Part shown: in pieces, positions 1 to 59,325 of the stretch
How positions within the stretch are numbered: position 1 is the first letter of the stretch
Layout: every line of letters starts with the position of its first letter
Assembly (NCBI GenBank): GCA_041629335.1
Contig: JBFKNN010000002.1
Span: forward strand, 1-59,325
Origin: Burkholderiales bacterium
Lineage (GTDB): Bacteria; Pseudomonadota; Gammaproteobacteria; Burkholderiales; SG8-41
Direction: 5' to 3'
DNA: 59,325 bases
Notes under the pieces: model-generated
Told to the model about the DNA's origin: nothing
What the model saw: only the letters and a program-made list of their open reading frames with translations
Databases searched by the model: none
Made by a program: the position numbers and the translations under genes

Positions 1-1907
1 ACCAGCACGTCGCCCTCCTCCACCCGCGTCTCCGCGGCCGGCGTCATCGTGCGCACGTTGCGCCGGCGCACGGCGGTGACCTCGACGTTGAGCTCGCTCA
101 GTCCGATTTCCGCGAGCGTCCGTCCGATGGAGTGCGCCCCCGCGCTCACCATCACGGAGTGCAGGCGCGGGTGCTTTTCTTCCGGATCCTCGACCTCGTC
201 TGTCATCCCGCGGTAGAGACCACGGAACAGGTGATAGCGGTGCGTCCGCGTCTCGCGGATGCGCCGCAGCACGCGGTTCAGCGGCGTGCCGAGCAGCATG
301 AGCGTGCTCGAGGCGAGCATCAGGCTGCCCTCCATCACCTCGGCCACCACCTCGGCCGCGCCCGCTTCCTTGAGCCGGTCGATGTCGGTGTCGTCGAGCG
401 TGCGCACCACCACCGGAAGGCCCGGGCGCAACTCCTGCACATGGCCGAGAACCTTGAATGCCGACGCGGTATCCGAGTAGGTGACCGCCATCGCGCGCGC
501 GCGCTGCAGGCCGGCAGCCACCAGCACCTCGCGCCGGCCAGCGTCGCCGAACACCACGCTCTCGCCCGCGGCCGCCGCCTCGCGGATGCGCTGCGGGTCG
601 AGATCGAGCGCGATGAACGGAATCTTCTCCTGCTCGAGCAGCCGCGCCAGGTGCTGCCCGCTGCGGCCGTAGCCACAGATCACCACGTGCTCGGCCGCGG
701 CCATCGACTGCACCGCGATGTTGTGCAGCTGCATCGCGCGCGCCATCCACTCCGAGGCGATCCAGTGCCGCACCAGCATGTCGCTCCGTTCTATGATGAA
801 CGGCGCCATCAGCATCGACAGAACCATCGCCGCGAGCACGGGCTGGAGGATGTCGGGCCCGACGAGCTGGTTCCTGTTGGCAAGCGCGAGGAGCACGAAA
901 CCGAACTCGCCGCAGGCGCCCAGCGCGAGCCCGGTGCGCAGCGCGACCGACCAGTCCACGCCGAACAGCCGGGCGAGCAGCAGGATCAATGCGGTCTTGC
1001 TCGCCACCAGCACCACCAGGAGCACGCTCACCCACGCGTTCTCGACCACCACGCGCACATCGAGGAGCATGCCGATGGTGACGAAGAACAGCCCCAGCAG
1101 GACGTCCCGGAACGGCTTGATGTCTTCTTCCACCTGATAGCGGTACTCGGTTTCCGAGATCAGCACCCCGGCAACAAAGGCGCCGAGCGCCATCGACAGT
1201 CCGGCGATCTCGGTGAGGAACGCGACCCCCAAAGTGACCAGCAGCACGTTGAGCACGAACAGTTCCGAGGACTTCTGCCGCGCGACCAGATGGAACCAGC
1301 CCCGCATGACGCGTTGCCCGAAGAACAGCAGCACCGATAGCACCACCGCCGCCTTGCCGGCCGCGAGCCCGAGATTCAGCGCGAGCTCGTCGGGACTCGC
1401 GGCAAGCGCGGGGATAACGATGAGCAGCGGCACGACCGCCAGGTCCTGGAACAGCAGCACGCCGATGATCTGGCGGCCATGCGCCGAATTGAGCTCGAAG
1501 CGCTCCGCCAGCAGCTTCGCGAGGATCGCGGTCGATGACATGGCGAGCGCGCCGCCCAGGACCAGCCCCGCCTGCCAGGACACGCCCAGCGCGTGCGCGA
1601 CGCCCATGACGATCACCAGGGTCGCCACGACCTGTGCCGCGCCGAGGCCGAACACGATGCGCCGCATCGTGATGAGCCGGGGCAGGCTGAACTCGAGCCC
1701 GATGCTGAACATCAGGAAGACGACGCCGATTTCGGCCAGCACGTGGACCGCTTCGGAGTCCTGGATCCAGCCCGCCGCATGCGGGCCGATGGCCACCCCG
1801 ACGATGAGGTAGCCGAGCAGCGGCGGCAGCTTCAGGGTGCGGAAAATGACCACCACCAGCACCGCCGCGGCGAGCAGGACGAGCACCGGTTGCAGCGTGG
1901 TTTCCAT
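1..1907 (-). CDS. CPA2-family monovalent cation:proton antiporter (Kef-type K+ efflux) with C-terminal TrkA-N/TrkA-C (RCK) domains. The 3' end runs off the left edge.
   Basis: Absent from the ORF track because it has no stop inside the window. Hand translation of the minus strand from ATG at 1907 gives METTLQPVLVLLAAAVLVVVIFRTLKLPPLLGYLIVGVAIGP..., many hydrophobic helices, then VVICGYGRSGQHLARLL (Rossmann GxGxxG). The plus-strand ORFs here are Arg/His-rich antisense artefacts. Confidence 0.85.
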   Translation of the reverse strand, partial: METTLQPVLVLLAAAVLVVVIFRTLKLPPLLGYLIVGVAIGPHAAGWIQDSEAVHVLAEIGVVFLMFSIGLEFSLPRLITMRRIVFGLGAAQVVATLVIVMGVAHALGVSWQAGLVLGGALAMSSTAILAKLLAERFELNSAHGRQIIGVLLFQDLAVVPLLIVIPALAASPDELALNLGLAAGKAAVVLSVLLFFGQRVMRGWFHLVARQKSSELFVLNVLLVTLGVAFLTEIAGLSMALGAFVAGVLISETEYRYQVEEDIKPFRDVLLGLFFVTIGMLLDVRVVVENAWVSVLLVVLVASKTALILLLARLFGVDWSVALRTGLALGACGEFGFVLLALANRNQLVGPDILQPVLAAMVLSMLMAPFIIERSDMLVRHWIASEWMARAMQLHNIAVQSMAAAEHVVICGYGRSGQHLARLLEQEKIPFIALDLDPQRIREAAAAGESVVFGDAGRREVLVAAGLQRARAMAVTYSDTASAFKVLGHVQELRPGLPVVVRTLDDTDIDRLKEAGAAEVVAEVMEGSLMLASSTLMLLGTPLNRVLRRIRETRTHRYHLFRGLYRGMTDEVEDPEEKHPRLHSVMVSAGAHSIGRTLAEIGLSELNVEVTAVRRRNVRTMTPAAETRVEEGDVL

Positions 1908-2012
1908 GTCTTCTTGAGGGATCCGGGTTTAACGAATAATGCCCTATCGACAATGAATTGCAAGCGCGCAGCGGGCCGGGGGACGGCGCTTCTTCTGCTA
2001 TACTTTGCGCCG

Positions 2013-3005
2013 ATGGACAACGTCAAACCGGCTGCCGTTTCGCACGAGGTCATCGCCAAGGCGCGCGAGGTGCTGGAGATCGAGGCCAAGGCGATATCCG
2101 ACCTCATCGCAAGACTCGACGACGGCTTTACGCGCGCGATCGAGCTGATCCTCAACCGCCGCGGTCGCGTGGTGGTGAGCGGGATCGGCAAGTCGGGGCA
2201 CGTGGCGCGGAAGATCGCGTCGACGTTCGCCAGCACCGGCACGCCCGCTTATTTCGTTCATCCGGCGGAAGCGAGCCACGGCGACTTGGGAATGGTGACA
2301 CGCGACGACGTTTTCATCGCCCTGTCGAATTCCGGGGAAAGCGCCGAGCTGCTGGCAATCGTGCCGGTGCTGAAGCGCCAGGGCGCGAAGCTGATCGCGA
2401 TGACCGGCAACGCAAGATCGAGCCTGGCGACCGAAGCCGACGTGCACCTCTACGCGGGCGCCGCCAAGGAAGCCTGCCCGCTCAACCTCGCGCCGACCGC
2501 CAGCACCACCGCCGCCCTCGCGCTCGGCGACGCGCTGGCGATTTCCCTGATGCAGGCGAAGGGTTTCACGGTCGACGAGTTCGCGCTGTCGCATCCCGGC
2601 GGCACGCTCGGCCGCAAGCTGCTCACCCACGTGCGCGACGTCATGCGCACCGGGCCGAACGCGCCGCGCATCGCGCACACCGCGACGATGATGGACGCGA
2701 TGCTGGAAATGTCCCGGGGACGCATGGGAATGACCGCGATCCTCGACGACCAGGGCCGGGTGATCGGCATCTATACGGACGGCGATCTGCGCCGTACACT
2801 GGAGAAGGGCGCCGATCTGCGCGCGACGCCGGTGAGCGAGGTGATGAGCCGCGGCCCGCGCACCATCGCGCCGGACCGGCTCGCGGCCGAGGCGGTCGAA
2901 ATCATGGAGCGCAACAAGGTGAACCAGCTGCTGGTGGTCGACCATGATCAAAAGCTCGTCGGCGCGCTCAACATGCACGATCTGTTCAGGGGCAAGGTGA
3001 TTTGA
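2013..3005 (+). CDS. kdsD: Arabinose-5-phosphate isomerase (SIS domain plus two CBS domains)
   Basis: MDNVKPAAVSHEVIAKAREVLEIEAKAI..., SIS motif VVVSGIGKSGHVARKIASTFASTGTPA, C-terminal CBS pair. The start is taken at the internal ATG 2013 of ORF 1593..3005. Synteny with kdsC-lptCAB. Confidence 0.9.
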   Translation: MDNVKPAAVSHEVIAKAREVLEIEAKAISDLIARLDDGFTRAIELILNRRGRVVVSGIGKSGHVARKIASTFASTGTPAYFVHPAEASHGDLGMVTRDDVFIALSNSGESAELLAIVPVLKRQGAKLIAMTGNARSSLATEADVHLYAGAAKEACPLNLAPTASTTAALALGDALAISLMQAKGFTVDEFALSHPGGTLGRKLLTHVRDVMRTGPNAPRIAHTATMMDAMLEMSRGRMGMTAILDDQGRVIGIYTDGDLRRTLEKGADLRATPVSEVMSRGPRTIAPDRLAAEAVEIMERNKVNQLLVVDHDQKLVGALNMHDLFRGKVI

Positions 3006-3048
3006 CCGCGCCCGCCGCCGCCAAGGCACGAAACTACAAGCCGCGGCG

Positions 3049-3609
3049 GTGGCGCCCGATTCGCAATATCAGGCAGCACGACTGATGCAAGACGTCTACG
3101 AGAAAGCCCAGCGATTGCGCCTGGCCGTGTTCGATGTTGACGGCGTGCTGACCGACGGCACGCTGTACTACACCGACAGCGGCGAGGAAATGAAAGCTTT
3201 CAACGTGCGCGACGGGCACGGCATGAAGATGCTGCAGGCGAGCGGGGTGCGGCTCGCCATCATCACCAGCCGCACGTCCCGCTGCGTCGAGCTGCGCGCA
3301 CAGAATCTCGGCATCGACCTGCTGTTCCAGGGCGTCTCCGACAAGCTTGCCGCCTTTGAGCAGCTGCTCGGGCGCGAGAAGCTCGACGCCGCCGGCGCCG
3401 CTTACATGGGCGACGACCTGATCGATCTGCCGGTCCTGCGCCGCTGCGGCCTTGCGGTCGCTGTCCCCGAGGCGCCGCAGGCAGTCCTGCAGCAGGCACA
3501 CTATGTGACGCAGGCGCCGGGCGGGCACGGCGCGGCGCGGGAGCTTTGCGAACTCATCATGCGCGCCCAGGGCACATTCGACGCGCAGCTTGCGGCGTAC
3601 CGGCGCTGA
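3049..3609 (+). CDS. kdsC: 3-deoxy-D-manno-octulosonate-8-phosphate phosphatase (HAD family)
   Basis: HAD motif I AVFDVDGVLTDG and GDDLIDLPVL. Position between kdsD and lptC. An alternative start at ATG 3085 is possible. Confidence 0.9.
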   Translation: MAPDSQYQAARLMQDVYEKAQRLRLAVFDVDGVLTDGTLYYTDSGEEMKAFNVRDGHGMKMLQASGVRLAIITSRTSRCVELRAQNLGIDLLFQGVSDKLAAFEQLLGREKLDAAGAAYMGDDLIDLPVLRRCGLAVAVPEAPQAVLQQAHYVTQAPGGHGAARELCELIMRAQGTFDAQLAAYRR

Positions 3610-3641
3610 GCGATGCTGCACGAACGGCTCAGGGCACCGGC

Positions 3642-4241
3642 ATGAGCGATCGCTTCAGCACCTGGTTTCCGCTCGTGCTGCTCGCGCTGCTTGGCGCGCT
3701 TACGTTCTGGCTCAACCGCCTGGTGCAGCCGCTCGACGCCGGCACCAGTCCCTCGTTGCGCCCCGACCCAGACTATATCGTCGACACGATCAGCGCGGTG
3801 CGAATGGCCCCCGACGGCACGGTCAAGCACACCCTGTCCGCCGAGAGAATGGTGCACTATCCCCACAACGACACCACGCGCCTGATTGCGCCCAGATTCG
3901 TGAGTTACGCGACCACGGCGGCGCCGGTCACGGTCTCGGCGAAGGAAGGCCTCGTCTCGAGCGAAGGCGAGAATATCTACTTTGAAAACGACGTGCGGGT
4001 GACGCGCGCGCCGTACGCTGACAAGAGCGAGCTCGTGATGGAAACGAGCTACATGCACGTGATCCCGGACGAGAACATAGCGCGCACCGACCGGCCGGTG
4101 ACCATCACCGATGCCAATACCGTGGTGCACGCGATTGGCTTAGAATTGAACAGCGAGACCCGCGTCCTGAAATTGTTTTCCAAAGTCAGAGGCACCTACC
4201 GTGAACCCAACGGATCCCCGAAACCGGATCGCCGCCGCTGA
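3642..4241 (+). CDS. lptC: LPS export system protein LptC
   Basis: N-terminal anchor MSDRFSTWFPLVLLALLGALTFWL followed by a beta-jellyroll-like region. Located between kdsC and lptA. Start is the internal ATG of ORF 3546..4241. Confidence 0.8.
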   Translation: MSDRFSTWFPLVLLALLGALTFWLNRLVQPLDAGTSPSLRPDPDYIVDTISAVRMAPDGTVKHTLSAERMVHYPHNDTTRLIAPRFVSYATTAAPVTVSAKEGLVSSEGENIYFENDVRVTRAPYADKSELVMETSYMHVIPDENIARTDRPVTITDANTVVHAIGLELNSETRVLKLFSKVRGTYREPNGSPKPDRRR

Positions 4242-4842
4242 GCGCCGCGCGGGCCGGATGGTGGGTGCCCTGGCGCTGAGCCTCCTGCTCGCTGCAGCGC
4301 CGGCCGCCGCCGAAAAGGCGGACCGCGGCAAACCGATCCATCTCGAGGCCGACCGCGTCACCGTCGACGATGCAAAGCAGATTTCGGTCTTCGAGGGCAA
4401 TGTGGTGCTGACCCAGGGAACGCTGGTGATCCGCGGCAGCCGAATGGAGGTGCGGCAGGACAGCGAGGGCTTCAAGTCCGGCACGACGTGGGGCAATCTC
4501 GCGTACTTCCGCCAGAAACGCGAGGGCTACGAAGAGTACATCGAGGGCTGGGCCGAGCGCATCGAGTACGACGGGCGCGCCGACAAGCTTCAGATGTTCA
4601 ATCGCGCCTCGATGAAACGCGGGCTGGACGAGGTGCGCGGCGACTACATTTCGTATGACGCGGCGAGCGAGTTCTTCCAGGTGATCGGCGGCAAGCCCTC
4701 TTCACCCGACGAGTCCGGCCGCGTGCGCGCAGTGATCCAGCCCAAGGCCAAGGAGAAGCCGGCACCGCAGCCTCCCGTATCGCTGAAGCCGGCCGAGAGC
4801 GTCACGGCGCCAGGCGAGCCGGCCGCGACCGGCGGGAAGTAG
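4201..4842 (+). CDS. lptA: LPS transport periplasmic protein LptA (OstA-like)
   Basis: Signal peptide MVGALALSLLLAAAPAAAEKADRGKPIHLEADRVTVDD...VFEGNVVLTQGTLVIRG. The start may be 4201 or the internal ATG near 4258. Confidence 0.85.
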   Translation: MNPTDPRNRIAAAERRAGRMVGALALSLLLAAAPAAAEKADRGKPIHLEADRVTVDDAKQISVFEGNVVLTQGTLVIRGSRMEVRQDSEGFKSGTTWGNLAYFRQKREGYEEYIEGWAERIEYDGRADKLQMFNRASMKRGLDEVRGDYISYDAASEFFQVIGGKPSSPDESGRVRAVIQPKAKEKPAPQPPVSLKPAESVTAPGEPAATGGK

Positions 4843-4848
4843 CACGCG

Positions 4849-5637
4849 GTGGGAACACCGGAGCCAGTGATCGTAACGGCGGCGCCACCCGTTGAGTCGA
4901 GCCCGGCGGAGCGACGAAGCGAGCTCAGAGCCGAGCGCCTGAAAAAGCGCTACCGCTCGCGGGTGGTGGTCAAAGACGTTTCCCTCGAAGTACGCAGCGG
5001 AGAGGTCATCGGGCTGCTCGGACCCAACGGGGCGGGCAAGACCACCTGCTTTTACATGATGGTGGGCTTGACGCCGATGGACGGCGGCGACCTCTACCTC
5101 GACGGCCGCAAGCTCACGCATATGTCGATCCACCGCCGCGCGCGGCTCGGCTTGAGCTACCTGCCGCAGGAAGCCTCGATCTTCCGCCGGCTCACCGTCG
5201 CCGAGAACGTACGCGCCGTGCTCGAGCTCTACAACGAACAGCCGGACCAGATCGGCAACAAGCTCGACGACTTGCTGCGCGACCTGCACATCGGCCACCT
5301 GCGTGACAACCCGGCGATTAGCCTCTCCGGCGGGGAACGGCGCCGCGTCGAGATCGCGCGCGCCCTCGCCACCGAGCCCAGGTTCATCCTGCTCGACGAG
5401 CCGTTCGCCGGCGTCGACCCGATCGCTGTCCTGGATATCCAGAAAATCATAGGGTTCCTGAAGGAACGGGGGATCGGGGTCATCATCACCGACCACAACG
5501 TGAGAGAGACTCTCGGCATCTGCGATCGCGCGTACATTATCAACGACGGCACCGTCCTCGCCTACGGCAAACCGGAAGAAATCGTTTATAATGAGAGCGT
5601 AAGACGAGTTTACCTGGGAGAGCATTTCCGTCTTTAG
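4849..5637 (+). CDS. lptB: LPS export ABC transporter ATP-binding protein LptB
   Basis: Walker [10 protein letters not shown], signature [15 protein letters not shown], Walker [13 protein letters not shown] start; the N-terminal about 25 aa are uncertain. Confidence 0.95.
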
Positions 5638-5719
5638 CAGCGCTTGCCCGCAGCCGACCCATGGGCCGGGCGGGCCTGACCACGGGAGATCAGCGACAGC
5701 CCTGGTAGCATCGATAAGC

Positions 5720-7162
5720 ATGAAGCACTCCCTACAACTTCGGCTCTCCCAGCACCTCACCCTCACCCCGCAGCTCCAGCAATCGATCCGGTTGCTGCAG
5801 CTCTCGACGCTTGAGCTGAACCAGGAACTCGAGCGCCTGCTCCAGGAAAACCCGCTGCTCGAGCGCGAGGACGACTCCCCGGAACCGGCGGCCCCACCGC
5901 TTTCCACGACGTCCGCGACGAGCGCCGCCACCGATGAGCAGGCGAGCCCGGCCGATGGGCCGGCCGACGAGGCGCCGCGCGAGCTCGAGGGCCCCGACCT
6001 CAGCGACATGGATGATGGGCCGCCGGGCGGCGGGCGCGAGGACGGGGAAGACGGCGAGTTTCAGCAGGTGGCAGCCGGCGCAACGACCCTGCGCGCGCAT
6101 CTGCTCACCCAGCTCTCGGAAATGAACGTGACGGAGCGCGACCGGAAGCTCGCCACGCTGTTGATCGACTCCCTCAACGACGACGGCTACCTTGTGCAGG
6201 ATATCGCCGAGCTCCAGGCGGCGCTCCCTGAAGAGCTCGCGGTCGAGCCGGAAGAGCTGCAGATCGCGCTCAGGCACCTGCAGCACTTCGAGCCGGCGGG
6301 CGTGGGAGCGCGCAACCTGGGCGAGTGCCTCGCGCTGCAGCTCGCCGCATTGCCGAAGGAAACGCCGTATCTGGAGCAGGCGCGCGACATCGTTACCCAT
6401 TACCTCGATGCGCTGGCGGTGCGCGATTTCGCAAAGCTCAAGAAGCTGCTCAAGTGCGACGACGACAGCCTGCGCGGCGCGCAGAAGCTGATCGTTAGCC
6501 TCAACCCGCGGCCCGGGCGCGACTTTTCCTCGGAAGAGACCCGCTACGTGGTGCCCGACGTGAACATCCGCAAAGTGAAGGGTGTATGGATCGCCGCGCT
6601 CAACCCGGACGCCATGCCGAAATTGAGGATCAACCGGCTCTATGCCGACATTCTGAGCCGCAACCGAAGCGCGGGATCGCAGCAGCTGGCAACCCAGCTG
6701 CAGGAGGCGAAGTGGCTGATCAAGAACGTGCAGCAGCGCTTCGAGACCATACTGCGGGTGTCGCAGGCGATCGTCGACCGCCAACGCCATTTTCTGGAGC
6801 ACGGAGAGGTCGCGATGCGTCCGCTGGTGCTGCGCGAGATTGCCGAGACGCTCGGCCTGCACGAGTCAACGGTATCGCGCGTGACGACGCAGAAATTCAT
6901 GCACACGCCGCGCGGCATCTTCGAGCTCAAGTACTTCTTCGGCAGCCACGTCACGACCGAAGCCGGGGGCGCGGCCTCGAGCACCGCCATCCGGGCGCTG
7001 ATCAAGCAGCTGGTCAGCGCGGAGAACTCCCGGAAACCGCTCTCCGACAGCCAGATTTCGGAGATCCTCGGGCAGCAGGGCATCGTCGTCGCCCGCCGCA
7101 CGGTGGCCAAGTACCGGGAATCCATGCAGATCCTGCCAGTCAACCTGAGGAAGACGCTGTAA
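5720..7162 (+). CDS. rpoN: RNA polymerase sigma-54 factor
   Basis: [33 protein letters not shown]... (region I), an acidic linker, and the RpoN box [10 protein letters not shown] near the C-terminus. Confidence 0.97.
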
Positions 7163-7183
7163 CTCAAAAGGAGAATCCAGGAA

Positions 7184-7510
7184 ATGAACTTGCATCTAAC
7201 GGGCCATCATCTTCAGATAACCCCGCCAATCCGCGACTACATTGCCAGCAAGCTGGAGCGCCTCACGCACCACTTCGACCACGTGATCGACGTCAACATG
7301 ATACTGTCCGTCGAAAAGCTCCAGCAGAAGATCGAGGCCACCGTTCACGTGCGCGGCAAGGACATCTTCTGCGAGAGCATCGATGCCGACATGTACGCGG
7401 CGATCGACGGACTCGTCGACAAACTCGACCGTTCGATCCGCAAGCACAAGGAAAGAAACCTCAGCCAGCGCCATAGCGGCGCGCCGATCAAGCACAAGGC
7501 CGGCGAGTGA
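7184..7510 (+). CDS. hpf: Ribosome hibernation promoting factor (sigma-54 modulation protein family, short form)
   Basis: MNLHLTGHHLQITPPIRDYIASKLERL... Lies immediately downstream of rpoN. Confidence 0.9.
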   Translation: MNLHLTGHHLQITPPIRDYIASKLERLTHHFDHVIDVNMILSVEKLQQKIEATVHVRGKDIFCESIDADMYAAIDGLVDKLDRSIRKHKERNLSQRHSGAPIKHKAGE

Positions 7511-7565
7511 GCAGCGGCCGCCAGCCACCAACCTGCCGCCCCCGGGGGCGCCGTGAACCGATGAT

Positions 7566-8051
7566 ATGAACCTCATAGCCAAAATTCTTCCCGAGGCGAA
7601 CATCCTGCTCGACCTCGACGTCTCCAGCAAGAAACGCGTGTTCGAGCAGGTAGGACTGCTGTTCGAGAACAATCACAGCATCGCGCGCAGCGAGGTGTTC
7701 GACAGCCTGTTCGCGCGCGAGAAGCTGGGTTCCACGGGCTTGGGCCAGGGCATCGCGATTCCCCACGGCAGGATGAAGGGCCTGAAGGAAGCTCTCGGCG
7801 CGATGGTGAGAACGCGCGAGCCGATACCCTTCGATGCGCCGGACGGGCAGAACGTGAGCCTGATATTCGTCCTGCTGGTGCCCGACCGCGCCACCGACGC
7901 GCACCTGCAGATCTTGTCCGAGCTTGCGCAGATGTTCAGCGACAAGGCGTTCCGTGTGCAGCTCACCGCCGCGGCGTCGCCCGCCGAACTGCGCCAACTG
8001 ATCAACGACTGGCAGCCGCATGCCACAGGTCAGCATAGCTCGGTTGTTTGA
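7566..8051 (+). CDS. ptsN: PTS IIA-like nitrogen regulatory protein PtsN (EIIA-Ntr)
   Basis: GIAIPHGR phospho-His motif and the conserved position after hpf. Confidence 0.9.
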   Translation: MNLIAKILPEANILLDLDVSSKKRVFEQVGLLFENNHSIARSEVFDSLFAREKLGSTGLGQGIAIPHGRMKGLKEALGAMVRTREPIPFDAPDGQNVSLIFVLLVPDRATDAHLQILSELAQMFSDKAFRVQLTAAASPAELRQLINDWQPHATGQHSSVV

Positions 8052-8964
8052 GGACAACCGGGAAAAGCTCAGGCTCGAGTGGGTCGCCGGCCGCCAGGGC
8101 GGCGCGAAGGATTTGAACAGCGAGCTGACCAAAGACTCGTCCAAGGGCCTCATCGGCCACCTCAATTTCATTCACCCCAACCTGATTCAGGTGCTCGGGG
8201 AATCCGAGGTCACGTATCTCAATAGCCTGGATGTGGCGAGCTGCAGCCAGACACTGGCGCAGATCGCGACCCGCGAGCTCGCCTGCTTCATCGTCGCCGG
8301 CGCCAACGACACGCCGCGGCCGCTGGTGACGGTCGCCGAAGCCACACAGACGCCGTTGTTCGTGTCACCGGTGGCGAGCGTGGAGCTGATGTGGATGCTG
8401 CGACCTTATCTCGCACGCGCCCTGGCGGATTCAGCGACCGTGCATGGAGTTTTTCTGGATGTGCTCGGAATGGGCGTGCTCATCACCGGGGACTCCGGCG
8501 TGGGCAAGAGCGAGCTCGCCCTGGAGCTCATCACCCGCGGCAGCGGGCTCATCGCCGACGACGTGGTCGAGCTCTTTCGCGTCGGCCCGGAGACGATCGA
8601 GGGCCGCTGCCCGCAGCTGCTGCGTGACTTCCTCGAGGTCCGCGGCCTCGGCGTACTCAATATCCGCACCATCTTCGGCGAGGCGGCGCTGCGGCCGCGC
8701 AAGAACCTGAAACTGATCGTGCGCCTCGAGCGCCCGGCAGGGCAGGACCTGTCGCTCATGGAGCGGCTGCCACTGAAGCCGGGCACGGAGAGAATCATGG
8801 GCGTCGACATCCGCGAGGTGACAATACCCGTGGCCGCCGGCCGCAATATCGCCGTGCTGATCGAGGCGGCGGTCCGCAATTACGTGCTCCAGCTGCGCGG
8901 CATCGACAGCACGCAGGAATTCATCTCGCGCCAGGCCGCACAGATGAAAAATGACAGGACGTAA
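8020..8964 (+). CDS. hprK: HPr kinase/phosphorylase
   Basis: P-loop GDSGVGKSELALELI and LIADDVVE. N-terminus SIARLFEDNREKLRLEWVAG. Overlaps the ptsN 3' end by 32 nt. Confidence 0.9.
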   Translation: MPQVSIARLFEDNREKLRLEWVAGRQGGAKDLNSELTKDSSKGLIGHLNFIHPNLIQVLGESEVTYLNSLDVASCSQTLAQIATRELACFIVAGANDTPRPLVTVAEATQTPLFVSPVASVELMWMLRPYLARALADSATVHGVFLDVLGMGVLITGDSGVGKSELALELITRGSGLIADDVVELFRVGPETIEGRCPQLLRDFLEVRGLGVLNIRTIFGEAALRPRKNLKLIVRLERPAGQDLSLMERLPLKPGTERIMGVDIREVTIPVAAGRNIAVLIEAAVRNYVLQLRGIDSTQEFISRQAAQMKNDRT

Positions 8965-9059
8965 ATGATGACTGGCGAATCGTGGAGAGTGCGGCGCAGT
9001 AAGTTTCGGCGCTTGCTTGCCCTTCACCGTTCCGCCTCCAACCGCCACGCGCGGGCCGC

Positions 9060-9896
9060 ATGCAGCTGATCATCGTCTCCGGCCTGTCGGGCTCGGGCAA
9101 GAGCGTTGCACTCAACGTGCTCGAAGACACCGGGTTCTACTGCGTCGACAACCTGCCGGCGAAGCTGGTCCCCGAGCTGATCGGTTTTCTCAAAACCGGC
9201 GAATCCGAGCGGGTGGCGCTCAGCATCGATGTGCGCAGCGGCCGCACCCTGGAAACACTGCCTGGGCATATTGCCGCGCTCCAGAGTGCCGGCGAGGACG
9301 TTCGAGTTCTCTTCCTCGACGCCAAGACCGATACGCTGATCAAGCGCTTTTCCGAGACGCGCCGGCGCCATCCGCTCTCGGATGGCGCGCTGACGCTGCG
9401 TGAGTGCATCGCCCGCGAGCGCGAGCTGCTCGCCGACGTGCGCGACCTCGCGCAGCGGGTCGACACGAGCGATCTCAGTCCGAACGCGCTGCGCGGCTGG
9501 GTCAGGGACTTCGTAAGTCTCAAGCGCGCGGGGCCGACGGTGCTGTTCCAGTCCTTCGGATACAAGAACGGCGTGCCGCTCGACGCCGACCTGGTTTTCG
9601 ACGTCCGTTGCCTGCCCAATCCGCACTACGACCCCCGCCTGCGGCCGTTGACCGGCAAGGACGAGGCGGTCATCGAATTCCTGCGCGCGCAGCCCAACTC
9701 GGCGGAGATGCTCGAGGATATCCGGCGTTTCGTCGCTCGCTGGCTGCCGGCTTTCGACCGCGACAACCGCAGCTATTTCACGGTAGCCATCGGCTGCACG
9801 GGCGGAAGGCATCGTTCGGTCTACTTCGTCGAAGCGCTGGCAGCGCTGTTCCGCGAGCACAGCGAGGTGCTGGTCAGGCACCGGGAACTCGCCTGA
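9060..9896 (+). CDS. rapZ: RNase adapter protein RapZ (YhbJ family P-loop protein)
   Basis: [33 protein letters not shown]..., C-terminal [11 protein letters not shown] motif. Confidence 0.93.
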
Positions 9897-9993
9897 GGCA
9901 GCACTGCCGGACGCTTACCCGGGCCTCTTTCCTGCCGCGCGGGACGCGCCGATTCCGGGGCACCTTCCGCAAATCCCGCTGTCGCAAGGTGTT

Positions 9994-10584
9994 ATGGCCA
10001 CCACTCTCCCCCGCGAACTCCCGATCTTCCCGCTGCATACCGTGCTCTTCCCCGGCGGCCTGCTGCCGCTCAAGGTATTCGAGCAGCGCTACATCGAAAT
10101 GACCAAGGCCTGCCTGCGCGATGATTCGCCCTTCGGCGTGTGCCTGATCCGCGAGGGACGCGAGGTGGGCGCGCCGGCGCTGCCGCAGACCGTCGGTTGC
10201 GCCGCGACGATCGCGGACTGGGACATGCCCCAACTCGGCGTGTTCCAGCTGCTGGCGCACGGCCGCGAGCGCTTCCGCATCGTCGAGACCGCCGTTGCCG
10301 CCAACGGATTGATCTCCGCGATGGTCGAGGCCCTGCCGGAAGAAGCGCCGGCGGCGGCCGATCCGGGCTGCCGGAAGATCCTCGAGCTCGTGATCGAGAA
10401 AGCCGGCGCGTCCAACTTTCCCTCGCCGCTCAGGCTCGAGGATGCCGCGTGGGTTGCGTACCGGCTGGCCGAGATCCTCCCGATCGACGCGGTCAAACGT
10501 CAGGCATTGCTCGAAATGCATGATGCCGGCGAGCGCTCGCGCGTCCTGCACGAGGTGTTGGCCCAGAACGGGCTCATCGGCTAG
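9994..10584 (+). CDS. LON peptidase substrate-binding (Lon N-terminal) domain protein
   Basis: LPIFPLHTVLFPGGLLPLKVFEQRYIEM... is typical of stand-alone LonN-domain proteins. Confidence 0.8.
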   Translation: MATTLPRELPIFPLHTVLFPGGLLPLKVFEQRYIEMTKACLRDDSPFGVCLIREGREVGAPALPQTVGCAATIADWDMPQLGVFQLLAHGRERFRIVETAVAANGLISAMVEALPEEAPAAADPGCRKILELVIEKAGASNFPSPLRLEDAAWVAYRLAEILPIDAVKRQALLEMHDAGERSRVLHEVLAQNGLIG

Positions 10585-10603
10585 CGCCCCGGCGGCTAAC
10601 CTG

Positions 10604-11356
10604 TCAGCGACGGTCTTTCTTGCCGTCGAAGTAGCCCGGGAACTCGTGCGCGTAACACGCCGGCGATGCGTATTCGCGGCGGGCAGCGAGGCGTGCCGCC
10701 CGCGGCAAACCGCGCTCGGCCATGAGCTGTCGAGCCCGTTCCTCCGCCTGCCCCGCATCCAGCGGCACCAGACCGCCGGAGTCTCTCCGGTAAATCGCCG
10801 CCTCGGTCACGACGAAGTCCATCGGCACGTCGTGCGGCTGCGGATATATGGTCTCGACCCGCAGCATCTCGAAGCTCACGCCGATGGCGAGCGGGAGCGG
10901 CCGCAGCAGCGCCAGCGTGCGATCGAAGTAGCCGCCGCCGTAACCGATGCGGTAGCCGTGCTCGTCGAACGCGTTCATGGGAGCGAGCACCGCGTCGGGG
11001 ACTAAGATTTCGGTGGCATCGGGCACGGGAATGCCATAGACACCGGCGCGCATTGGCGCCCCAGGCCACCATTTGCGGAAGATGAGCGGCTGCGCCTTGC
11101 CGGGGACTTCGGGAAGCGCCGTGATCGCTCCCTGCTCGCGCCAGCGGCGCGCCACGAAACGCCCGTCGAACTCGCCCCGGTACGGCCAGCACAGGCCCAC
11201 CACGGCATGCGACAGCATGGAGAACCCCTGCTCGAGCCGGGCCGTTATCTGCTCATTTAATTGCGCGCGCTCGACTTCGCTCAGCGCCTCGCGCCGTGCA
11301 ATCAGCGCCTCGCGCTGCCTGACGCGCCATGCCTTGATCTCGTCCCAATTCTTCAT
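10604..11356 (-). CDS. 5-formyltetrahydrofolate cyclo-ligase family protein
   Basis: MKNWDEIKAWRVRQREALIARREAL..., later AFDEHGYRIGYGGGYFDR. Start taken at ATG 11356; the track ORF begins 5 codons upstream at GTG. Confidence 0.8.
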   Translation of the reverse strand: MKNWDEIKAWRVRQREALIARREALSEVERAQLNEQITARLEQGFSMLSHAVVGLCWPYRGEFDGRFVARRWREQGAITALPEVPGKAQPLIFRKWWPGAPMRAGVYGIPVPDATEILVPDAVLAPMNAFDEHGYRIGYGGGYFDRTLALLRPLPLAIGVSFEMLRVETIYPQPHDVPMDFVVTEAAIYRRDSGGLVPLDAGQAEERARQLMAERGLPRAARLAARREYASPACYAHEFPGYFDGKKDRR

Positions 11357-11448
11357 CTTAACCCTTGGCACCCGGCTCAGAGGTTTCTATACTGGTCAAT
11401 GATGCACCAGTGTCGGGAAAAACCGCAATCCTGACAGGGTGTTGGATT

Positions 11449-12468
11449 ATGCGCGGGATCGGACTCCTCATCGCGGCCACGTTCGCGCTCGCCAGCGCGT
11501 GCGCTGCCGCCCAAACGCTCAACCCCAGCCCGAATGCGATCGAGATTCCGGGCTGGTTCCAGTTGAGCTTTCTCGATTTCCGCGAAGATATCCGCGACGC
11601 CGCGAGAGCGAACAAGCGGCTCATGGTGTACTTCGGCCAGGACGGTTGCCCTTATTGCCGCCGGCTGATGGCCGTCAACTTCACGCAGAAGGACATCGTC
11701 GACAAGACGCGCCGGCATTTCGACGCCCTTGCGATAAACATCTGGGGCGACCGCGAGGTGACCTGGATCGATGGCAAGGTGCGCAGCGAAAAGGCGTTCG
11801 CCGCGTTCATGAACGTCCAGTTCACGCCGACCATGCTGTTTCTCGACGAGAAAGGCGGGGTCGCGCTGCGCCTCAACGGGTATTACCCGCCGCACAAGTT
11901 CCGCGCGGCGCTCGACTACGTCGCCGGCGGGAACGACGGCAAGATCGCCTTTGCCGATTACCTCAAGCGCAACGTCAGGGAATCCGACAGCGGCAGGCTG
12001 CACCAGCAGGCCTTCTTCCTGACACCACCGTACAGACTCGACCGCACTCGCCGCCACGGCGGGAAGCCGCTTGCAGTCCTGTTCGAGCAGCGGCACTGCG
12101 CCGCGTGCGACGAGATGCATGCGTCCGCGTTCAAGGATCCGGCGCTGCTCGCGTTGATTGAACAGTTCGACGTCGTGCGCCTCGACCTGCACGGCACGCA
12201 GCCGGTCGTGACGCCCGGCGGCCGGTCGTTTGCCGAGGCCGGGTGGGCGGACGCACTGCAAATCGCGTATACGCCTTCGGTCGTCTTCTTCGACACCGGG
12301 GGCAAAGAAGTCTTCCGTATCGAGGCGTACCTGCGGCCGTTCCACTTCGCCTCCAGCTTCGATTACGTAGCAAGCGGCGCATACCGCGAGCAGCCCAGCT
12401 TTCAGCGCTACATCCAGGCGCGCGCCGAGAGAATCCAGGAACGGGGCGGAACCGTCGAATTGTGGTAG
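11449..12468 (+). CDS. Secreted protein with two thioredoxin-fold domains
   Basis: Signal peptide MRGIGLLIAATFALASACAAAQT. Two Trx-like CxxC motifs: GCPYCRRL and HCAACDEM. Start at the internal ATG 11449. Confidence 0.7.
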   Translation: MRGIGLLIAATFALASACAAAQTLNPSPNAIEIPGWFQLSFLDFREDIRDAARANKRLMVYFGQDGCPYCRRLMAVNFTQKDIVDKTRRHFDALAINIWGDREVTWIDGKVRSEKAFAAFMNVQFTPTMLFLDEKGGVALRLNGYYPPHKFRAALDYVAGGNDGKIAFADYLKRNVRESDSGRLHQQAFFLTPPYRLDRTRRHGGKPLAVLFEQRHCAACDEMHASAFKDPALLALIEQFDVVRLDLHGTQPVVTPGGRSFAEAGWADALQIAYTPSVVFFDTGGKEVFRIEAYLRPFHFASSFDYVASGAYREQPSFQRYIQARAERIQERGGTVELW

Positions 12469-12495
12469 TTCGTAGTCCGCCGCGCGGGCCCGCCG

Positions 12496-13569
12496 CTACA
12501 GACCGTCCAAGATGCGCCGCACCGGAACCGGCACTGCGGCGCGCCGGGCGTCTTCCGGCGTGAGCCAGATGCAGCCGGGTTCCGCGGCGCGCGGGGCGAG
12601 ACGGGTGACACGCAGCGGTTGCGGCAGAATGCTCAGCCGGAAATGCGTAAAGCCGTGCTCCAGCAGGGGCAAGGGCGCGAGCGCGCTCACCTGCGCCCCG
12701 AAGCGGCGGGTGCACAGGGCCGCGATGTCCTCCCCCGCCGCCACCTCCGGGAAACACCACAGCCCGCCCCAGATGCCCGCGGCGGGCCGCTTCTCGAGCA
12801 GGATCTCCCCCGCTCGTCGCAGCACCAGCATCACGGTCTTACGGTGCGGTAGCGCCTTTCTCGGCCTGCGCGCAGGCAACTCGGCGGTGAGCCCGCGGCG
12901 GCGGGCGACACAGCTCGCGCTCACCGGACACATTGCGCAGCGCGGCCGCGCCCGGGTGCACACGCCGGCGCCAAGATCCATCAGGCCTTGCGTATAGGCC
13001 GCGATCGCCCGCACCGGGAGCAGCCGTGCGGCCTTGCGCCAGAGCGCGTCGGCCACGCGTTTGTCTCCGGGATATCCGGCAATGCCGAAGTGCCGTGCCA
13101 GCACACGCTTCACATTGCCGTCGAGTATCGCGTGCCGCTGCCGGAACGCGAAGACGCAGATTGCCGCGGCAGTCGAGCGGCCGATGCCAGGCAGCGCCAG
13201 CACGGCCTCGACATCCCGCGGGAAACGGCCCCCATAATCGTTCACGATCGCCTGCGCGGCGCGGTGGAGGTTGCGCGCGCGCGAGTAGTAGCCGAGCCCG
13301 CTCCAGTGAGTCAGGACCTCGTCGAGGGCGGCAGCGGCGAGCGTCCTCACGTCCGGAAAGCGCGCCATGAAGCGCCGATAGTACGGGATCACCGTCGCGA
13401 CCTGCGTCTGCTGCAGCATGATCTCGGACACCCAGACCGCATACGGCTCGCGCGTCGCCTGCCACGGCAGATCGTGCCGACCCTCGCGCTGCTGCCAGGC
13501 GACAAGCCGCGCCGCGAAACCGCGCGACCGCGTCTTTGTTTTCGCTGATTTACCTGCCCGCCCGCTCAC
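12496..13569 (-). CDS. mutY: A/G-specific adenine DNA glycosylase
   Basis: HhH LPGIGRSTAAAI, Fe-S cluster loop CTRARPRCAMCPVSASC, C-terminal NUDIX-like domain. Confidence 0.92.
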   Translation of the reverse strand: MSGRAGKSAKTKTRSRGFAARLVAWQQREGRHDLPWQATREPYAVWVSEIMLQQTQVATVIPYYRRFMARFPDVRTLAAAALDEVLTHWSGLGYYSRARNLHRAAQAIVNDYGGRFPRDVEAVLALPGIGRSTAAAICVFAFRQRHAILDGNVKRVLARHFGIAGYPGDKRVADALWRKAARLLPVRAIAAYTQGLMDLGAGVCTRARPRCAMCPVSASCVARRRGLTAELPARRPRKALPHRKTVMLVLRRAGEILLEKRPAAGIWGGLWCFPEVAAGEDIAALCTRRFGAQVSALAPLPLLEHGFTHFRLSILPQPLRVTRLAPRAAEPGCIWLTPEDARRAAVPVPVRRILDGL

Positions 13570-13579
13570 CCGCGCGATT

Positions 13580-15864
13580 CTAACGCCTGAGCAGGCCTTT
13601 CAGGAGGTCGACGGCCCCACCCGCCGGATCAGGCTTGGTCCCGTCTTTGGGGGCGTCCTGCGCTGCGCCGCCGAGCCGTTCTTCGATCCTGCTCCGCACG
13701 GTCTGCTCGACCCTCTGTTTGACGGAATCCGTGACGACCGCGGTGAAATCGAGCCGGTACGCCGGCGCAGCGAGCGGGCCGCTCACCTTCACCGGCACCG
13801 TCAGTCCCGCCAGATCGTCGGCGCTGCGTCCGCCCTGCCCCTTGGTCGTTCCCACGATGGTGGCCTTCACCAGGTAGTCGAGCTTGTCTTCGCCGAGGTT
13901 GATGTCGCCGGCGCCGCCCACGCGCAGCAACGGCGACATCATCGTCAGATCGTCGTTTCGGGCAACGCCGTCCCGGATGTTGAAAGTCGCCTTGAGCTCG
14001 GAGAAGTCGGTCTTCTGCGCCTTGTCCGACTCCTGCACCTGCTCTCCCTGCAACGTGCCGAGCTTCGCCTTCGCGCCGCGGATCGACTGCGCCACGTTGA
14101 TCCCTTTGATCGCGCCGTCGGCAAGATTCACCACCGCCGTGCCGTTGAGCGACTTTTTGATCGCGGACACCGTGTTTCCCCGGGCGGTAACATCCAGCGC
14201 GACCGTGCCCTTGCCCTCGAGCGAGTCGTTGTCGGCGAGGTCCTTGAGCAACGGGCCGACGCTCACTCCGGCGAGCTTCTGCCGGATGCCGAACACCGGG
14301 CTCGCCTGCGCATTGACGGCGAGCGCGCCCGCGAGCGACCCCTGGTACAAATTGGCGGACATCGGGCTCACGTCGAGCTTGCCGTTCGCCGCCCTGATGT
14401 CGAGCCGCACGTTGGACGCCTTCACGTTCGACATTTTGAGCGAGCCGATTCTCACGCTGCCGTTGGCGTTGAGGCCCTTTAACGCAGCAAGGTCGATCGG
14501 CTGCTCGGGCTGTTTCGCCTTGGTATCCGCTTTCGGCAGATAGCGATCGGCGTCGAGCTGGTCGACATCGAGGTCAAAGGTATAGGACGGCGGGTCGAAC
14601 CGGGCGAGGCCCGCCCTGCCCTTGATGGTGCTCTCGTCGATTTTCGTGGCGAAGGTGGTGCTCGCGGTCTGCTTGGCCCAATCGACATCGACCGCGCCGT
14701 TCAAGCTCGCTTGCAGCGGCTTCTTCGGCAGCTGCGGGTGATTGACCGTGAAGTTCGCCGCGAGCTTGGAGAGCTCGAAGCGCTGCTTGTCGAGGCTTCC
14801 GGCCGCGGGGCTGGAAAGCTTGGCTTTGACCGCGGTCCCGTCCTGCTGCAGATCGACATCGGCCGTCAGCGCCGCCGCCTTGAACGCCGCGGCATTGCCC
14901 GTTAATGCGGAGAGCTCGACTTTGGCGACGAGCTTGCGGCTTTTCTCGTTCAACGTGGCCTCGAGCGCGACTTTCTCCCCGCTCACCGTCTCCTTGCTGA
15001 CGTTGAGCCGCGGGATCTCGAACTTGACGCTCAAGTCGCTTGCCGCCGGCTTGCCGGTAAGTGTCACGGTAAGCTTGGAGGCGGAAAGCTCCTGCGCCGC
15101 AGGCCGCAGCGCAACGTCGCCCTTGGCATTGAGCGCGAGGTTGGTCATCCCCGCGACCGCTCCTGTTGCCGCAACATCCAGCCCCTCGAGCGCGTAGCGC
15201 TGTTTCTCCAGGTCAATCAGCGCACGCGCCTTCGCCTTGGCCTCCACGTTGAGCTTCGGCTTGTCCGCCTGCAGCGCGACCGCGACATCGAGACTGGTCG
15301 GCACGCCGCTCGCAATGCGGCCGGTCTTGAGATTGAGCTTCGACAGCTCGTAGCGGGCGCCTGCTGCCTGGTCGGTAAACGTAAACGCCGAATCCTCGAT
15401 CAGCACGTGGTCGATGTCGATCTTGAGCGGCACCCCGGGCGCACCGCTTCTCGCCGCGGGCTTGGCATCCGCGCCAGCGAGATCGTCGAAATTGGTCTTG
15501 CCGTCCTTGAAGCGCACCAGATTGGCGCGCAGGCCCTTCACCTCGATCGCGTCGACCACTACCTGCCGCGACAGCAGGGGCACGAGCTTCACTACCACCT
15601 TGAGGTCCGTCACTGCCGCAAACTGCGCCTTGGCGTCGCGCTCGGATAATGCCGCCTTGCCGAGCCGCATACCGATGCTGGGAAAGAGCGCCAGCTTGAT
15701 ATCGCCTTCCAGCTTGAGATCGCGCTGGGTGTGCTCCTTCACCGCTCTCACGATTTGCGGCTTGTACTCGTTGGGATCGAAGGTCGCGGCGATATAGGCC
15801 AGGACGCCGCCGATCAGCAGAACCAGAATGCCCAGCGTGATGAGTGCGTACTTGAGTATTTTCA
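13580..15864 (-). CDS. AsmA family outer-membrane biogenesis protein
   Basis: MKILKYALITLGILVLLIGGVLAYIAATFDPNEYKPQI..., a long beta-rich body, AsmA-like C-terminus. Start is the internal ATG 15864 of ORF 13580..15997. Confidence 0.85.
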
Positions 15865-15886
15865 TGGCAGGGGTCGGTGACAAGGG

Positions 15887-15912
15887 GTGGAGCGGGTGGA
15901 GGGAATGTGGCC
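15887..15912. repeat. Copy of the tRNA-Gly 3' end (TGGAGCGGGTGGAGGGAAT, 18/19 identical to 16096..16114) followed by GTGGCCG
   Basis: Direct comparison with the tRNA sequence in the same orientation. Confidence 0.8.
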
Positions 15913-16095
15913 GACTCGCATTGCCTCTGCGATCCGTCCATCCGTCGCCGCAACGCGGCTCCGGACCGCCGGAACAAAATGCCGTTCCGGCGTCCAATCA
16001 AACGTCCACAGGACCTTTGATTGTCGAACCCGCTGTGGGTTCGATTGCACCCCCGTCGCAATCCGAAACAGGCCTCGCTGAAGCCGGTTTCGGAT

Positions 16096-16169
16096 TGGAG
16101 CGGGTGAAGGGAATCGAACCCTCGTATGCAGCTTGGGAAGCTGCCGTTCTACCATTGAACTACACCCGC
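16096..16169 (-). tRNA. tRNA-Gly (anticodon CCC), 74 nt with encoded CCA
   Basis: The minus strand reads GCGGGTG-TA-GTTC-AATGGTA-GAAC-G-GCAGC-TTCCCAA-GCTGC-ATAC-GAGGG-TTCGATT-CCCTT-CACCCGC-T-CCA. Cloverleaf folded by hand. It is close to my recollection of E. coli glyU. Confidence 0.9.
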
Positions 16170-16224
16170 GCGAGGTTCAATTCTACCTTTTTTCACACGA
16201 ACACGAGATCGCGGGCCCGACAGG

Positions 16225-16246
16225 GCGGGTGAAGGGAATGTGGCCG
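16225..16246. repeat. Second partial copy of the tRNA-Gly 3' end (GCGGGTGAAGGGAAT, 15/15) followed by the same GTGGCCG
   Basis: Direct comparison. It also shares a downstream GGCYCCGGACCGCCG block with the 15887 copy. Confidence 0.8.
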
Positions 16247-16464
16247 CCGCCGCTACACGGCCCCGGACCGCCGAAATCGCCCGACTGACCGAATTAGTCC
16301 TCGTGCACGTAAGGCCGATGAGGCGGCACTGCGGCCGCGCCTTTTCAAGGCGCCGGGGCCTTGTTAGACTGCCCTTCATAATCAGAACAAGCCGGTCCCG
16401 CAACGGTCCCGGCGTCGAAGTCGGACGGTTTAACTGAACAGCGTCACACTTGGGAGAAATCACC

Positions 16465-17730
16465 ATGCTCGCGCAAACCACCACCGCTTCCTACGGCGGC
16501 ACCGCGTCCTGGCTCGTTGCAGGCGCATTTCTTCTGACCACATTCACCGCACACGCGCAGCAGCAGCCCGCGGCCGCGCCCAAGCCGCCGCCAGCCTGGC
16601 ATCAGGGCAAGCCGCCGGCGATGGAAGGCTCCAAGCTCGCGCCGCACGCGGGCAAAATGACGGAGACCGCGGCCAGCGAGATCCCGATCGACAAGCTCAA
16701 GGTCCCGGCCGGCTTCAAGGTCGAGATCTGGGCCACGGGGATTCCCGGCGGGCGCGCGATGGCGCGCGGCGACAAAGGCAAGATCTACGTTGGCACGCGC
16801 GCCATCGGCCGCGTGTACGAGGTCACCGACAAGGGCAATGCGCGCGAGGCGCGAGTCGTTGTCGACAAGCTCGTGCAGCCCGCGGGCGTCGCATTCCACG
16901 GCGGCTCGCTCTACGTCATGGCGATCAACAAGGTGCTGCGCTTCGACGGCATCGAGGACAACCCCGCCGCGCAGCCGGTCGACCTGACAGACAAGTTCAA
17001 CCTGCCGCCGCTGCAGCACCACAACTGGAAGTACATCACTTTCGGCCCCGACAAGAAGCTCTACGTGCCGTTCGGCGCGCCGTGCAATATCTGCGAGCCG
17101 ACCGAGGAGTACGCGCAGATCCGCCGCTACAACGCGGACGGCTCGGGCATGGAGGTGATTGCGCGCGGCATACGCAACTCGCTCGGCTTCGACTGGCATC
17201 CCAAGACCGGCGAGTTCTGGTTCGTCGACCAGGGCCGCGACTGGATGGGCGACCAAGGCCCGCAGGAGGAGCTGAACCGCCTGACCAAGCCGGGCAAAGA
17301 GTTCTTCGGCTACCCGTACTGCCATGCGGAAGGCATTGCCGACGTCGACATCAAGAAGCCGGACCCGTGCAAGGGCGTGACCAAGCCGGTCGCGCTCCTG
17401 GGACCGCACGCCTCCGCATTGGGCACCAAGTTCTACACCGGCGGCATGTTCCCCGCGGATTACAAGGACACGCTGTTCATCGCCCGCAAGGGCTCGTGGA
17501 ACCGCACGCAGAAGTTCGGCTACGACGTGGTCAACGTCAGGATTGCTGCCGACGGCAAGAGCGCCAAGGTGACGCCGTTCCTGACCGGGTTCCTCGACGA
17601 GAAGGAGAATGCCTTCTGGGGCCGTCCGGCCTACATCCTGCAGATGCCGGATGGCGCGCTGCTCGTTTCCGACGAGCAGCTCGGGGCGATCTACCGCGTG
17701 AGCTTCGCCGGCCCGATGAAGAAGAAGTAG
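16465..17730 (+). CDS. PQQ-dependent sugar (glucose/sorbosone) dehydrogenase family protein, secreted
   Basis: Signal peptide, then beta-propeller-type repeats: GVAFHGGSLYV, RNSLGFDWHPKTGEFWFVDQGRDWMGD, GYPYCH. ATG 16465 is preceded by GGGAGA. Confidence 0.85.
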   Translation: MLAQTTTASYGGTASWLVAGAFLLTTFTAHAQQQPAAAPKPPPAWHQGKPPAMEGSKLAPHAGKMTETAASEIPIDKLKVPAGFKVEIWATGIPGGRAMARGDKGKIYVGTRAIGRVYEVTDKGNAREARVVVDKLVQPAGVAFHGGSLYVMAINKVLRFDGIEDNPAAQPVDLTDKFNLPPLQHHNWKYITFGPDKKLYVPFGAPCNICEPTEEYAQIRRYNADGSGMEVIARGIRNSLGFDWHPKTGEFWFVDQGRDWMGDQGPQEELNRLTKPGKEFFGYPYCHAEGIADVDIKKPDPCKGVTKPVALLGPHASALGTKFYTGGMFPADYKDTLFIARKGSWNRTQKFGYDVVNVRIAADGKSAKVTPFLTGFLDEKENAFWGRPAYILQMPDGALLVSDEQLGAIYRVSFAGPMKKK

Positions 17731-17735
17731 CCGCC

Positions 17736-18335
17736 TTGACGCATGCCGCAGGGCGGCGGGCCTTGCTCGCCGCCCTTCTTGTTTTCTCCGCCCCCGCTCT
17801 TGCGCAGCCGCCAGCGCCGCTCGCGGAGCGGCTCAAGGGCTGCGCAGCCTGCCACGGCGAGGACGGGAACTCGCAAACGTCCGGTGTTCCGTCGATCGCC
17901 GGGCAGCCGAAGTTGTTTCTCGAGACTCAGCTCGTGCTCACACGTGAGGGACTGCGCGGCGGCGCGGTCATGCAGAACGTCGTGCGCGGCATGACCGACA
18001 AGGAAATCACCGCCATCGCGACCCACTTCACCGCGCTGCCGGCTCGGCCGACTCCGGGCAAGACCGACGCGGCGCTCGTCGAGCGCGGGTGGCAGCTCGC
18101 GGTGAAGCACCGCTGCGGCATCTGCCATCTGAAGGATTATCGCGGGCAGCAGCAGATCCCCCGCCTCGCCGGGCAGCGCGAGGAGTACCTGGTCTCCATC
18201 ATGATCGCGTTCCGCGATAGTCCGCCGCCCAGCATCGACACACAGATGAGCGCCGCGCTCTACGGCGTTTCCGACGCGGAGATCGCAGCGATGGCGCATT
18301 TCCTCTCGCGCTTCCGCCCGAAGACGAAAGAGTGA
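17736..18335 (+). CDS. Dihaem c-type cytochrome (cytochrome c4-like)
   Basis: Signal peptide ...RRALLAALLVFSAPALAQ and two haem sites, CAACHG and CGICH. There is no ATG, so TTG 17736 is proposed and the start is uncertain. It is the tail of track ORF 17082..18335. Confidence 0.78.
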   Translation: MTHAAGRRALLAALLVFSAPALAQPPAPLAERLKGCAACHGEDGNSQTSGVPSIAGQPKLFLETQLVLTREGLRGGAVMQNVVRGMTDKEITAIATHFTALPARPTPGKTDAALVERGWQLAVKHRCGICHLKDYRGQQQIPRLAGQREEYLVSIMIAFRDSPPPSIDTQMSAALYGVSDAEIAAMAHFLSRFRPKTKE

Positions 18336-18378
18336 GCACCGGAAGCGAACAGCCGAAGAGGGTGTACTGACTGTCGAC

Positions 18379-20466
18379 ATGGCACGGAAACACCTAATCG
18401 CCTGCGTTTACGCCTCGCTTGTTATTGCGCCGACGGTGCTCGCCCAGAGCACACCACCGGTCAGGCTGCCCGAGGTAACCGTCAGCGCCACCCGCGTCGA
18501 GCGGGAAAGCTTCGACTTGCCGGTATCGATCGACACCGTCGATCAACGCACGATCCGTGAAGCGAATCCGCAGGTCGATCTCTCCGAGGCGTTGAACCGC
18601 GTTCCCGGCGTCGTCGTCCAGAATCGCCAGAACTACGCGCAGGATCTGCAGATCTCCTCGCGCGGATTCGGCGCGCGCGCAAGCTTCGGCGTGCGCGGCC
18701 TGCGGCTGATTGCCGACGGCATTCCGGCGACGATGCCCGACGGCCAGGGCCAGGCCGCGTCGTTCAATCTGTCCTCCGCGCAACGCATCGAGGTGCTGCG
18801 CGGCCCGTTCGCCAGCCTCTACGGCAATGCGGCGGGCGGCGTGATTCAGGTTTTCACCGCCGACGGCCCCGCCGAGCCGACGCTCAGCGGCCAGCTGAGC
18901 GCGGGCAGCTACGGCACCAGCAAGGCGGATGTGCAACTGGGCGGCACCAGCGGGCGCGTCAACTACCTCGTCGATGCGTCGCGCTTCGAGACCGACGGTT
19001 ATCGCGACCACAGCGCGGCGCGGCGCGACCATCTGAACAGCAAGTTCAAGATCGGCACCGGCGGCGGCGGGACGCTGACCGTCGTTCTCAACGCGCTCGA
19101 CCAACCGGAAACGCAAGACCCGCTCGGGCTCACCGCCGCGCAGGTCGCGCGCAATCCGCGCCAGACAGACCCCGTCGCATTGAGGTTCAACACGCGCAAG
19201 AGCGTGAGCCAGGCACAGCTCGGCGTCACCTACGAGCTCGCCTTGTCGCCGCGCGACACGTTCAACGCACGCGCCTATGCCGGCGACCGCCAAGTCACCC
19301 AGTTTCTTGCCTTCACCGGCTCCGCAGGACTGAGCTCCGGCGGCGTGGTCGATCTCGACCGCGGCTTCGGCGGCGCCGGCCTGCGCGTCACGCGCAGCAC
19401 GAGCCTCGGCAGCGGGCCGGCGAGCGTGAGTGTCGGGGTCGACTACGACCGCATGGCGGAGCGCCGCCGGGGCTTCGTCAACAACTTCGGCGTCGCCGGC
19501 GCGCTGCGGCGAGACGAAGACAACGTCGTCACCAGCACCGATTTCTACGCGCAGGCCGAGTGGCAGATTGCACCGCGCTGGTCGGTGCTGGGCGGCCTGC
19601 GCCACAGCCGCGTCGAATTCGAGTCCCGGGACTTCTTCGTCGTTGGCGCCAATCCCGACGACAGCGGCGCGCTCGACTTTGTCCGCACCACGCCGGCATT
19701 CGGCGTCGTGTTCAGGCTTAGTCCGGCGGTCAACGTCTACGCCAACTACGGCAAGGGATTCGAGACACCCACGTTCTCGGAGCTCGCGTACCGGCCGGGC
19801 GGCGCGACCGGGCTCAACTTCGCGCTGCGCCCGTCGAACAGCAGGCATCGCGAGCTGGGTCTCAAGGCTCTGATCGGCGCAGCGGGCAGGGTCAACGTCG
19901 CCGTATTTCGCATCGACGTCGCCGAGGAGATCGTCGTCAACAGCTCGACCGGCGGCCGCACGGATTTCAAGAACGCGGCGAGCACGCGGCGCGAAGGCGT
20001 GGAAGTCGCGTGGGAGAACCGCTTCGCGCGCGGCTTCGAAGCCGTCCTCGCCTACACCCTGCTCGACGCGCGTTTTGATCAGCCGTTCACCAGCGGCTCG
20101 CCGGCCGCCACCGTGCCCGCAGGCAACCGCCTGCCGGGCGTGCCGCCGTCGACCCTGTACGGCGAGCTTGCCTGGCGCCACGCAGCGAGCGGATTCCACG
20201 CAGGCGTCGAGGCCCGGCGCAACGGCAAGGTCTACGTTAACGACGCCAACAGCGAGTGGGCGGCAGGCTACACCGTCTGGAATCTCCGGGCCGGCTTCGA
20301 GCAGCGTGGAAATGGATGGACCGTGAGCGAGTTCATTCGCATCGACAATGTCGCCGACCGCCGTTACATCGGATCGGTCATCGTCGCCGATGGCAACGGG
20401 CGCTTCTACGAGCCCGCGCCGGAACGCAAGATTCTCCTCGGCATTCAGGGCGCGTTCCGGTTCTAG
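18379..20466 (+). CDS. TonB-dependent outer-membrane receptor
   Basis: Signal peptide, plug-domain motifs DTVDQRTIRE and IEVLRGPFASLYGNAAGGVIQVFT, a beta-barrel body and a terminal aromatic residue (..GAFRF). Confidence 0.9.
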   Translation: MARKHLIACVYASLVIAPTVLAQSTPPVRLPEVTVSATRVERESFDLPVSIDTVDQRTIREANPQVDLSEALNRVPGVVVQNRQNYAQDLQISSRGFGARASFGVRGLRLIADGIPATMPDGQGQAASFNLSSAQRIEVLRGPFASLYGNAAGGVIQVFTADGPAEPTLSGQLSAGSYGTSKADVQLGGTSGRVNYLVDASRFETDGYRDHSAARRDHLNSKFKIGTGGGGTLTVVLNALDQPETQDPLGLTAAQVARNPRQTDPVALRFNTRKSVSQAQLGVTYELALSPRDTFNARAYAGDRQVTQFLAFTGSAGLSSGGVVDLDRGFGGAGLRVTRSTSLGSGPASVSVGVDYDRMAERRRGFVNNFGVAGALRRDEDNVVTSTDFYAQAEWQIAPRWSVLGGLRHSRVEFESRDFFVVGANPDDSGALDFVRTTPAFGVVFRLSPAVNVYANYGKGFETPTFSELAYRPGGATGLNFALRPSNSRHRELGLKALIGAAGRVNVAVFRIDVAEEIVVNSSTGGRTDFKNAASTRREGVEVAWENRFARGFEAVLAYTLLDARFDQPFTSGSPAATVPAGNRLPGVPPSTLYGELAWRHAASGFHAGVEARRNGKVYVNDANSEWAAGYTVWNLRAGFEQRGNGWTVSEFIRIDNVADRRYIGSVIVADGNGRFYEPAPERKILLGIQGAFRF

Positions 20467-20664
20467 CAGCCGCACGAACGCCGCGTTTCGCGATCCGAAA
20501 CGCACGCTGATTGGCATGAACCAACCCCCACTGCTGTTGGTCCCATAACCAGACCGGCACAGCCGGCTGCACGGCGCGCGGGCAATCCCCTTCTCAGCGC
20601 GCCAATTCCTGAATATCTACGCGCGGGCAGGTTGACCGCGCGATTTTCCAATGGGAGCAAATCG

Positions 20665-21624
20665 ATGACGGATCGAAGGCTGTTGTATTGCTTGATTATC
20701 TTCTCGGGCGTGTTCGCGCTCGCTGGCGGCGCTGCGGCCGACCAGGTGACGCTCAAGAACGGTGACCGGCTGAGCGGGCGAATCCTCACGCTCGACGATG
20801 AATCGGTGATCATCGAAACGAAGTACGCGGGCAAGATCCGGATACCGCGCAACGCTGTCGCGTCCGCCGCCACGGAAGACGCGGCCGGCATGGAATCCGC
20901 CAAGGCGGAAGCTGCCGCGCCGCCAGCCAAGGTCGCAGCAAGCCAGGCGCCCGCAGCGAAGCCGCCGGGCGGCGTAAAGCGCAAAGGCAGGATCAATCTC
21001 GCCGGCAACTTCCAGCGCGGCAACACCGTGACCGACCGCATCTACGGCGACGGGGAGTTCACCGAGCGTGCCGCGGACTACCGCTACACGCTGAGCGGAA
21101 AATTCAACCGCGTAAAGGAAGGCGATGTGAAGACCGCCTCGAGCGTGCTGGGACAGGCCAACTACGATCGTTTCCTCGACGCGGACACGTTCTGGTATCT
21201 TCGCGGCTCGGGCGAGCGCGACCGCTTCAAGGATGTCGCGCTGCGGACCACCGCAGGGGGCGGCTACGGGCTGCAGCTGCTCGATACCGAGCGCACCGAT
21301 CTCTCGGTGCGTGCCGGCCCGGACCTGGTGACGGTGAACCGCTTCCAGGGCAAGAACGAAACCTTTCCGGCTCTTGGCTGGGGCATAAAGCTTTCACATT
21401 GGGTGATCCCGGAGCGAGCCGAATTCTTTCATGACCAGGACGGCTTCTGGAATCTGGATGAGACCGGCGAGCTGACGCTGCGCACCCGCACCGGCGTTCG
21501 CGTGCCTCTCACGAACAGCCTGAATGCCAGCATGCAGGTCAATCTCGACTGGGAGAAGCAGCCCACGCCCGGCAGCAAATCGACCGACACCACGTGGCTG
21601 CTGGGACTCGGCTACACCTGGTGA
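20665..21624 (+). CDS. DUF481-family (YdiY-like) outer-membrane protein
   Basis: Signal peptide MTDRRLLYCLIIFSGVFALAGGAAA. The C-terminal half has the DUF481 pattern (RYTLSGKFNR..., ...WLLGLGYTW). Confidence 0.75.
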   Translation: MTDRRLLYCLIIFSGVFALAGGAAADQVTLKNGDRLSGRILTLDDESVIIETKYAGKIRIPRNAVASAATEDAAGMESAKAEAAAPPAKVAASQAPAAKPPGGVKRKGRINLAGNFQRGNTVTDRIYGDGEFTERAADYRYTLSGKFNRVKEGDVKTASSVLGQANYDRFLDADTFWYLRGSGERDRFKDVALRTTAGGGYGLQLLDTERTDLSVRAGPDLVTVNRFQGKNETFPALGWGIKLSHWVIPERAEFFHDQDGFWNLDETGELTLRTRTGVRVPLTNSLNASMQVNLDWEKQPTPGSKSTDTTWLLGLGYTW

Positions 21625-21649
21625 GGCGGCGCGCGCTACCGGGCGCGAC

Positions 21650-24349
21650 TCACCGTTCGTTCAGCACGAGCCGCGCGCGCTTCACCTTCGGGTCATCGGG
21701 GTCGGGGGAAACGGCAAAGCCGAGCGCCTCGCACAGCGCGAGCATGCTGTGGTTCGCCGCCAGGATGTGGCCGACCATCGCCTTGAGCCCGCGCGCCTTC
21801 GCCACGTCGATCAGCTGGATCATGAGCTTCCTGCCCAGCCCGCGGCGCTGCCATTCGTCCGAGACCACGATCGCGAACTCGCAAGTCTCGCCGTCCGGAT
21901 TGGTGATATAGCGGCAAACACCGATCTCGGCCTCGCCGCCGTCGCGCTCGACGGTGCCGATGAATGCCATCTCGCGGTCGTAATCGATCTGCGTGAAGCG
22001 CACGAGCATCATCGGCGTCAGTTCGCGCAGCGCGTCCATGAAGCGGAAATAGCGGCTTTCGGCCGACAGGCCGCGCACGAACTCGTGCTCGATGCGGGCA
22101 TCCTCGGGCCGGATCGGGCGAATCGTCACCTGTGGCCCCCCGGCCGGGTACCAGGTGCTCACCAGCTGCGCGGGATAGGGATGGATCGCCATGTGGCCGT
22201 AAGCGCCGCGCAGCGACACATGGCGCCCGACGACGACGCGGGCGTCCGCCGCAACAGCGCCGTCCTCGTCGACAATGAGCGGATTGATGTCGAGCTCCTC
22301 GATCTGCGGCAGCTCGCAGACCATCGCCGACACCCGCAGCAGCACGGATTCGAGCGCCGCCATGTTGACCGGCGGCAGGGCGCGGAACGCGCCAAGGAGC
22401 TTCGATACCTTGGTGCCGCGAATCATGTCGGCCACGAGAAATCCGTTGAGCGGCGGAAGCGCGACGGCGCGGTCGCGGTGCACCTCCACCTCGACACCGC
22501 CCGCGCCGAAGGTGATCGCCGGCCCGAACACCGGATCGCGCACGACGCCGATCATCAGCTCGCGGCCATTCGGGCGCACGACCATCGGCTGCACCGCAAT
22601 GCCGTTGACCCGCGCATCCGGCTTTGCGCGCGTGACGCTCGCAACGATCTCATCGTACGCCGCGCGCGCGGCCTGCGCGTTGTTGAGATTGAGCCGCACG
22701 CCCCCGACGTCGGTCTTGTGGGTCACGTCCGGCGAGTCGATCTTCATCGCCACCGGATAGCCGATCTCGCCGGCCAACAGCATCGCCTCGTGCGCGGAAC
22801 GCGCGACCACGGTGCGCGCGACGGGAATGCGAAAAGCCGAGAGCAGCGCCTTGGACTCCATCTCCCCCAGCACCTTGCGCCGTTCCCCCAGCGCAGCTTC
22901 GATGATGAGGCGCGCCGTATCGAGGTCGGGCGGCGCCTCGTCCGACAGCGGTCCCGGCGTCTGCAACAGGGCGCGCTGGTTGCGGTAGAAGGAAGACACG
23001 TGCGCAAACATCTCGACCGCAGGCTCCGGTGTGCGAAACACCGGAATGCCGGCCTCGATGAAGCGCTTGCGGCCCTCCGCAACCTGGGCTTCTCCCATCC
23101 AGCACGCGAGCACCGGCTTGCTCTGGCCGCGGGCGGCTTCGATGACCGCCGCCGCGGCAGCCGACGGCTCGGTCATCGCCTGCGGGGTGAGCATGACCAG
23201 CACCCCGTCCACGCCCGGATCGCGCAGGCATGCGCTCACCGCGGCGCGATAACGCTCCGCATCCGCGTCGCCGATCAGATCGACCGGATTGCCGTGCGAC
23301 CAGTTGGCCGGCAGCGCGCCCTTCAGCGCTTCGATCGTCGCGGTGGACAGCTCGGCGAGCGGGATGCCCAAGTCGGCCGCCCGATCCGCCGCCATCACGC
23401 CCGGGCCACCGCCGTTGGTCACCACGGCGAGCCGGTCGCCCTGCGGCCGCACGTGCGAGGCGAGCGCCTGCGCCGCAGCAACCAGCTGGCCGATAGTCGC
23501 GACCCTCACCACGCCGGCGCGTTTGACGACAGCATCGAAAACGTCGTCCGAGCCCACGATCGCCCCGGTGTGCGAGACGGCCGCGCGCGATCCGGACGGC
23601 TGCCGGCCGACTTTCAACAGGATCACCGGCTTCACGCGGGCCGCGGCGCGCAGGCTGGAGACGAAGCGCCGCGCGTCGCGCACGCCCTCGATGTAAAGAA
23701 GGATATGCTCGGTGCGCGGATCGTTCACCATGTAATCGATGATCTCGCCGAAATCGACGTCGGTCGACCCGCCGAGCGAGACGACGCTGGAGAAACCGAT
23801 GCGGTGCGGCCGCGCCCAGTCGAGCATCGCGGTGCAGACCGCGCCGGACTGCGAAATGAGCCCCAGCGTTCCGGCCACTGCGCCGCCGCGCGCAAACGTG
23901 GCGTTCATGCCGAGTTCCGGCCGCATCACACCGAGGCAGTTGGGGCCGATCACGCGCACGCGGTAGCGGCGCGCGTTCTCGAGCAGCGCGCGCTCGAGCT
24001 TCGCGCCGACGGCGCCCGTCTCCGAGAAGCCGGCGGTGATGATCACGATCGTCCGCACGCCTGCCTTGCCGCATTCTTCAACGAGATCGGGGATCGTTTG
24101 CGGCGGCGTCGCAATCACCGCCAGATCGAGCCGCTCAGGGACCTTGGCCACGCTCGGAAAGCACGGCACCCCGCGCACCTTCCCGTAGCGCGGGTTGACC
24201 GCGTACAGCGCGCCGCGGTAAGGCGCGGCCAGCATGTTCTCGATCAATATGGCGCCGATCGAGCCGGGTGTTTCGCTCGCGCCGACGACCGCCACCGAAG
24301 CCGGCTCGAACAGGGGCGAGAGGTGATGGCGGTCAAGCGGATGGGTCAT
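21650..24349 (-). CDS. pat: Bifunctional acyl-CoA synthetase (ADP-forming, NDP-forming type)/GNAT protein lysine acetyltransferase (Pat/PatZ-like)
   Basis: N-terminal CoA-binding VAVVGASETPGSIG, succinyl-CoA-synthetase-like and ATP-grasp regions, C-terminal GNAT with QRRGLGRKLM. Confidence 0.9.
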   Translation of the reverse strand: MTHPLDRHHLSPLFEPASVAVVGASETPGSIGAILIENMLAAPYRGALYAVNPRYGKVRGVPCFPSVAKVPERLDLAVIATPPQTIPDLVEECGKAGVRTIVIITAGFSETGAVGAKLERALLENARRYRVRVIGPNCLGVMRPELGMNATFARGGAVAGTLGLISQSGAVCTAMLDWARPHRIGFSSVVSLGGSTDVDFGEIIDYMVNDPRTEHILLYIEGVRDARRFVSSLRAAARVKPVILLKVGRQPSGSRAAVSHTGAIVGSDDVFDAVVKRAGVVRVATIGQLVAAAQALASHVRPQGDRLAVVTNGGGPGVMAADRAADLGIPLAELSTATIEALKGALPANWSHGNPVDLIGDADAERYRAAVSACLRDPGVDGVLVMLTPQAMTEPSAAAAAVIEAARGQSKPVLACWMGEAQVAEGRKRFIEAGIPVFRTPEPAVEMFAHVSSFYRNQRALLQTPGPLSDEAPPDLDTARLIIEAALGERRKVLGEMESKALLSAFRIPVARTVVARSAHEAMLLAGEIGYPVAMKIDSPDVTHKTDVGGVRLNLNNAQAARAAYDEIVASVTRAKPDARVNGIAVQPMVVRPNGRELMIGVVRDPVFGPAITFGAGGVEVEVHRDRAVALPPLNGFLVADMIRGTKVSKLLGAFRALPPVNMAALESVLLRVSAMVCELPQIEELDINPLIVDEDGAVAADARVVVGRHVSLRGAYGHMAIHPYPAQLVSTWYPAGGPQVTIRPIRPEDARIEHEFVRGLSAESRYFRFMDALRELTPMMLVRFTQIDYDREMAFIGTVERDGGEAEIGVCRYITNPDGETCEFAIVVSDEWQRRGLGRKLMIQLIDVAKARGLKAMVGHILAANHSMLALCEALGFAVSPDPDDPKVKRARLVLNER

Positions 24350-24537
24350 GGTCGAGGGTGTTCCAGCAGTCCGGTAGATGGTACGACGTATGCCGGGCCA
24401 AAATCATGATCTTTATCAACAACCGCCTGCGGAGTATCATCAGTCTTTCGCAGCGGTTGCGCATGGCCATTGCAAGTATTGCCATGTGGCGCCATAGCTG
24501 CAACAATTTTCCCTGGCATACTCTCGTATCGGAACCC

Positions 24538-24741
24538 GTGATCTCCATCGTTGTGAATGGTGAAGCCCGGACGTTCAACCCGCCGCTCAATTGCGCCGAG
24601 CTGATCGACCGACTCGAGCTCGCGGGCAAGCGCGTCGCGCTCGAGCGCAACGGCGAGATCGTGCCGCGCAGCCGCTTTCCCGAGCAGATGCTCGCCGACG
24701 GCGACCGGCTCGAGATCGTGGTGGCGGTCGGCGGAGGTTGA
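24538..24741 (+). CDS. thiS: Sulfur carrier protein ThiS
   Basis: About 67 aa ending in VVAVGGG. GTG 24538 is in frame within ORF 24268..24741. Lies directly upstream of thiG. Confidence 0.85.
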   Translation: MISIVVNGEARTFNPPLNCAELIDRLELAGKRVALERNGEIVPRSRFPEQMLADGDRLEIVVAVGGG

Positions 24742-24827
24742 TTGCTCGACGAACTGTGGCCGACCACCGGTGACTGGTAGGATGTACGGCGCTACTCGCT
24801 TAATTCTGGATCCCGAGCCCTGTCCTT

Positions 24828-25631
24828 ATGAAACCTCATGAAAACCTCGACGCGCTGGTCATCGCCGGCAAGTCTTATGCATCGCGGCTGCTGGTCGGCA
24901 CCGGCAAGTACAAGGATTTCGCGGAAACCAAGGCCGCGATAGAGGCGAGCGGCGCGCAGATCGTCACCGTCGCCATCCGCCGCACCAATATCGGCCAGAA
25001 TGCCGGCGAGCCGAGCCTGCTCGATTACGTGCCGCCGTCGAAGTACACGCTGCTGCCGAATACGGCGGGCTGTTATACGGCGGACGACGCGGTGCGCACG
25101 CTGCGCCTGGCCCGTGAGCTGCTGGACGGGCACGAGCTCGTCAAGCTCGAGGTCCTGGGCGATCCCCGGAGCCTGTACCCGAACGTGGTCGAGACGTTGA
25201 ACGCAGCCCGGACCCTGGTCAAGGAAGGGTTCAAGGTCATGGTGTATACCTCCGACGACCCGATCATCGCCCGCGAGCTGGAGGCCATCGGCTGCGTCGC
25301 GGTGATGCCGCTTGCCTCGCTGATCGGCTCCGGCATGGGGATCCTGAATCCCTGGAACCTCGAGATCATCATCGAGCACGCGAAGGTACCGGTGCTGGTG
25401 GATGCCGGTGTCGGCACTGCGTCCGATGCGGCGATCGCGATGGAACTCGGCTGCGACGGCGTCCTCATGAACACGGCCATCGCGGGGGCCGAGAATCCGG
25501 TGCTGATGGCCTCGGCCATGCGCAAGGCGGTGGAAGCCGGCCGCGAGGCGTTCCTCGCAGGCCGCATGCCGAAAAAGCTGTACTCCGCGTCGCCCAGCTC
25601 GCCGACCACGGGTTTGATCACCAAGCCCTGA
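24828..25631 (+). CDS. thiG: Thiazole synthase
   Basis: [19 protein letters not shown]..., [18 protein letters not shown]-type motifs across the full length. Confidence 0.95.
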
Positions 25632-25643
25632 GTACGCGTAACG

Positions 25644-25835
25644 AAAAGAACTGAACCGCCAAGACGCCAAGAAAATCAAATTCCACTAAGAACCAAGAGC
25701 CAAACCTTTATTAACCTCGGCGTGTCTGCATCTACCCTGCCCGGGAGGTTCCGGTTTGTTAATGGTTTTGGTCCGTTCTTGGCTTTGTTCTAATTCTTGT
25801 TCCGTTTTTCTTGGCGGTCTTGGCGGTTCGATTTT
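25644..25835. repeat. Long imperfect inverted repeat, AT-richer than its surroundings, with GCCAAGA-type arms (CCGCCAAGACGCCAAGAAAA ... TTTTTCTTGGCGGTCTTGGCGG)
   Basis: Read directly. Fills the gap between the convergent thiG and the GGDEF/EAL gene. Confidence 0.8.
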
Positions 25836-25839
25836 ATTT

Positions 25840-28800
25840 TTACGCCGCGAATGTGTGAGCCTGCGACTTCCACTCGCCCAACAGATTGAACAGATCGTCC
25901 GCCGGCAGCGGCCGGCTGAAGTAATATCCCTGCGCGCGGTCGCAGCCCAGCCGCTTGAGGAACGCCAGCTGTTCCGCCGTCTCGACGCCTTCCGCGACCA
26001 CCAGCAGCCCAAGGCTGTGCGCCATGGCGACGATGGCGGTAACGATCGCCGCGTCGTCCGCATCTATAGTGATGTCGCGGACAAACGACTGATCGATCTT
26101 CAGCTTGTCGATCGGGAAACGCTTGAGGTAGCTCAAGCTCGAGTAGCCGGTGCCGAAATCGTCGATCGAGAGGTGGACCCCCAGGTCGCTCAGCGTGGAG
26201 ACCTTGTCCACCGTCTCGTCGGCATGCTGGATGATGAGGCTCTCGGTAATCTCCAGCTCGAGGCTCTCTGCCGGCAGGTGCGTATGCTCCAGGACCCGCG
26301 CCACCGAGTTCGCCAGGCCCTCGCGGCGGAACTGCTGCGGTGAGAAATTGACAGCCACCTGAAGGCGCGGGTGACCGCGGCGCTGCCAATCATGCGCCTG
26401 GGTGCAGGCCGCGCGCAGCACCCACTCGCCGATCGGGTTGATCAGGCCGTTTTCCTCCGCTGCCCGGATGAATTCTCCCGGCGCGACCAGTCCGCGCTGC
26501 GGATGGCGCCACCGGATCAGGGCCTCGACGGCGACGATCTCCCCCGTTTGGAGGTCGAGCTGCGGCTGGTAGTGCAAGACGAATTCCTCCCGCTCCAGGG
26601 CGTGGCGCAAGTCGCGTTCGAGCGCCAGCCGCTGGTACGCCGCAGCGTTCATCTCCCGGGTGAAGAACTGGTAGTTGTTGCGGCCCATCTCCTTGGCGTG
26701 ATACATCGCGGCGTCCGCGTTGCGCATCAGCGTCTCGACGTCCGACCCGTCCTCCGGGTACGCGCAGATGCCAATGCTGGGCGTCACGTGCAGTTCGTGG
26801 CCGTCGATCTCGGCTGGCTGCGACAGCGATGCCAGGATCTTCTGCGCCACTATGCCGCAGTCCGCCAGTTGAGCGAGGTCGGTCAGCACCACCACGAACT
26901 CATCTCCGCCGAGCCGCGACACCGTGTCCGTGCCGCGCGTGCATGCAACGAGACGCTCCGCGACGACGCGCAGCAGGCGGTCGCCGGCCGGGTGCCCGAG
27001 CGAATCGTTGACGTTCTTGAAGCGGTCGAGGTCGATGAAGAGGACGGCGGTCGGCCGGCCGCTGCGCTGCGCCTGCGCAATGCCCTGCCTGACGCGGTCG
27101 TAGAGCAGTGCCCGGTTCGGCAGGTCGGTCAGTGCATCGTAATGCGCCATGTGCTGGATGCGCTCCTCGACCTGCTTCTGCTCGGTGACGTCGCGGCCGG
27201 TGCCGCGGTACCCGTTGAATCGGCCCTGCTCGTCATAGATCGGCCGCCCGCTAACGCTGATCGTGCGCAGACTGCCCTTCAGGTCGTAGCGCCGGAATTC
27301 GAAATCGGCGAACGGCCGGTGCGCCTCGAGGTCGGCCTTGTGCGACACCCATTGGGACTCCGGCGTGGCAAGGCGCGAGAATTCCCATCGCCGCCGGCCG
27401 ATGTCCTCTGCGGGGTCGAGGTCGAACTGCTGCATCTTGGAAGAGAGCTGGGTTACGCGGAACTTGTCATCCTGCTCCCAGTACCAGTCCGAGGAGAGCT
27501 CGGTCAGGTCGCGGAACCGCTCCTCGCTCTCGCGCAACGCCGCTTCGGCCTCTTTCAGCCCGGTGATGTCGGTGATCGCGCCGATCAGACCGGCAACCCG
27601 GCCCTCCGCGCTGGTAAAGGTGGCCTTGTTGTAAATGGTGTGGTGGACGGTGTTGTCGGCCGCGATGATGGACGCTTCGTAAGACTGGCTGCCCGGGCGC
27701 GCGAACAGTTCCTGATCCATCGCGTGGTGGCGCCGCGCCAGTTGCTGGTTCTCGGGGTACAGCTCGAAGACCGTCTTGCCGATGAACTGCTCGCGCGAAA
27801 TGCCGAAGAATCGTTCCCACGCCTTGTTCACACCGAGATAGCGGCCCTGGTCGTCCTTGAAGAAGATCGGCTGCGGCACGCTCTCGATCAGTTGCTGGAT
27901 GAAGCGCAGCTGCTCGCGCAGCCCCTCGGCCGCGCGCACGGCGGTCGCCTGGTCCGCCAGCTTGAGGGCGCGCTCGCGCGATATCGTGAGCATCCAGATG
28001 AGCCAGAACAGCAGCAAGCTCGTCAGCAGCCCCGCGACAAACACCACCATCGGCAACGCCTGCTCCGCTCCGAACGCGGCCGCGGGCATGCTGAAGGTGA
28101 GCCGCCACTGACGTCCGGCGACCTGCAGCGTGGCAACCTGCAATTGACCCTCGGCATCGTCGCCGTCAGTCCCCGCCTGGGGCCGGCTGTCGAATAGCAG
28201 CTGCGGCGCCAGCTCGGACGAGCTTGCGGCGGATGATCCGATGTCGTGGATGACCAAGTTGAAATCGACGCCGATCTGCTTGCCGAGCACGTTCGCCACC
28301 AGCTCACGCATGTGCATTACTACCGCAACGATGCCATCGAATGCCGCCCGCCGCTGCTCGACCGTGCCCACCGGGAACCCCGGCCGGTAGATCGCAATGC
28401 GCACTGCGAAAGAGATCTGGCTGGGGTCGACCGACGCCGCGAACGGCGCGGAGGCCACCGGCTCACCGCTGTCGCGCGCGCGGTCGATCTCGGCACGCCG
28501 CACAGGATCGGCAATGAGATCCAGGCCGAGCGCCGTCCGGTTTTCGGCCATCGGCTCGATGAACTCGACCACCACATACTCGTCTCGCTCGCCCGGAGGC
28601 CGGACCGCGAATTCCGGATACCCTGCGGGATCGACGCTAAGATCGCTGCGGACGCGGATTTCGAACTCCCGCTTTCTTGCGCTCCGAACCAGGGGCGCAT
28701 AAGACACCAGCCGCAATCCCGCGGCACCCCGCTCCACGCCCAGGCTCGACACGTAAACCTGGAAATCCTTTCGCCTCACCCGCTCCGATGCCAGCAGAAA

Positions 28801-29040
28801 GCCCCTCAGTCCGAACAGGTGGTCGATGTTGTCCTTGATCTGCCGATCAATGGCATCGACGGCGCGTGCGACGTCGGCTTGGAAACCGCGCGACGCCTGC
28901 GCGTTCACCTGCTGGTGGGTAAACCACCAGGCGACGAGTGACGCAGCGATGCCGATGACGAGAACGAGAAAAGCCGGGCGGGCCTGGCGTAGGATTTTCG
29001 CCAGCTCCGGCTGCAGCAGCGTGCGTTTGACGAGCGACAG
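25840..29040 (-). CDS. Membrane c-di-GMP turnover protein: TM - CHASE - TM - PAS x2 - GGDEF - EAL
   Basis: CHASE-like periplasmic region, PAS domains, RLGGDEFVV (GGDEF), VEALIRW and [10 protein letters not shown] (EAL). The track starts it at GTG 28908, but the frame stays open upstream and encodes the N-terminal TM helix. The proposed start is CTG 29040 after a GGAGG (see findings). Confidence 0.9.
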
Positions 29041-29226
29041 TATGCTGCCCTCCTCGGCGGCGTTTGCCGCGTAACATACCCTTTTTACCGGGCGACTTCA
29101 AACCAGGCGCGTCACGTCGCGTCCCCCGATTCATCGGTACGGTGGCACGCGGCTGCCTGTATTCCCCACTGTAAATCTGCGACAATCCGCGGCGCGGCCG
29201 CCGCGCTATTCCGGCCCTGTCACGTC

Positions 29227-29901
29227 ATGACCGCTCAACACCGACCGATCCGAAGCTACGTCCTGCGCCAGGGTCGCGTCACCGCGGCGCAACGCCGTGC
29301 CTGCGAGTCGTTGCTCCCGCGTTTTGGCATTCCATTCAGCGCAAGCGCGCTCGATCTCGATCAGCCCTTCGGCCGCAAGGCGCCCAGGTTCCTCGAGATC
29401 GGCTTCGGGATGGGGGAGACGACCGCCCGGATTGCTGCGGCGCATCCCGAAAACGACTATCTTGGAATAGAGGTCCACACGCCGGGCGTGGGCAGCCTGC
29501 TCAAGCGCATCGACGAGGTCGGGCTCACCAACGTGCGCGTGATCCAGCACGATGCCGTCGAGGTGCTCGCGCACATGCTGGCGCCCGCGACGCTCGACGG
29601 CGCGCACATCTTTTTCCCCGACCCGTGGCCCAAGAAGCGCCACCACAAGCGGCGGCTGATCCAGGCGCCGTTCGTTGCGCTGCTCGCCTCGCGTCTCAAG
29701 CCGGGCGCGTACCTGCACGTCGCGACCGACTGGTTCGACTATGCGGAGCAGATCCTCGCCGTCCTCGCGGCCGAGCCCCTGCTGGCGAACACCGCGCCGG
29801 GCTTCGCCCCGCGCCCGGACTACCGGCCGCAGACGAAGTTCGAGAGCCGCGGGCTCAGGCTCGGCCACGGCGTCTGGGACATCGTGTTCCGCAAGCGCTG
29901 A
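29227..29901 (+). CDS. trmB: tRNA (guanine46-N7)-methyltransferase
   Basis: [10 protein letters not shown] (SAM site) and [15 protein letters not shown]. Confidence 0.92.
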
Positions 29902-29932
29902 GGCAATCGGCCGCGAGCCGGGGCGGAAAAGA

Positions 29933-29958
29933 AAACGGCAGCCCGCGGGCTGCCGTTT
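29933..29958. terminator. Perfect GC-rich palindrome between the convergent trmB and Bug genes; probable bidirectional intrinsic terminator
   Basis: AAACGGCAGCCCG/CGGGCTGCCGTTT, a 13-bp perfect stem flanked by A-run and T-run. Confidence 0.7.
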
Positions 29959-29976
29959 CCCGGAACGAGCGGGCGC

Positions 29977-30951
29977 CTACTGAACGCCGCCGATTCCGGC
30001 TTCCTTGATCAGCTTGCCCCAGCGCTGGTTCTCGCTGGCGATGAACGCCGCGAATTGCTCCGGCGTGCTCGACACCGCCTCCACGCCGAGATTGCCCAGT
30101 TTCTCCTTCACCTCCGGGGCCACCAGCGCCCTGGCCAGATCTGCGGCGACCTTGTCGATCATGGGCTTGGGCACACCCGCAGGGAACAGGATGCCCCACC
30201 AGTTGGACGCAGCGAATCCCTGGATGCCCTCCTCGGCCAGCGTCGGCAGCTCAGGCGTGAACGGCGTGCGCTGCTCGCTGGTCACCGCCAGCGCGCGCAG
30301 CTTGCCTGCTCTGATGTTGGACATCACCGGCTGCGCGTCGGAGAACATCATCATGATATGGCCGCCCTGCACTGCGGCGATCGAGTACACGCCACCCTGA
30401 TAGGGCACGGTGACGATATCGACGCCGGCGAGGCGCTTGAACATCTCGCCCGACAGGTGCGACATGCTGCCCGCGCCGCTCGTGCCGTAAGTCAACTCGC
30501 CGGGGCGGGCCTTGGCCAGCGCCACCAGCCCCTTCACGTTCTTCACCGGCAGCGTCACCGGCACCACGAGGATGTTGGCCGCGCGCGTGATCTGGGACAC
30601 CGGCACGAAATCCTTTGCCACGTTGTACTTCACCTTGTTCAGCAGCGGGTTGGCCGTCACCGGCCCGAAATTGCCGAGCAGGAACGTGTAGCCGTCAGCC
30701 GGCTGCTTGGCGGCGTATTCCATCCCGACCGCGCCCGCCGCACCGGGCCGGGAATCGACCAGCACCTGCTGGCCCCACATCCGGGTCAGTTCCATGCCAA
30801 TAATCCGCGCCATGGCGTCGGAGCTGCCGCCCGCCGGATAGGTGACGACGAACTTCACCGGCTTGGCCGGATAGGTCTGAGCCTGCGCGACGCTCCCGGC
30901 CAGCGCGGCGGCGGCGACTACACAGGCAATGCCTCCCTTGAAATGCCTCAT
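29977..30951 (-). CDS. Bug-family (TctC-like) tripartite tricarboxylate transporter substrate-binding protein
   Basis: Signal peptide MRHFKGGIACVVAAAALAGSVAQAQ, then TYPAKPVKFVVTYPAGGSSD and the Bug-family pattern. Start at the internal ATG 30951. Confidence 0.9.
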   Translation of the reverse strand: MRHFKGGIACVVAAAALAGSVAQAQTYPAKPVKFVVTYPAGGSSDAMARIIGMELTRMWGQQVLVDSRPGAAGAVGMEYAAKQPADGYTFLLGNFGPVTANPLLNKVKYNVAKDFVPVSQITRAANILVVPVTLPVKNVKGLVALAKARPGELTYGTSGAGSMSHLSGEMFKRLAGVDIVTVPYQGGVYSIAAVQGGHIMMMFSDAQPVMSNIRAGKLRALAVTSEQRTPFTPELPTLAEEGIQGFAASNWWGILFPAGVPKPMIDKVAADLARALVAPEVKEKLGNLGVEAVSSTPEQFAAFIASENQRWGKLIKEAGIGGVQ

Positions 30952-31162
30952 TTGCACCACTCCTTCCCTTTTTGATTCGATGAATTTGGACATCAGCGGG
31001 GCGCGAGCGCGTCCGGCGGTGCCGTGTTCTGGTCTTGCGTCCTTTGATCCTGTTGAAATCCCAGAGGGGGCGCCGGTGAAGAGCGCACCCCCGCGTCAAC
31101 GCACCCGTTGAGCGCGGGCTATTCTATAGCCGGGCTTGGGAAAAGCAACCGCCGTCGGCGCG

Positions 31163-32494
31163 TCACGAGAACCCGGGTGCCGCCGGGCGCGCGCCCGCGT
31201 CCCCGGGCACCAGGAAAATCTGCAGCAAATCATTGAGAAAGCGCTGCCCCCTGCGCGTGGGCACGACCCGCCGGTGATCGCGCGCGATGAGACCCCGGCG
31301 CTCGGCCTCGGCAAGCCCCCGCAGCACCGCATTGAGCGGCACGCCCGTCCGTTCCTCGAACAGGCTCAGGTCGAAACCGTCATTGAGCCGCAGCGCGTTC
31401 ATCATGAACTCGAACCCGACCTCCCGTGCGTCGACCGGCTGCTCCTGCTGGACCGCGGCGCCCTCGACCGCGCTTTTCATGTACTGGGCGGGCTGACGGT
31501 AGCGCACCTGACGCACGATGCGGTCGCGCAATGAAAGCTTGCTGTGCGCGCCCGCGCCGATGCCCAGATAGTCGCCAAAGGTCCAGTAGTTGACGTTGTG
31601 CGCGCAGCGAGCGCTGCGCCCGGTGACGGGTGACGAGTGACGAGTGACGGGCAAACCGCCAACCGATCCTTGCGCCAGCGCGCGTTCAGTCCGCCTTGCG
31701 AAGGCGGATGTTTCATAGTGCTCGTAGCCCGCCGCCGCGAGCGCGCTCTCGAGCGCGATTTGCATCTCGGCGCCCGTCTCGTCATCCGGCAGCTGCGGCG
31801 GGTAGCGATGGAAGTAGGTGTTGGGCTCCAGCGTCAAATGGTATGCGGAGACGTGCTGCGGCGCGCATGCGATTGCCGCATCGATGTCGGCGCGCGCCTC
31901 GTCGAGCGTCTGGCCCGGCAGCGCGTACATCAGATCGAGATTGATGTTGTCGAAGCTCGACTGCGCGATGGCCACTGCGCGCCGCGCCTCGTTGTCGTCG
32001 TGGATGCGCCCGATCGCCTTCAGCAGCCGCGGATTGAAGCTCTGGATGCCGATCGAGAGGCGATTCACACCCGCGGCGCGGAAGTCGCGGAATTTCCCTG
32101 CCTCGACCGTCCCGGGGTTCGCCTCCAGCGTGATCTCGGCATCGGCTGCGAGCGGCAGGCGCGCGCGCACCGCGGCAAGGATCGCGTCTATGCTCCTTGC
32201 CGAGAACACGCTCGGCGTGCCGCCGCCGATAAAGACCGTGCAGACCCTGCGCCCCCACGCGAGCGGCAGTGCCGCCTCGAGGTCGGCCACGAGCGCCGCA
32301 ACGTAATCGTCCTCCGGTATCGCGCCGCGCGCTTCGTGGGAATTGAAGTCACAGTAGGGGCATTTTCTTGCGCACCACGGAATATGGATATAGAGCGCGA
32401 GCGGCGGCAGCGCCGCAAACCGCGGCGCTGCGCAACGGGTAACGGGTGATGCCTGAACCATGCCGGGCCCGATCGTCATTCCATTGCCCATCAT
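31163..32494 (-). CDS. hemW: Radical SAM haem chaperone HemW (coproporphyrinogen III oxidase-like), carrying an about 25-aa repeat-derived insertion
   Basis: LYIHIPWCARKCPYCDFNS (CxxxCxxC), GGGTPS, NLDLMYALPGQT, HNVNYW. The ATG overlaps the rdgB stop (ATGA). Confidence 0.9.
   Translation of the reverse strand: MMGNGMTIGPGMVQASPVTRCAAPRFAALPPLALYIHIPWCARKCPYCDFNSHEARGAIPEDDYVAALVADLEAALPLAWGRRVCTVFIGGGTPSVFSARSIDAILAAVRARLPLAADAEITLEANPGTVEAGKFRDFRAAGVNRLSIGIQSFNPRLLKAIGRIHDDNEARRAVAIAQSSFDNINLDLMYALPGQTLDEARADIDAAIACAPQHVSAYHLTLEPNTYFHRYPPQLPDDETGAEMQIALESALAAAGYEHYETSAFARRTERALAQGSVGGLPVTRHSSPVTGRSARCAHNVNYWTFGDYLGIGAGAHSKLSLRDRIVRQVRYRQPAQYMKSAVEGAAVQQEQPVDAREVGFEFMMNALRLNDGFDLSLFEERTGVPLNAVLRGLAEAERRGLIARDHRRVVPTRRGQRFLNDLLQIFLVPGDAGARPAAPGFS
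31613..31640. repeat. Four tandem heptamers (GTGACGG GTGACGA GTGACGA GTGACGG) inside the hemW coding sequence
   Basis: Read directly. On the coding strand it translates to PVTRHSSPVTG. Confidence 0.9.
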
Positions 32495-33120
32495 GCATCG
32501 CCCGTTGCGCGCTCGCGCAGCCGCATGACGAGCTGTGCAAGCGCCTGGCCGCGGTGACTCGCCCCGTTCTTCTCATCCGGAGAGAGCTCCGCCGCCGTGC
32601 GGCCGAGACCGGGCAAGAGGAAGTACGGATCGTAGCCGAAGCCGCCGCTGCCGCGCGGCGTGTCGATCAGCTCGCCGTGCCAGCGGCCCTCGGCGATCAG
32701 CGGTTCCGGGTCCTCGGCATGGCGCACCAGGACGATAACGCAGTAATAATGCGCGCGCCGGTCGGTCTTGCCCCTCAGGAGCGCGATCAGCTTCTCATTG
32801 TTGCGCCGGTCCTGGTCGTCGCGCGCAGCCCCCGACGCTCCGGGCACGAGCCCCGCGAAGCGCGCCGAGTGCACTCCAGGCTCCCCGTCCAGCGCCGCGG
32901 CGCAAATCCCCGAGTCGTCGGCAAACGCAGGCAATGCAGCGTGGCGGCTCGCGTGCCGCGCTTTCGCGAGCGCGTTCTCGACGAACGTGGCGTGCGGCTC
33001 TTCGGCATCGGTGATGCCAAGCTCCGCCTGCGGCACGATCTCCATGCCGAGCAGCGACAGCATCTGGCGGAATTCGCGCAGCTTGCCGGGGTTGCTGGAG
33101 GCGAGAACGAGTTTCTTCAC
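32491..33120 (-). CDS. rdgB: dITP/XTP pyrophosphatase (RdgB/HAM1 family)
   Basis: MKKLVLASSNPGKLREF..., FADDSG, GFGYDP. Confidence 0.92.
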   Translation of the reverse strand: MKKLVLASSNPGKLREFRQMLSLLGMEIVPQAELGITDAEEPHATFVENALAKARHASRHAALPAFADDSGICAAALDGEPGVHSARFAGLVPGASGAARDDQDRRNNEKLIALLRGKTDRRAHYYCVIVLVRHAEDPEPLIAEGRWHGELIDTPRGSGGFGYDPYFLLPGLGRTAAELSPDEKNGASHRGQALAQLVMRLRERATGDA

Positions 33121-33183
33121 GTCGAGAGCGTCGCCGCAGAGTTTGGTTCGAGAACGTCAGGAATCACAATCAAAACCCGTCTT

Positions 33184-33311
33184 GCCGCCAAGGTCGCCAA
33201 GAACGCCAAGTTTGAACGGTCGCATGCAGCCCGCGCCACGCCGCTTCGAATTATCGCGGATCGCCTTGCCAGGTTCGTTCGTTTTCCTGCGCTCTTGGCG
33301 CTCTTGGCGGC
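33184..33311. repeat. Inverted-repeat element with GCCAAGA-type 9-mer arms (GCCGCCAAGGTCGCCAAGAACGCCAAG ... CGCTCTTGGCGCTCTTGGCGGC)
   Basis: Arms read directly. Fills the rph-rdgB intercistronic gap and abuts the rph stop codon. Related to the element at 25644..25835. Confidence 0.8.
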
Positions 33312-34033
33312 TAATCATTCAACGCCTGCTTCTGCGCGGCGACCAGCCGCCGGATGCCGCGCTCGGCGAGATTGAGCATCGCATCGAGCTCCGCACGCGT
33401 GAATGGCGCCCCTTCGGCCGTTCCCTGCACCTCGACCAGCCCGCCGCCGCCCGTCATCACCACGTTCATGTCGGTGTCGCAGCGGAAGTCCTCGATGTAG
33501 TCGAGATCGAGCACCGGCGTGCCCTCGAACACGCCGACCGAGACCGCCGCCACATGATCCCGCAGCGGTGTCGCGGCGATCAGCTGCTTGTCGAGCAGCA
33601 GCCGCACCGCGTCGTGCAGCGCAACGTACCCGCCGGTGATCGCCGCGGTACGGGTGCCGCCGTCGGCCTCGATGACGTCGCAGTCGACGTGGATCGTACG
33701 CTCGCCCAGCCCGCCGAGATCGACCACCGATCGCAGCGCCCGCCCAATCAGCCGCTGAATCTCCTGGGTCCGGCCCGACTGCTTGCCGCGCGCCGCCTCG
33801 CGGTCGGAGCGGGTGTTCGTCGAGCGCGGCAGCATGCCGTACTCCGCGGTCACCCAGCCCCGGGTCGTTCCCTTCAGGTGCGGCGGCTGCTTGTCCAGCA
33901 CGCTCGCAGTGCATATGACTTTGGTATGGCCGCACTCGATCAGCACCGAGCCTTCGGCGTGGCGCGTATAGCGCCGCGTGATCTGCAGCTTGCGCAGTTC
34001 ATCGGGCTTTCTTCCGCTCGGACGCGTGGTCAT
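33311..34033 (-). CDS. rph: Ribonuclease PH
   Basis: [44 protein letters not shown]... over the full length. Start is the internal ATG 34033 of ORF 33311..34759. Confidence 0.95.
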
Positions 34034-34078
34034 GCTATCGTTCCAGTTTAGTGTGCAAAACGGAATTATAAGGCGACC

Positions 34079-34951
34079 GTGAGCGCAATTTACAGCATGA
34101 CCGGCTACGCGGCGGCGGCGCGCGAGTTCGCCTATGGCGCGCTCAACCTCGAGGTTCGCTCGGTCAACCATCGCTATCTCGACATCCAGTTCCGCCTTCC
34201 CGACGAGCTGCGCAGCGTCGAGCCGCAGTTGCGCGAGCTGCTGTCGACGAGGGTCGTGCGCGGAAAGGTGGAATGCCGCGTTCAGTTCAGTCCGCTCGCC
34301 GCCGCCCGACGGACGCCAGAGCTTGACGAGGCGCTGCTGCAGCAGGTGATGCAGCTCGACACCAAGATTCGCATCGCTTTTCCTTCCGCCTCGAACCTGC
34401 GCGTGGCGGACATCCTGCGCTGGCCCGGCATGCTGGGTTCGGATACGCTGCCCACGGACGAGCTGAAAGCCGCCTGCCTCGAGCTGCTGACGGCGGCGCT
34501 CGAGGATTTCAACGCCTCGCGCGCGCGCGAGGGGGAAAAGCTGAAGACCTTGCTCGAAGATCGCGCAAGCGCCATGGAGAAGCTGGTCGGGGAAGTCGCG
34601 CCGCGCATGCCGAAGCTGCTCGCGGCATATCAGGAAAAACTGACCCAGCGCCTGCGCGAGGCGATGGCGGGCGCCGACGAGGAGCGCATCCGGCAGGAAG
34701 TGGCGCTGTTCGCCAACAAGATCGACGTCGACGAGGAGCTCACCCGGCTCACTGCCCACATCACCGAGCTGAGACGCATCGTGCGCGATGGCGGCGCCGC
34801 GGGCAAGCGGCTGGATTTCCTGATGCAGGAGCTCAATCGCGAAGCCAACACGCTGGGCTCCAAATCGGCCGACATCGGGGTGACACAGACAGCGATGGAA
34901 CTGAAGCTTCTGATCGAGCAGATGCGCGAACAGATCCAGAACATCGAATAG
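34079..34951 (+). CDS. yicC: YicC-family stress-induced protein
   Basis: MTGYAAA...[18 protein letters not shown]..., C-terminal [13 protein letters not shown]. The start could be ATG 34097. Confidence 0.88.
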
Positions 34952-34953
34952 CC

Positions 34954-35115
34954 GAACTGCGTGAAGAGTGACGGGTGACGAGGTGAGGGAGCGCGTAGAC
35001 GCATGAGCAGTTCTGTCATCCAGGCAGCGAAATGCCGGCGAGAGCGCCTGATCTGCGGGTCATGGCCCGGCACTCTCGAAGTGCGGCTCGTCACTCTTCA
35101 CTCGTCACGCAGTTC
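34954..35115. repeat. MITE-like element: terminal inverted repeats GAACTGCGTGA.../...TCACGCAGTTC containing heptamer arrays (GTGAAGA GTGACGG GTGACGA GGTGAGG; complement TCGTCAC TCTTCAC TCGTCAC)
   Basis: Read directly. Occupies the whole yicC-gmk intergenic region. Confidence 0.85.
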
Positions 35116-35120
35116 CAGCA

Positions 35121-35729
35121 ATGAGCGGTAGCCTCTTCATCGTCAGCGCGCCCTCCGGCGCCGGCAAGACGAGCCTGGTTGCGGCATTGCTCGCGGCCGA
35201 CCCCCAGGTGCGCAAGTCCGTCTCGTACACCACCCGCAGCCCGCGCCCGGGCGAAGCCGACGGGCGCGAGTACCATTTCGTATCCGGTGCGGCGTTCGAG
35301 CAGATGGTCAAGCGCGGGGAGTTCCTCGAGCACGCCCTGGTGCACGGCAACCGTTACGGCACCGGACAGAAGTGGGTCGCGGCGCAGGTCGCCGAGGGCC
35401 ACGACATCGTGCTCGAAATCGACTGGCAGGGCGCAGCGCAGATCCGCAGGCTCGAACCGGCGGCGGTGAGCGTGTTCGTCCTGCCTCCCTCCCTCGCCGC
35501 CCTCGAAGCACGACTGACGGGGCGCGGCCAGGACCGGCCGGAGGTGATCGCCCAGCGCCTAGCCAACGCGCGCGAGGAGATCAGCCATGTCGGGGAGTTC
35601 GATTATGTTATTATTAATGAAGAGTTTAACCGCGCGGCGCAGGAGCTGTTGAGCATTTTCAGGGCGGAAAGGCTTAAGTCGCTCCGCCAGCTTGCCCGCC
35701 ATGCGGATTTGATCAACCGATTGAAGTAA
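35121..35729 (+). CDS. gmk: Guanylate kinase
   Basis: LFIVSAPSGAGKTSL, TTRSPRPGE, EIDWQGA. Confidence 0.95.
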   Translation: MSGSLFIVSAPSGAGKTSLVAALLAADPQVRKSVSYTTRSPRPGEADGREYHFVSGAAFEQMVKRGEFLEHALVHGNRYGTGQKWVAAQVAEGHDIVLEIDWQGAAQIRRLEPAAVSVFVLPPSLAALEARLTGRGQDRPEVIAQRLANAREEISHVGEFDYVIINEEFNRAAQELLSIFRAERLKSLRQLARHADLINRLK

Positions 35730-35741
35730 CAGAGGTAACCC

Positions 35742-35948
35742 ATGGCACGCATCACCGTCGACGACTGTCTGAAAAACATCCCCAACCGCTTCGAGATGTC
35801 GCTCGCGGCGACTTATCGCGCGCGGCAAATCACCAACGGCGCACAGCCGATGCTCGAACCGAACCGCGACAAGCCGACCGTGATCGCGCTGCGCGAGCTG
35901 GCCGCCGCGAAGTACGGCCCCGAGATCCTCAACAAGGCGCAGCCCTGA
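35742..35948 (+). CDS. rpoZ: RNA polymerase omega subunit
   Basis: [30 protein letters not shown]... Confidence 0.95.
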
Positions 35949-35954
35949 GAAACA

Positions 35955-36082
35955 AAGGATGAAGGCGGAAGGCGGAAGGCGGAAGGATGAAGGACCTCTC
36001 GGGAACCCGCGCGGCGGCTGTCCCGATTGTCCGCACCGGGCCCCTTTCATCCTTCATCCTTCATCCTTCATCCTTCATCCTT
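35955..36082. repeat. Hairpin of opposed heptamer arrays: (AAGGATG/AAGGCGG)x6, a 47-nt spacer, then (TTCATCC)x5
   Basis: Read directly. Fills the rpoZ-spoT intergenic region. Confidence 0.9.
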
Positions 36083-36099
36083 GAGGTTCCCCGGCCCCC

Positions 36100-38214
36100 A
36101 TGGGTGAAGCCGCCACGCTGTTCAAGGAATGGTCCGGCTACCTGAAGCCGGAGGACCTGTCGCAGCTCGAGTCGGCCTACCAGTTCAGCGAAGCCGCCCA
36201 CCAGGGCCAGTTTCGGCAGTCGGGCGAGCCCTACATTTCACACCCGCTCGCGGTGGCGAGCATCCTCGCGCAGTGGCACCTCGACTCGCAGGCGCTGACC
36301 GCGGCGCTGCTGCACGACGTGATGGAGGACACCTCGGTCACCAAGACCGAGATCAGCCGCAACTTCGGCAAGTCGGTCGCCGAGCTGGTCGACGGTCTCT
36401 CCAAGCTCGACAAGATCGAATTCGAGACGCAGGAGAAGGCGCAGGCCGAGAATTTCCGCAAGATGCTGCTTGCAATGGCGCGCGACGTGCGCGTCATTCT
36501 GATCAAGCTCGCCGACCGGCTGCACAACATGCGCACCCTCGACGCGGTCGAGCCGGTCAAGCGCCGGCGCATCGCGCGGGAGACGCTCGACATCTATGCG
36601 CCGATCGCCAACCGCCTGGGGCTGAACGCGATCTACCAGGAGCTCGAGGACCTCTCGTTCAAGCATCTCTATCCCGACCGCTACCGCGTGCTCTCCAAGG
36701 CGGTCAAATCCGCGCGTGGTAATCGCCGCGAGGTGGTGGGAAAAGTGATGGAGTCGATCAAGAAGCGGCTCAAGGACAACAAGCTCGATGCGGAAGTGCA
36801 CGGCCGCCAGAAGCACCTCTACTCGATCTATCGCAAGATGCGCGAGAAACAGCTCACTTTCGCGCAGGTGCTGGACGTGTTCGCGTTCCGCATCATCGTC
36901 AAGGACGTGCACGCGTGCTATATCGCGCTCGGCGCCCTGCACGGACTGTTCAAACCGATTCCGGGCAAGTTCAAGGACTACATTGCCATTCCCAAGGCGA
37001 ACGGCTACCAGTCCCTGCACACCCGGCTCTTCGGCCCGTTCGGCGCGCCGATTGAAGTGCAGATACGCACCGCCGAGATGCACAAGATCGCCGAGGCGGG
37101 CGTCGCGTCACACTGGCTGTACAAGAGCTCCGACACCACGTTCTCCGACCTGCAGAAGAAGACCCACCAGTGGCTGCAGAGCCTGCTCGAGATGCAGTCC
37201 GAGTCGGGCGACTCGATCGAGTTCCTGGAGCACCTGAAGGTTGATCTCTTCCCGGACGAGGTCTACGTGTTCACGCCCAAGGGGCAGATCCTGGCGCTGC
37301 CACGCGGCGCCACCGGCGTCGACTTCGCCTACGCGGTGCACACCGACATCGGCAACCGTTGTGTCGCGGTCAAGATCAACCAGGAGCTGATGCCGCTCCG
37401 CACCGAGCTCCGCAATGGCGACCGGGTGGAGATCATCACCGCCGCGCATGCGCGGCCCAACCCGCTGTGGCTCAATTTTGTCATCACCGGCAAGGCGCGC
37501 TCGCACATCCGCCACTTCCTGAAGACCATGCACTACCAGGAGTCGGTGCAGCTCGGGGAGCGCCTGCTCAACCAGGCGCTCGGCACGTTCGGCTCGAGCC
37601 TGGCCGGTGTCACCGAGCCGCAGTGGGACAAGCTGGTGCGGGACTCGAGCGGCAAGTCGCGCCAGGACGTTCTCTCGGACATCGGGCTCGGCAAACGCCT
37701 GGGCGTGGTAGTCGCGCGCCAGCTGCTCTCCGTGGGCGAGCCGGCCGACAGCGAGTCTCAGTCCCTCGGCACCGTCATTATCCGGGGCTCCGAGGGCATC
37801 GCGGTCCAGTTCGCAAAGTGCTGCAAGCCGATTCCCGGCGACCCCATCATCGGCCTGGTCAGCAAGGGCCAGGGGATGGTGATCCATACCCATGACTGCG
37901 CGGTCGTCGCCAAGACGCGCACCGACCCCGACCGCCAGATCGACGTCGCCTGGGGCCCGGACACCAAGAAGCTGTTCGAGGTCAGCATCAAGCTGGTGGT
38001 GGCAAACCAGCGCGGGGTGCTCGCCCGGGTGGCGGCGGAAATCGCCGAGGCGGGCTCCAACATCCAGAACGTCGTGGTAAATCCCGAGGACGGCGGCAGC
38101 TACACCGATATGCACTTCACGCTGCAGGTGGCGAACCGCCTGCATCTCGCGCAGATCATGCGCGGTCTGAGGCGGGTGCCCGAGGTGGTGCGCATCACCC
38201 GCGTGCAAGGCTGA
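36100..38214 (+). CDS. spoT: Bifunctional (p)ppGpp synthetase/hydrolase (RelA/SpoT homologue)
   Basis: HD domain HPLAVASIL...HDVMEDT, synthetase GYQSLHT, TGS and C-terminal ACT domains. Confidence 0.93.
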   Translation: MGEAATLFKEWSGYLKPEDLSQLESAYQFSEAAHQGQFRQSGEPYISHPLAVASILAQWHLDSQALTAALLHDVMEDTSVTKTEISRNFGKSVAELVDGLSKLDKIEFETQEKAQAENFRKMLLAMARDVRVILIKLADRLHNMRTLDAVEPVKRRRIARETLDIYAPIANRLGLNAIYQELEDLSFKHLYPDRYRVLSKAVKSARGNRREVVGKVMESIKKRLKDNKLDAEVHGRQKHLYSIYRKMREKQLTFAQVLDVFAFRIIVKDVHACYIALGALHGLFKPIPGKFKDYIAIPKANGYQSLHTRLFGPFGAPIEVQIRTAEMHKIAEAGVASHWLYKSSDTTFSDLQKKTHQWLQSLLEMQSESGDSIEFLEHLKVDLFPDEVYVFTPKGQILALPRGATGVDFAYAVHTDIGNRCVAVKINQELMPLRTELRNGDRVEIITAAHARPNPLWLNFVITGKARSHIRHFLKTMHYQESVQLGERLLNQALGTFGSSLAGVTEPQWDKLVRDSSGKSRQDVLSDIGLGKRLGVVVARQLLSVGEPADSESQSLGTVIIRGSEGIAVQFAKCCKPIPGDPIIGLVSKGQGMVIHTHDCAVVAKTRTDPDRQIDVAWGPDTKKLFEVSIKLVVANQRGVLARVAAEIAEAGSNIQNVVVNPEDGGSYTDMHFTLQVANRLHLAQIMRGLRRVPEVVRITRVQG

Positions 38215-38320
38215 GCCGCGATCGCGGCGGTCTGGCGGAAACAGGCGGTATCAGCGTGATTTCGGCGGTACGACCACCAGCATTTCCGAAGCGACTTTCT
38301 TGATCCGGTCGACCCGGCTT

Positions 38321-38575
38321 TCAGCGGCGCCGGCCGCAGATGCTGTGGCCGTCGTTCCAGCCCATCATGTAATCGACCTCGTCGCGGTAACGGTCCTGGT
38401 CCTTGCGCGACAGGAGCGAGCGCGCGCTTTCACAGCCGTCGGCGTAGCCCTGCTTGAACTCGGCCGAGTAGCCGGCGAGGTTGACCTCGCGCGGCGGCGG
38501 CTTGAGTCCGCCGCAGCCCGGAATGAGCGCAGTGGCCACCGCAGCCAGCGCCAGTCGTGATAAGCCCCTGTTCAT
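38321..38575 (-). CDS. Small lipoprotein of unknown function
   Basis: Lipobox ALIPGC after a signal peptide (MNRGLSRLALAAVATALIPGCGG). 84 aa. Last gene of a possible three-gene minus-strand unit. Confidence 0.55.
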   Translation of the reverse strand: MNRGLSRLALAAVATALIPGCGGLKPPPREVNLAGYSAEFKQGYADGCESARSLLSRKDQDRYRDEVDYMMGWNDGHSICGRRR

Positions 38576-38652
38576 CTTCAGCCCCTCGTCACCGGCCCGA
38601 ATCCATGCAACACGCGCGTGTTGGCTGCCGGACGGACCGCCAGCCGGTGATT

Positions 38653-38955
38653 TTACTTCGTGATGCTCACGATTCGTGGATCCTCTGCCTCGCTCTCCAG
38701 TGCCGGCTCGCCGGCAAGGAAACTCCGGAGCGCACGGTAGGGCGGGTATCGTGAACCGGTCTTGGCGCAGTAGTCGTCGATCGAGCGCGTCAACGCCTTG
38801 AATGCGAGACGGATGAGCTGTGTATCCGCTTCGAGCCGCGTGCGCGCGATGTCGCCCAGGCGCAGCCTCACCTCAAGCAACTCGATTTCGATCGCCTCGT
38901 CACCGCGAAATTCCGCAGCGACGCGCTTGATGCGCCCATGAGCCAGCTTGTTCAC
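38653..38955 (-). CDS. Hypothetical small protein (about 100 aa)
   Basis: GTG 38955 is preceded by GAGGGAGG. Only this tail of track ORF 38653..39408 has non-artefactual composition. No family recognised. Confidence 0.45.
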   Translation of the reverse strand: MNKLAHGRIKRVAAEFRGDEAIEIELLEVRLRLGDIARTRLEADTQLIRLAFKALTRSIDDYCAKTGSRYPPYRALRSFLAGEPALESEAEDPRIVSITK

Positions 38956-39074
38956 ATGACCTCCCTCTTGAATATGCGCCGCAGAAGACCCGGGCGCGGA
39001 GCATCGCCACACCCGCGTCTGCGGAGTTGCGCTGCCTTTGTCGGCCGACGCGCCGCGGAAGCAAGGCTTCGAGG

Positions 39075-39677
39075 TCAGCCGGCAACGATTCCGTCGGCGG
39101 TGATCCGCACCTTCTGGCCGACGGAAACCGCGGGCTGCGAGCGTTCGAAGAACGTGCGGAAGCTGCCGTCTTCCATGCGCACGCGGATCTCGAAGGTGAC
39201 GCCCTGTTTCATATTCTTCTCGATCTCGTTGCCGGCGTAGGCCCCGGCACCGGCACCAACGACCGTCATCGCCGTGCGACCGCCGCCGCGCCCGACCTGA
39301 TTGCCGAGAATGCCGCCGACGACGCCGCCCGCCACGGCACCGAGCCCGCTCGGCGGTGCTTGGGCCTCGAGCGCGCGGATAGAATTCACCACGCCGCAGT
39401 CGGCACAAACCCCGACCGCGACAGCGGGGCTGACGGCTGCCGCGGCAGCCCTGGCCGGCAACGCGGCGGGACCCGTCCTTGCCCCGGCCTTGGCGGGCGA
39501 GGCCGTGGGTCGAGGTTCGCTTTTCGAGTTCGCACTCGACATGAGGCCCGTCATGGCGGCGATGCCGATCACGCTAAAGATGATCACGGCAATTGCCGCG
39601 ACGAGCATCGTCGGATAAAGGAGACTGCTCTTCTGGCTGCCCGTCTCGGCAGTGTTGAGTGCTTGCGTGTTCCGCAT
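39075..39677 (-). CDS. Glycine-zipper 2TM domain membrane protein
   Basis: ATG 39677 is preceded by AAGGAG. TM helix MLVAAIAVIIFSVIGIAAMTGL, then glycine zipper GAVAGGVVGGILGNQVGRGGGRTAMTVVGAGAGAYAGNEIE. Confidence 0.75.
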   Translation of the reverse strand: MRNTQALNTAETGSQKSSLLYPTMLVAAIAVIIFSVIGIAAMTGLMSSANSKSEPRPTASPAKAGARTGPAALPARAAAAAVSPAVAVGVCADCGVVNSIRALEAQAPPSGLGAVAGGVVGGILGNQVGRGGGRTAMTVVGAGAGAYAGNEIEKNMKQGVTFEIRVRMEDGSFRTFFERSQPAVSVGQKVRITADGIVAG

Positions 39678-39735
39678 GGCATGCTCCTTTGTGGTTGCGC
39701 GCGTGGCCGCCGCGCAGCGTGTCCACAGACCTGCG

Positions 39736-39752
39736 AGCAACTCCCATGCCTA
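39736..39752 (-). promoter_or_regulatory. Sigma-54 (-24/-12) promoter candidate for the glycine-zipper gene
   Basis: The minus strand reads TAGGCATGGGAGTTGCT. GG and GC are spaced exactly as in the consensus TGGCACG-N4-TTGCW. It lies about 60 nt upstream of ATG 39677. Confidence 0.65.
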
Positions 39753-39802
39753 CACAATTGTCTCATGTTATCAATTGGTTACATTCTGCGCCGGGTAACG
39801 CC

Positions 39803-39820
39803 TGTCGCTACCGGGCAACA
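39803..39820 (-). promoter_or_regulatory. Imperfect TGTC-N10-AACA site (possible enhancer-binding-protein half-match)
   Basis: TGTCGCTACCGGGCAACA, a 7/8 match to TGTC-N10-GACA. Confidence 0.35.
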
Positions 39821-39867
39821 AGAGCCGCCCATTCTGATTTATCCATATGATTTAACTGGTGTTTTTC

Positions 39868-39885
39868 TGTCTCAGCGGGGCGACA
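39868..39885 (-). promoter_or_regulatory. Perfect TGTC-N10-GACA inverted repeat, candidate upstream activator site for the adjacent GlrR-like regulator
   Basis: TGTCTCAGCGGGGCGACA, about 130 bp upstream of the -12 element. An AT-rich stretch (39831..39867) lies in between. Confidence 0.5.
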
Positions 39886-40117
39886 GAGCGACGCTGGGCG
39901 CGCATCGGCAACCCATCGTCAGCCGACGCAAGTCAAGGCGCACGGCAGCGGGGCGCCGCTCGGCCTGCACGCCCGTGCGCTGGCACGGTGTGAAGATGCT
40001 TCCGGACGAGACAGAAAGCGCGCGTTGAACGGCCGTCGGCACAAGCCGTTTGCCCTATCCGGCCGTTTCCAGGGCGGTCGAACGCGCGCAGTTAAATCGG
40101 CCGCGGTGCGGTCCGCT

Positions 40118-41475
<1,358 letters not shown>

Positions 41476-41479
<4 letters not shown>

Positions 41480-41970
41480 CGGGCCGCGCCTCCGCGCTCG
41501 CGCTCGATCAGGCTGCGCTCCAGGGACTTCAACTCATCGAGTTTCCGCTGCAGGCCCTGCACGCTGCCGTCCAGCCGCCGCTGCTCCTGCAGGTAGGTGC
41601 CCATCAGCAGGGCAAGGCTGTGCAGCGCCGCCCGGGAGTTTTTTATCAGCGGCTCGAGCAGCTCGAGCGCCTGCGTGTCATCGTTGACCGCCGTGTTGGG
41701 CACCGACAGCACCATGGCGAGCCGCACGCGGTTGAAATCCGAGCGTCCTCGCGTGTAGGCGCGCCGCGCGGCGTCGTGCTCCCGGCCGAGCTCGGCAGTG
41801 GGCATCCTCTTGATGTGCTGAAAATAGAGCAGCAGGCTCTCGGTATTGGTCGCCGGCTGCGGGCGTTCCGCCTGGACCCAGGGTGCGGGCTCCTGCGTCT
41901 CGAACGGACCCAGCACCCCGCAGCCCGCAAGCGCGAGCGCAACTCCCGTCAATGCGGCGGCCGCTCTCAT
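41476..41970 (-). CDS. Lipoprotein encoded between the kinase and the regulator (same position as QseG/YfhG)
   Basis: Lipobox ALAGC. Helical C-terminal part. Start and stop overlap both neighbouring genes by 4 nt (ATGA). Confidence 0.6.
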
Positions 41971-43421
41971 GCCGCCATGCTTCCCTTGTCGTGCCGGAGC
42001 GGCAGCGTCACGCGCACGCGCGCGCCGCGGCGGCGGCCGTCATCCACCACTGCCGCCGCACCGCCGTGGGCCGCCGCATACTCCCGCACCACCGACAGCC
42101 CGATGCCGGTGCCCTTGACGCGACCACCCTCGGGCTGCGCACCCTGATAGAAAGGATCGAAAACCCGGACGCGATCGGCAGGCGGAATACCCGGCCCTTC
42201 GTCCGCGACGTCCAGCGTGAGCTGCGCGCCGTCGGCGCGCGCCGCTATCGTGATCGTTCCGCCCGGCGGCGAAAACTTGATCGCGTTCGACATCAGATTG
42301 TCCAGCATGACCCGCAGTTTTTCGACATCGGCGGCGAGCGTGCAGTCGTCAGCTTCGACCTTCAGCCCGAGGTTTCTCGCGCGCAGCGCGAGCTTCTGAT
42401 CGGCAGCGACGCTTTCGATTACCTTGTGCACGGAGACCGGCCTGAGCTCCAGCGCGGTCCGGTGGAACCGGCTCGCGCCGTAGCCGAGCAGGTCCTCGAT
42501 CAGCTTCTGCAATTCTATACTGTTGTGGCGCAGGATTTCGGCGATTTCCCGCTGCTCGGCTGTGAGCTTGCCCACCACCTCGTCGGAGAGCAGCTCTGCG
42601 CCCTCGCGCAGCGCCGTGAGCGGCGTCTTCAGCTCGTGCGACATCTGCCGCAGGAAACGGTTTTTCTGCTGCTCGAGATCCGCGAGCCGCTGGCGCATCC
42701 AGTCGAGGCGCTCGCCCAGGACTTGCAGGTCCTCGGGGCCCGTGACGCGCACCGCCGCGTCGAGGTCCCCGCCGCCGAGCCGGCGGATCGCCGCATCGAT
42801 CTCACGGATCGGGCGCGTGATGAGGAGGGTGAAGCCGACCACCAGGAACGCCACCATGGGAACGAGCGCGAGGAGCTGCCAGAAAGTGATCTGCTGCGCC
42901 CGCGCCGCGGTGGCCTGCATCGCGTCCACCTCGCGCTCGATCAGCTGGTTGCTGCGCACGCTCATCGCGCGGGCGCGATCAGCGAGGCTCGCGAAGCCCG
43001 CCACCGCCGAGCGCAGCTGCCTGGGCTTCGCCTTGACGCGCGACAGCACCGCGAAGATCTCGGCCTCCTCGCGCAGGATCGCATCGAGCGCCTGCCGCTG
43101 CTCGCCATCGAAGGGCAGCGTCGCGAACTCGGCCGCCGTCTCAAGAAACTGCTTGCGGTTGAGCACGTAGGTCTCGAGCACCGCCGGATCGTCGAGGATC
43201 ACCATCTGCCGCGCGCTGCGCTCCATCGCCGTGATGAGCTCGGCGAGCCGCCGGCTGCTCTGAATCGCCTGCACCGCCTGGTGGACCGCCTGCTGGCTGC
43301 GATTGGCGAGCTGGTCGATCGAGATGGCGTTGTTGACCAGCGCGAAGATGAGCGGCAGCGCGATCAGCGTGAACCCGACCGCAAGGAGCTTGAGGAACGA
43401 GCGCGGATAGCGGAAGCGCAT
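41967..43421 (-). CDS. Sensor histidine kinase (two TM, HAMP, HisKA, HATPase_c), GlrK/QseE-like
   Basis: H-box SHELKTPLTAL, G-boxes DEGPGIP and GTGIGLSVV. Start at the internal ATG 43421 (MRFRYPRSFLKLLAVGF...). Confidence 0.88.
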   Translation of the reverse strand: MRFRYPRSFLKLLAVGFTLIALPLIFALVNNAISIDQLANRSQQAVHQAVQAIQSSRRLAELITAMERSARQMVILDDPAVLETYVLNRKQFLETAAEFATLPFDGEQRQALDAILREEAEIFAVLSRVKAKPRQLRSAVAGFASLADRARAMSVRSNQLIEREVDAMQATAARAQQITFWQLLALVPMVAFLVVGFTLLITRPIREIDAAIRRLGGGDLDAAVRVTGPEDLQVLGERLDWMRQRLADLEQQKNRFLRQMSHELKTPLTALREGAELLSDEVVGKLTAEQREIAEILRHNSIELQKLIEDLLGYGASRFHRTALELRPVSVHKVIESVAADQKLALRARNLGLKVEADDCTLAADVEKLRVMLDNLMSNAIKFSPPGGTITIAARADGAQLTLDVADEGPGIPPADRVRVFDPFYQGAQPEGGRVKGTGIGLSVVREYAAAHGGAAAVVDDGRRRGARVRVTLPLRHDKGSMAA

Positions 43422-43548
43422 CGCACGAGAGTAGCCCCGAATATCGGACTGTGACAATGGCAGACGTGGCAGGCACAGCCGATGTGTGACCGATGTCACG
43501 CTCCGGCGGGTGAGCCGCATGCCCTGCGCGCGGCGCGCGTGCGGCGCC

Positions 43549-44151
43549 TCAGCTTTCCGCGAGCCTCTGGTTCTTGGTCTCGATGGTCTTGATCAGGCCG
43601 TCGATACCCGAGCGGCTGATCTCGGAGTTGAACGAGCTGCGGTAATTGGTGACGAGGCTCAGGTTCTCGACCACGACGTCGTACACCTTCCACCCGCCGG
43701 AAGTGAGCGTCATGCGGTAGTCGATGGGGATCGGCTTGCGTCCGGACTGCGTCACCAGGGTGCGCACCGTCACATCCTTCTCGCCGGGCTTCAGCTCGAC
43801 CGGCTTCACCTCGACGGTGTACTCGGAGCTGGTGGATTGCGATAGCGCGGTGGTATAGGTGCTCACCAGCAGTGACCGGAACCCGTTCTCCAGCGCCTTG
43901 CGCTGCGCCTCGCTTGCCTGGCGCCAGTGCTTGCCGACCGCGAGTATGGTCATCTCCCGGAAATCGAATTTCGGCAGTACTTTCTTCTCGGCAAGGTCGT
44001 GGAGCGTGCGCTTGTCCTTGCTCTGCTTGATCACCGCCATGACTTCATCGACGGTCTGCCTGACCAGCGCGTCTGGCGGCGTCTCCGCCGCCTGCACGGC
44101 GCATGCGACAAGCAGGCCGGACAGGGTGATGGCGCGCATGAATGTCTTCAT
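43549..44151 (-). CDS. mlaC: MlaC/Ttg2D-family periplasmic phospholipid-binding protein (no other mla genes adjacent)
   Basis: Signal peptide MKTFMRAITLSGLLVACAVQA, then VLPKFDFREMTILAVGKHWRQAS...GWKVYDVVVENLSLVTNYRSSF. Confidence 0.85.
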   Translation of the reverse strand: MKTFMRAITLSGLLVACAVQAAETPPDALVRQTVDEVMAVIKQSKDKRTLHDLAEKKVLPKFDFREMTILAVGKHWRQASEAQRKALENGFRSLLVSTYTTALSQSTSSEYTVEVKPVELKPGEKDVTVRTLVTQSGRKPIPIDYRMTLTSGGWKVYDVVVENLSLVTNYRSSFNSEISRSGIDGLIKTIETKNQRLAES

Positions 44152-44441
44152 CCCGGATTCCTTCGTTCTTTCAGCGAATGCCTGTGTCGCGGCCGATCGC
44201 CGCGCGGCAGCGCGACTTCCGGCACGGGCAGGCACCATGATAACCGTATTGGTTTAGTAAGGCTGGGACGGAGCTTGTTCCCGTCGCCAGTGATCGACCC
44301 CACATCCCGCTGCAGCGCGAATTTGCGAAGGAGAATCAGCCGGTTGCATGCCTGCTGCCGAGCGGCCGGAAGCGCGCTTGTCGCTTCATCCCGACACTTG
44401 ACGCGCCCGGCACGATGAAGCACGCGGCTTCGACCCGATGT

Positions 44442-45434
44442 TCAGTCGGTTTTCCCTGGTGCGCGCGCCAGATCCCGCACCATCGCCGCCAGGGCCATCG
44501 TTACACGCGCAAGGCGCACGTAATCGACCTTGTCCGGCGTATCGCTCGGCGCATGATAATGCGGATAGCGGTACAACGCGGTGTCGGTCACCATCACGGC
44601 CGGCCAGCCCGCTTGCCAGAACGACCAGTGGTCCGACCAGTCCACGCCGGGAATGAACGACGGCGCCGCCACGCCCTCGGACGGAAAAGCCGCGTGGCGT
44701 CGAAACGCGCCGATTGCCTCGTGCAGCAGCCCGCGCGAGGCGAAGTTCGACACGAAGGCGATGAAATTGCCGGTGCTCGGATAGAACAGCCCCAGCGGAA
44801 ACGGATAGCGCTGGCTGCCCGGACGGTCCGAGTAATACCCGATGGTCTCGATCGAGAACATCGCCGCGAAGCGCTCGCCCCGCTCGCGCGCACGCCAGAC
44901 GTAGCGGCGGCTGCCCATCGCGTCGGTCTGAAAGAACGGCGGCTCTTCGTTGACGAACAGCACGAAGCGCAGCGTGCGGGCGGGGCGCGCGTCCTTCAGC
45001 AGCCGCGCCAGCTCCAGCACCGCGGCGACCCCCGAGCCGTTGTCGTTCGCCCCGGGCGCGCCGACGACAGAGTCGTAGTGCGCGCCGACCAGCACGATCT
45101 CGCCCCCCTGCACCGCGCCCTCGACCTCGACCTCGATGTTGCGCACCTCGCCGGTCGCCGCCGGGAAACGCTGCGCCTCGACACGATAGCCGAATCCGGC
45201 GAGCGTGCGCTCGATGTACTGCGCCGCGGCTTCCAGCTCGGAGAAGTTGAAAATGTTGTGCTCACGGCTGCCGATCGCTTCGACGTGACGCCGCAGATCG
45301 TCGGCGAGGCGGGTCTCTTCCGCAGTCAGCGCCGGCGGCGCACCGGAAAAGGATGCGCCCGGCATCTTGACCATGTACCACAGCAGCGCGGCGACCGCGG
45401 CCGCCAGCGTGAGCCAGAACAGCATGCGCAACAT
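44442..45434 (-). CDS. M28-family metallo-aminopeptidase, membrane-anchored
   Basis: LVGAHYDSV and ANDNGSGVAAVLELAR zinc-ligand motifs. N-terminal TM helix. Confidence 0.85.
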   Translation of the reverse strand: MLRMLFWLTLAAAVAALLWYMVKMPGASFSGAPPALTAEETRLADDLRRHVEAIGSREHNIFNFSELEAAAQYIERTLAGFGYRVEAQRFPAATGEVRNIEVEVEGAVQGGEIVLVGAHYDSVVGAPGANDNGSGVAAVLELARLLKDARPARTLRFVLFVNEEPPFFQTDAMGSRRYVWRARERGERFAAMFSIETIGYYSDRPGSQRYPFPLGLFYPSTGNFIAFVSNFASRGLLHEAIGAFRRHAAFPSEGVAAPSFIPGVDWSDHWSFWQAGWPAVMVTDTALYRYPHYHAPSDTPDKVDYVRLARVTMALAAMVRDLARAPGKTD

Positions 45435-45540
45435 TCGAAGAAGCGTGATCCGTTACCGGTGAAGCGTCAAAAGCACCAGGTACTCCCTTGGTCGAATCAC
45501 GGATTGCCGATCACCGGCCACCAGTCACGCGGCTCGACCA

Positions 45541-46605
45541 TTAGCCGAGCGGCGCGATCTTCAGCTCGGCAGCGAGTTTCGCAAGCGCGTCCGCCAGCGC
45601 CGGCGGCAGCGGAATGCCGTTCTTCAGCCGGTCGGCGCGCGCCCTGTGGCTGCCCTCCCCCGGCAGGCGGATCGCATCCACGCCTGGCAGGCGCTTGCCG
45701 CCGCGGATGTCGCGGATCAGCGCGTCGACGCTTTGCTTGAATTCCGCGACCGGCTGGAACGCCGCGATATTGATCGCGACAATGACGTGCCCGGTGTTGG
45801 TCGGCGTCGTGTCATCGGCGTTGAAATCGACCACGTCCCTGCCCATCGCCGCCCCGTTCAGCGTCCCGGCGAGCAGACCGAAGACCAGCGCCAGGCCGTA
45901 TCCCTTGTAGCCGCCGATCGGCAGCAGAAAGCCCTCGTTGGAACGCCGGGGATCGGTAAGTGGCCTGCCCTGGCGGTCGATCATCCAGCCTTCGGGCATC
46001 GTCTCGCCGCGCTGCGCCTTGGTCTTGACCTTGCCGTAGGCCGCAACCGTGGTCGCCATGTCGAGGATGATCGGCGGCTCGTCTCCGGCGGGCAACGCCA
46101 CCGCGATCGGATTGGTCGAGAGCAGCATGTCGATCCCGCCCCACGGCGGCAGGTGGTTGGCGTTGCCGACCGCCAGGTAGAGCCCGATCATGTCGTGCGC
46201 CAGCGGCATGCCGGCGTAGAGCGAGGCCGGGCCGGCGTGATTGCTCCACTTGACGCCGACCCACGCCACGCCCGCGGTCTTTGCCTTCTCGATCGCCTTT
46301 TCGGTGGCGAAGCGCATCACGACGTGGCCCATGCCGTTATCGCCGTCGACGAGCGCCATGCCGGCCGCTTCGCGCGCGACCTTGACCGTGGGCCGCACGT
46401 TGACCGCGCCGCCCTTGATGCGGCGGATATACTGCGGCAGGCGGAAAATGCCGTGGCCTTCCGAGCCCTGCACGTCGGCGCGGGTCATGAGCTCGGCGAT
46501 CACTTTCGCATCGGCGGCGGGCATGTCGACCGCTGCCATGGCGCGGGCGATGAACGCCTCCAGTTTCTGCGTCGATATGCGCAGCGGTATGGCGGTGTCA
46601 GCCAT
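45541..46605 (-). CDS. Ldh_2-family (malate/L-lactate/pyrroline-2-carboxylate reductase type) NAD(P)H oxidoreductase
   Basis: GSEGHGIFRLPQYIRRIKGG and IGGYKGYGLAL. ATG 46605 is preceded by GAGGAGAG. Confidence 0.88.
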   Translation of the reverse strand: MADTAIPLRISTQKLEAFIARAMAAVDMPAADAKVIAELMTRADVQGSEGHGIFRLPQYIRRIKGGAVNVRPTVKVAREAAGMALVDGDNGMGHVVMRFATEKAIEKAKTAGVAWVGVKWSNHAGPASLYAGMPLAHDMIGLYLAVGNANHLPPWGGIDMLLSTNPIAVALPAGDEPPIILDMATTVAAYGKVKTKAQRGETMPEGWMIDRQGRPLTDPRRSNEGFLLPIGGYKGYGLALVFGLLAGTLNGAAMGRDVVDFNADDTTPTNTGHVIVAINIAAFQPVAEFKQSVDALIRDIRGGKRLPGVDAIRLPGEGSHRARADRLKNGIPLPPALADALAKLAAELKIAPLG

Positions 46606-46613
46606 TTCTCTCC

Positions 46614-46662
46614 TCACTTGTCACTTCTCACTCGTCACTCGTCACTCGTCACGCGTCACTCG
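46614..46662. repeat. Seven tandem heptamers (TCACTTG TCACTTC TCACTCG x3 TCACGCG TCACTCG), the complement of the GTGACGA family
   Basis: Read directly. Lies between the stop of the Bug gene (46668) and the Shine-Dalgarno of the Ldh_2 gene. Confidence 0.9.
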
Positions 46663-46667
46663 GAATG

Positions 46668-47645
46668 CTAATCAATCCGCACATCGTTGTCCTTGATGAT
46701 CTTCTCCCAGCGCTTCATCTCGGACAGCACGTAGGCGTTGAACTCGGCGGGCGAAGCGCTCAGGCTGATCGGAATCGCGCGCTTGGCCAGCTGCCCGTCG
46801 GCCTCGAGCTCGTTCATGGCCGCGACGATCTCGGCGTGCAGCCTGGTGACGATCGGCTTGGGGGTACGCGCCGGCGCGAAAATTCCGTTCCAGTTGAGGC
46901 TGCCGATGCCGGGGTAGCCGGCTTCGGCCATTGTCGGCACGTCGGGCAGGTCGGCCAGCCGCTGGTCCGCAGTCACCGCGAACGCCTTGATCTGTCCGGC
47001 GCGCACCGCGCCGATGTTGGACGCGACATTCGACTCGGTGATGTGTATGTCCCCGCGAATGAGCGCGGGCAGTGTCTCGCCCGCCCCTTTCGACGGCAGA
47101 TGCACCATTTTCACGCCCGCCGCCGCAGTGAGCGCGAGCATGTCCAGGTGGGAATACGAGCCCAGCGGCGCCTGGTAGTTGAGCTGTCCCTGGCGCTGCC
47201 GGGCGTAATCGAGCGCCTCCTTGAGGGTCCTCGCCGGAAGCTTCGGGCTGCCGAGTATGAAATTGGGGATCGCCACCAGCTTGGTAACGCCGGTGAGATC
47301 CTTCACCGCGCTCACCTTCATCCGCTTCGCGAACAAAATCGGATTGATCGAGTTGGTGCTGATGTTCCCGACCAGCAGCGTATAGCCGTCGGGCTGAGCC
47401 TGCGCGACGATCTCGACGGCGATGTTGCCGGCGGCGCCGGAGCGGTTGTCGACCACGATCTGCTGGCCGAGGCGCTTTGTGAGCCGGGGCTCGAGCACGC
47501 GCGCGATGATGTCGGTGGCGCCGCCGGGCGCGAACGGGATCACCAGCCGGATCGGCCGGGCCGGGTAGGCTTGCGGCTGCGCGGCATGCGCGGCGGTGCT
47601 CGCGGCGAGCAGCGCGAATACGAGAAAGCGAGTCAGACGAAGCAT
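46668..47645 (-). CDS. Bug-family (TctC-like) substrate-binding protein
   Basis: Signal peptide MLRLTRFLVFALLAASTAAHA, then YPARPIRLVIPFAPGGATD. Start at the internal ATG 47645. Confidence 0.9.
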   Translation of the reverse strand: MLRLTRFLVFALLAASTAAHAAQPQAYPARPIRLVIPFAPGGATDIIARVLEPRLTKRLGQQIVVDNRSGAAGNIAVEIVAQAQPDGYTLLVGNISTNSINPILFAKRMKVSAVKDLTGVTKLVAIPNFILGSPKLPARTLKEALDYARQRQGQLNYQAPLGSYSHLDMLALTAAAGVKMVHLPSKGAGETLPALIRGDIHITESNVASNIGAVRAGQIKAFAVTADQRLADLPDVPTMAEAGYPGIGSLNWNGIFAPARTPKPIVTRLHAEIVAAMNELEADGQLAKRAIPISLSASPAEFNAYVLSEMKRWEKIIKDNDVRID

Positions 47646-47788
47646 GTTGTTATCCTCCCTGTGGTGTTTGAATGCCGGCCTGGCGCATCCGGCCAGCCGG
47701 TCATCTGACGTATTCGATGCTCCTGCTTGCCGGCACACGGGCTCGGAGCCCTCCAACACATTGACCAGGCGCCAGGCCCATCAGCGCG

Positions 47789-48199
47789 TCAGCTGCCGTG
47801 TTCCTCGAGCTCGACCAGCGCGCCGAGAAAGTCCTTCGGGTGCACGAACGCGATGCGTCCGCCGTGGACGTTGTGTTGCGGCTTGCCGCCACCCAGCACC
47901 CGGGCGCCCCTGCCGGCGATCGCTTCACCGGTCGCATCCACGCTGTCGACCGCCAGGCAGAAATGATGGATCCCGCCGCGGGGATTGCGCTCGAGGAATT
48001 TCGAGACCGGCGAATCGGGGCGCGATGGCTCCATCAGCTCGATCTTCGCGTTGCCGAGGTCAACATAGCCCAGGCGAACGCCCTGCTGCTCGTTCACCTT
48101 CACCTCGCCCAGCTCGAGGCCGTAGACGTCCTTCAGGCGCCTTGCAGCGGCATCCAGGCTCGGCACGACGATGGAAATGTGGCTCAATCCGGTGATCAT
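47789..48199 (-). CDS. VOC-superfamily protein, methylmalonyl-CoA epimerase-like
   Basis: LSHISIVVPSLDAA..., IELMEP, GGIHHFCLAVDSVDA. Confidence 0.85.
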   Translation of the reverse strand: MITGLSHISIVVPSLDAAARRLKDVYGLELGEVKVNEQQGVRLGYVDLGNAKIELMEPSRPDSPVSKFLERNPRGGIHHFCLAVDSVDATGEAIAGRGARVLGGGKPQHNVHGGRIAFVHPKDFLGALVELEEHGS

Positions 48200-48233
48200 G
48201 AGACTGCCTCGTCGGTTGGCGGCCGGTTGCGGG

Positions 48234-49208
48234 TCAGTCCAGCCGCACGTTGTTGTCCTTGACGATCTTCACCCAGCGGTTCATCTCGGCCTGCACGAAA
48301 GCGTTGAACTCGGCTGGCGACGCGCTCACCGCGAGCGGCACCAGGCGCTTCGCGTACGTTTCCTTGAGCTCCGGCTCGCCCAGGACCTCGACGATGGTCG
48401 CATGCAGTTTGCCGATGATGGCGCGCGGCGTCTTCGCGGGGGCGAACAGCCCGACCCAGTTGATGCTGCCCACGCCCTTCAACCCCACCTCGGCGAAAGT
48501 CGGCACAGCCGCCAGTTCCGGGATGCGGGCATCGGCGGCGACCGCGTGGGCCTTGAGCTGCCCCGAGCGGATCAGTCCGATCACGGAGGCGACGGTCGTG
48601 TTCGAGACGTGCGCCTCGCCGCGCAGGAGCGAGGGGATCGTCTCTCCCGCGCCTTTCGACGGCAGGTGCACCATGTTCACGCCCGTGGCCGCCAGCAGCG
48701 CAAGCATGTCGAGGTGCGGATGGCCGCCAAGCGGTGCCGTGTAGTTCAGCTGCCCCGGCCTCGCCTTCGCATAGGCGATCAACTCGTCGAACGTGTTCGG
48801 CGGCAGCTTGGCACTGGTGATCAACACGTGGGGAATGGCGGCGAGGAGCGAGATTCCGGTGAGCTCCTTCACCGCATCGACCTTGATGCGGCCCGCGTAC
48901 AGCACCGGCACGAGCGCGCTCGAGGTATTGTTGCCCACGAGCAGCGTGTGCCCGTCCGGCTGCGCGCGCGCCGCGATTTCGAGCGCGATGCCGCCGGAGG
49001 CGCCGGGCCGGTTGTCGACCACGACCTGCTGGCCGAGCTTCTCGGTCAGCTTGGGGCCGACCAGCCGGGCGACGATATCGTTGGCGCCGCCCGGCGGGAA
49101 CGGGACGAGAAACCGGATCGGCCGGTTAGGGTAGTTTTGCGCGGCCGACGGTGTCGCCGCCAGGCCGGCCAGGGCCGCGGCCAGAAGCGATACGGCTATT
49201 CCTTTCAT
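48234..49208 (-). CDS. Bug-family (TctC-like) substrate-binding protein
   Basis: Signal peptide, then NYPNRPIRFLVPFPPGGAND. Confidence 0.9.
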   Translation of the reverse strand: MKGIAVSLLAAALAGLAATPSAAQNYPNRPIRFLVPFPPGGANDIVARLVGPKLTEKLGQQVVVDNRPGASGGIALEIAARAQPDGHTLLVGNNTSSALVPVLYAGRIKVDAVKELTGISLLAAIPHVLITSAKLPPNTFDELIAYAKARPGQLNYTAPLGGHPHLDMLALLAATGVNMVHLPSKGAGETIPSLLRGEAHVSNTTVASVIGLIRSGQLKAHAVAADARIPELAAVPTFAEVGLKGVGSINWVGLFAPAKTPRAIIGKLHATIVEVLGEPELKETYAKRLVPLAVSASPAEFNAFVQAEMNRWVKIVKDNNVRLD

Positions 49209-49229
49209 GTGCTCCCCTTTGTGACCGGC

Positions 49230-50465
49230 TTACGCGACCCCGCCCGGGCGTGGCGCGACGGCCAGCGGAATCAGGCTGCGCGCGCCGAAGCGGCGCACTG
49301 CCTCGTCGCGGCTTTTCAGGCATGCCTCACGCAATTCGAGGTAGGCGCGTCCCGCGGCCGTCTCATGCCAGAACCACCGGTTCGCATCGAGCGCGGCGCC
49401 CGCGCCCGGCTGCGCCGTCACTGCTTCCAGATAATAAGCCTTTAGGTCCTGGGTGGCGAGGCGCAGCGCCAGCACCACCTCCAGTGCCTGGTTGTAGCTC
49501 GGCGTGGCGGGGTCGGCGATGAAATCGGTGATGAATTTTGCGGCCGCAGCGGGCGCAAGACCGCTCAGCGTGGCGGTCGTGCGCTCGCGCCGGTTGCGCG
49601 CCAGCTCGTACCAAGGCGCAAGCTCAGCCACTTCTTTCCCGACCGCCGCGGCGAGCCCGTCGCCGGCGACCGGGCGGCTGAAGCTCACCGGGCAGGCGAA
49701 CCCTTGCACCTCCTCGGGCGCAACGGCGGGCGCGTCTTCCGGATAGTCCTCGAGCACGGGACCGGCCGGCGCTTCGAGCAGTCTCAATGCCGCGAGCACG
49801 ACCCGCCGCTGGAAGGCAGCGTCGCCCGGAACGCCCAGCGGGCGTCCAAGTATGAAAGGCACCCACAAGGTGCGCGGCGGCATGATCGCTTCGCTGTGCT
49901 CGCGCACGAGCGAGATCTGTGTTGTCGCGATGCCCTCCTGCTCAAGCCACTTCGCCAGCGCACCCACGGTGCACGTGCAGCGTGGTCAGACCGGCGTCAG
50001 CAATACCGCATCGACCCTGTCGCGCTTGAGCATTCCGGCCATGCGGCGCGCGGTGGGCTCGAGGCCCGGCACGCGCGCGGCACCCATTACCGCATAGTGG
50101 AAATCCGCGAGCGAGCCCACCGCGCCCTCGGCCGCGAGCTCGCGCATGCGGTCGATGGGAAACACGACGTTGGCGTCCTGCTGGAATCCGGTGCGGTCGA
50201 AATTGGACGAGAGATGGCTCATCACGAGCTCCTCCGCGCGCGCGTCGCCCGGGATCACGCGATAGTCGTTCGCCGCCGCGCCGTCGGCGTAAGGCGGATC
50301 GCTTGCGCGGTGGATTCCCGCGGTAGTCACGAGCGCCACGCGCCGGCGGTTGAGCGGAAGCCCCGAGACCCAGGGCGAGCCCGTGAGATTGAAGCCCGGA
50401 ATTTCCTTCAACATGTCGAGCAGCAGCTCGCGCTCCCATTGGCCGAGATCGGCGAGACGCGCCAT
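49230..50465 (-). CDS. GrdB/PrdB-family (glycine/betaine/sarcosine/D-proline reductase protein B-like) protein with an in-frame TGA at 49986..49988. Either a candidate selenoprotein (411 aa if read through) or a disrupted gene.
   Basis: ORFs 49986..50465 and 49230..49967 share a frame and are separated only by TGA plus 6 sense codons. The junction reads LLTPV-TGA-PRCTC. See finding. Confidence 0.6.
49958..49981 (-). other. GC-rich imperfect hairpin starting 7 nt after the in-frame TGA (SECIS candidate)
   Basis: mRNA GCUGCACGUGCACCGUGGGUGCGC. Hand-folded either as GC(U)GCAC/GUGCGC with a bulged U, or as GUGCACC/GGUGCGC with a GUG loop. Not validated computationally. Confidence 0.3.
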
Positions 50466-50601
50466 GAAAGAACCTCCTCAGATTGTGGTCCGGCGCGCGG
50501 GCGCGCCGAGCGGCTTATCGCCGCAAATCTGCTCCATCCGCGCGGGCGCGACAAGAGCCCATCCCGGCATTGCTGCCATGCCGCCAGGCTATGCCCGGCA
50601 A

Positions 50602-51807
50602 TCAGATGACTTTCTGCGCGCGCAGTTCCGCAACGCGCCCGTCGGAGAGCTCCAGGTCCTCGCGCAGCACCTGCTCGGTGTGCTGGCCGAGCGTCGGTGG
50701 CGCGCGGCGCACCGCCGCCGGTGTCGCGCTGAAACGGAACGGAATGCCGACCATCTTCAGGTCGCCCGCCGTCGGGTGCTTGACGGTGCGCACCATCTCG
50801 CGCGCCGCGGTGTGCTCGGCGTTGAGCGCCTGCGCCACGCTGTTGATGCGCCCGCAAGGAATGCCGGCTGCGGTGAGCTTCGCGAGCCAGGCTTCGGCGC
50901 CCTGCTCCTTGAGCACGCCAGCAACCATGTCATCCAGCGCCTCACGGTTCGCGATACGGTTCGAGTTCTTGACGTAGCGCGGATCGGTCGCCCACTCGGG
51001 CCGGCCGAGCGCCGCCGCGAACTTGCCGAACTGCGCGTCGTTCCCGACGGAGACCGCGATCATGTCGTCCCGCGTCGGGTACGCGGTGTAGGGCACGATA
51101 TTGGGATGCCCGTTGCCGAAGCGCCGCGCGTCCTTGCCGGAGACGAGGTAGTTGGACGCGACGTTGGCGAGCATCGCCAGGCTCGAATCGAACAGCGACA
51201 CCTCGACATGCTGGCCGCGCCCGGTGCGGTGGCGCGCGTTCAATGCGGCGAGAATCGAATTGCACGCGAGCATGCCGGTGCAAATATCAACGATGGCGAC
51301 GCCGTACTTCATCGGCGTGCCATCGGCCTCGCCGCAGATGCTCATCAGCCCCGATTCGGCCTGCAGGATGAAGTCGTAGCCGGGAAGCTTCGCCTTGGGG
51401 CCGGTCGAGCCGTAACCGGTGATCGAGCAGCGGATGACGCGCGGCGCGTTGGTCTCGAGCCAATCGTTGCCGAAGCCCCATTTTTCGAGGGTGCCGACCT
51501 TGAAATTCTCGACCACCACGTCGCTCTTGCGGATGAGCTGCGCGAGAATCTCCTGGCCCGGCTTCGCCGCCATGTTGAGCGTGATCGAGCGCTTGTTGCG
51601 GTTCACCCCGAGGTAATAGGCCGATTCGCCGTTGGCGAACGGCGGCCCCCACGTGCGGGTATCGTCGCCGGTGCCCACCGGCTCGACCTTGACCACGTCC
51701 GCGCCCATGTCGCCCAGCATCATCGTGCATAGCGGGCCGGCGAGGATGCGCGTGAGATCGAGAACGCGTATGCCCTCAAGCGCGCCGTCGTTGCTGTCAG
51801 CGGCCAT
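50602..51807 (-). CDS. Family III (CaiB/BaiF) CoA-transferase
   Basis: GIRVLDLTRILAGPLCTMMLGDMGADVVKVE, a full-length pattern. Confidence 0.92.
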   Translation of the reverse strand: MAADSNDGALEGIRVLDLTRILAGPLCTMMLGDMGADVVKVEPVGTGDDTRTWGPPFANGESAYYLGVNRNKRSITLNMAAKPGQEILAQLIRKSDVVVENFKVGTLEKWGFGNDWLETNAPRVIRCSITGYGSTGPKAKLPGYDFILQAESGLMSICGEADGTPMKYGVAIVDICTGMLACNSILAALNARHRTGRGQHVEVSLFDSSLAMLANVASNYLVSGKDARRFGNGHPNIVPYTAYPTRDDMIAVSVGNDAQFGKFAAALGRPEWATDPRYVKNSNRIANREALDDMVAGVLKEQGAEAWLAKLTAAGIPCGRINSVAQALNAEHTAAREMVRTVKHPTAGDLKMVGIPFRFSATPAAVRRAPPTLGQHTEQVLREDLELSDGRVAELRAQKVI

Positions 51808-51849
51808 CCCGTCTCCTGAAGGAAAAGCTGTTTGCGGGTTCGGTACGAA

Positions 51850-52755
51850 TCAACGCTTGCGGCGCATCGACGGTGGCGCGTTGAGATCCCGCTCGCAGCC
51901 GTCGATATACCGCGCGAGCTCGCGCTTGTCGCGCAGGCGGAACTTCTGGAAGTTCGGCTTGCGCCCGGCGAGGAACGCGTCCATGCCCTCCTTCGCCTCC
52001 TCCGAGCCCCACACGTGCGCCAGCAGCTCCATGCCGTGCTGCCAAGACGAGTACAGGTTGTCGGACTCGAAGTTGAGCGACTTCTTGGTCATGCGGATGG
52101 TGAGTGCACTGTGGCCCTTCATGGTCTTGCACCACTTGAGCGTTTCCTTGAGCAGGTCTTCTTGCGGCACGCACTTGTTGATGAGCCCGACCTCGACCGC
52201 CTCCCGCGCGGTGAAGCGGCGCGCGCAGAAGATCATTTCGCGCGCCAGGCGCTCGCCGATGATGCGGGGAATGTACTGGGTCGCCCCCACGGTGGGACAC
52301 GCGCCGACTTTTGCGCCGGTCTGGCCCAGCACGGCATTCTCGGAAGCGATCACGAGATCGCACCACAGGGCGAGCTCGTGGCCGCCGCCCATGCACCAGC
52401 CGTTGACCATCGCGATCACCGGGATCGGCAGGCCGCGGATCGTCATCGCGAGACCCAGCATGCGGTCGTTCCACATGTAGGCATTGGTGAAATTGAGCCG
52501 CTTCATCGCGTAGAAGTCGCCGCCTGCGGAGAACGCCTTGTCGCCGGCGCCGGTCACCACCGCGCACACGATCGAGGGATCCTCGCGCGTGGACTTGAGC
52601 GCCTCGATGATCTGATCCAGCGTCTGCTCGCGAAACGCGTTGAGCACGCGCGGGCGGTTGATGGTCACCCACGCGACCTGGTCCTTCACCTCGTACAGGA
52701 TGTCGGAGTATTTCCGCTTTGTGGACTTCGTCGATTTTCTCTTGCTGGCAGGCAT
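51850..52755 (-). CDS. Crotonase-superfamily enoyl-CoA hydratase/isomerase-like enzyme
   Basis: VTINRPRVLNAF, AFSAGGDF, NGWCMGGGHELALWCD. Start is the internal ATG 52755 of ORF 51850..52917. Confidence 0.88.
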   Translation of the reverse strand: MPASKRKSTKSTKRKYSDILYEVKDQVAWVTINRPRVLNAFREQTLDQIIEALKSTREDPSIVCAVVTGAGDKAFSAGGDFYAMKRLNFTNAYMWNDRMLGLAMTIRGLPIPVIAMVNGWCMGGGHELALWCDLVIASENAVLGQTGAKVGACPTVGATQYIPRIIGERLAREMIFCARRFTAREAVEVGLINKCVPQEDLLKETLKWCKTMKGHSALTIRMTKKSLNFESDNLYSSWQHGMELLAHVWGSEEAKEGMDAFLAGRKPNFQKFRLRDKRELARYIDGCERDLNAPPSMRRKR

Positions 52756-52915
52756 TGCTTCCCCCGGTCTGGCGCTGTCGTGATTTGAAAAAGGAGCCTG
52801 TGAGTTTACCAGATCGACACCGGCGTGATTGACACGGCCCGGGGCGCCGACTATCGTCAGCACGAAACACGGCCCGATTCGCAATCGCCGTTTGTCAAAG
52901 TAGGGGAGACCCATC

Positions 52916-53884
52916 ATGCGCCTCGTTCCAGCCCTGCAGGCCCTGCTGCTCGCGCTCGTCGCCGCCCACGGCGCCGCGGCCCAGTCCTATCCGGTGAAGC
53001 CGATCCGCATCATCGTGCCGTTTGCCGCGGGTGGCCCTACCGACACGCATTCGCGCTGGGCGGGGCAGCAGATCACTGCCGCACTCGGCCAGCAGGTGAT
53101 CGTCGACAACCGCGGCGGGGCGGGCGGGGTGATCGGCACTGAAGCCGCGGCCAAGGCCGCGCCCGACGGCTACACGCTGCTCGGGGGCAATCCGGGGCCG
53201 CTCACCATCGCGCCGAGCGTGCGCAAGCAGCTCAACTACGATCCGTCGAAGGACTTTGCGCCGATCACGTTGATCGCGCGCAGCGCAAGCTGCATGTGCG
53301 CGCACCCCAGCGTGCCGGTCAAGGGCCTGCGGGATTTCATCGCGCTGGCGAGGGCGAATCCGGACAAGATCAACTACGCGACACCCGGGATCGGCACCGT
53401 CGGCCACCTCGGCACCGAGCTCTTCTCCACAATGGCAGGAATCAAGATGAACATGGTGCCGTACAAGGGCGCGGCGCTCTATCTCATCGATCTGCTCGCC
53501 GGGAACATCGATTTTGCCTACGTGCAGATATTCCAGGCCACCCCGCACGTGCGCGCGGGCAAGCTGCGCGCCCTTGCGGTCACCGCGGCCGAGCGCTCGC
53601 CGCTGCTGCCGGAGATCGCGACCGCCGCCGAGCAGGGCGTCAAGGGATTTTCCAGCTACAACTGGAACGGCATCCTCGCGCCGGCCGGCACCCCGCCCGC
53701 GGTGATCGAGCGCCTGCACGCCGTGCTCGCCAAGCCGCTCACGGACCCGGCCGTGCGCAAGCAGCTCCAGGATGTCGGCTACGAGGTGGCGGGCGACGGC
53801 CCCGGTGAGTTCGCCACGTTCATGCGCGCCGAGACCGAAAAGTGGGCAGACGTGGCGAAGAAAGCCGGCATTCCTAAACAATGA
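52916..53884 (+). CDS. Bug-family (TctC-like) substrate-binding protein
   Basis: Signal peptide MRLVPALQALLLALVAAHGAAAQ, then SYPVKPIRIIVPFAAGGPTD. Confidence 0.9.
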   Translation: MRLVPALQALLLALVAAHGAAAQSYPVKPIRIIVPFAAGGPTDTHSRWAGQQITAALGQQVIVDNRGGAGGVIGTEAAAKAAPDGYTLLGGNPGPLTIAPSVRKQLNYDPSKDFAPITLIARSASCMCAHPSVPVKGLRDFIALARANPDKINYATPGIGTVGHLGTELFSTMAGIKMNMVPYKGAALYLIDLLAGNIDFAYVQIFQATPHVRAGKLRALAVTAAERSPLLPEIATAAEQGVKGFSSYNWNGILAPAGTPPAVIERLHAVLAKPLTDPAVRKQLQDVGYEVAGDGPGEFATFMRAETEKWADVAKKAGIPKQ

Positions 53885-53910
53885 AGGGTATGGAGGAATG
53901 ACGGGGGACG

Positions 53911-54014
53911 GCTCGCCAATCGCTAATCGCCAATCGCTAATCGCCACTCGCTAATCGCCAATCGCCAATCGCTAATCGCTAATCGCTAATCGCTAATCGC
54001 CAATCGCTAATCAC
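53911..54014. repeat. Tandem array of about 15 heptamers (AATCGCY)n
   Basis: Counted by hand: 13 units matching AATCGCC, AATCGCT or ACTCGCT, plus degenerate end units. Intergenic, ending 17 nt before ATG 54031. Confidence 0.95.
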
Positions 54015-54030
54015 AGATTTGGAACCAAGA

Positions 54031-55200
54031 ATGCCAGAGCAAAAAGACCCCGCCTACTTCATGTACTTTCCCGGCAACTACCGCTGGTCGGCCGCGTTCA
54101 TCAACATGCTGGGCAGCGTCGCTTATGGCGGCGCCGAGATCGGCGAGCTGCACAAGATCGGCCGCATGCTGAAGGGCAAGGCGGCCAACGACGACGCGGC
54201 CTGGTTCGACGCGTGCGCCAAAGTCGCCGACGGCGTGCGCGCCTATGCCGAGAAGTGGGACAAGGCGGGGCACCGCTACGCGGCCGCGCACGCCTATCTG
54301 CGCGCGTGCAATTACTACCAGATGGCCGAGCGTTTCCGCACTCCGAAGGATGAGACCGGGCTCGACATCTACCGGCGGGGCGTGAAGTGCTTCCATCGCC
54401 ACGCCGCTCTCACCGACTTGAGGATCGAAGTCGTCGAAGTGCCGTACGAGAACGGCAGTCTCCCGGGCTACTTCGTGCACGCTCAGAACGCGAAGTCGAA
54501 GCGCGCACCCTGCGTGGTGTTCTTCGACGGGCTCGACGTCACCAAGGAGATCCAGTTCGTCCGGGGCGTCTCCGATCTGATCAAACGCGGTATCTCGTGC
54601 CTGGTGATGGACGGCCCGGGCACCGGCGAGGCGATCCGCTTCCGCGGCTACGTTCTGCGGCACGATTACGAGGCCGCCGGCAGCGCCTGCGTCGACTTCC
54701 TCGAGAAACGCAGCGACGTCGACCCGAAGAAGATCGGGGTCGTCGCGATCAGCCTGGGCGGCTACTACGCCCCTCGCTGCGCGGCGATGGAGCCGCGCTT
54801 CGCGGCGTGCATCGCGTGGGGCGCGCAGTGGGACTACTACGCCACGTGGAAGAAGCGCATCGATGCTTCCTTCAAGACCTCCCTTTCCGTCCCGGGCCAC
54901 CACATCATGTGGATTCTGGGCGTCGATTCGCTGGACGCGGCATTGAAGGCGCTCGAGCCGTACAAGCTCGACGGCGTGATGCAGAAGATGCGCTGCCCGT
55001 TCCTGCTCGTGCACGGCGCCGACGATGAGCAGATACCCTTGGCCGACGCGCAGAAGCAGTTCGACGCGTGCGGCTCCAAGGACAAGACCTTCCGCGTCTA
55101 CACCGCCGAGGAAGGCGGGGCCCAGCACTGCCAGCGCGATTATCTGACGCTGGTCGTCGCCGACATGTGGAACTGGTTCGACGAGAAGCTCAACCGCTGA
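54031..55200 (+). CDS. Alpha/beta-fold hydrolase
   Basis: Nucleophile elbow VVAISLGGYYA and LLVHGADDEQIP. Start at ATG 54031 rather than the TTG 54019 used by the track. Confidence 0.8.
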   Translation: MPEQKDPAYFMYFPGNYRWSAAFINMLGSVAYGGAEIGELHKIGRMLKGKAANDDAAWFDACAKVADGVRAYAEKWDKAGHRYAAAHAYLRACNYYQMAERFRTPKDETGLDIYRRGVKCFHRHAALTDLRIEVVEVPYENGSLPGYFVHAQNAKSKRAPCVVFFDGLDVTKEIQFVRGVSDLIKRGISCLVMDGPGTGEAIRFRGYVLRHDYEAAGSACVDFLEKRSDVDPKKIGVVAISLGGYYAPRCAAMEPRFAACIAWGAQWDYYATWKKRIDASFKTSLSVPGHHIMWILGVDSLDAALKALEPYKLDGVMQKMRCPFLLVHGADDEQIPLADAQKQFDACGSKDKTFRVYTAEEGGAQHCQRDYLTLVVADMWNWFDEKLNR

Positions 55201-55254
55201 CGGCATCACCGCGAACGCATCGCCCGGCTGCCGGGGAGGAGCGGGCGCGGCACT

Positions 55255-55280
55255 TCATCACTCATCACTCATCACTCACC
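55255..55280. repeat. Heptamer array (TCATCAC)x3 plus a partial unit, directly upstream of the CocE/NonD gene start
   Basis: Read directly. Ends 6 nt before ATG 55287, and no purine-rich Shine-Dalgarno is visible. Confidence 0.85.
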
Positions 55281-55286
55281 TCCGCT

Positions 55287-57032
55287 ATGAGCACCTACAA
55301 GAGCGAAGTTCGCGACGGCATGCGCATCGACTGGGACGTGCCGGTCACCATGGACGACGGCCTGGTGCTCCGCGCCGACGTATTCCGCCCGATCACCCCC
55401 GGGCGCTACCCGGCGCTGGTGAGTTACGGCCCGTATGGCAAGGGGCTCGCGTTCCAGGAGGGCTACAAGACCGCCTGGGACATCATGGCGCGCGACAACC
55501 CCGACGCCGTCAGCGGCACCACCAACCAGTACGCCAACTGGGAAGTGGCCGATCCGGAGAAGTGGGTGCCCGACGGTTACGCCTGCGTGCGCGTGGATTC
55601 GCGCGGCGCGGGGCGCTCTCCAGGCTACCTCAATCACAACAACGCGCGCGAAAACCGCGACTTCGCCAACTGCATCGAGTGGGTCGCTAAGCAGTCGTGG
55701 TGCGACGGCAAGGTGGGGCTCAACGGGATCTCGTACTACGCGAGCAGCCAGTGGCGCGCCGCGGCGCTCAATCCGCCGCATCTGGCCGCGATCTGTGTCT
55801 GGGAAGGGTGGGTGGATTATTACCGCGATTCGGTGCGCCACGGCGGCATCGCCTGCACCTTCCGCAAGAACTGGCAGGAGATGCAGGTGAAGACGGTGCA
55901 GCACGGCCGCGGCGAGCGCGGGCCGAAGAGCCGCGTTACCGGCGAGCTGGTATGCGGGCCGGAAACGCTGCCCGAAGAGGAGCTCGCGAAGAACCGCGCC
56001 GACATGTGGGTAGGCGTGCTCGAGCATCCGCTCGCCAACGACGACTACTATCGCCAGCGCACCGCCGATCTCTCGAAGATCACCGTGCCGCTGCTGTCGG
56101 CGGCCAACTGGGGCGGCCAGGGCCTGCATCCGCGCGGCAATTTCGAGGGGTTCGTGCGCGCGGCCTCGCGCGAGAAATGGCTGGAAGTGCACGGCGGCTC
56201 GCACTGGGCGCCGTTCTACACCGACTGGGGCGTCAGGCTCCAGAAACGCTTCTTCGACTACTTCCTCAAGGGCGAGCAGAACGGCTGGGACAAGCAGCCG
56301 CGCGTCACGCTCAAGGTGCGGCACCCGGGCGAGAAGTTCGTCGAGCGCCACGAGAACGAGTGGCCGCTCGCCCGCACGCAGTGGACACGCTACTACCTCG
56401 ACCCTCGCAGCAAGTCTCTGTCAGTGAAGCCGCCGGAGGCCGACGCGCCGGTGAGCTACGACGCGATGGGCGATGGCGTCACCTTCTCCACGCCGCCGCT
56501 CGAGCAGCCGACCGAGATCACCGGCCCCTCGGCACTGAAGCTCTTCCTTTCCTCCTCCACCGCCGACGCCGACATCTTCGCCGTGCTGCGGGTGTTCGAT
56601 CCGCAGGGCAAGGAGCTCGTGTTCCAGGGCGCGCTCGACCCGCACACCCCGATCGCACAGGGGTGGCTGCGCGCCTCGCACCGCAAGCTCGATCCGAAGC
56701 TCACCCTGCCGTACCGCCCGTATCACACGCACGACGAGAAGCAGCCGCTCAAACCCGGCGAGGTCTACGAACTCGACGTGGAGATCTGGCCGACCTGCAT
56801 CGTCGTGCCGGCGGGCTGGCGCATCGCGCTCACCATCCGCGGCAAGGACTACGAGTACGGGGGCGAGGCCGCGACGCTGTCGAACATGAAAAACCCGATG
56901 CGCGGCTGCGGGCCGTTCGTGCACGACGATCCCACCGACCGTCCGGTGGAGGTGTTCGGCGGCAAGGTGACGCTGCATTGCGGCGCGGGGCGGGAGGCGT
57001 TCTTGCTACTGCCGGTGATTCCGGGCAAGTGA
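55287..57032 (+). CDS. CocE/NonD-family (S15 X-Pro dipeptidyl-peptidase-like) hydrolase
   Basis: MSTYKSEVRDGMRIDWDVPVTMDDGLVLRADVFRP..., RVDSRGAGRSPG, GLNGISYYASSQW. Start is the internal ATG of ORF 55068..57032. Confidence 0.88.
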   Translation: MSTYKSEVRDGMRIDWDVPVTMDDGLVLRADVFRPITPGRYPALVSYGPYGKGLAFQEGYKTAWDIMARDNPDAVSGTTNQYANWEVADPEKWVPDGYACVRVDSRGAGRSPGYLNHNNARENRDFANCIEWVAKQSWCDGKVGLNGISYYASSQWRAAALNPPHLAAICVWEGWVDYYRDSVRHGGIACTFRKNWQEMQVKTVQHGRGERGPKSRVTGELVCGPETLPEEELAKNRADMWVGVLEHPLANDDYYRQRTADLSKITVPLLSAANWGGQGLHPRGNFEGFVRAASREKWLEVHGGSHWAPFYTDWGVRLQKRFFDYFLKGEQNGWDKQPRVTLKVRHPGEKFVERHENEWPLARTQWTRYYLDPRSKSLSVKPPEADAPVSYDAMGDGVTFSTPPLEQPTEITGPSALKLFLSSSTADADIFAVLRVFDPQGKELVFQGALDPHTPIAQGWLRASHRKLDPKLTLPYRPYHTHDEKQPLKPGEVYELDVEIWPTCIVVPAGWRIALTIRGKDYEYGGEAATLSNMKNPMRGCGPFVHDDPTDRPVEVFGGKVTLHCGAGREAFLLLPVIPGK

Positions 57033-57059
57033 CGCGGGACGGGTTTTTTACCGTAGGGT

Positions 57060-57161
57060 GCGGCTTTAGCGCACCGCCTCGCACCGCCTAACACCGTCTC
57101 GCTTCGTCCCGCCGCGGCTGCGTCGCCATGACACCATGTCCAATCGGTGCGCTAAAGCCGC
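57060..57161. repeat. 17-bp perfect inverted repeat GCGGCTTTAGCGCACCG / CGGTGCGCTAAAGCCGC separated by 68 nt (REP-like)
   Basis: Read directly in the gap downstream of the CocE/NonD gene. Confidence 0.7.
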
Positions 57162-57332
57162 GCCCGGTACGGGCTCGAAGTTGCCCATCAGGCCAGTGTC
57201 CGTCTTCGGGCGGCAGATCACCCTGCCCGTTGCCGCGTCACAAGTGATTTTCTTCACGGACAACCAGGCAGTCAGCATGTAGACTCGATCCGTCGAACCG
57301 AGTATCGGCCGGCAATCCGGCCGGAGGGCGAG

Positions 57333-57626
57333 ATGGATCGCGGCGCAGTGCTGGCGAAGACCGGGAAGGGTATCGAGGAAATAAAATCCCGCGCGCACGG
57401 ATTACCGGTAAAGGTGCGTGCGCTCCTCATCATGGCCGACGGCCGCAAGACCGTGGACGAGCTCGTCGAAAAACTCGGCGGGACCGCCGAAATCGAGATC
57501 GGTCTGCAATCCCTGATAGACCAGGGCTACGTCGAAATGGCGGTCAGTCCGGCCCCCAAAGCGAAAGAAGCCGCAGACTCCCCGCGCGACAACTCCCTCG
57601 ACAACATCGATCTCGGCGGCGGCTGA
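57333..57626 (+). CDS. Hypothetical small protein (97 aa)
   Basis: ATG is preceded by GGAGGG. Balanced composition (KTGKGIEEIKSRAHGLPVKVRALLIMADGRKTVDELV). No family recognised. Confidence 0.4.
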   Translation: MDRGAVLAKTGKGIEEIKSRAHGLPVKVRALLIMADGRKTVDELVEKLGGTAEIEIGLQSLIDQGYVEMAVSPAPKAKEAADSPRDNSLDNIDLGGG

Positions 57627-57919
57627 CCGATCCGCGCCCCGGGGCGATCGACAGAAGAATCGATCCCGCGCATTTCCGCCGTTCCCGCCTGCCGCAGCCA
57701 TTGCACGCCGACCCAAGCCGTGCAGCGCTCGCGTTACGTCACCTTGTCGGTTCTTTACTGACCAATCGATGGGGTCACACTCGATTGATTCCGTTGATGT
57801 CAGCCGAGCTGCTGCACCGGTAACTCGACTCCGGATGCTCGAAGAGGCAACTTCAGGGTCGCAGTAACTTTTTCAGGTTACGAAAATCTTACACTGACGC
57901 CACTCTTCCTCCGCTCCGC

Positions 57920-59325
57920 CTATTGCCTGTTGAGCGTGAATGCGCCGCTACCGAGGCTGCTACCGCCGGTGCCGGTGATAGTGGATGCGTCGAACGTCCC
58001 GGCAAACCGCGTGCCGCCGCTGGTGTATATCGTCAGCGAGTTGCCGCTGACCACGCCGTTCACCAGGCTGCCCGAGAAGGTCGCGCCCACCGGATCCGGG
58101 CAGATGCCATAGGAATCGATCGCCGTCACGCGGCGCTGATAGCTCCCGGTGACGGTGCTGCCCGTCTGGGTGAGCGTCCAGGTGAGGGCGCTTGTCTCGT
58201 AATCGCACAGCCCGCTCACCGGGCGTGTCCAGTTGCCGCTCCAGGTTCCGGTGAGCGATCCACCTGACGCCGGGCGTGGCTCGGCATTCAGCGTGACGGT
58301 CGTACAGCTTTGATTGCCCCCAAGATCCACGGCGCAAACGACGAACGAGGTGTTGCTTTGAATCGAAGGCGTGCCGCTTAGCACGCCGTTCGGCGCGAGG
58401 ATCAGCCCGATTGGCGGGAACCCGCCGGCCGTGCCGAGGGTAAAGTAATAGGGCGCCGAGCCGCCCGACGCGTATGGGTAGAAGTCGAACTGGAACGGCG
58501 TTCCCACCACCGCTGGACCCAGGACGGCTGGCGGGTTGAATACTACACGCGATCCCGGCAGTGACGGAGCGGCGTTAAGCTTCGTCGTCGTGGTGCCGTG
58601 TGCGATTCGATTGGTAGTGCTCGATGGATTCGTGCCCGCCCGCACCACGTTGATCGCAAACTGATAACTTCCGGCGGGCACCCCGGATAGCGGCACGCTG
58701 TAGAAACTGGGTGCCGCAACGTCGGCGAGGCGAAAGCCGGCGAGAATCGGCGTTGCCCCCGGCCCCCACTGCAGGTTCGGCCCAAGATAGTACGGCGTCC
58801 CGCCTTCGATCTGGACCTGAACGTAGATATCGGCCAGACTTCCCGCGGCCGAGCCCGCCTGGAGATTCGCCGACAATACCAGTGATTCGCCGGCGTTGAC
58901 CGTATAGGTCGACCGGTTGGTGGAAACGCTTGCCGCAGCAGGGGTCGTGGTGCCCGGCGTACTGCTCGCTGGCGTCGAGGTTGTGCAGGTGCCTCCGGAA
59001 CACGACATGACCTGTCCCGCCGAGCTCAGCAACCAGTCGATCGTCACGTAGCGTGCGCCATCGTACTCCATGAGCAGCAAGGCAATGTGCCATGTGCCGG
59101 TCGCAGGACGAGTAAAGGCAATCGAGCCCGTCGATAGGTTGGGGTAATGATAGCCGCCGCTCAGCGGGTTCAACGTATAGCTTGCCAGCCTGTATCCCTG
59201 CTGGCTCGTGCCATTGTAGGGCGTCGCGAACGCCCACAACTCCAATCGCAGCGTCCCCGAGTGTCCGCCGGTTGAATGATTGGTGATGCGGTCTACCCTT
59301 AGCACCACAGTGGAGCCGGTAGACT
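57920..59325 (-). CDS. Large secreted/surface protein with Thr/Ser/Gly-rich beta-repeat and Ig-like (He_PIG-type) regions. The 5' end lies beyond the right edge.
   Basis: The frame is open to the window end. It contains TPFQFDFYPYASGGSAPYYFTLGTAGGFPPIGLILAPNGVLSGTPS, typical of putative-Ig domains, and a Thr/Pro linker TSTPASSTPGTTTPAAAS. Confidence 0.6.
   Translation of the reverse strand, partial: STGSTVVLRVDRITNHSTGGHSGTLRLELWAFATPYNGTSQQGYRLASYTLNPLSGGYHYPNLSTGSIAFTRPATGTWHIALLLMEYDGARYVTIDWLLSSAGQVMSCSGGTCTTSTPASSTPGTTTPAAASVSTNRSTYTVNAGESLVLSANLQAGSAAGSLADIYVQVQIEGGTPYYLGPNLQWGPGATPILAGFRLADVAAPSFYSVPLSGVPAGSYQFAINVVRAGTNPSSTTNRIAHGTTTTKLNAAPSLPGSRVVFNPPAVLGPAVVGTPFQFDFYPYASGGSAPYYFTLGTAGGFPPIGLILAPNGVLSGTPSIQSNTSFVVCAVDLGGNQSCTTVTLNAEPRPASGGSLTGTWSGNWTRPVSGLCDYETSALTWTLTQTGSTVTGSYQRRVTAIDSYGICPDPVGATFSGSLVNGVVSGNSLTIYTSGGTRFAGTFDASTITGTGGSSLGSGAFTLNRQ

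Follow-up and report, generated by a model that had tools for sequence, protein, structure and literature searches.

A family of environmental selenoproteins catalogued under the name 'proline reductase PrdB' and characterised by the motif U-x-x-C was reported in 2005 (Zhang, Fomenko & Gladyshev, PMC1088965) and again in 2008 (Zhang & Gladyshev, PMC2398784). In oxic seawater, it is one of the selenoprotein families found in greatest abundance (PMC1088965, PMC2398784). Both studies are sequence catalogues only and give no function, domain architecture or gene context. The sequence-only reading of the locus described here had left room for a function already assigned to its subfamily; in the literature searched, no experimentally assigned function for the family was found.

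The window analysed here is a stretch of 59,325 nucleotides (contig JBFKNN010000002.1 of assembly GCA_041629335.1) from a 79% complete metagenome-assembled genome (MAG) of a Burkholderiales bacterium. It carries a GrdB/PrdB-like gene, the product of which is a member of this very large stand-alone 'PrdB-like' U-x-x-C family, inside an operon for acyl-CoA metabolism.

Gene content of the locus

The gene identities and gene order read earlier from the letters alone were all confirmed by Pfam and NCBIfam (Table 1). The gaps between the seven minus-strand genes, calculated from the coordinates from the crotonase gene to the Ldh_2 gene, are 42, 136, 21, 34, 143, and 50 nt. A consensus promoter/terminator scan, which was uninformative, gave no terminator-like sites on the minus strand within this seven-gene unit. 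TctA had been reported as missing from the window; indeed, none of the 13 TctA genes of the MAG is located on the window's contig.

Table 1. Features of the selenoprotein locus, with positions in the window.
Feature	Position	Strand	Evidence
Crotonase, MenB/BadI-like, first gene of core operon	51850..52755	-	Pfam ECH_1 220.8 bits
Family III CoA-transferase, SUGCT-like	50602..51807	-	Pfam CoA_transf_3 465.7 bits
GrdB/PrdB-like selenoprotein gene, 411 codons	49230..50465	-	GRDB PF07355 47.6 bits
TGA predicted as selenocysteine, codon 160, motif PV-U-PRC	49986..49988	-	alignment of related loci
SECIS-like hairpin, 7-bp stem, GUG loop	49958..49974	-	fold and covariation
BugB, TctC-family periplasmic receptor	48234..49208	-	TctC 204.3 bits
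VOC protein, methylmalonyl-CoA-epimerase-like, core operon	47789..48199	-	TIGR03081 115.4 bits
BugA, TctC-family receptor, variable operon member	46668..47645	-	TctC 187.1 bits
Ldh_2 family dehydrogenase, last gene of core operon	45541..46617	-	Ldh_2 372.5 bits
BugC, divergent TctC receptor	52916..53884	+	TctC 249.2 bits
FrsA-like alpha/beta hydrolase, divergent	54019..55200	+	weak matches: Peptidase_S9, FrsA-like, Hydrolase_4
CocE/NonD hydrolase, divergent, outside conserved cluster	55284..57032	+	TIGR00976 257.8 bits

Selenocysteine in the GrdB/PrdB-like gene

The GrdB/PrdB-like gene is predicted to encode a genuine selenocysteine protein. It forms a single frame with one in-frame TGA. The corresponding codon is TGA in every one of 80 related loci from several phyla, and Cys replaces Sec in eight full-length homologues of approximately 45% identity. 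The dN/dS ratio was 0.08–0.19 on both sides of the TGA, and purifying selection acts on both halves of the gene. A SECIS-like hairpin lies 14–31 nt downstream of the U of UGA. In an alignment of 30 sequences, compensatory changes were detected at four of its six pairs; pair 16/30, for example, was represented by UA (14), CG (8), UG (3), GC (2), and AU (2). The fold energy of the single sequence was no better than that of shuffles (z 0.77). The MAG encodes SelA (579 bits) and the N-terminus of SelB (217 bits), the selB gene running off the end of a contig; searches of this 79%-complete genome recovered neither tRNA-Sec nor a clear selD.

In most relatives, public gene calls end at the TGA, with split products of 159 and 245 residues, as would be expected if the TGA were a true stop and the locus contained either a disrupted gene or a pair of independent short ones. 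We give this reading hardly any credence, since it is already contradicted by the conservation of the TGA across phyla, the existence of Cys homologues, the selection on both halves, the conserved hairpin downstream of the TGA, and the presence of selA and selB in the MAG.

Domain structure and missing reductase partners

The 411-residue protein is cytoplasmic and consists of a PrdB-like alpha/beta domain, which contains Sec160 and Cys163, and, C-terminal to it, a helical domain specific to the family. Residues 38–157 match the GRDB domain well above its gathering threshold of 22 bits. The AF2 model of the whole protein had a pLDDT of 87. No PDB sequence relatives were found at E values up to 1, and Foldseek gave no PDB match below 1e-3. 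VIA-align of residues 36–246 returned generic Rossmann or periplasmic-binding-like matches only (Z up to 9). The C-terminal helical domain folded alone with a pLDDT of 84; its best match to a solved structure had a Z of only 5.1, and an Atlas feature search gave only unnamed clusters with scores below 0.9. Structure comparison yields no lead to function.

The sequence-only reading had described a GrdB-like protein without its classical reductase partners, and this description held beyond the window. Neither GrdA (PF04723) nor GrdE/PrdA-type proteins (PF09338) were found in the MAG (79% complete) or in four related genomes (G001–G004). The positive control, a genome of Desulfobacterales (G005), contained both domains, and its GrdA gene carried a TGA.

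Enzymes of the core operon

The enzymes encoded around the selenoprotein gene resemble dicarboxylate-type relatives in their sequences. Of the NCBIfam models, the crotonase scored highest with MenB (242 and 238 bits) and BadI (214 bits) without reaching the cut-off of any of them, and its best solved relatives were MenB chains (approximately 200–210 bits), compared to 110 bits for carnitinyl-CoA dehydratase. The transferase scored 388.8 bits with the succinate-glutarate CoA-transferase model NF052585 (cut-off 750) and 134.5 bits with the CaiB model NF002914 (cut-off 413); its best solved relative was 9br6, succinate-hydroxymethylglutarate CoA-transferase (SUGCT), with 348 bits. Transferase and crotonase are not equivalogs of CaiB and CaiD. 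The clue to carnitine or betaine chemistry previously seen in this pair is thus lost, the transferase being SUGCT-like rather than CaiB and the crotonase MenB/BadI-like.

The VOC protein passed the cut-off of the methylmalonyl-CoA epimerase model TIGR03081 marginally (115.4 vs. 114.95 bits) and was the only operon enzyme to reach an equivalog cut-off. Among solved structures, the Ldh_2 protein scored best with the malate dehydrogenase of Pyrococcus (1v9n, 224 bits), followed by sulfolactate dehydrogenase (2x06, 211 bits). The Pip2C/Pyr2C reductase DpkA (1wtj) scored 128 bits, so the Ldh_2 protein appears nearer to the archaeal malate and sulfolactate dehydrogenases, and the earlier hint at imino acids is weakened. 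No described pathway combining a SUGCT-like transferase, an epimerase-type VOC protein, a MenB-like crotonase, and an Ldh_2 enzyme was found in the literature searched.

Distribution of the operon and of the selenoprotein gene

The layout of the window recurs in closer metagenomic relatives. Loci L101–103 had an identical gene order, L097–100 shared the same operon core, and a second layout was found in L025, L027, L028, L030, L033, and L045. In L097–103 (77–87% identity), the selenoprotein gene has stayed between the genes for the transferase and the VOC protein, including in loci with a lost or decayed BugB. Of 400 genomes sampled from the order, 25 had an orthologue of the crotonase (66–91% identity), and only in one of these (G321) was the selenoprotein gene linked to the operon. 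Seven of eight same-family genomes carried a compact crotonase–transferase–epimerase–Ldh_2 operon without the selenoprotein gene. The gap between the transferase and epimerase genes was 12–40 nt in six of them (G200, G060, G393, G157, G111, G242) and approximately 210 nt in G357, with no selenoprotein gene in the examined stretch. Two near-complete, selA-positive genomes (G200 and G393) had the operon and no member of the selenoprotein family anywhere. The selenoprotein gene is therefore not present in every genome that has the orthologous operon. Of the CoA-thioester neighbourhood proposed earlier as conserved, the recurrence of the layout in relatives was borne out, but not the constant presence of the selenoprotein gene, and its role as a fixed part of the pathway had to be abandoned.

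The divergent side of the locus is also partly conserved. BugC orthologues (56–77% identity) adjoined the crotonase gene in nine loci (L027, L030, L045, L105, L106, L109, L117, L120, L121), and orthologues of the alpha/beta hydrolase (76–87% identity), conserved with BugC, occupied the same position in related operons. L098 and most operon copies had no CocE/NonD gene at the equivalent position; in L036 and G357, orthologues of it (64–74% identity) were seen in the vicinity of unlinked selenoprotein genes. BugA was present in L101–103, L097, G357, and G321 and absent from most other operon copies. BugB, decayed in L097 and absent in L098–100, had orthologues (72–81% identity) directly downstream of sister-clade selenoprotein genes in L016–18 and G215, and its sequence relatives suggest that it travels with the selenoprotein gene.

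The window's selenoprotein gene grouped with those of L016–18 at 100% SH-aLRT; these loci have the BugB orthologue and no CoA genes. Its clade was distinct from the one located at the end of the operon. In the window, the selenoprotein gene and BugB lie between the transferase and epimerase genes; in other genomes, a related selenoprotein subclade lies beyond the Ldh_2 gene. The older compact cluster consists of the crotonase, transferase, VOC, and Ldh_2 genes with a divergent Bug receptor and alpha/beta hydrolase. Because same-family operons mostly lack the selenoprotein gene, which usually sits elsewhere, this gene together with BugB is an optional insertion, and two subclades have entered the operon, each at a site of its own. 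The usual home of the selenoprotein gene in these genomes is a DUF302–TetR–AhpD-like cassette beside ispA-dxs. In G111 and G157, a DUF302–TetR–CMD (AhpD-like)–selenoprotein cassette adjoined ispA-dxs, with a gene for a pyridine-nucleotide-disulfide-oxidoreductase/VTT fusion nearby; in G283, the genes of this cassette were less tightly arranged, and G357 had a CMD–selenoprotein pair. The ispA-dxs locus of the MAG lacks the usual cassette, so that no copy besides the one in the operon was found.

Across the family, the immediate neighbours of the selenoprotein gene were heterogeneous and often housekeeping genes (MurJ, DnaN, IMPDH, ispA-dxs, GlnD), with no universally conserved neighbour among 80 loci; TetR and CMD genes adjoined it in about nine of them. 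Such heterogeneity is as compatible with a general redox function as with a role in a pathway. Outside this operon type, a CoA-transferase gene was located within 10 kb in approximately 6 of 74 loci. The MAG has 15 CaiB-type and approximately 97 Bug genes in 3.1 Mb. A general association of the family with CoA-transferases, crotonases, or Bug receptors was tested for and rejected, since the rates near the gene match the expectation from paralogue density.

Possible role of the selenoprotein

The best explanation of the locus as a whole, which we consider about as likely to be right as wrong, is that an accessory selenoprotein reductase was inserted into an older dicarboxylate-type acyl-CoA operon. 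The core cluster would convert an imported dicarboxylate-type acid to its CoA thioester and then process it, and the reductase would be expressed together with these genes. Sec160, as the selenolate, may attack an electrophilic centre in a carboxylate supplied by BugB or in the CoA ester of that carboxylate, and Cys163 would resolve the adduct to a selenenylsulfide. Re-reduction could be provided by a general thiol system, either thioredoxin or an AhpD-like protein as in the home cassette, and would need no pyruvoyl or GrdA partner. As an outcome, an additional or modified substrate would be fed into the core pathway, or one would be cleared from it. The two genomes that run the operon without any family member speak against this explanation, as do the mixed and often housekeeping neighbours across the family, the frequency of CoA-transferase genes near the family, which is no higher than expected, the scores below equivalog cut-offs of all operon enzymes but the epimerase, and the failure to find tRNA-Sec and a clear selD in the 79%-complete MAG.

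Alternatively, the protein could be a general redox or detoxification enzyme, a TetR-controlled selenol/thiol reductase working with the AhpD-like protein, with its operon position a result of neutral hitch-hiking and a borrowed promoter. The home cassettes of the same-family genomes, the nine or so loci with adjoining TetR and CMD genes, the mixed neighbours elsewhere, and the existence of the operon without the gene all point this way. We nevertheless hold it to be somewhat unlikely: two subclades entered one operon type of approximately 6 kb at two different sites, purifying selection keeps the gene in the operon in lineages without BugB, and the MAG has lost the home cassette and retains the operon copy. 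The sequence-only reading had instead suggested an integral step in the use of a betaine- or imino-acid-like carboxylate, in which the selenoprotein would cleave a C–N bond reductively, like GrdH or PrdB, with either the free carboxylate or the CoA ester as its substrate. This reading is favoured by the likeness to PrdB, GrdH, and GrdF, in which Sec lies inside the aligned region, and by the CoA-transferase gene directly adjoining the selenoprotein gene in the window clade. However, most orthologous operons lack the selenoprotein gene, and the enzymes appear nearer to dicarboxylate, MenB, and malate/sulfolactate types than to CaiB, CaiD, and DpkA. The nearby hydrolases match families named for proline-specific peptidases (S9, S15, S33), but these matches are weak and of a generic alpha/beta-hydrolase kind, and we regard this role as quite improbable.

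A route for an organosulfur acid was also weighed, in which the selenoprotein would cleave the disulfide or thioether of a sulfur-bearing C3–C5 acid reductively before CoA activation. The Ldh_2 protein matched sulfolactate dehydrogenase best in NCBIfam and second best in the PDB, and the 3-sulfinopropionate route of Variovorax and Advenella resembles the pairing of a family III transferase with a methylmalonyl-CoA epimerase. Since no thiol dioxygenase, desulfinase, or sulfite-handling gene was seen among the annotated cluster genes, the matches are all far below family cut-offs, and the idea draws mostly on this resemblance, this route appears very improbable.

More broadly, stand-alone PrdB-like selenoproteins might form an unrecognised class of aerobic, partner-free enzymes for reductive C–X bond cleavage on Bug-captured carboxylates, which Burkholderiales plug into acyl-CoA operons, widening the range of acids used. 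We think this generalisation unlikely. The family is abundant in oxic waters, yet the literature searched assigns it no function, and gene callers still split its genes at the TGA. Related genomes that carry the same acyl-CoA operon with, without, or with a relocated selenoprotein gene provide a natural comparison for function, and the BugB receptor and the TetR/AhpD-like cassette offer a way into screening for ligands and activities. A substrate, once found, would define selenium use in many aerobic bacteria.

Comparison with known systems

The nearest described proteins are only partial counterparts. With protein B (GrdB/GrdF/GrdH; models TIGR01918, TIGR01917, and NF040795), the selenoprotein shares the Sec-bearing C-terminal half, at model positions of approximately 221–420. 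It lacks the other, N-terminal half of GrdB, neither GrdA nor GrdE was detected in the MAG and four related genomes, and the score with TIGR01918, 59.5 bits over positions 221–420 only, against a cut-off of 65.45, places it outside protein B. There is also a likeness to PrdB of the Clostridium sticklandii type: residues 37–231 cover almost the whole of TIGR04483 (positions 26–219 of 238), including codon 160, and the protein has the redox pair U-x-x-C. In contrast to PrdB, it has a family-specific helical domain of approximately 170 residues C-terminal to the PrdB-like part, its hosts are aerobic Burkholderiales, and no PrdA-type gene was found in the MAG or the four related genomes; with 91.9 bits against a cut-off of 300, it is not a PrdB equivalog. 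The core operon is closest to SUGCT combined with a methylmalonyl-CoA-epimerase-type VOC protein. It differs in that the transferase is far below the SUGCT equivalog cut-off and in that a MenB-like crotonase and an Ldh_2 dehydrogenase belong to the same set. The selenoprotein agrees with the environmental UxxC PrdB family, which likewise has the pfam07355 domain, U-x-x-C with a TGA-encoded Sec, and rarer Cys homologues, and occurs in aerobic bacteria without proline-reductase partners. To the description of that family, our analysis adds the operon insertion, the pairing with BugB, and the TetR/AhpD-like home cassette.

Selenocysteine codon and selenium machinery

The GrdB/PrdB-like gene consists of a single reading frame whose only TGA, flanked as PV-TGA-PRC, is codon 160. 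Comparison of homologous sequences identifies this codon as one for selenocysteine. Among the close database homologues, most were products of approximately 245 residues starting just past the TGA, which indicates that gene callers split the family at this codon. In full-length homologues of approximately 45% identity, the corresponding residue was Cys, within a PVCPxC motif. A scan with one genome per species yielded at least 582 confirmed relatives; 80 loci were retained, from Burkholderiales, Alphaproteobacteria, Dehalococcoidia, and Desulfobacterota, and every one of them had a TGA aligned with codon 160. A hairpin of 7 bp, capped by a GUG loop, was located 14–31 nt past the UGA. It showed compensatory changes, one of which paired a Cys/Arg codon change with a silent third-base change in an Ala codon. 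The dN/dS values against four relatives were 0.08–0.19 on either side of the TGA.

The metagenome-assembled genome (MAG) contained selA and, after it, a selB cut off by the contig end after ~145 residues. Searches of this 79%-complete assembly gave neither the remainder of selB nor a tRNA-Sec gene nor a clear selD. Six alphaproteobacterial loci (L051, L065, L066, L067, L087, and L088) contained the selenoprotein gene as a tandem pair. Both copies have a TGA, and they fall into different clades of the tree; such copies may form a heteromer.

Coordinates of the features discussed (window positions unless a locus, genome, or contig is named)
Feature	Location	Remark
Tandem array CTCGTCA, 7.6 copies	46610–46662	between BugA and Ldh_2, edge of variable gene
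BugA	46668–47645	TctC-family receptor
BugB	48234–49208	TctC-family receptor
Selenoprotein gene	49230–50465 (−)	411 codons, Sec160/Cys163
Crotonase, region of the N-terminal extension	52650–52755	MPASKRKSTKSTKRK
BugC	52916–53884	TctC-family receptor
Tandem array TCGCTAA, 14.3 copies	53913–54012	intergenic
Tandem array TCATCAC, 3.4 copies	55255–55278	intergenic
CocE/NonD hydrolase	55284–57032	
CocE/NonD orthologue	L036:7126–8862	near selenoprotein gene
CocE/NonD orthologue	L133 (G357:C19) 4136–5896	near selenoprotein gene
BugB fragments	L097:2953–3284	residues 24–47 and 262–324
selA and start of selB	G000:C63:13032–14980	
Home-cassette site in the MAG	C17:5700–9900	cassette absent

Operon content, predicted substrate, and reductase partners

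The ORF listing and family scans agreed with the seven minus-strand and three divergent plus-strand genes described in the sequence-only reading. Genes of the seven-gene unit were 21 to 143 nt apart, and a consensus scan of its minus strand revealed no terminator-like sites. The lysine-rich N-terminal extension of the crotonase precedes an ECH_1 match starting at residue 24; the alignment of crotonase orthologues starts at approximately residue 5–16. Heptamer tandem arrays occupied three intergenic spaces of the cluster.

The nearest relatives were SUGCT and further dicarboxylate transferases for the CoA-transferase, MenB and BadI for the crotonase, and malate and sulfolactate dehydrogenases for the Ldh_2 protein. 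The VOC protein was marginally above the methylmalonyl-CoA epimerase cut-off. These results point to a dicarboxylate-type acid as the substrate, with no particular compound singled out, and lead away from carnitine, betaines, and imino acids. Searches of the MAG for the classical reductase partners revealed no GrdA or GrdE/PrdA-type genes. The same result was obtained for three larger operon-bearing betaproteobacterial genomes and one alphaproteobacterial genome. The search was validated by a Desulfobacterales genome that has a family member and, unlinked to it, both partner types.

Genomic neighbourhood

In metagenomic relatives of 77–87% identity, the selenoprotein gene stays between the CoA-transferase and VOC genes. 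The gene order of L101–103 was identical to that of the window, and both Bug genes were missing in L098–100. In the closest relative (L097, selenoprotein 87% identical), BugB was reduced to two fragments; this is a decayed receptor gene in an otherwise intact operon. A second layout, found in six species-level genomes, consisted of crotonase, transferase, VOC, Ldh_2, and then the selenoprotein gene, with a product of only 55–61% identity. In the tree, the window protein clustered with L016–18 (100% support), where a BugB orthologue lies directly downstream of the selenoprotein gene and the CoA genes are absent, and this group was distinct from the clade at the operon end.

From the operon side, 400 genomes of the order were sampled, and 25 of them, from four families, had a crotonase orthologue (66–91% identity). 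Seven of the eight genomes of the window's own family had a compact crotonase-transferase-VOC-Ldh_2 operon, with a transferase-VOC gap of 12–40 nt in six and ~210 nt in G357; none had a selenoprotein gene within the fetched stretch (roughly 8–10 kb each side). Among the eight, only G321 had a linked copy, 3 kb past Ldh_2. A second family had crotonase-transferase-VOC only. Among 26 genomes checked, 24 had selA and 18 a family member, usually on a different contig; G200 and G393 (98–99% complete, selA-positive) had no family member.

The 'home' cassette (DUF302-TetR-CMD-selenoprotein, CMD being an AhpD-like protein) is shared, beside xseB-ispA-dxs, by the relatives L129 (G111:C3), L130 (G157:C35), L131 (G283:C14), and L016. 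The unlinked copies of G111 and G157 formed this cassette adjoining ispA-dxs, the same genes were less tightly arranged in G283, and G357 had a CMD-selenoprotein pair. A few kb from the cassette lies a fusion gene that joins a pyridine-nucleotide-disulfide oxidoreductase to a VTT/DedA domain. In the MAG, the corresponding site was contiguous and occupied by other genes, and the operon copy was the only one found.

Several contigs (L020, L022, L024, L025, L028, L038, L050, and L078) have genes of betaproteobacterial type, yet the titles of their MAG records assign them to Enterobacteriaceae, Bordetella parapertussis, Streptomycetaceae, or Nitrosopumilus; these assignments are probably binning or naming errors.

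Insertion into the operon and possible role

No neighbour was universal across the 80 loci. Immediate same-strand neighbours included Ldh_2, TetR, AhpD-like CMD proteins, SDRs, and many housekeeping genes, Ldh_2 in this operon type only. Simple adjacency carries little weight, since the 3.1-Mb MAG has ~97 Bug/TctC receptor, 13 TctA, and 15 family III CoA-transferase genes. CocE/NonD orthologues (64–74% identity) lay 3–6 kb from selenoprotein genes in two otherwise different contexts, a proximity that may exceed chance because CocE paralogues number only four in the MAG.

The core unit comprises a four-gene acyl-CoA operon and, transcribed divergently from it, the genes for a Bug receptor and an alpha/beta hydrolase. 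In the window this unit has taken up the selenoprotein gene along with BugB, and a second insertion, at another operon site, goes back to a different subclade. Two entries into one ~6-kb operon, and retention under purifying selection after BugB loss, argue for a functional tie, which is accessory rather than obligatory since many operons have no selenoprotein gene. The earlier interpretation was supported in part. By its U-x-x-C motif and the known behaviour of PrdB and GrdB, the protein would attack through Sec, Cys163 would resolve the intermediate, and a thioredoxin or AhpD-like protein would re-reduce it. The leading candidate substrate is whichever ligand BugB binds.

The selenoprotein was above the Pfam GRDB threshold and below the NCBIfam cut-offs for PrdB (91.9 vs. 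300 bits) and the protein-B subfamily (59.5 vs. 65.45). The confident structure model (pLDDT 87, pTM 0.87) comprised a PrdB-like alpha/beta domain and a ~170-residue helical domain, and searches by sequence and fold gave no solved relative of either. The 'proline reductase PrdB' UxxC family (pfam07355) is listed among the most abundant selenoprotein families in the Sargasso Sea and GOS data, where function assignment stops at the family name (PMC1088965; PMC2398784). The gene belongs to this known but uncharacterised family of selenoproteins, and its context here is informative and has not been described before.

Follow-up and report, generated by a model that had tools for sequence, protein, structure and literature searches.

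A split PrdB-like gene of a Burkholderiales bacterium with a probable in-frame selenocysteine codon

In a stretch of 59,325 nucleotides from a Burkholderiales bacterium (GCA_041629335.1 JBFKNN010000002.1:1-59325), which as a whole is called the window here, gene callers divide the minus-strand interval 49230..50465 into two open reading frames (ORFs) of 159 aa and 245 aa. The question raised by this locus is whether the TGA that parts the two frames ends one protein before another begins, or whether it is read as selenocysteine (Sec) within a single longer chain. The evidence assembled below, from the reading frame, the homologues, the RNA hairpin behind the TGA and the gene surroundings, leads us to conclude with high confidence that UGA160 is recoded as Sec and that the gene belongs to a PrdB-like family of the GRDB superfamily.

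The split reading frame and the TGA column among homologues

The upstream ORF (50465..49986, minus strand) starts at an ATG that has a Shine-Dalgarno-like GAGGAGG, read from the sequence, 8 nt on its 5′ side (50473..50479, minus strand), and it ends after 159 aa at the TGA at 49988..49986. Beyond this TGA the same frame stays open, and six sense codons (PRCTCT) lead into the ORF 49967..49230, for which a GTG is taken as the start. An earlier, sequence-only reading of the window had described just this layout, together with the peptide obtained across the junction, which is reproduced exactly on read-through; the codon count likewise agrees with its fused product of 411 aa with Sec at residue 160. 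The complete gene (49230..50465, minus strand) would thus hold 411 sense codons including Sec160 and end at a TAA (49232..49230), while the TGA (49986..49988) is the predicted Sec codon, an assignment made from TGA in relatives, Cys in homologues and U in the GOS sequences. GC content by codon position is of the coding type on both sides of the junction, being 0.72/0.48/0.84 in the upstream half and 0.75/0.53/0.80 in the downstream half, and a scan of the whole window for an in-frame TGA between coding-like stretches returned this one site and a trivial same-frame gene boundary at 51852. TGA is also the commonest ordinary stop codon in the window, where it ends 25 of 43 genes, which argues against a reassigned code. 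Additionally, an independent and near-identical assembly (GCA_041574655.1) is identical in the TGA region and has the same gene order, and its annotation of the gene is likewise split into 159 and 245 aa.

A scan of GTDB species genomes yielded 80 loci with 82 gene copies, at 49-82% identity and with tblastn coverage of residues 1-411. Most of these loci come from metagenome-assembled genomes (MAGs) of Burkholderiales and other Betaproteobacteria, and the remaining ones from Alphaproteobacteria, Dehalococcoidia/Chloroflexota, Desulfobacterales, Desulfarculaceae and Binatia, the closest relative of the window protein being that of MAG SG8_41 (82%). At the column of codon 160, every one of the 82 copies from the 80 genome loci carries TGA. 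The matches from a protein search fall into two groups: about 110 C-terminal fragments, 226-263 aa long and 56-99% identical, and a few proteins of full length (387-445 aa) that are 43-47% identical. In all nine full-length homologues that were aligned, with homology spanning residues 1-411, the TGA column is occupied by Cys within the motif PV-C-P[NS]-C-[TS]R. Downstream of the TGA, 21 residues are invariant among 46 sequences, and U/C160, C163 and C258 are invariant among 91. When 1.84 billion cluster representatives were searched with a profile, 388 clusters (50% identity) scored at E<1e-30. Of the best 150 representatives, 146 are fragments with lengths of about 150-340 aa (mostly 210-260), and they start at or close to profile position 1, immediately behind the TGA. 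The TGA therefore stands in a conserved Sec/Cys column, the comparison that the sequence-only reading had put forward as a check on itself. That reading had also considered that close orthologues might carry TGC or TGT, or that the locus might be decaying; the orthologues carry TGA, and no sign of decay was seen.

A lone in-frame stop, in a gene that is otherwise intact and has Cys-form homologues, might suggest a pseudogene in decay, or a sequencing or assembly error that put TGA in place of TGC or TGT. Both can be regarded as excluded: the same column holds TGA in the 82 relatives, which span several phyla and range down to 49% identity, and also in 34 additional, distinct marine sequences; the 251 codons that follow still show coding-type composition and invariant residues; and the independent assembly has the same TGA region.

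The annotation as it stands corresponds to two separate genes, wherein translation would stop at the TGA and re-initiate at GTG 49967, and a 159-aa GRDB protein and a 245-aa protein would assemble non-covalently. Such a split is what the callers yield, and it makes use of a legal start codon and of the commonest normal stop in the window (25/43 genes), but it would leave between the two genes six codons that are conserved as protein and include the invariant Cys163. The Cys forms, moreover, consist of one chain each, in which Cys occupies the TGA column, and no Shine-Dalgarno sequence precedes GTG 49967, as the sequence-only reading had remarked. At the position of the supposed start, 34 of 83 copies have GTC, GTT or GTA, codons that are unable to initiate, and this is therefore evidence against two genes. 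Together with the position of the GTG in an RNA hairpin, discussed below, these observations make two genes very improbable.

The hairpin behind the TGA and the decoding of UGA

Behind the TGA lies a candidate bacterial SECIS hairpin, the core of which, GUGCACC-GUG-GGUGCGC (49958..49974, minus strand), was delimited by covariation and consists of 7 bp closed by a 3-nt GUG loop (49967..49965). Counted from the U of the UGA, the core occupies nt 15-31, and its loop begins 18 nt after the UGA. The sequence-only reading had placed a hairpin at 49958..49981; a SECIS-type hairpin is indeed found there, but its conserved core is confined to 49974..49958. The published bacterial SECIS model describes an apical loop of 3-9 nt on an upper stem of 4-16 bp, a G among the first two bases of the loop and a G or U after it, a distance of 16-37 nt from UGA to loop, and a minimum free energy (MFE) of at most -7.5 kcal/mol (PMC13188914). 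With its GUG loop, 7 bp, 18-nt distance and core MFE of -9.5 kcal/mol, the window element lies within these constraints. Folded alone, the window hairpin is not significant against shuffled sequences (z = -1.25), and its support therefore comes from comparative data.

The hairpin is found at nt 15-31 in every relative, and the 7-bp core helix is paired in 96.5% of cells in an alignment of 81 distinct sequences. Five of the seven core pairs show changes on both sides, and the observed covariation score was reached by none of 500 shuffles; as a control, sliding the 3′ partner by 1-3 columns lowered the pairing to 21-44%. The pair 16-30, for example, is UA in 54 sequences, CG in 13, UG in 8, GC in 4 and AU in 2, and is never unpaired, while the loop bases G22 and U23 are invariant in the 81 sequences. 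RNAalifold recovered only the inner 4 bp from the same alignment, and the 7-bp helix was therefore tested by explicit pair counts. In this window a predicted extended lower stem (49947..49985, minus strand) pairs nt 4-7 with 39-42 and nt 10-12 with 34-36 in an MFE structure of -20.8 kcal/mol; the extended lower stem varies between clades. A conserved lower helix in another register (nt 2-7 with 32-37) was considered and dropped, being only 68% paired across the relatives. An Rfam scan of the window returned one tRNA only, and no Rfam family matches the hairpin.

The strongest single SECIS result is a compensation at the level of codons. The fifth codon after the UGA is TGC, CGC, GGC or AGC, specifying Cys, Arg, Gly or Ser; whatever its first base, the third base of the ninth codon is complementary to it. 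Where this ninth codon specifies Ala (GCA, GCG, GCC or GCT), the rare GCA is used in 50 of 68 cases, compared with 12.8% elsewhere in the same genes. Selection at the protein level cannot explain this codon choice.

The hairpin was also compared between Sec and Cys forms, in a mixed marine clade of 60 sequences, which was recovered from metagenomes with Cys forms as queries. In this clade, the 34 distinct sequences with TGA have a mean of 5.7 of the 7 pairs and an MFE of -10.8, whereas the 26 distinct TGY (Cys-form) sequences have a mean of 3.2 pairs and an MFE of -5.3, a difference in pairing with a Mann-Whitney p of about 5e-9 that ignores kinship and GC content (0.62 vs 0.51). An earlier sample of Cys forms, comprising three sequences only, had 5, 5 and 7 of 7 pairs, the fully paired one having a non-GU loop. 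Because one Cys form kept a perfect 7-bp stem, the palindrome may partly come from the peptide sequence. The proposal of a SECIS element made from the single sequence is thus borne out by its fit to the bacterial model, by covariation and by the weaker hairpin of the Cys forms. The GTG that is taken as the start of the second ORF (49967..49965) is the apical loop of this covarying hairpin, which is a further argument against two genes.

Could a standard amino acid (Trp, Cys or Gly) instead be inserted at the UGA, either by near-cognate suppression or because the code is reassigned? Many bacteria have a leaky UGA, and no tRNA-Sec, selA, selB or selD was found within the 59-kb window; such a reading is nevertheless highly unlikely, as TGA terminates most genes of the window, the SECIS-type hairpin with its invariant GU loop is kept only in the TGA forms, and the column holds a redox Cys in homologues, forming the classic Sec/Cys pair. 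The machinery for Sec incorporation (tRNA-Sec, selD, selA and selB), moreover, is linked to the gene in relatives: tRNA-SeC and selD (507 bits) lie directly upstream of it in a Rhodospirillaceae MAG; selA (596 bits), selB (421 bits) and tRNA-SeC lie 1.7-5 kb downstream in a Hyphomicrobiales MAG; and an oxidoreductase-SelD fusion is encoded 8.5 kb upstream in a Betaproteobacteria MAG. Decoding of UGA160 as Sec is thus the reading carried forward here.

Family, gene neighbourhood and relation to known reductases

Profile searches of the fused protein were run with Cys substituted at position 160. Pfam GRDB (PF07355) matched residues 38-157 with 47.6 bits against a cut-off of 22 (E = 1.8e-12), and the PrdB profile TIGR04483 matched residues 37-231 with its positions 26-219 of 238, collinear across the TGA, at 91.9 bits; the N-terminal ORF alone reached 76.5 bits and extended to profile position 145. 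The GrdB/PrdB-family assignment made by the sequence-only reading is therefore upheld. The PrdB/GrdB-type catalytic domain, as delimited by these two profiles, comprises residues ~37-231 (49773..50357, minus strand) with the motif U160-P-R-C163-T-C165. It is followed by a family-specific C-terminal region, residues 232-411 (49233..49772, minus strand), which contains Cys258 (49694..49692) and an all-helical domain absent from both PrdB and GrdB, and for which no Pfam or NCBIfam match was found. A C-terminal extension had been predicted at about 250 aa; it does exist, but its length is about 180 aa, since the homology with PrdB reaches residue ~231. An AlphaFold2 model of a 45%-identical Cys homologue from Falsiroseomonas selenitidurans (P0065; pLDDT 85, pTM 0.85) shows an alpha/beta domain and then an all-helical domain at residues 268-403. 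Searches of the PDB by sequence and by fold (E<1e-3) returned no relative, and no GrdB/PrdB structure was found, so that the fold gives no functional lead.

The family has been met before. The Sargasso Sea selenoproteome names a 'Proline reductase PrdB' family (Zhang, Fomenko & Gladyshev 2005, PMC1088965), which, as pfam07355 with a UxxC motif, is among the most abundant families in the Sargasso and GOS selenoproteomes (PMC1088965, PMC2398784), and in the GOS set it counts 235 Sec against 110 Cys sequences (Zhang & Gladyshev 2008, PMC2398784). BLASTP aligned the window protein with the GOS sequence JCVI_READ_1695995 over 309 aa at 46% identity (E = 3e-92), and in this alignment the U of the GOS sequence falls on the TGA. 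As in the window family, the GOS 'Proline reductase' sequences carry PV-U-P[NR]C-T and include the C-terminal domain, and both share the downstream motifs PPRxLWVPFxLGRPxG, GPVLxDF, ACP, PWYEL..RGRTT, LKAYYxEA and WFWxET. A UxxC motif, a predominance of Sec forms and the existence of Cys homologues likewise characterize the GOS/Sargasso family. The two differ in that the window copy reads UxxCxC, whereas the GOS/Sargasso family reads UxxC-T-R, and in that the window copy belongs to a GC-rich betaproteobacterial lineage with a CoA-transferase/hydratase/TctC/Ldh_2 context, whereas the sampled marine clade shows a pairing with TauD-family genes. As the GOS supplement prints sequences of this family, C-terminal domain included, the window gene is a new member of a selenoprotein family already catalogued in 2005-2008, and the Sec codon itself is no discovery.

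In the window, the gene is part of a co-directional and tightly spaced block (45541..52917, minus strand), the other members of which were assigned by Pfam. Upstream of it lie an enoyl-CoA hydratase (51850-52917) and a CoA-transferase III (50602-51807), and downstream follow a TctC binding protein (48234-49208), a glyoxalase/VOC protein (47789-48199), a second TctC (46668-47759) and an Ldh_2 dehydrogenase (45541-46617), all on the minus strand. This block recurs in eight of the loci and is not family-wide. Peptidase genes of prolyl/X-Pro families flank the block in the window. An AhpD-like/YciW-related gene lies at most three genes away in 16 of 81 loci; this gene, too, often encodes a CxxU selenoprotein and is split. 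In the marine clade, a gene for a TauD-family dioxygenase is adjacent in 55 of 79 loci, and at one locus the end of the TauD gene and the beginning of the selenoprotein gene share 8 nt. The neighbourhood analysis found no partner conserved throughout the family, neighbourhoods differing between clades.

The rival reading that fares best is that we are dealing with a genuine PrdB subunit of D-proline reductase, converting D-proline to 5-aminovalerate with a pyruvoyl PrdA encoded elsewhere. PrdB is its best NCBIfam match, the window operon has an Ldh_2-family dehydrogenase, and the prolyl/X-Pro peptidases flank that operon. The Ldh_2 family includes pyrroline-2-carboxylate reductases. The literature, too, calls the family 'proline reductase' (PMC1088965, PMC2398784). 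Like the PrdB of Clostridium sticklandii and C. difficile, the window protein has a homologous alpha/beta domain, U-x-x-C and a SECIS immediately downstream, the match in Sec position to clostridial PrdB/GrdB resting on collinear profile coordinates. However, the 91.9 bits stand against an equivalog cut-off of 300 for TIGR04483, and PrdB, of about 240 aa, ends with the domain, whereas the present protein has 411 aa and an extra helical domain of about 180 aa with an invariant Cys. Neither a PrdA pyruvoyl partner nor PrdC was found at the loci examined, and specifically no PrdA/GrdE-type gene occurs among the 20 annotated ORFs of the window or the conserved neighbours of 80 genome and 80 metagenome loci. 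The neighbourhoods, with TauD, AhpD-like and CoA-transferase genes, are unrelated to Stickland metabolism, and the hosts are Proteobacteria, Chloroflexota and others, in contrast to the Stickland-fermenting clostridia that carry PrdB. A genuine proline reductase is accordingly improbable.

The comparison with GrdB/GrdF/GrdH (PF07355, TIGR01917/01918) leads to a similar result. The C-terminal half of these proteins is matched (profile positions 221-422 of 431), the Sec site included, but the N-terminal 220 residues of GrdB are absent, and grdA, grdE, grdC and grdD are not nearby. The window protein reads UxxCxC, compared with the UxxCxxC described for GrdB (PMC13188914), and its scores stay below the GrdB cut-offs, at 52.2 against 602.2 bits for TIGR01917 and 59.5 against 65.45 bits for TIGR01918. 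Judged by these profile scores, by the lack of partner subunits at the loci examined and by the extra domain, the published name 'proline reductase' expresses a resemblance rather than a demonstrated function, the protein falling outside both genuine PrdB and genuine GrdB. Our search of the literature found nothing on the function of the PrdB-like/GrdB-like subfamily.

Proposed mechanism and meaning for the family

UGA codon 160 is very probably decoded as selenocysteine by SelB and tRNA-Sec, directed by the SECIS hairpin within the coding sequence, of 7 bp and with a GUG loop from 18 nt after the UGA. The PrdB-like alpha/beta domain would then present an active site U160-x-x-C163, and we propose that its selenol may serve as nucleophile for a reduction, which from the example of PrdB/GrdB could be the cleavage of a C-alpha-X bond. 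The selenol would be left joined to Cys163 by a Se-S bond, and re-reduction might be performed by a dithiol partner, for which thioredoxin and an AhpD-like CxxC/CxxU protein are the candidates. A pyruvoyl PrdA/GrdE subunit does not appear to be needed, and the substrate of the enzyme may be some small carboxylate or CoA-ester that is imported and processed by the TctC, CoA-transferase, hydratase and Ldh_2 neighbours. In PrdB and GrdB, the selenol attacks, a Se-S bond forms with the cysteine of the x-x-C motif, and a dithiol carries out the re-reduction (PMC13188914), and relatives of GrdB have been proposed to cleave the C-F bond of fluoroacetate (PMC10838667). Reductive cleavage of a C-alpha-X bond beside a carboxylate therefore seems to be the theme of the GRDB superfamily. 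For the present protein, a selenol-dependent cleavage of this type is put forward tentatively, as a possibility drawn from that analogy.

For the family as a whole, we consider it plausible, although short of an even chance, that the 'PrdB' of the metagenomes is a distinct stand-alone selenoenzyme of aerobic or facultative bacteria and not a proline reductase, wherein the helical domain with Cys258 replaces the substrate binding of PrdA/GrdE. Its reaction would be a reductive C-alpha-X cleavage or some other reduction that depends on the selenol, with substrates and partners specific to each clade. The marine clade would pair such a stand-alone enzyme with a translationally coupled TauD-type dioxygenase, groundwater Betaproteobacteria with an AhpD-like CxxU/CxxC (seleno)protein, and the lineage of the window with CoA-ester enzymes.

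In conclusion, the gene at 49230..50465 has been mis-called as two hypothetical proteins, and the same holds for most family members in the samples examined; the TGA together with the 17-nt hairpin offers a simple rule for mending such split gene calls. The family is among the most abundant environmental selenoprotein families, and most of its sampled members use Sec and not Cys. Its pairings with TauD and with the AhpD-like selenoprotein are starting points for finding the substrate, and it is in these partner associations of an abundant, systematically mis-annotated and Sec-dominated family that the remaining interest of the locus lies.

Reading of the interrupted gene and its copies

At 49965..49967 of the window lies the GTG that was called as the start of the 245-aa ORF downstream; this triplet, a Val codon, forms the GUG apical loop of the SECIS hairpin. 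Because ORF callers take this SECIS-loop GTG as a start, many database fragments of the PrdB-like selenoprotein begin with 'MGAL...'. The TGA that closes the enoyl-CoA hydratase gene (51850..51852) shares its frame with the next CoA-transferase ORF. With a 42-nt spacer and then an ATG behind it, this TGA is an ordinary stop and not a second Sec candidate.

Among the genome loci of relatives, the PrdB-like gene occurs as tandem duplicates in L067 (10460 and 11689) and L080 (10460 and 11691), and as dispersed paralogues, two to three per genome, in L001 with L031, L007 with L017 and L040, and L026 with L033; the TGA is kept in every tandem or dispersed copy. Several MAG records with Burkholderiales-like gene copies are labelled 'Bordetella parapertussis' or 'Streptomycetaceae/Streptomyces' (L009, L013, L014, L018, L034, L048, L049 and L061), names that appear to be artefacts of how the MAGs were binned or titled.

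TauD/TfdA-family and other neighbours

In the marine metagenome clade (L086-L165), a same-strand gene for a TauD/TfdA-family Fe/2-oxoglutarate dioxygenase adjoins 34 of the 39 Cys-form loci and 21 of the 40 Sec-form loci. At the marine locus L127, the TauD/TfdA-family gene (3133-4008) and the selenoprotein gene, which starts at 4001, overlap by 8 nt at the stop of the former and the start of the latter. The pairing is also listed for the relatives' loci L039, L048, L056, L060 and L082, and targeted literature searches found no report of it.

Other recurrent neighbours, each only in subsets of loci, are a radical-SAM and DUF3641 protein, a Pyr_redox_2 oxidoreductase to which a membrane domain of the DedA/VTT type is fused, and DedA/VTT proteins on their own, these last in 27 Cys-form marine loci (coordinates for these neighbours: L004 7273-8238; L065 1828-3972; L143 3275-3979). 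In the window, peptidase-type genes (M28, S9-like alpha/beta hydrolase and S15 'X-Pro dipeptidyl-peptidase' family) lie on both sides of the operon, whose last gene encodes an Ldh_2-family dehydrogenase (together 44442-45434, 45541-46617, 54019-55200 and 55068-57032); this hints weakly that the operon may deal with amino acids or imino acids.

Selenium machinery and a second selenoprotein

Some relatives have selenium machinery next to the PrdB-like gene: tRNA-SeC and selD immediately upstream (L057 1505-2679), selA-selB-tRNA-SeC just downstream (L077 12859-16586), and a SelD fused with a pyridine-nucleotide-disulfide oxidoreductase domain (L029 9-1403).

At ten loci (L029, L030, L033, L035, L041, L054, L058, L045, L049 and L076) the PrdB-like gene is adjoined by a second selenoprotein gene, cut in two by ORF callers, which encodes an AhpD-like/YciW-related protein with the CxxU motif AHGCHY-TGA-MAHTAG (L029: 9343-9957 and 11270-11866, TGA at 9604-9606). 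The CxxC version, without interruption, lies directly upstream of the PrdB-like gene in L004, L013 and L064. Since an AhpD-like CxxU or CxxC gene is found within three genes of the PrdB-like gene in 16 of 81 loci, the arrangement suggests that the AhpD-like protein and the PrdB-like selenoprotein are redox partners.
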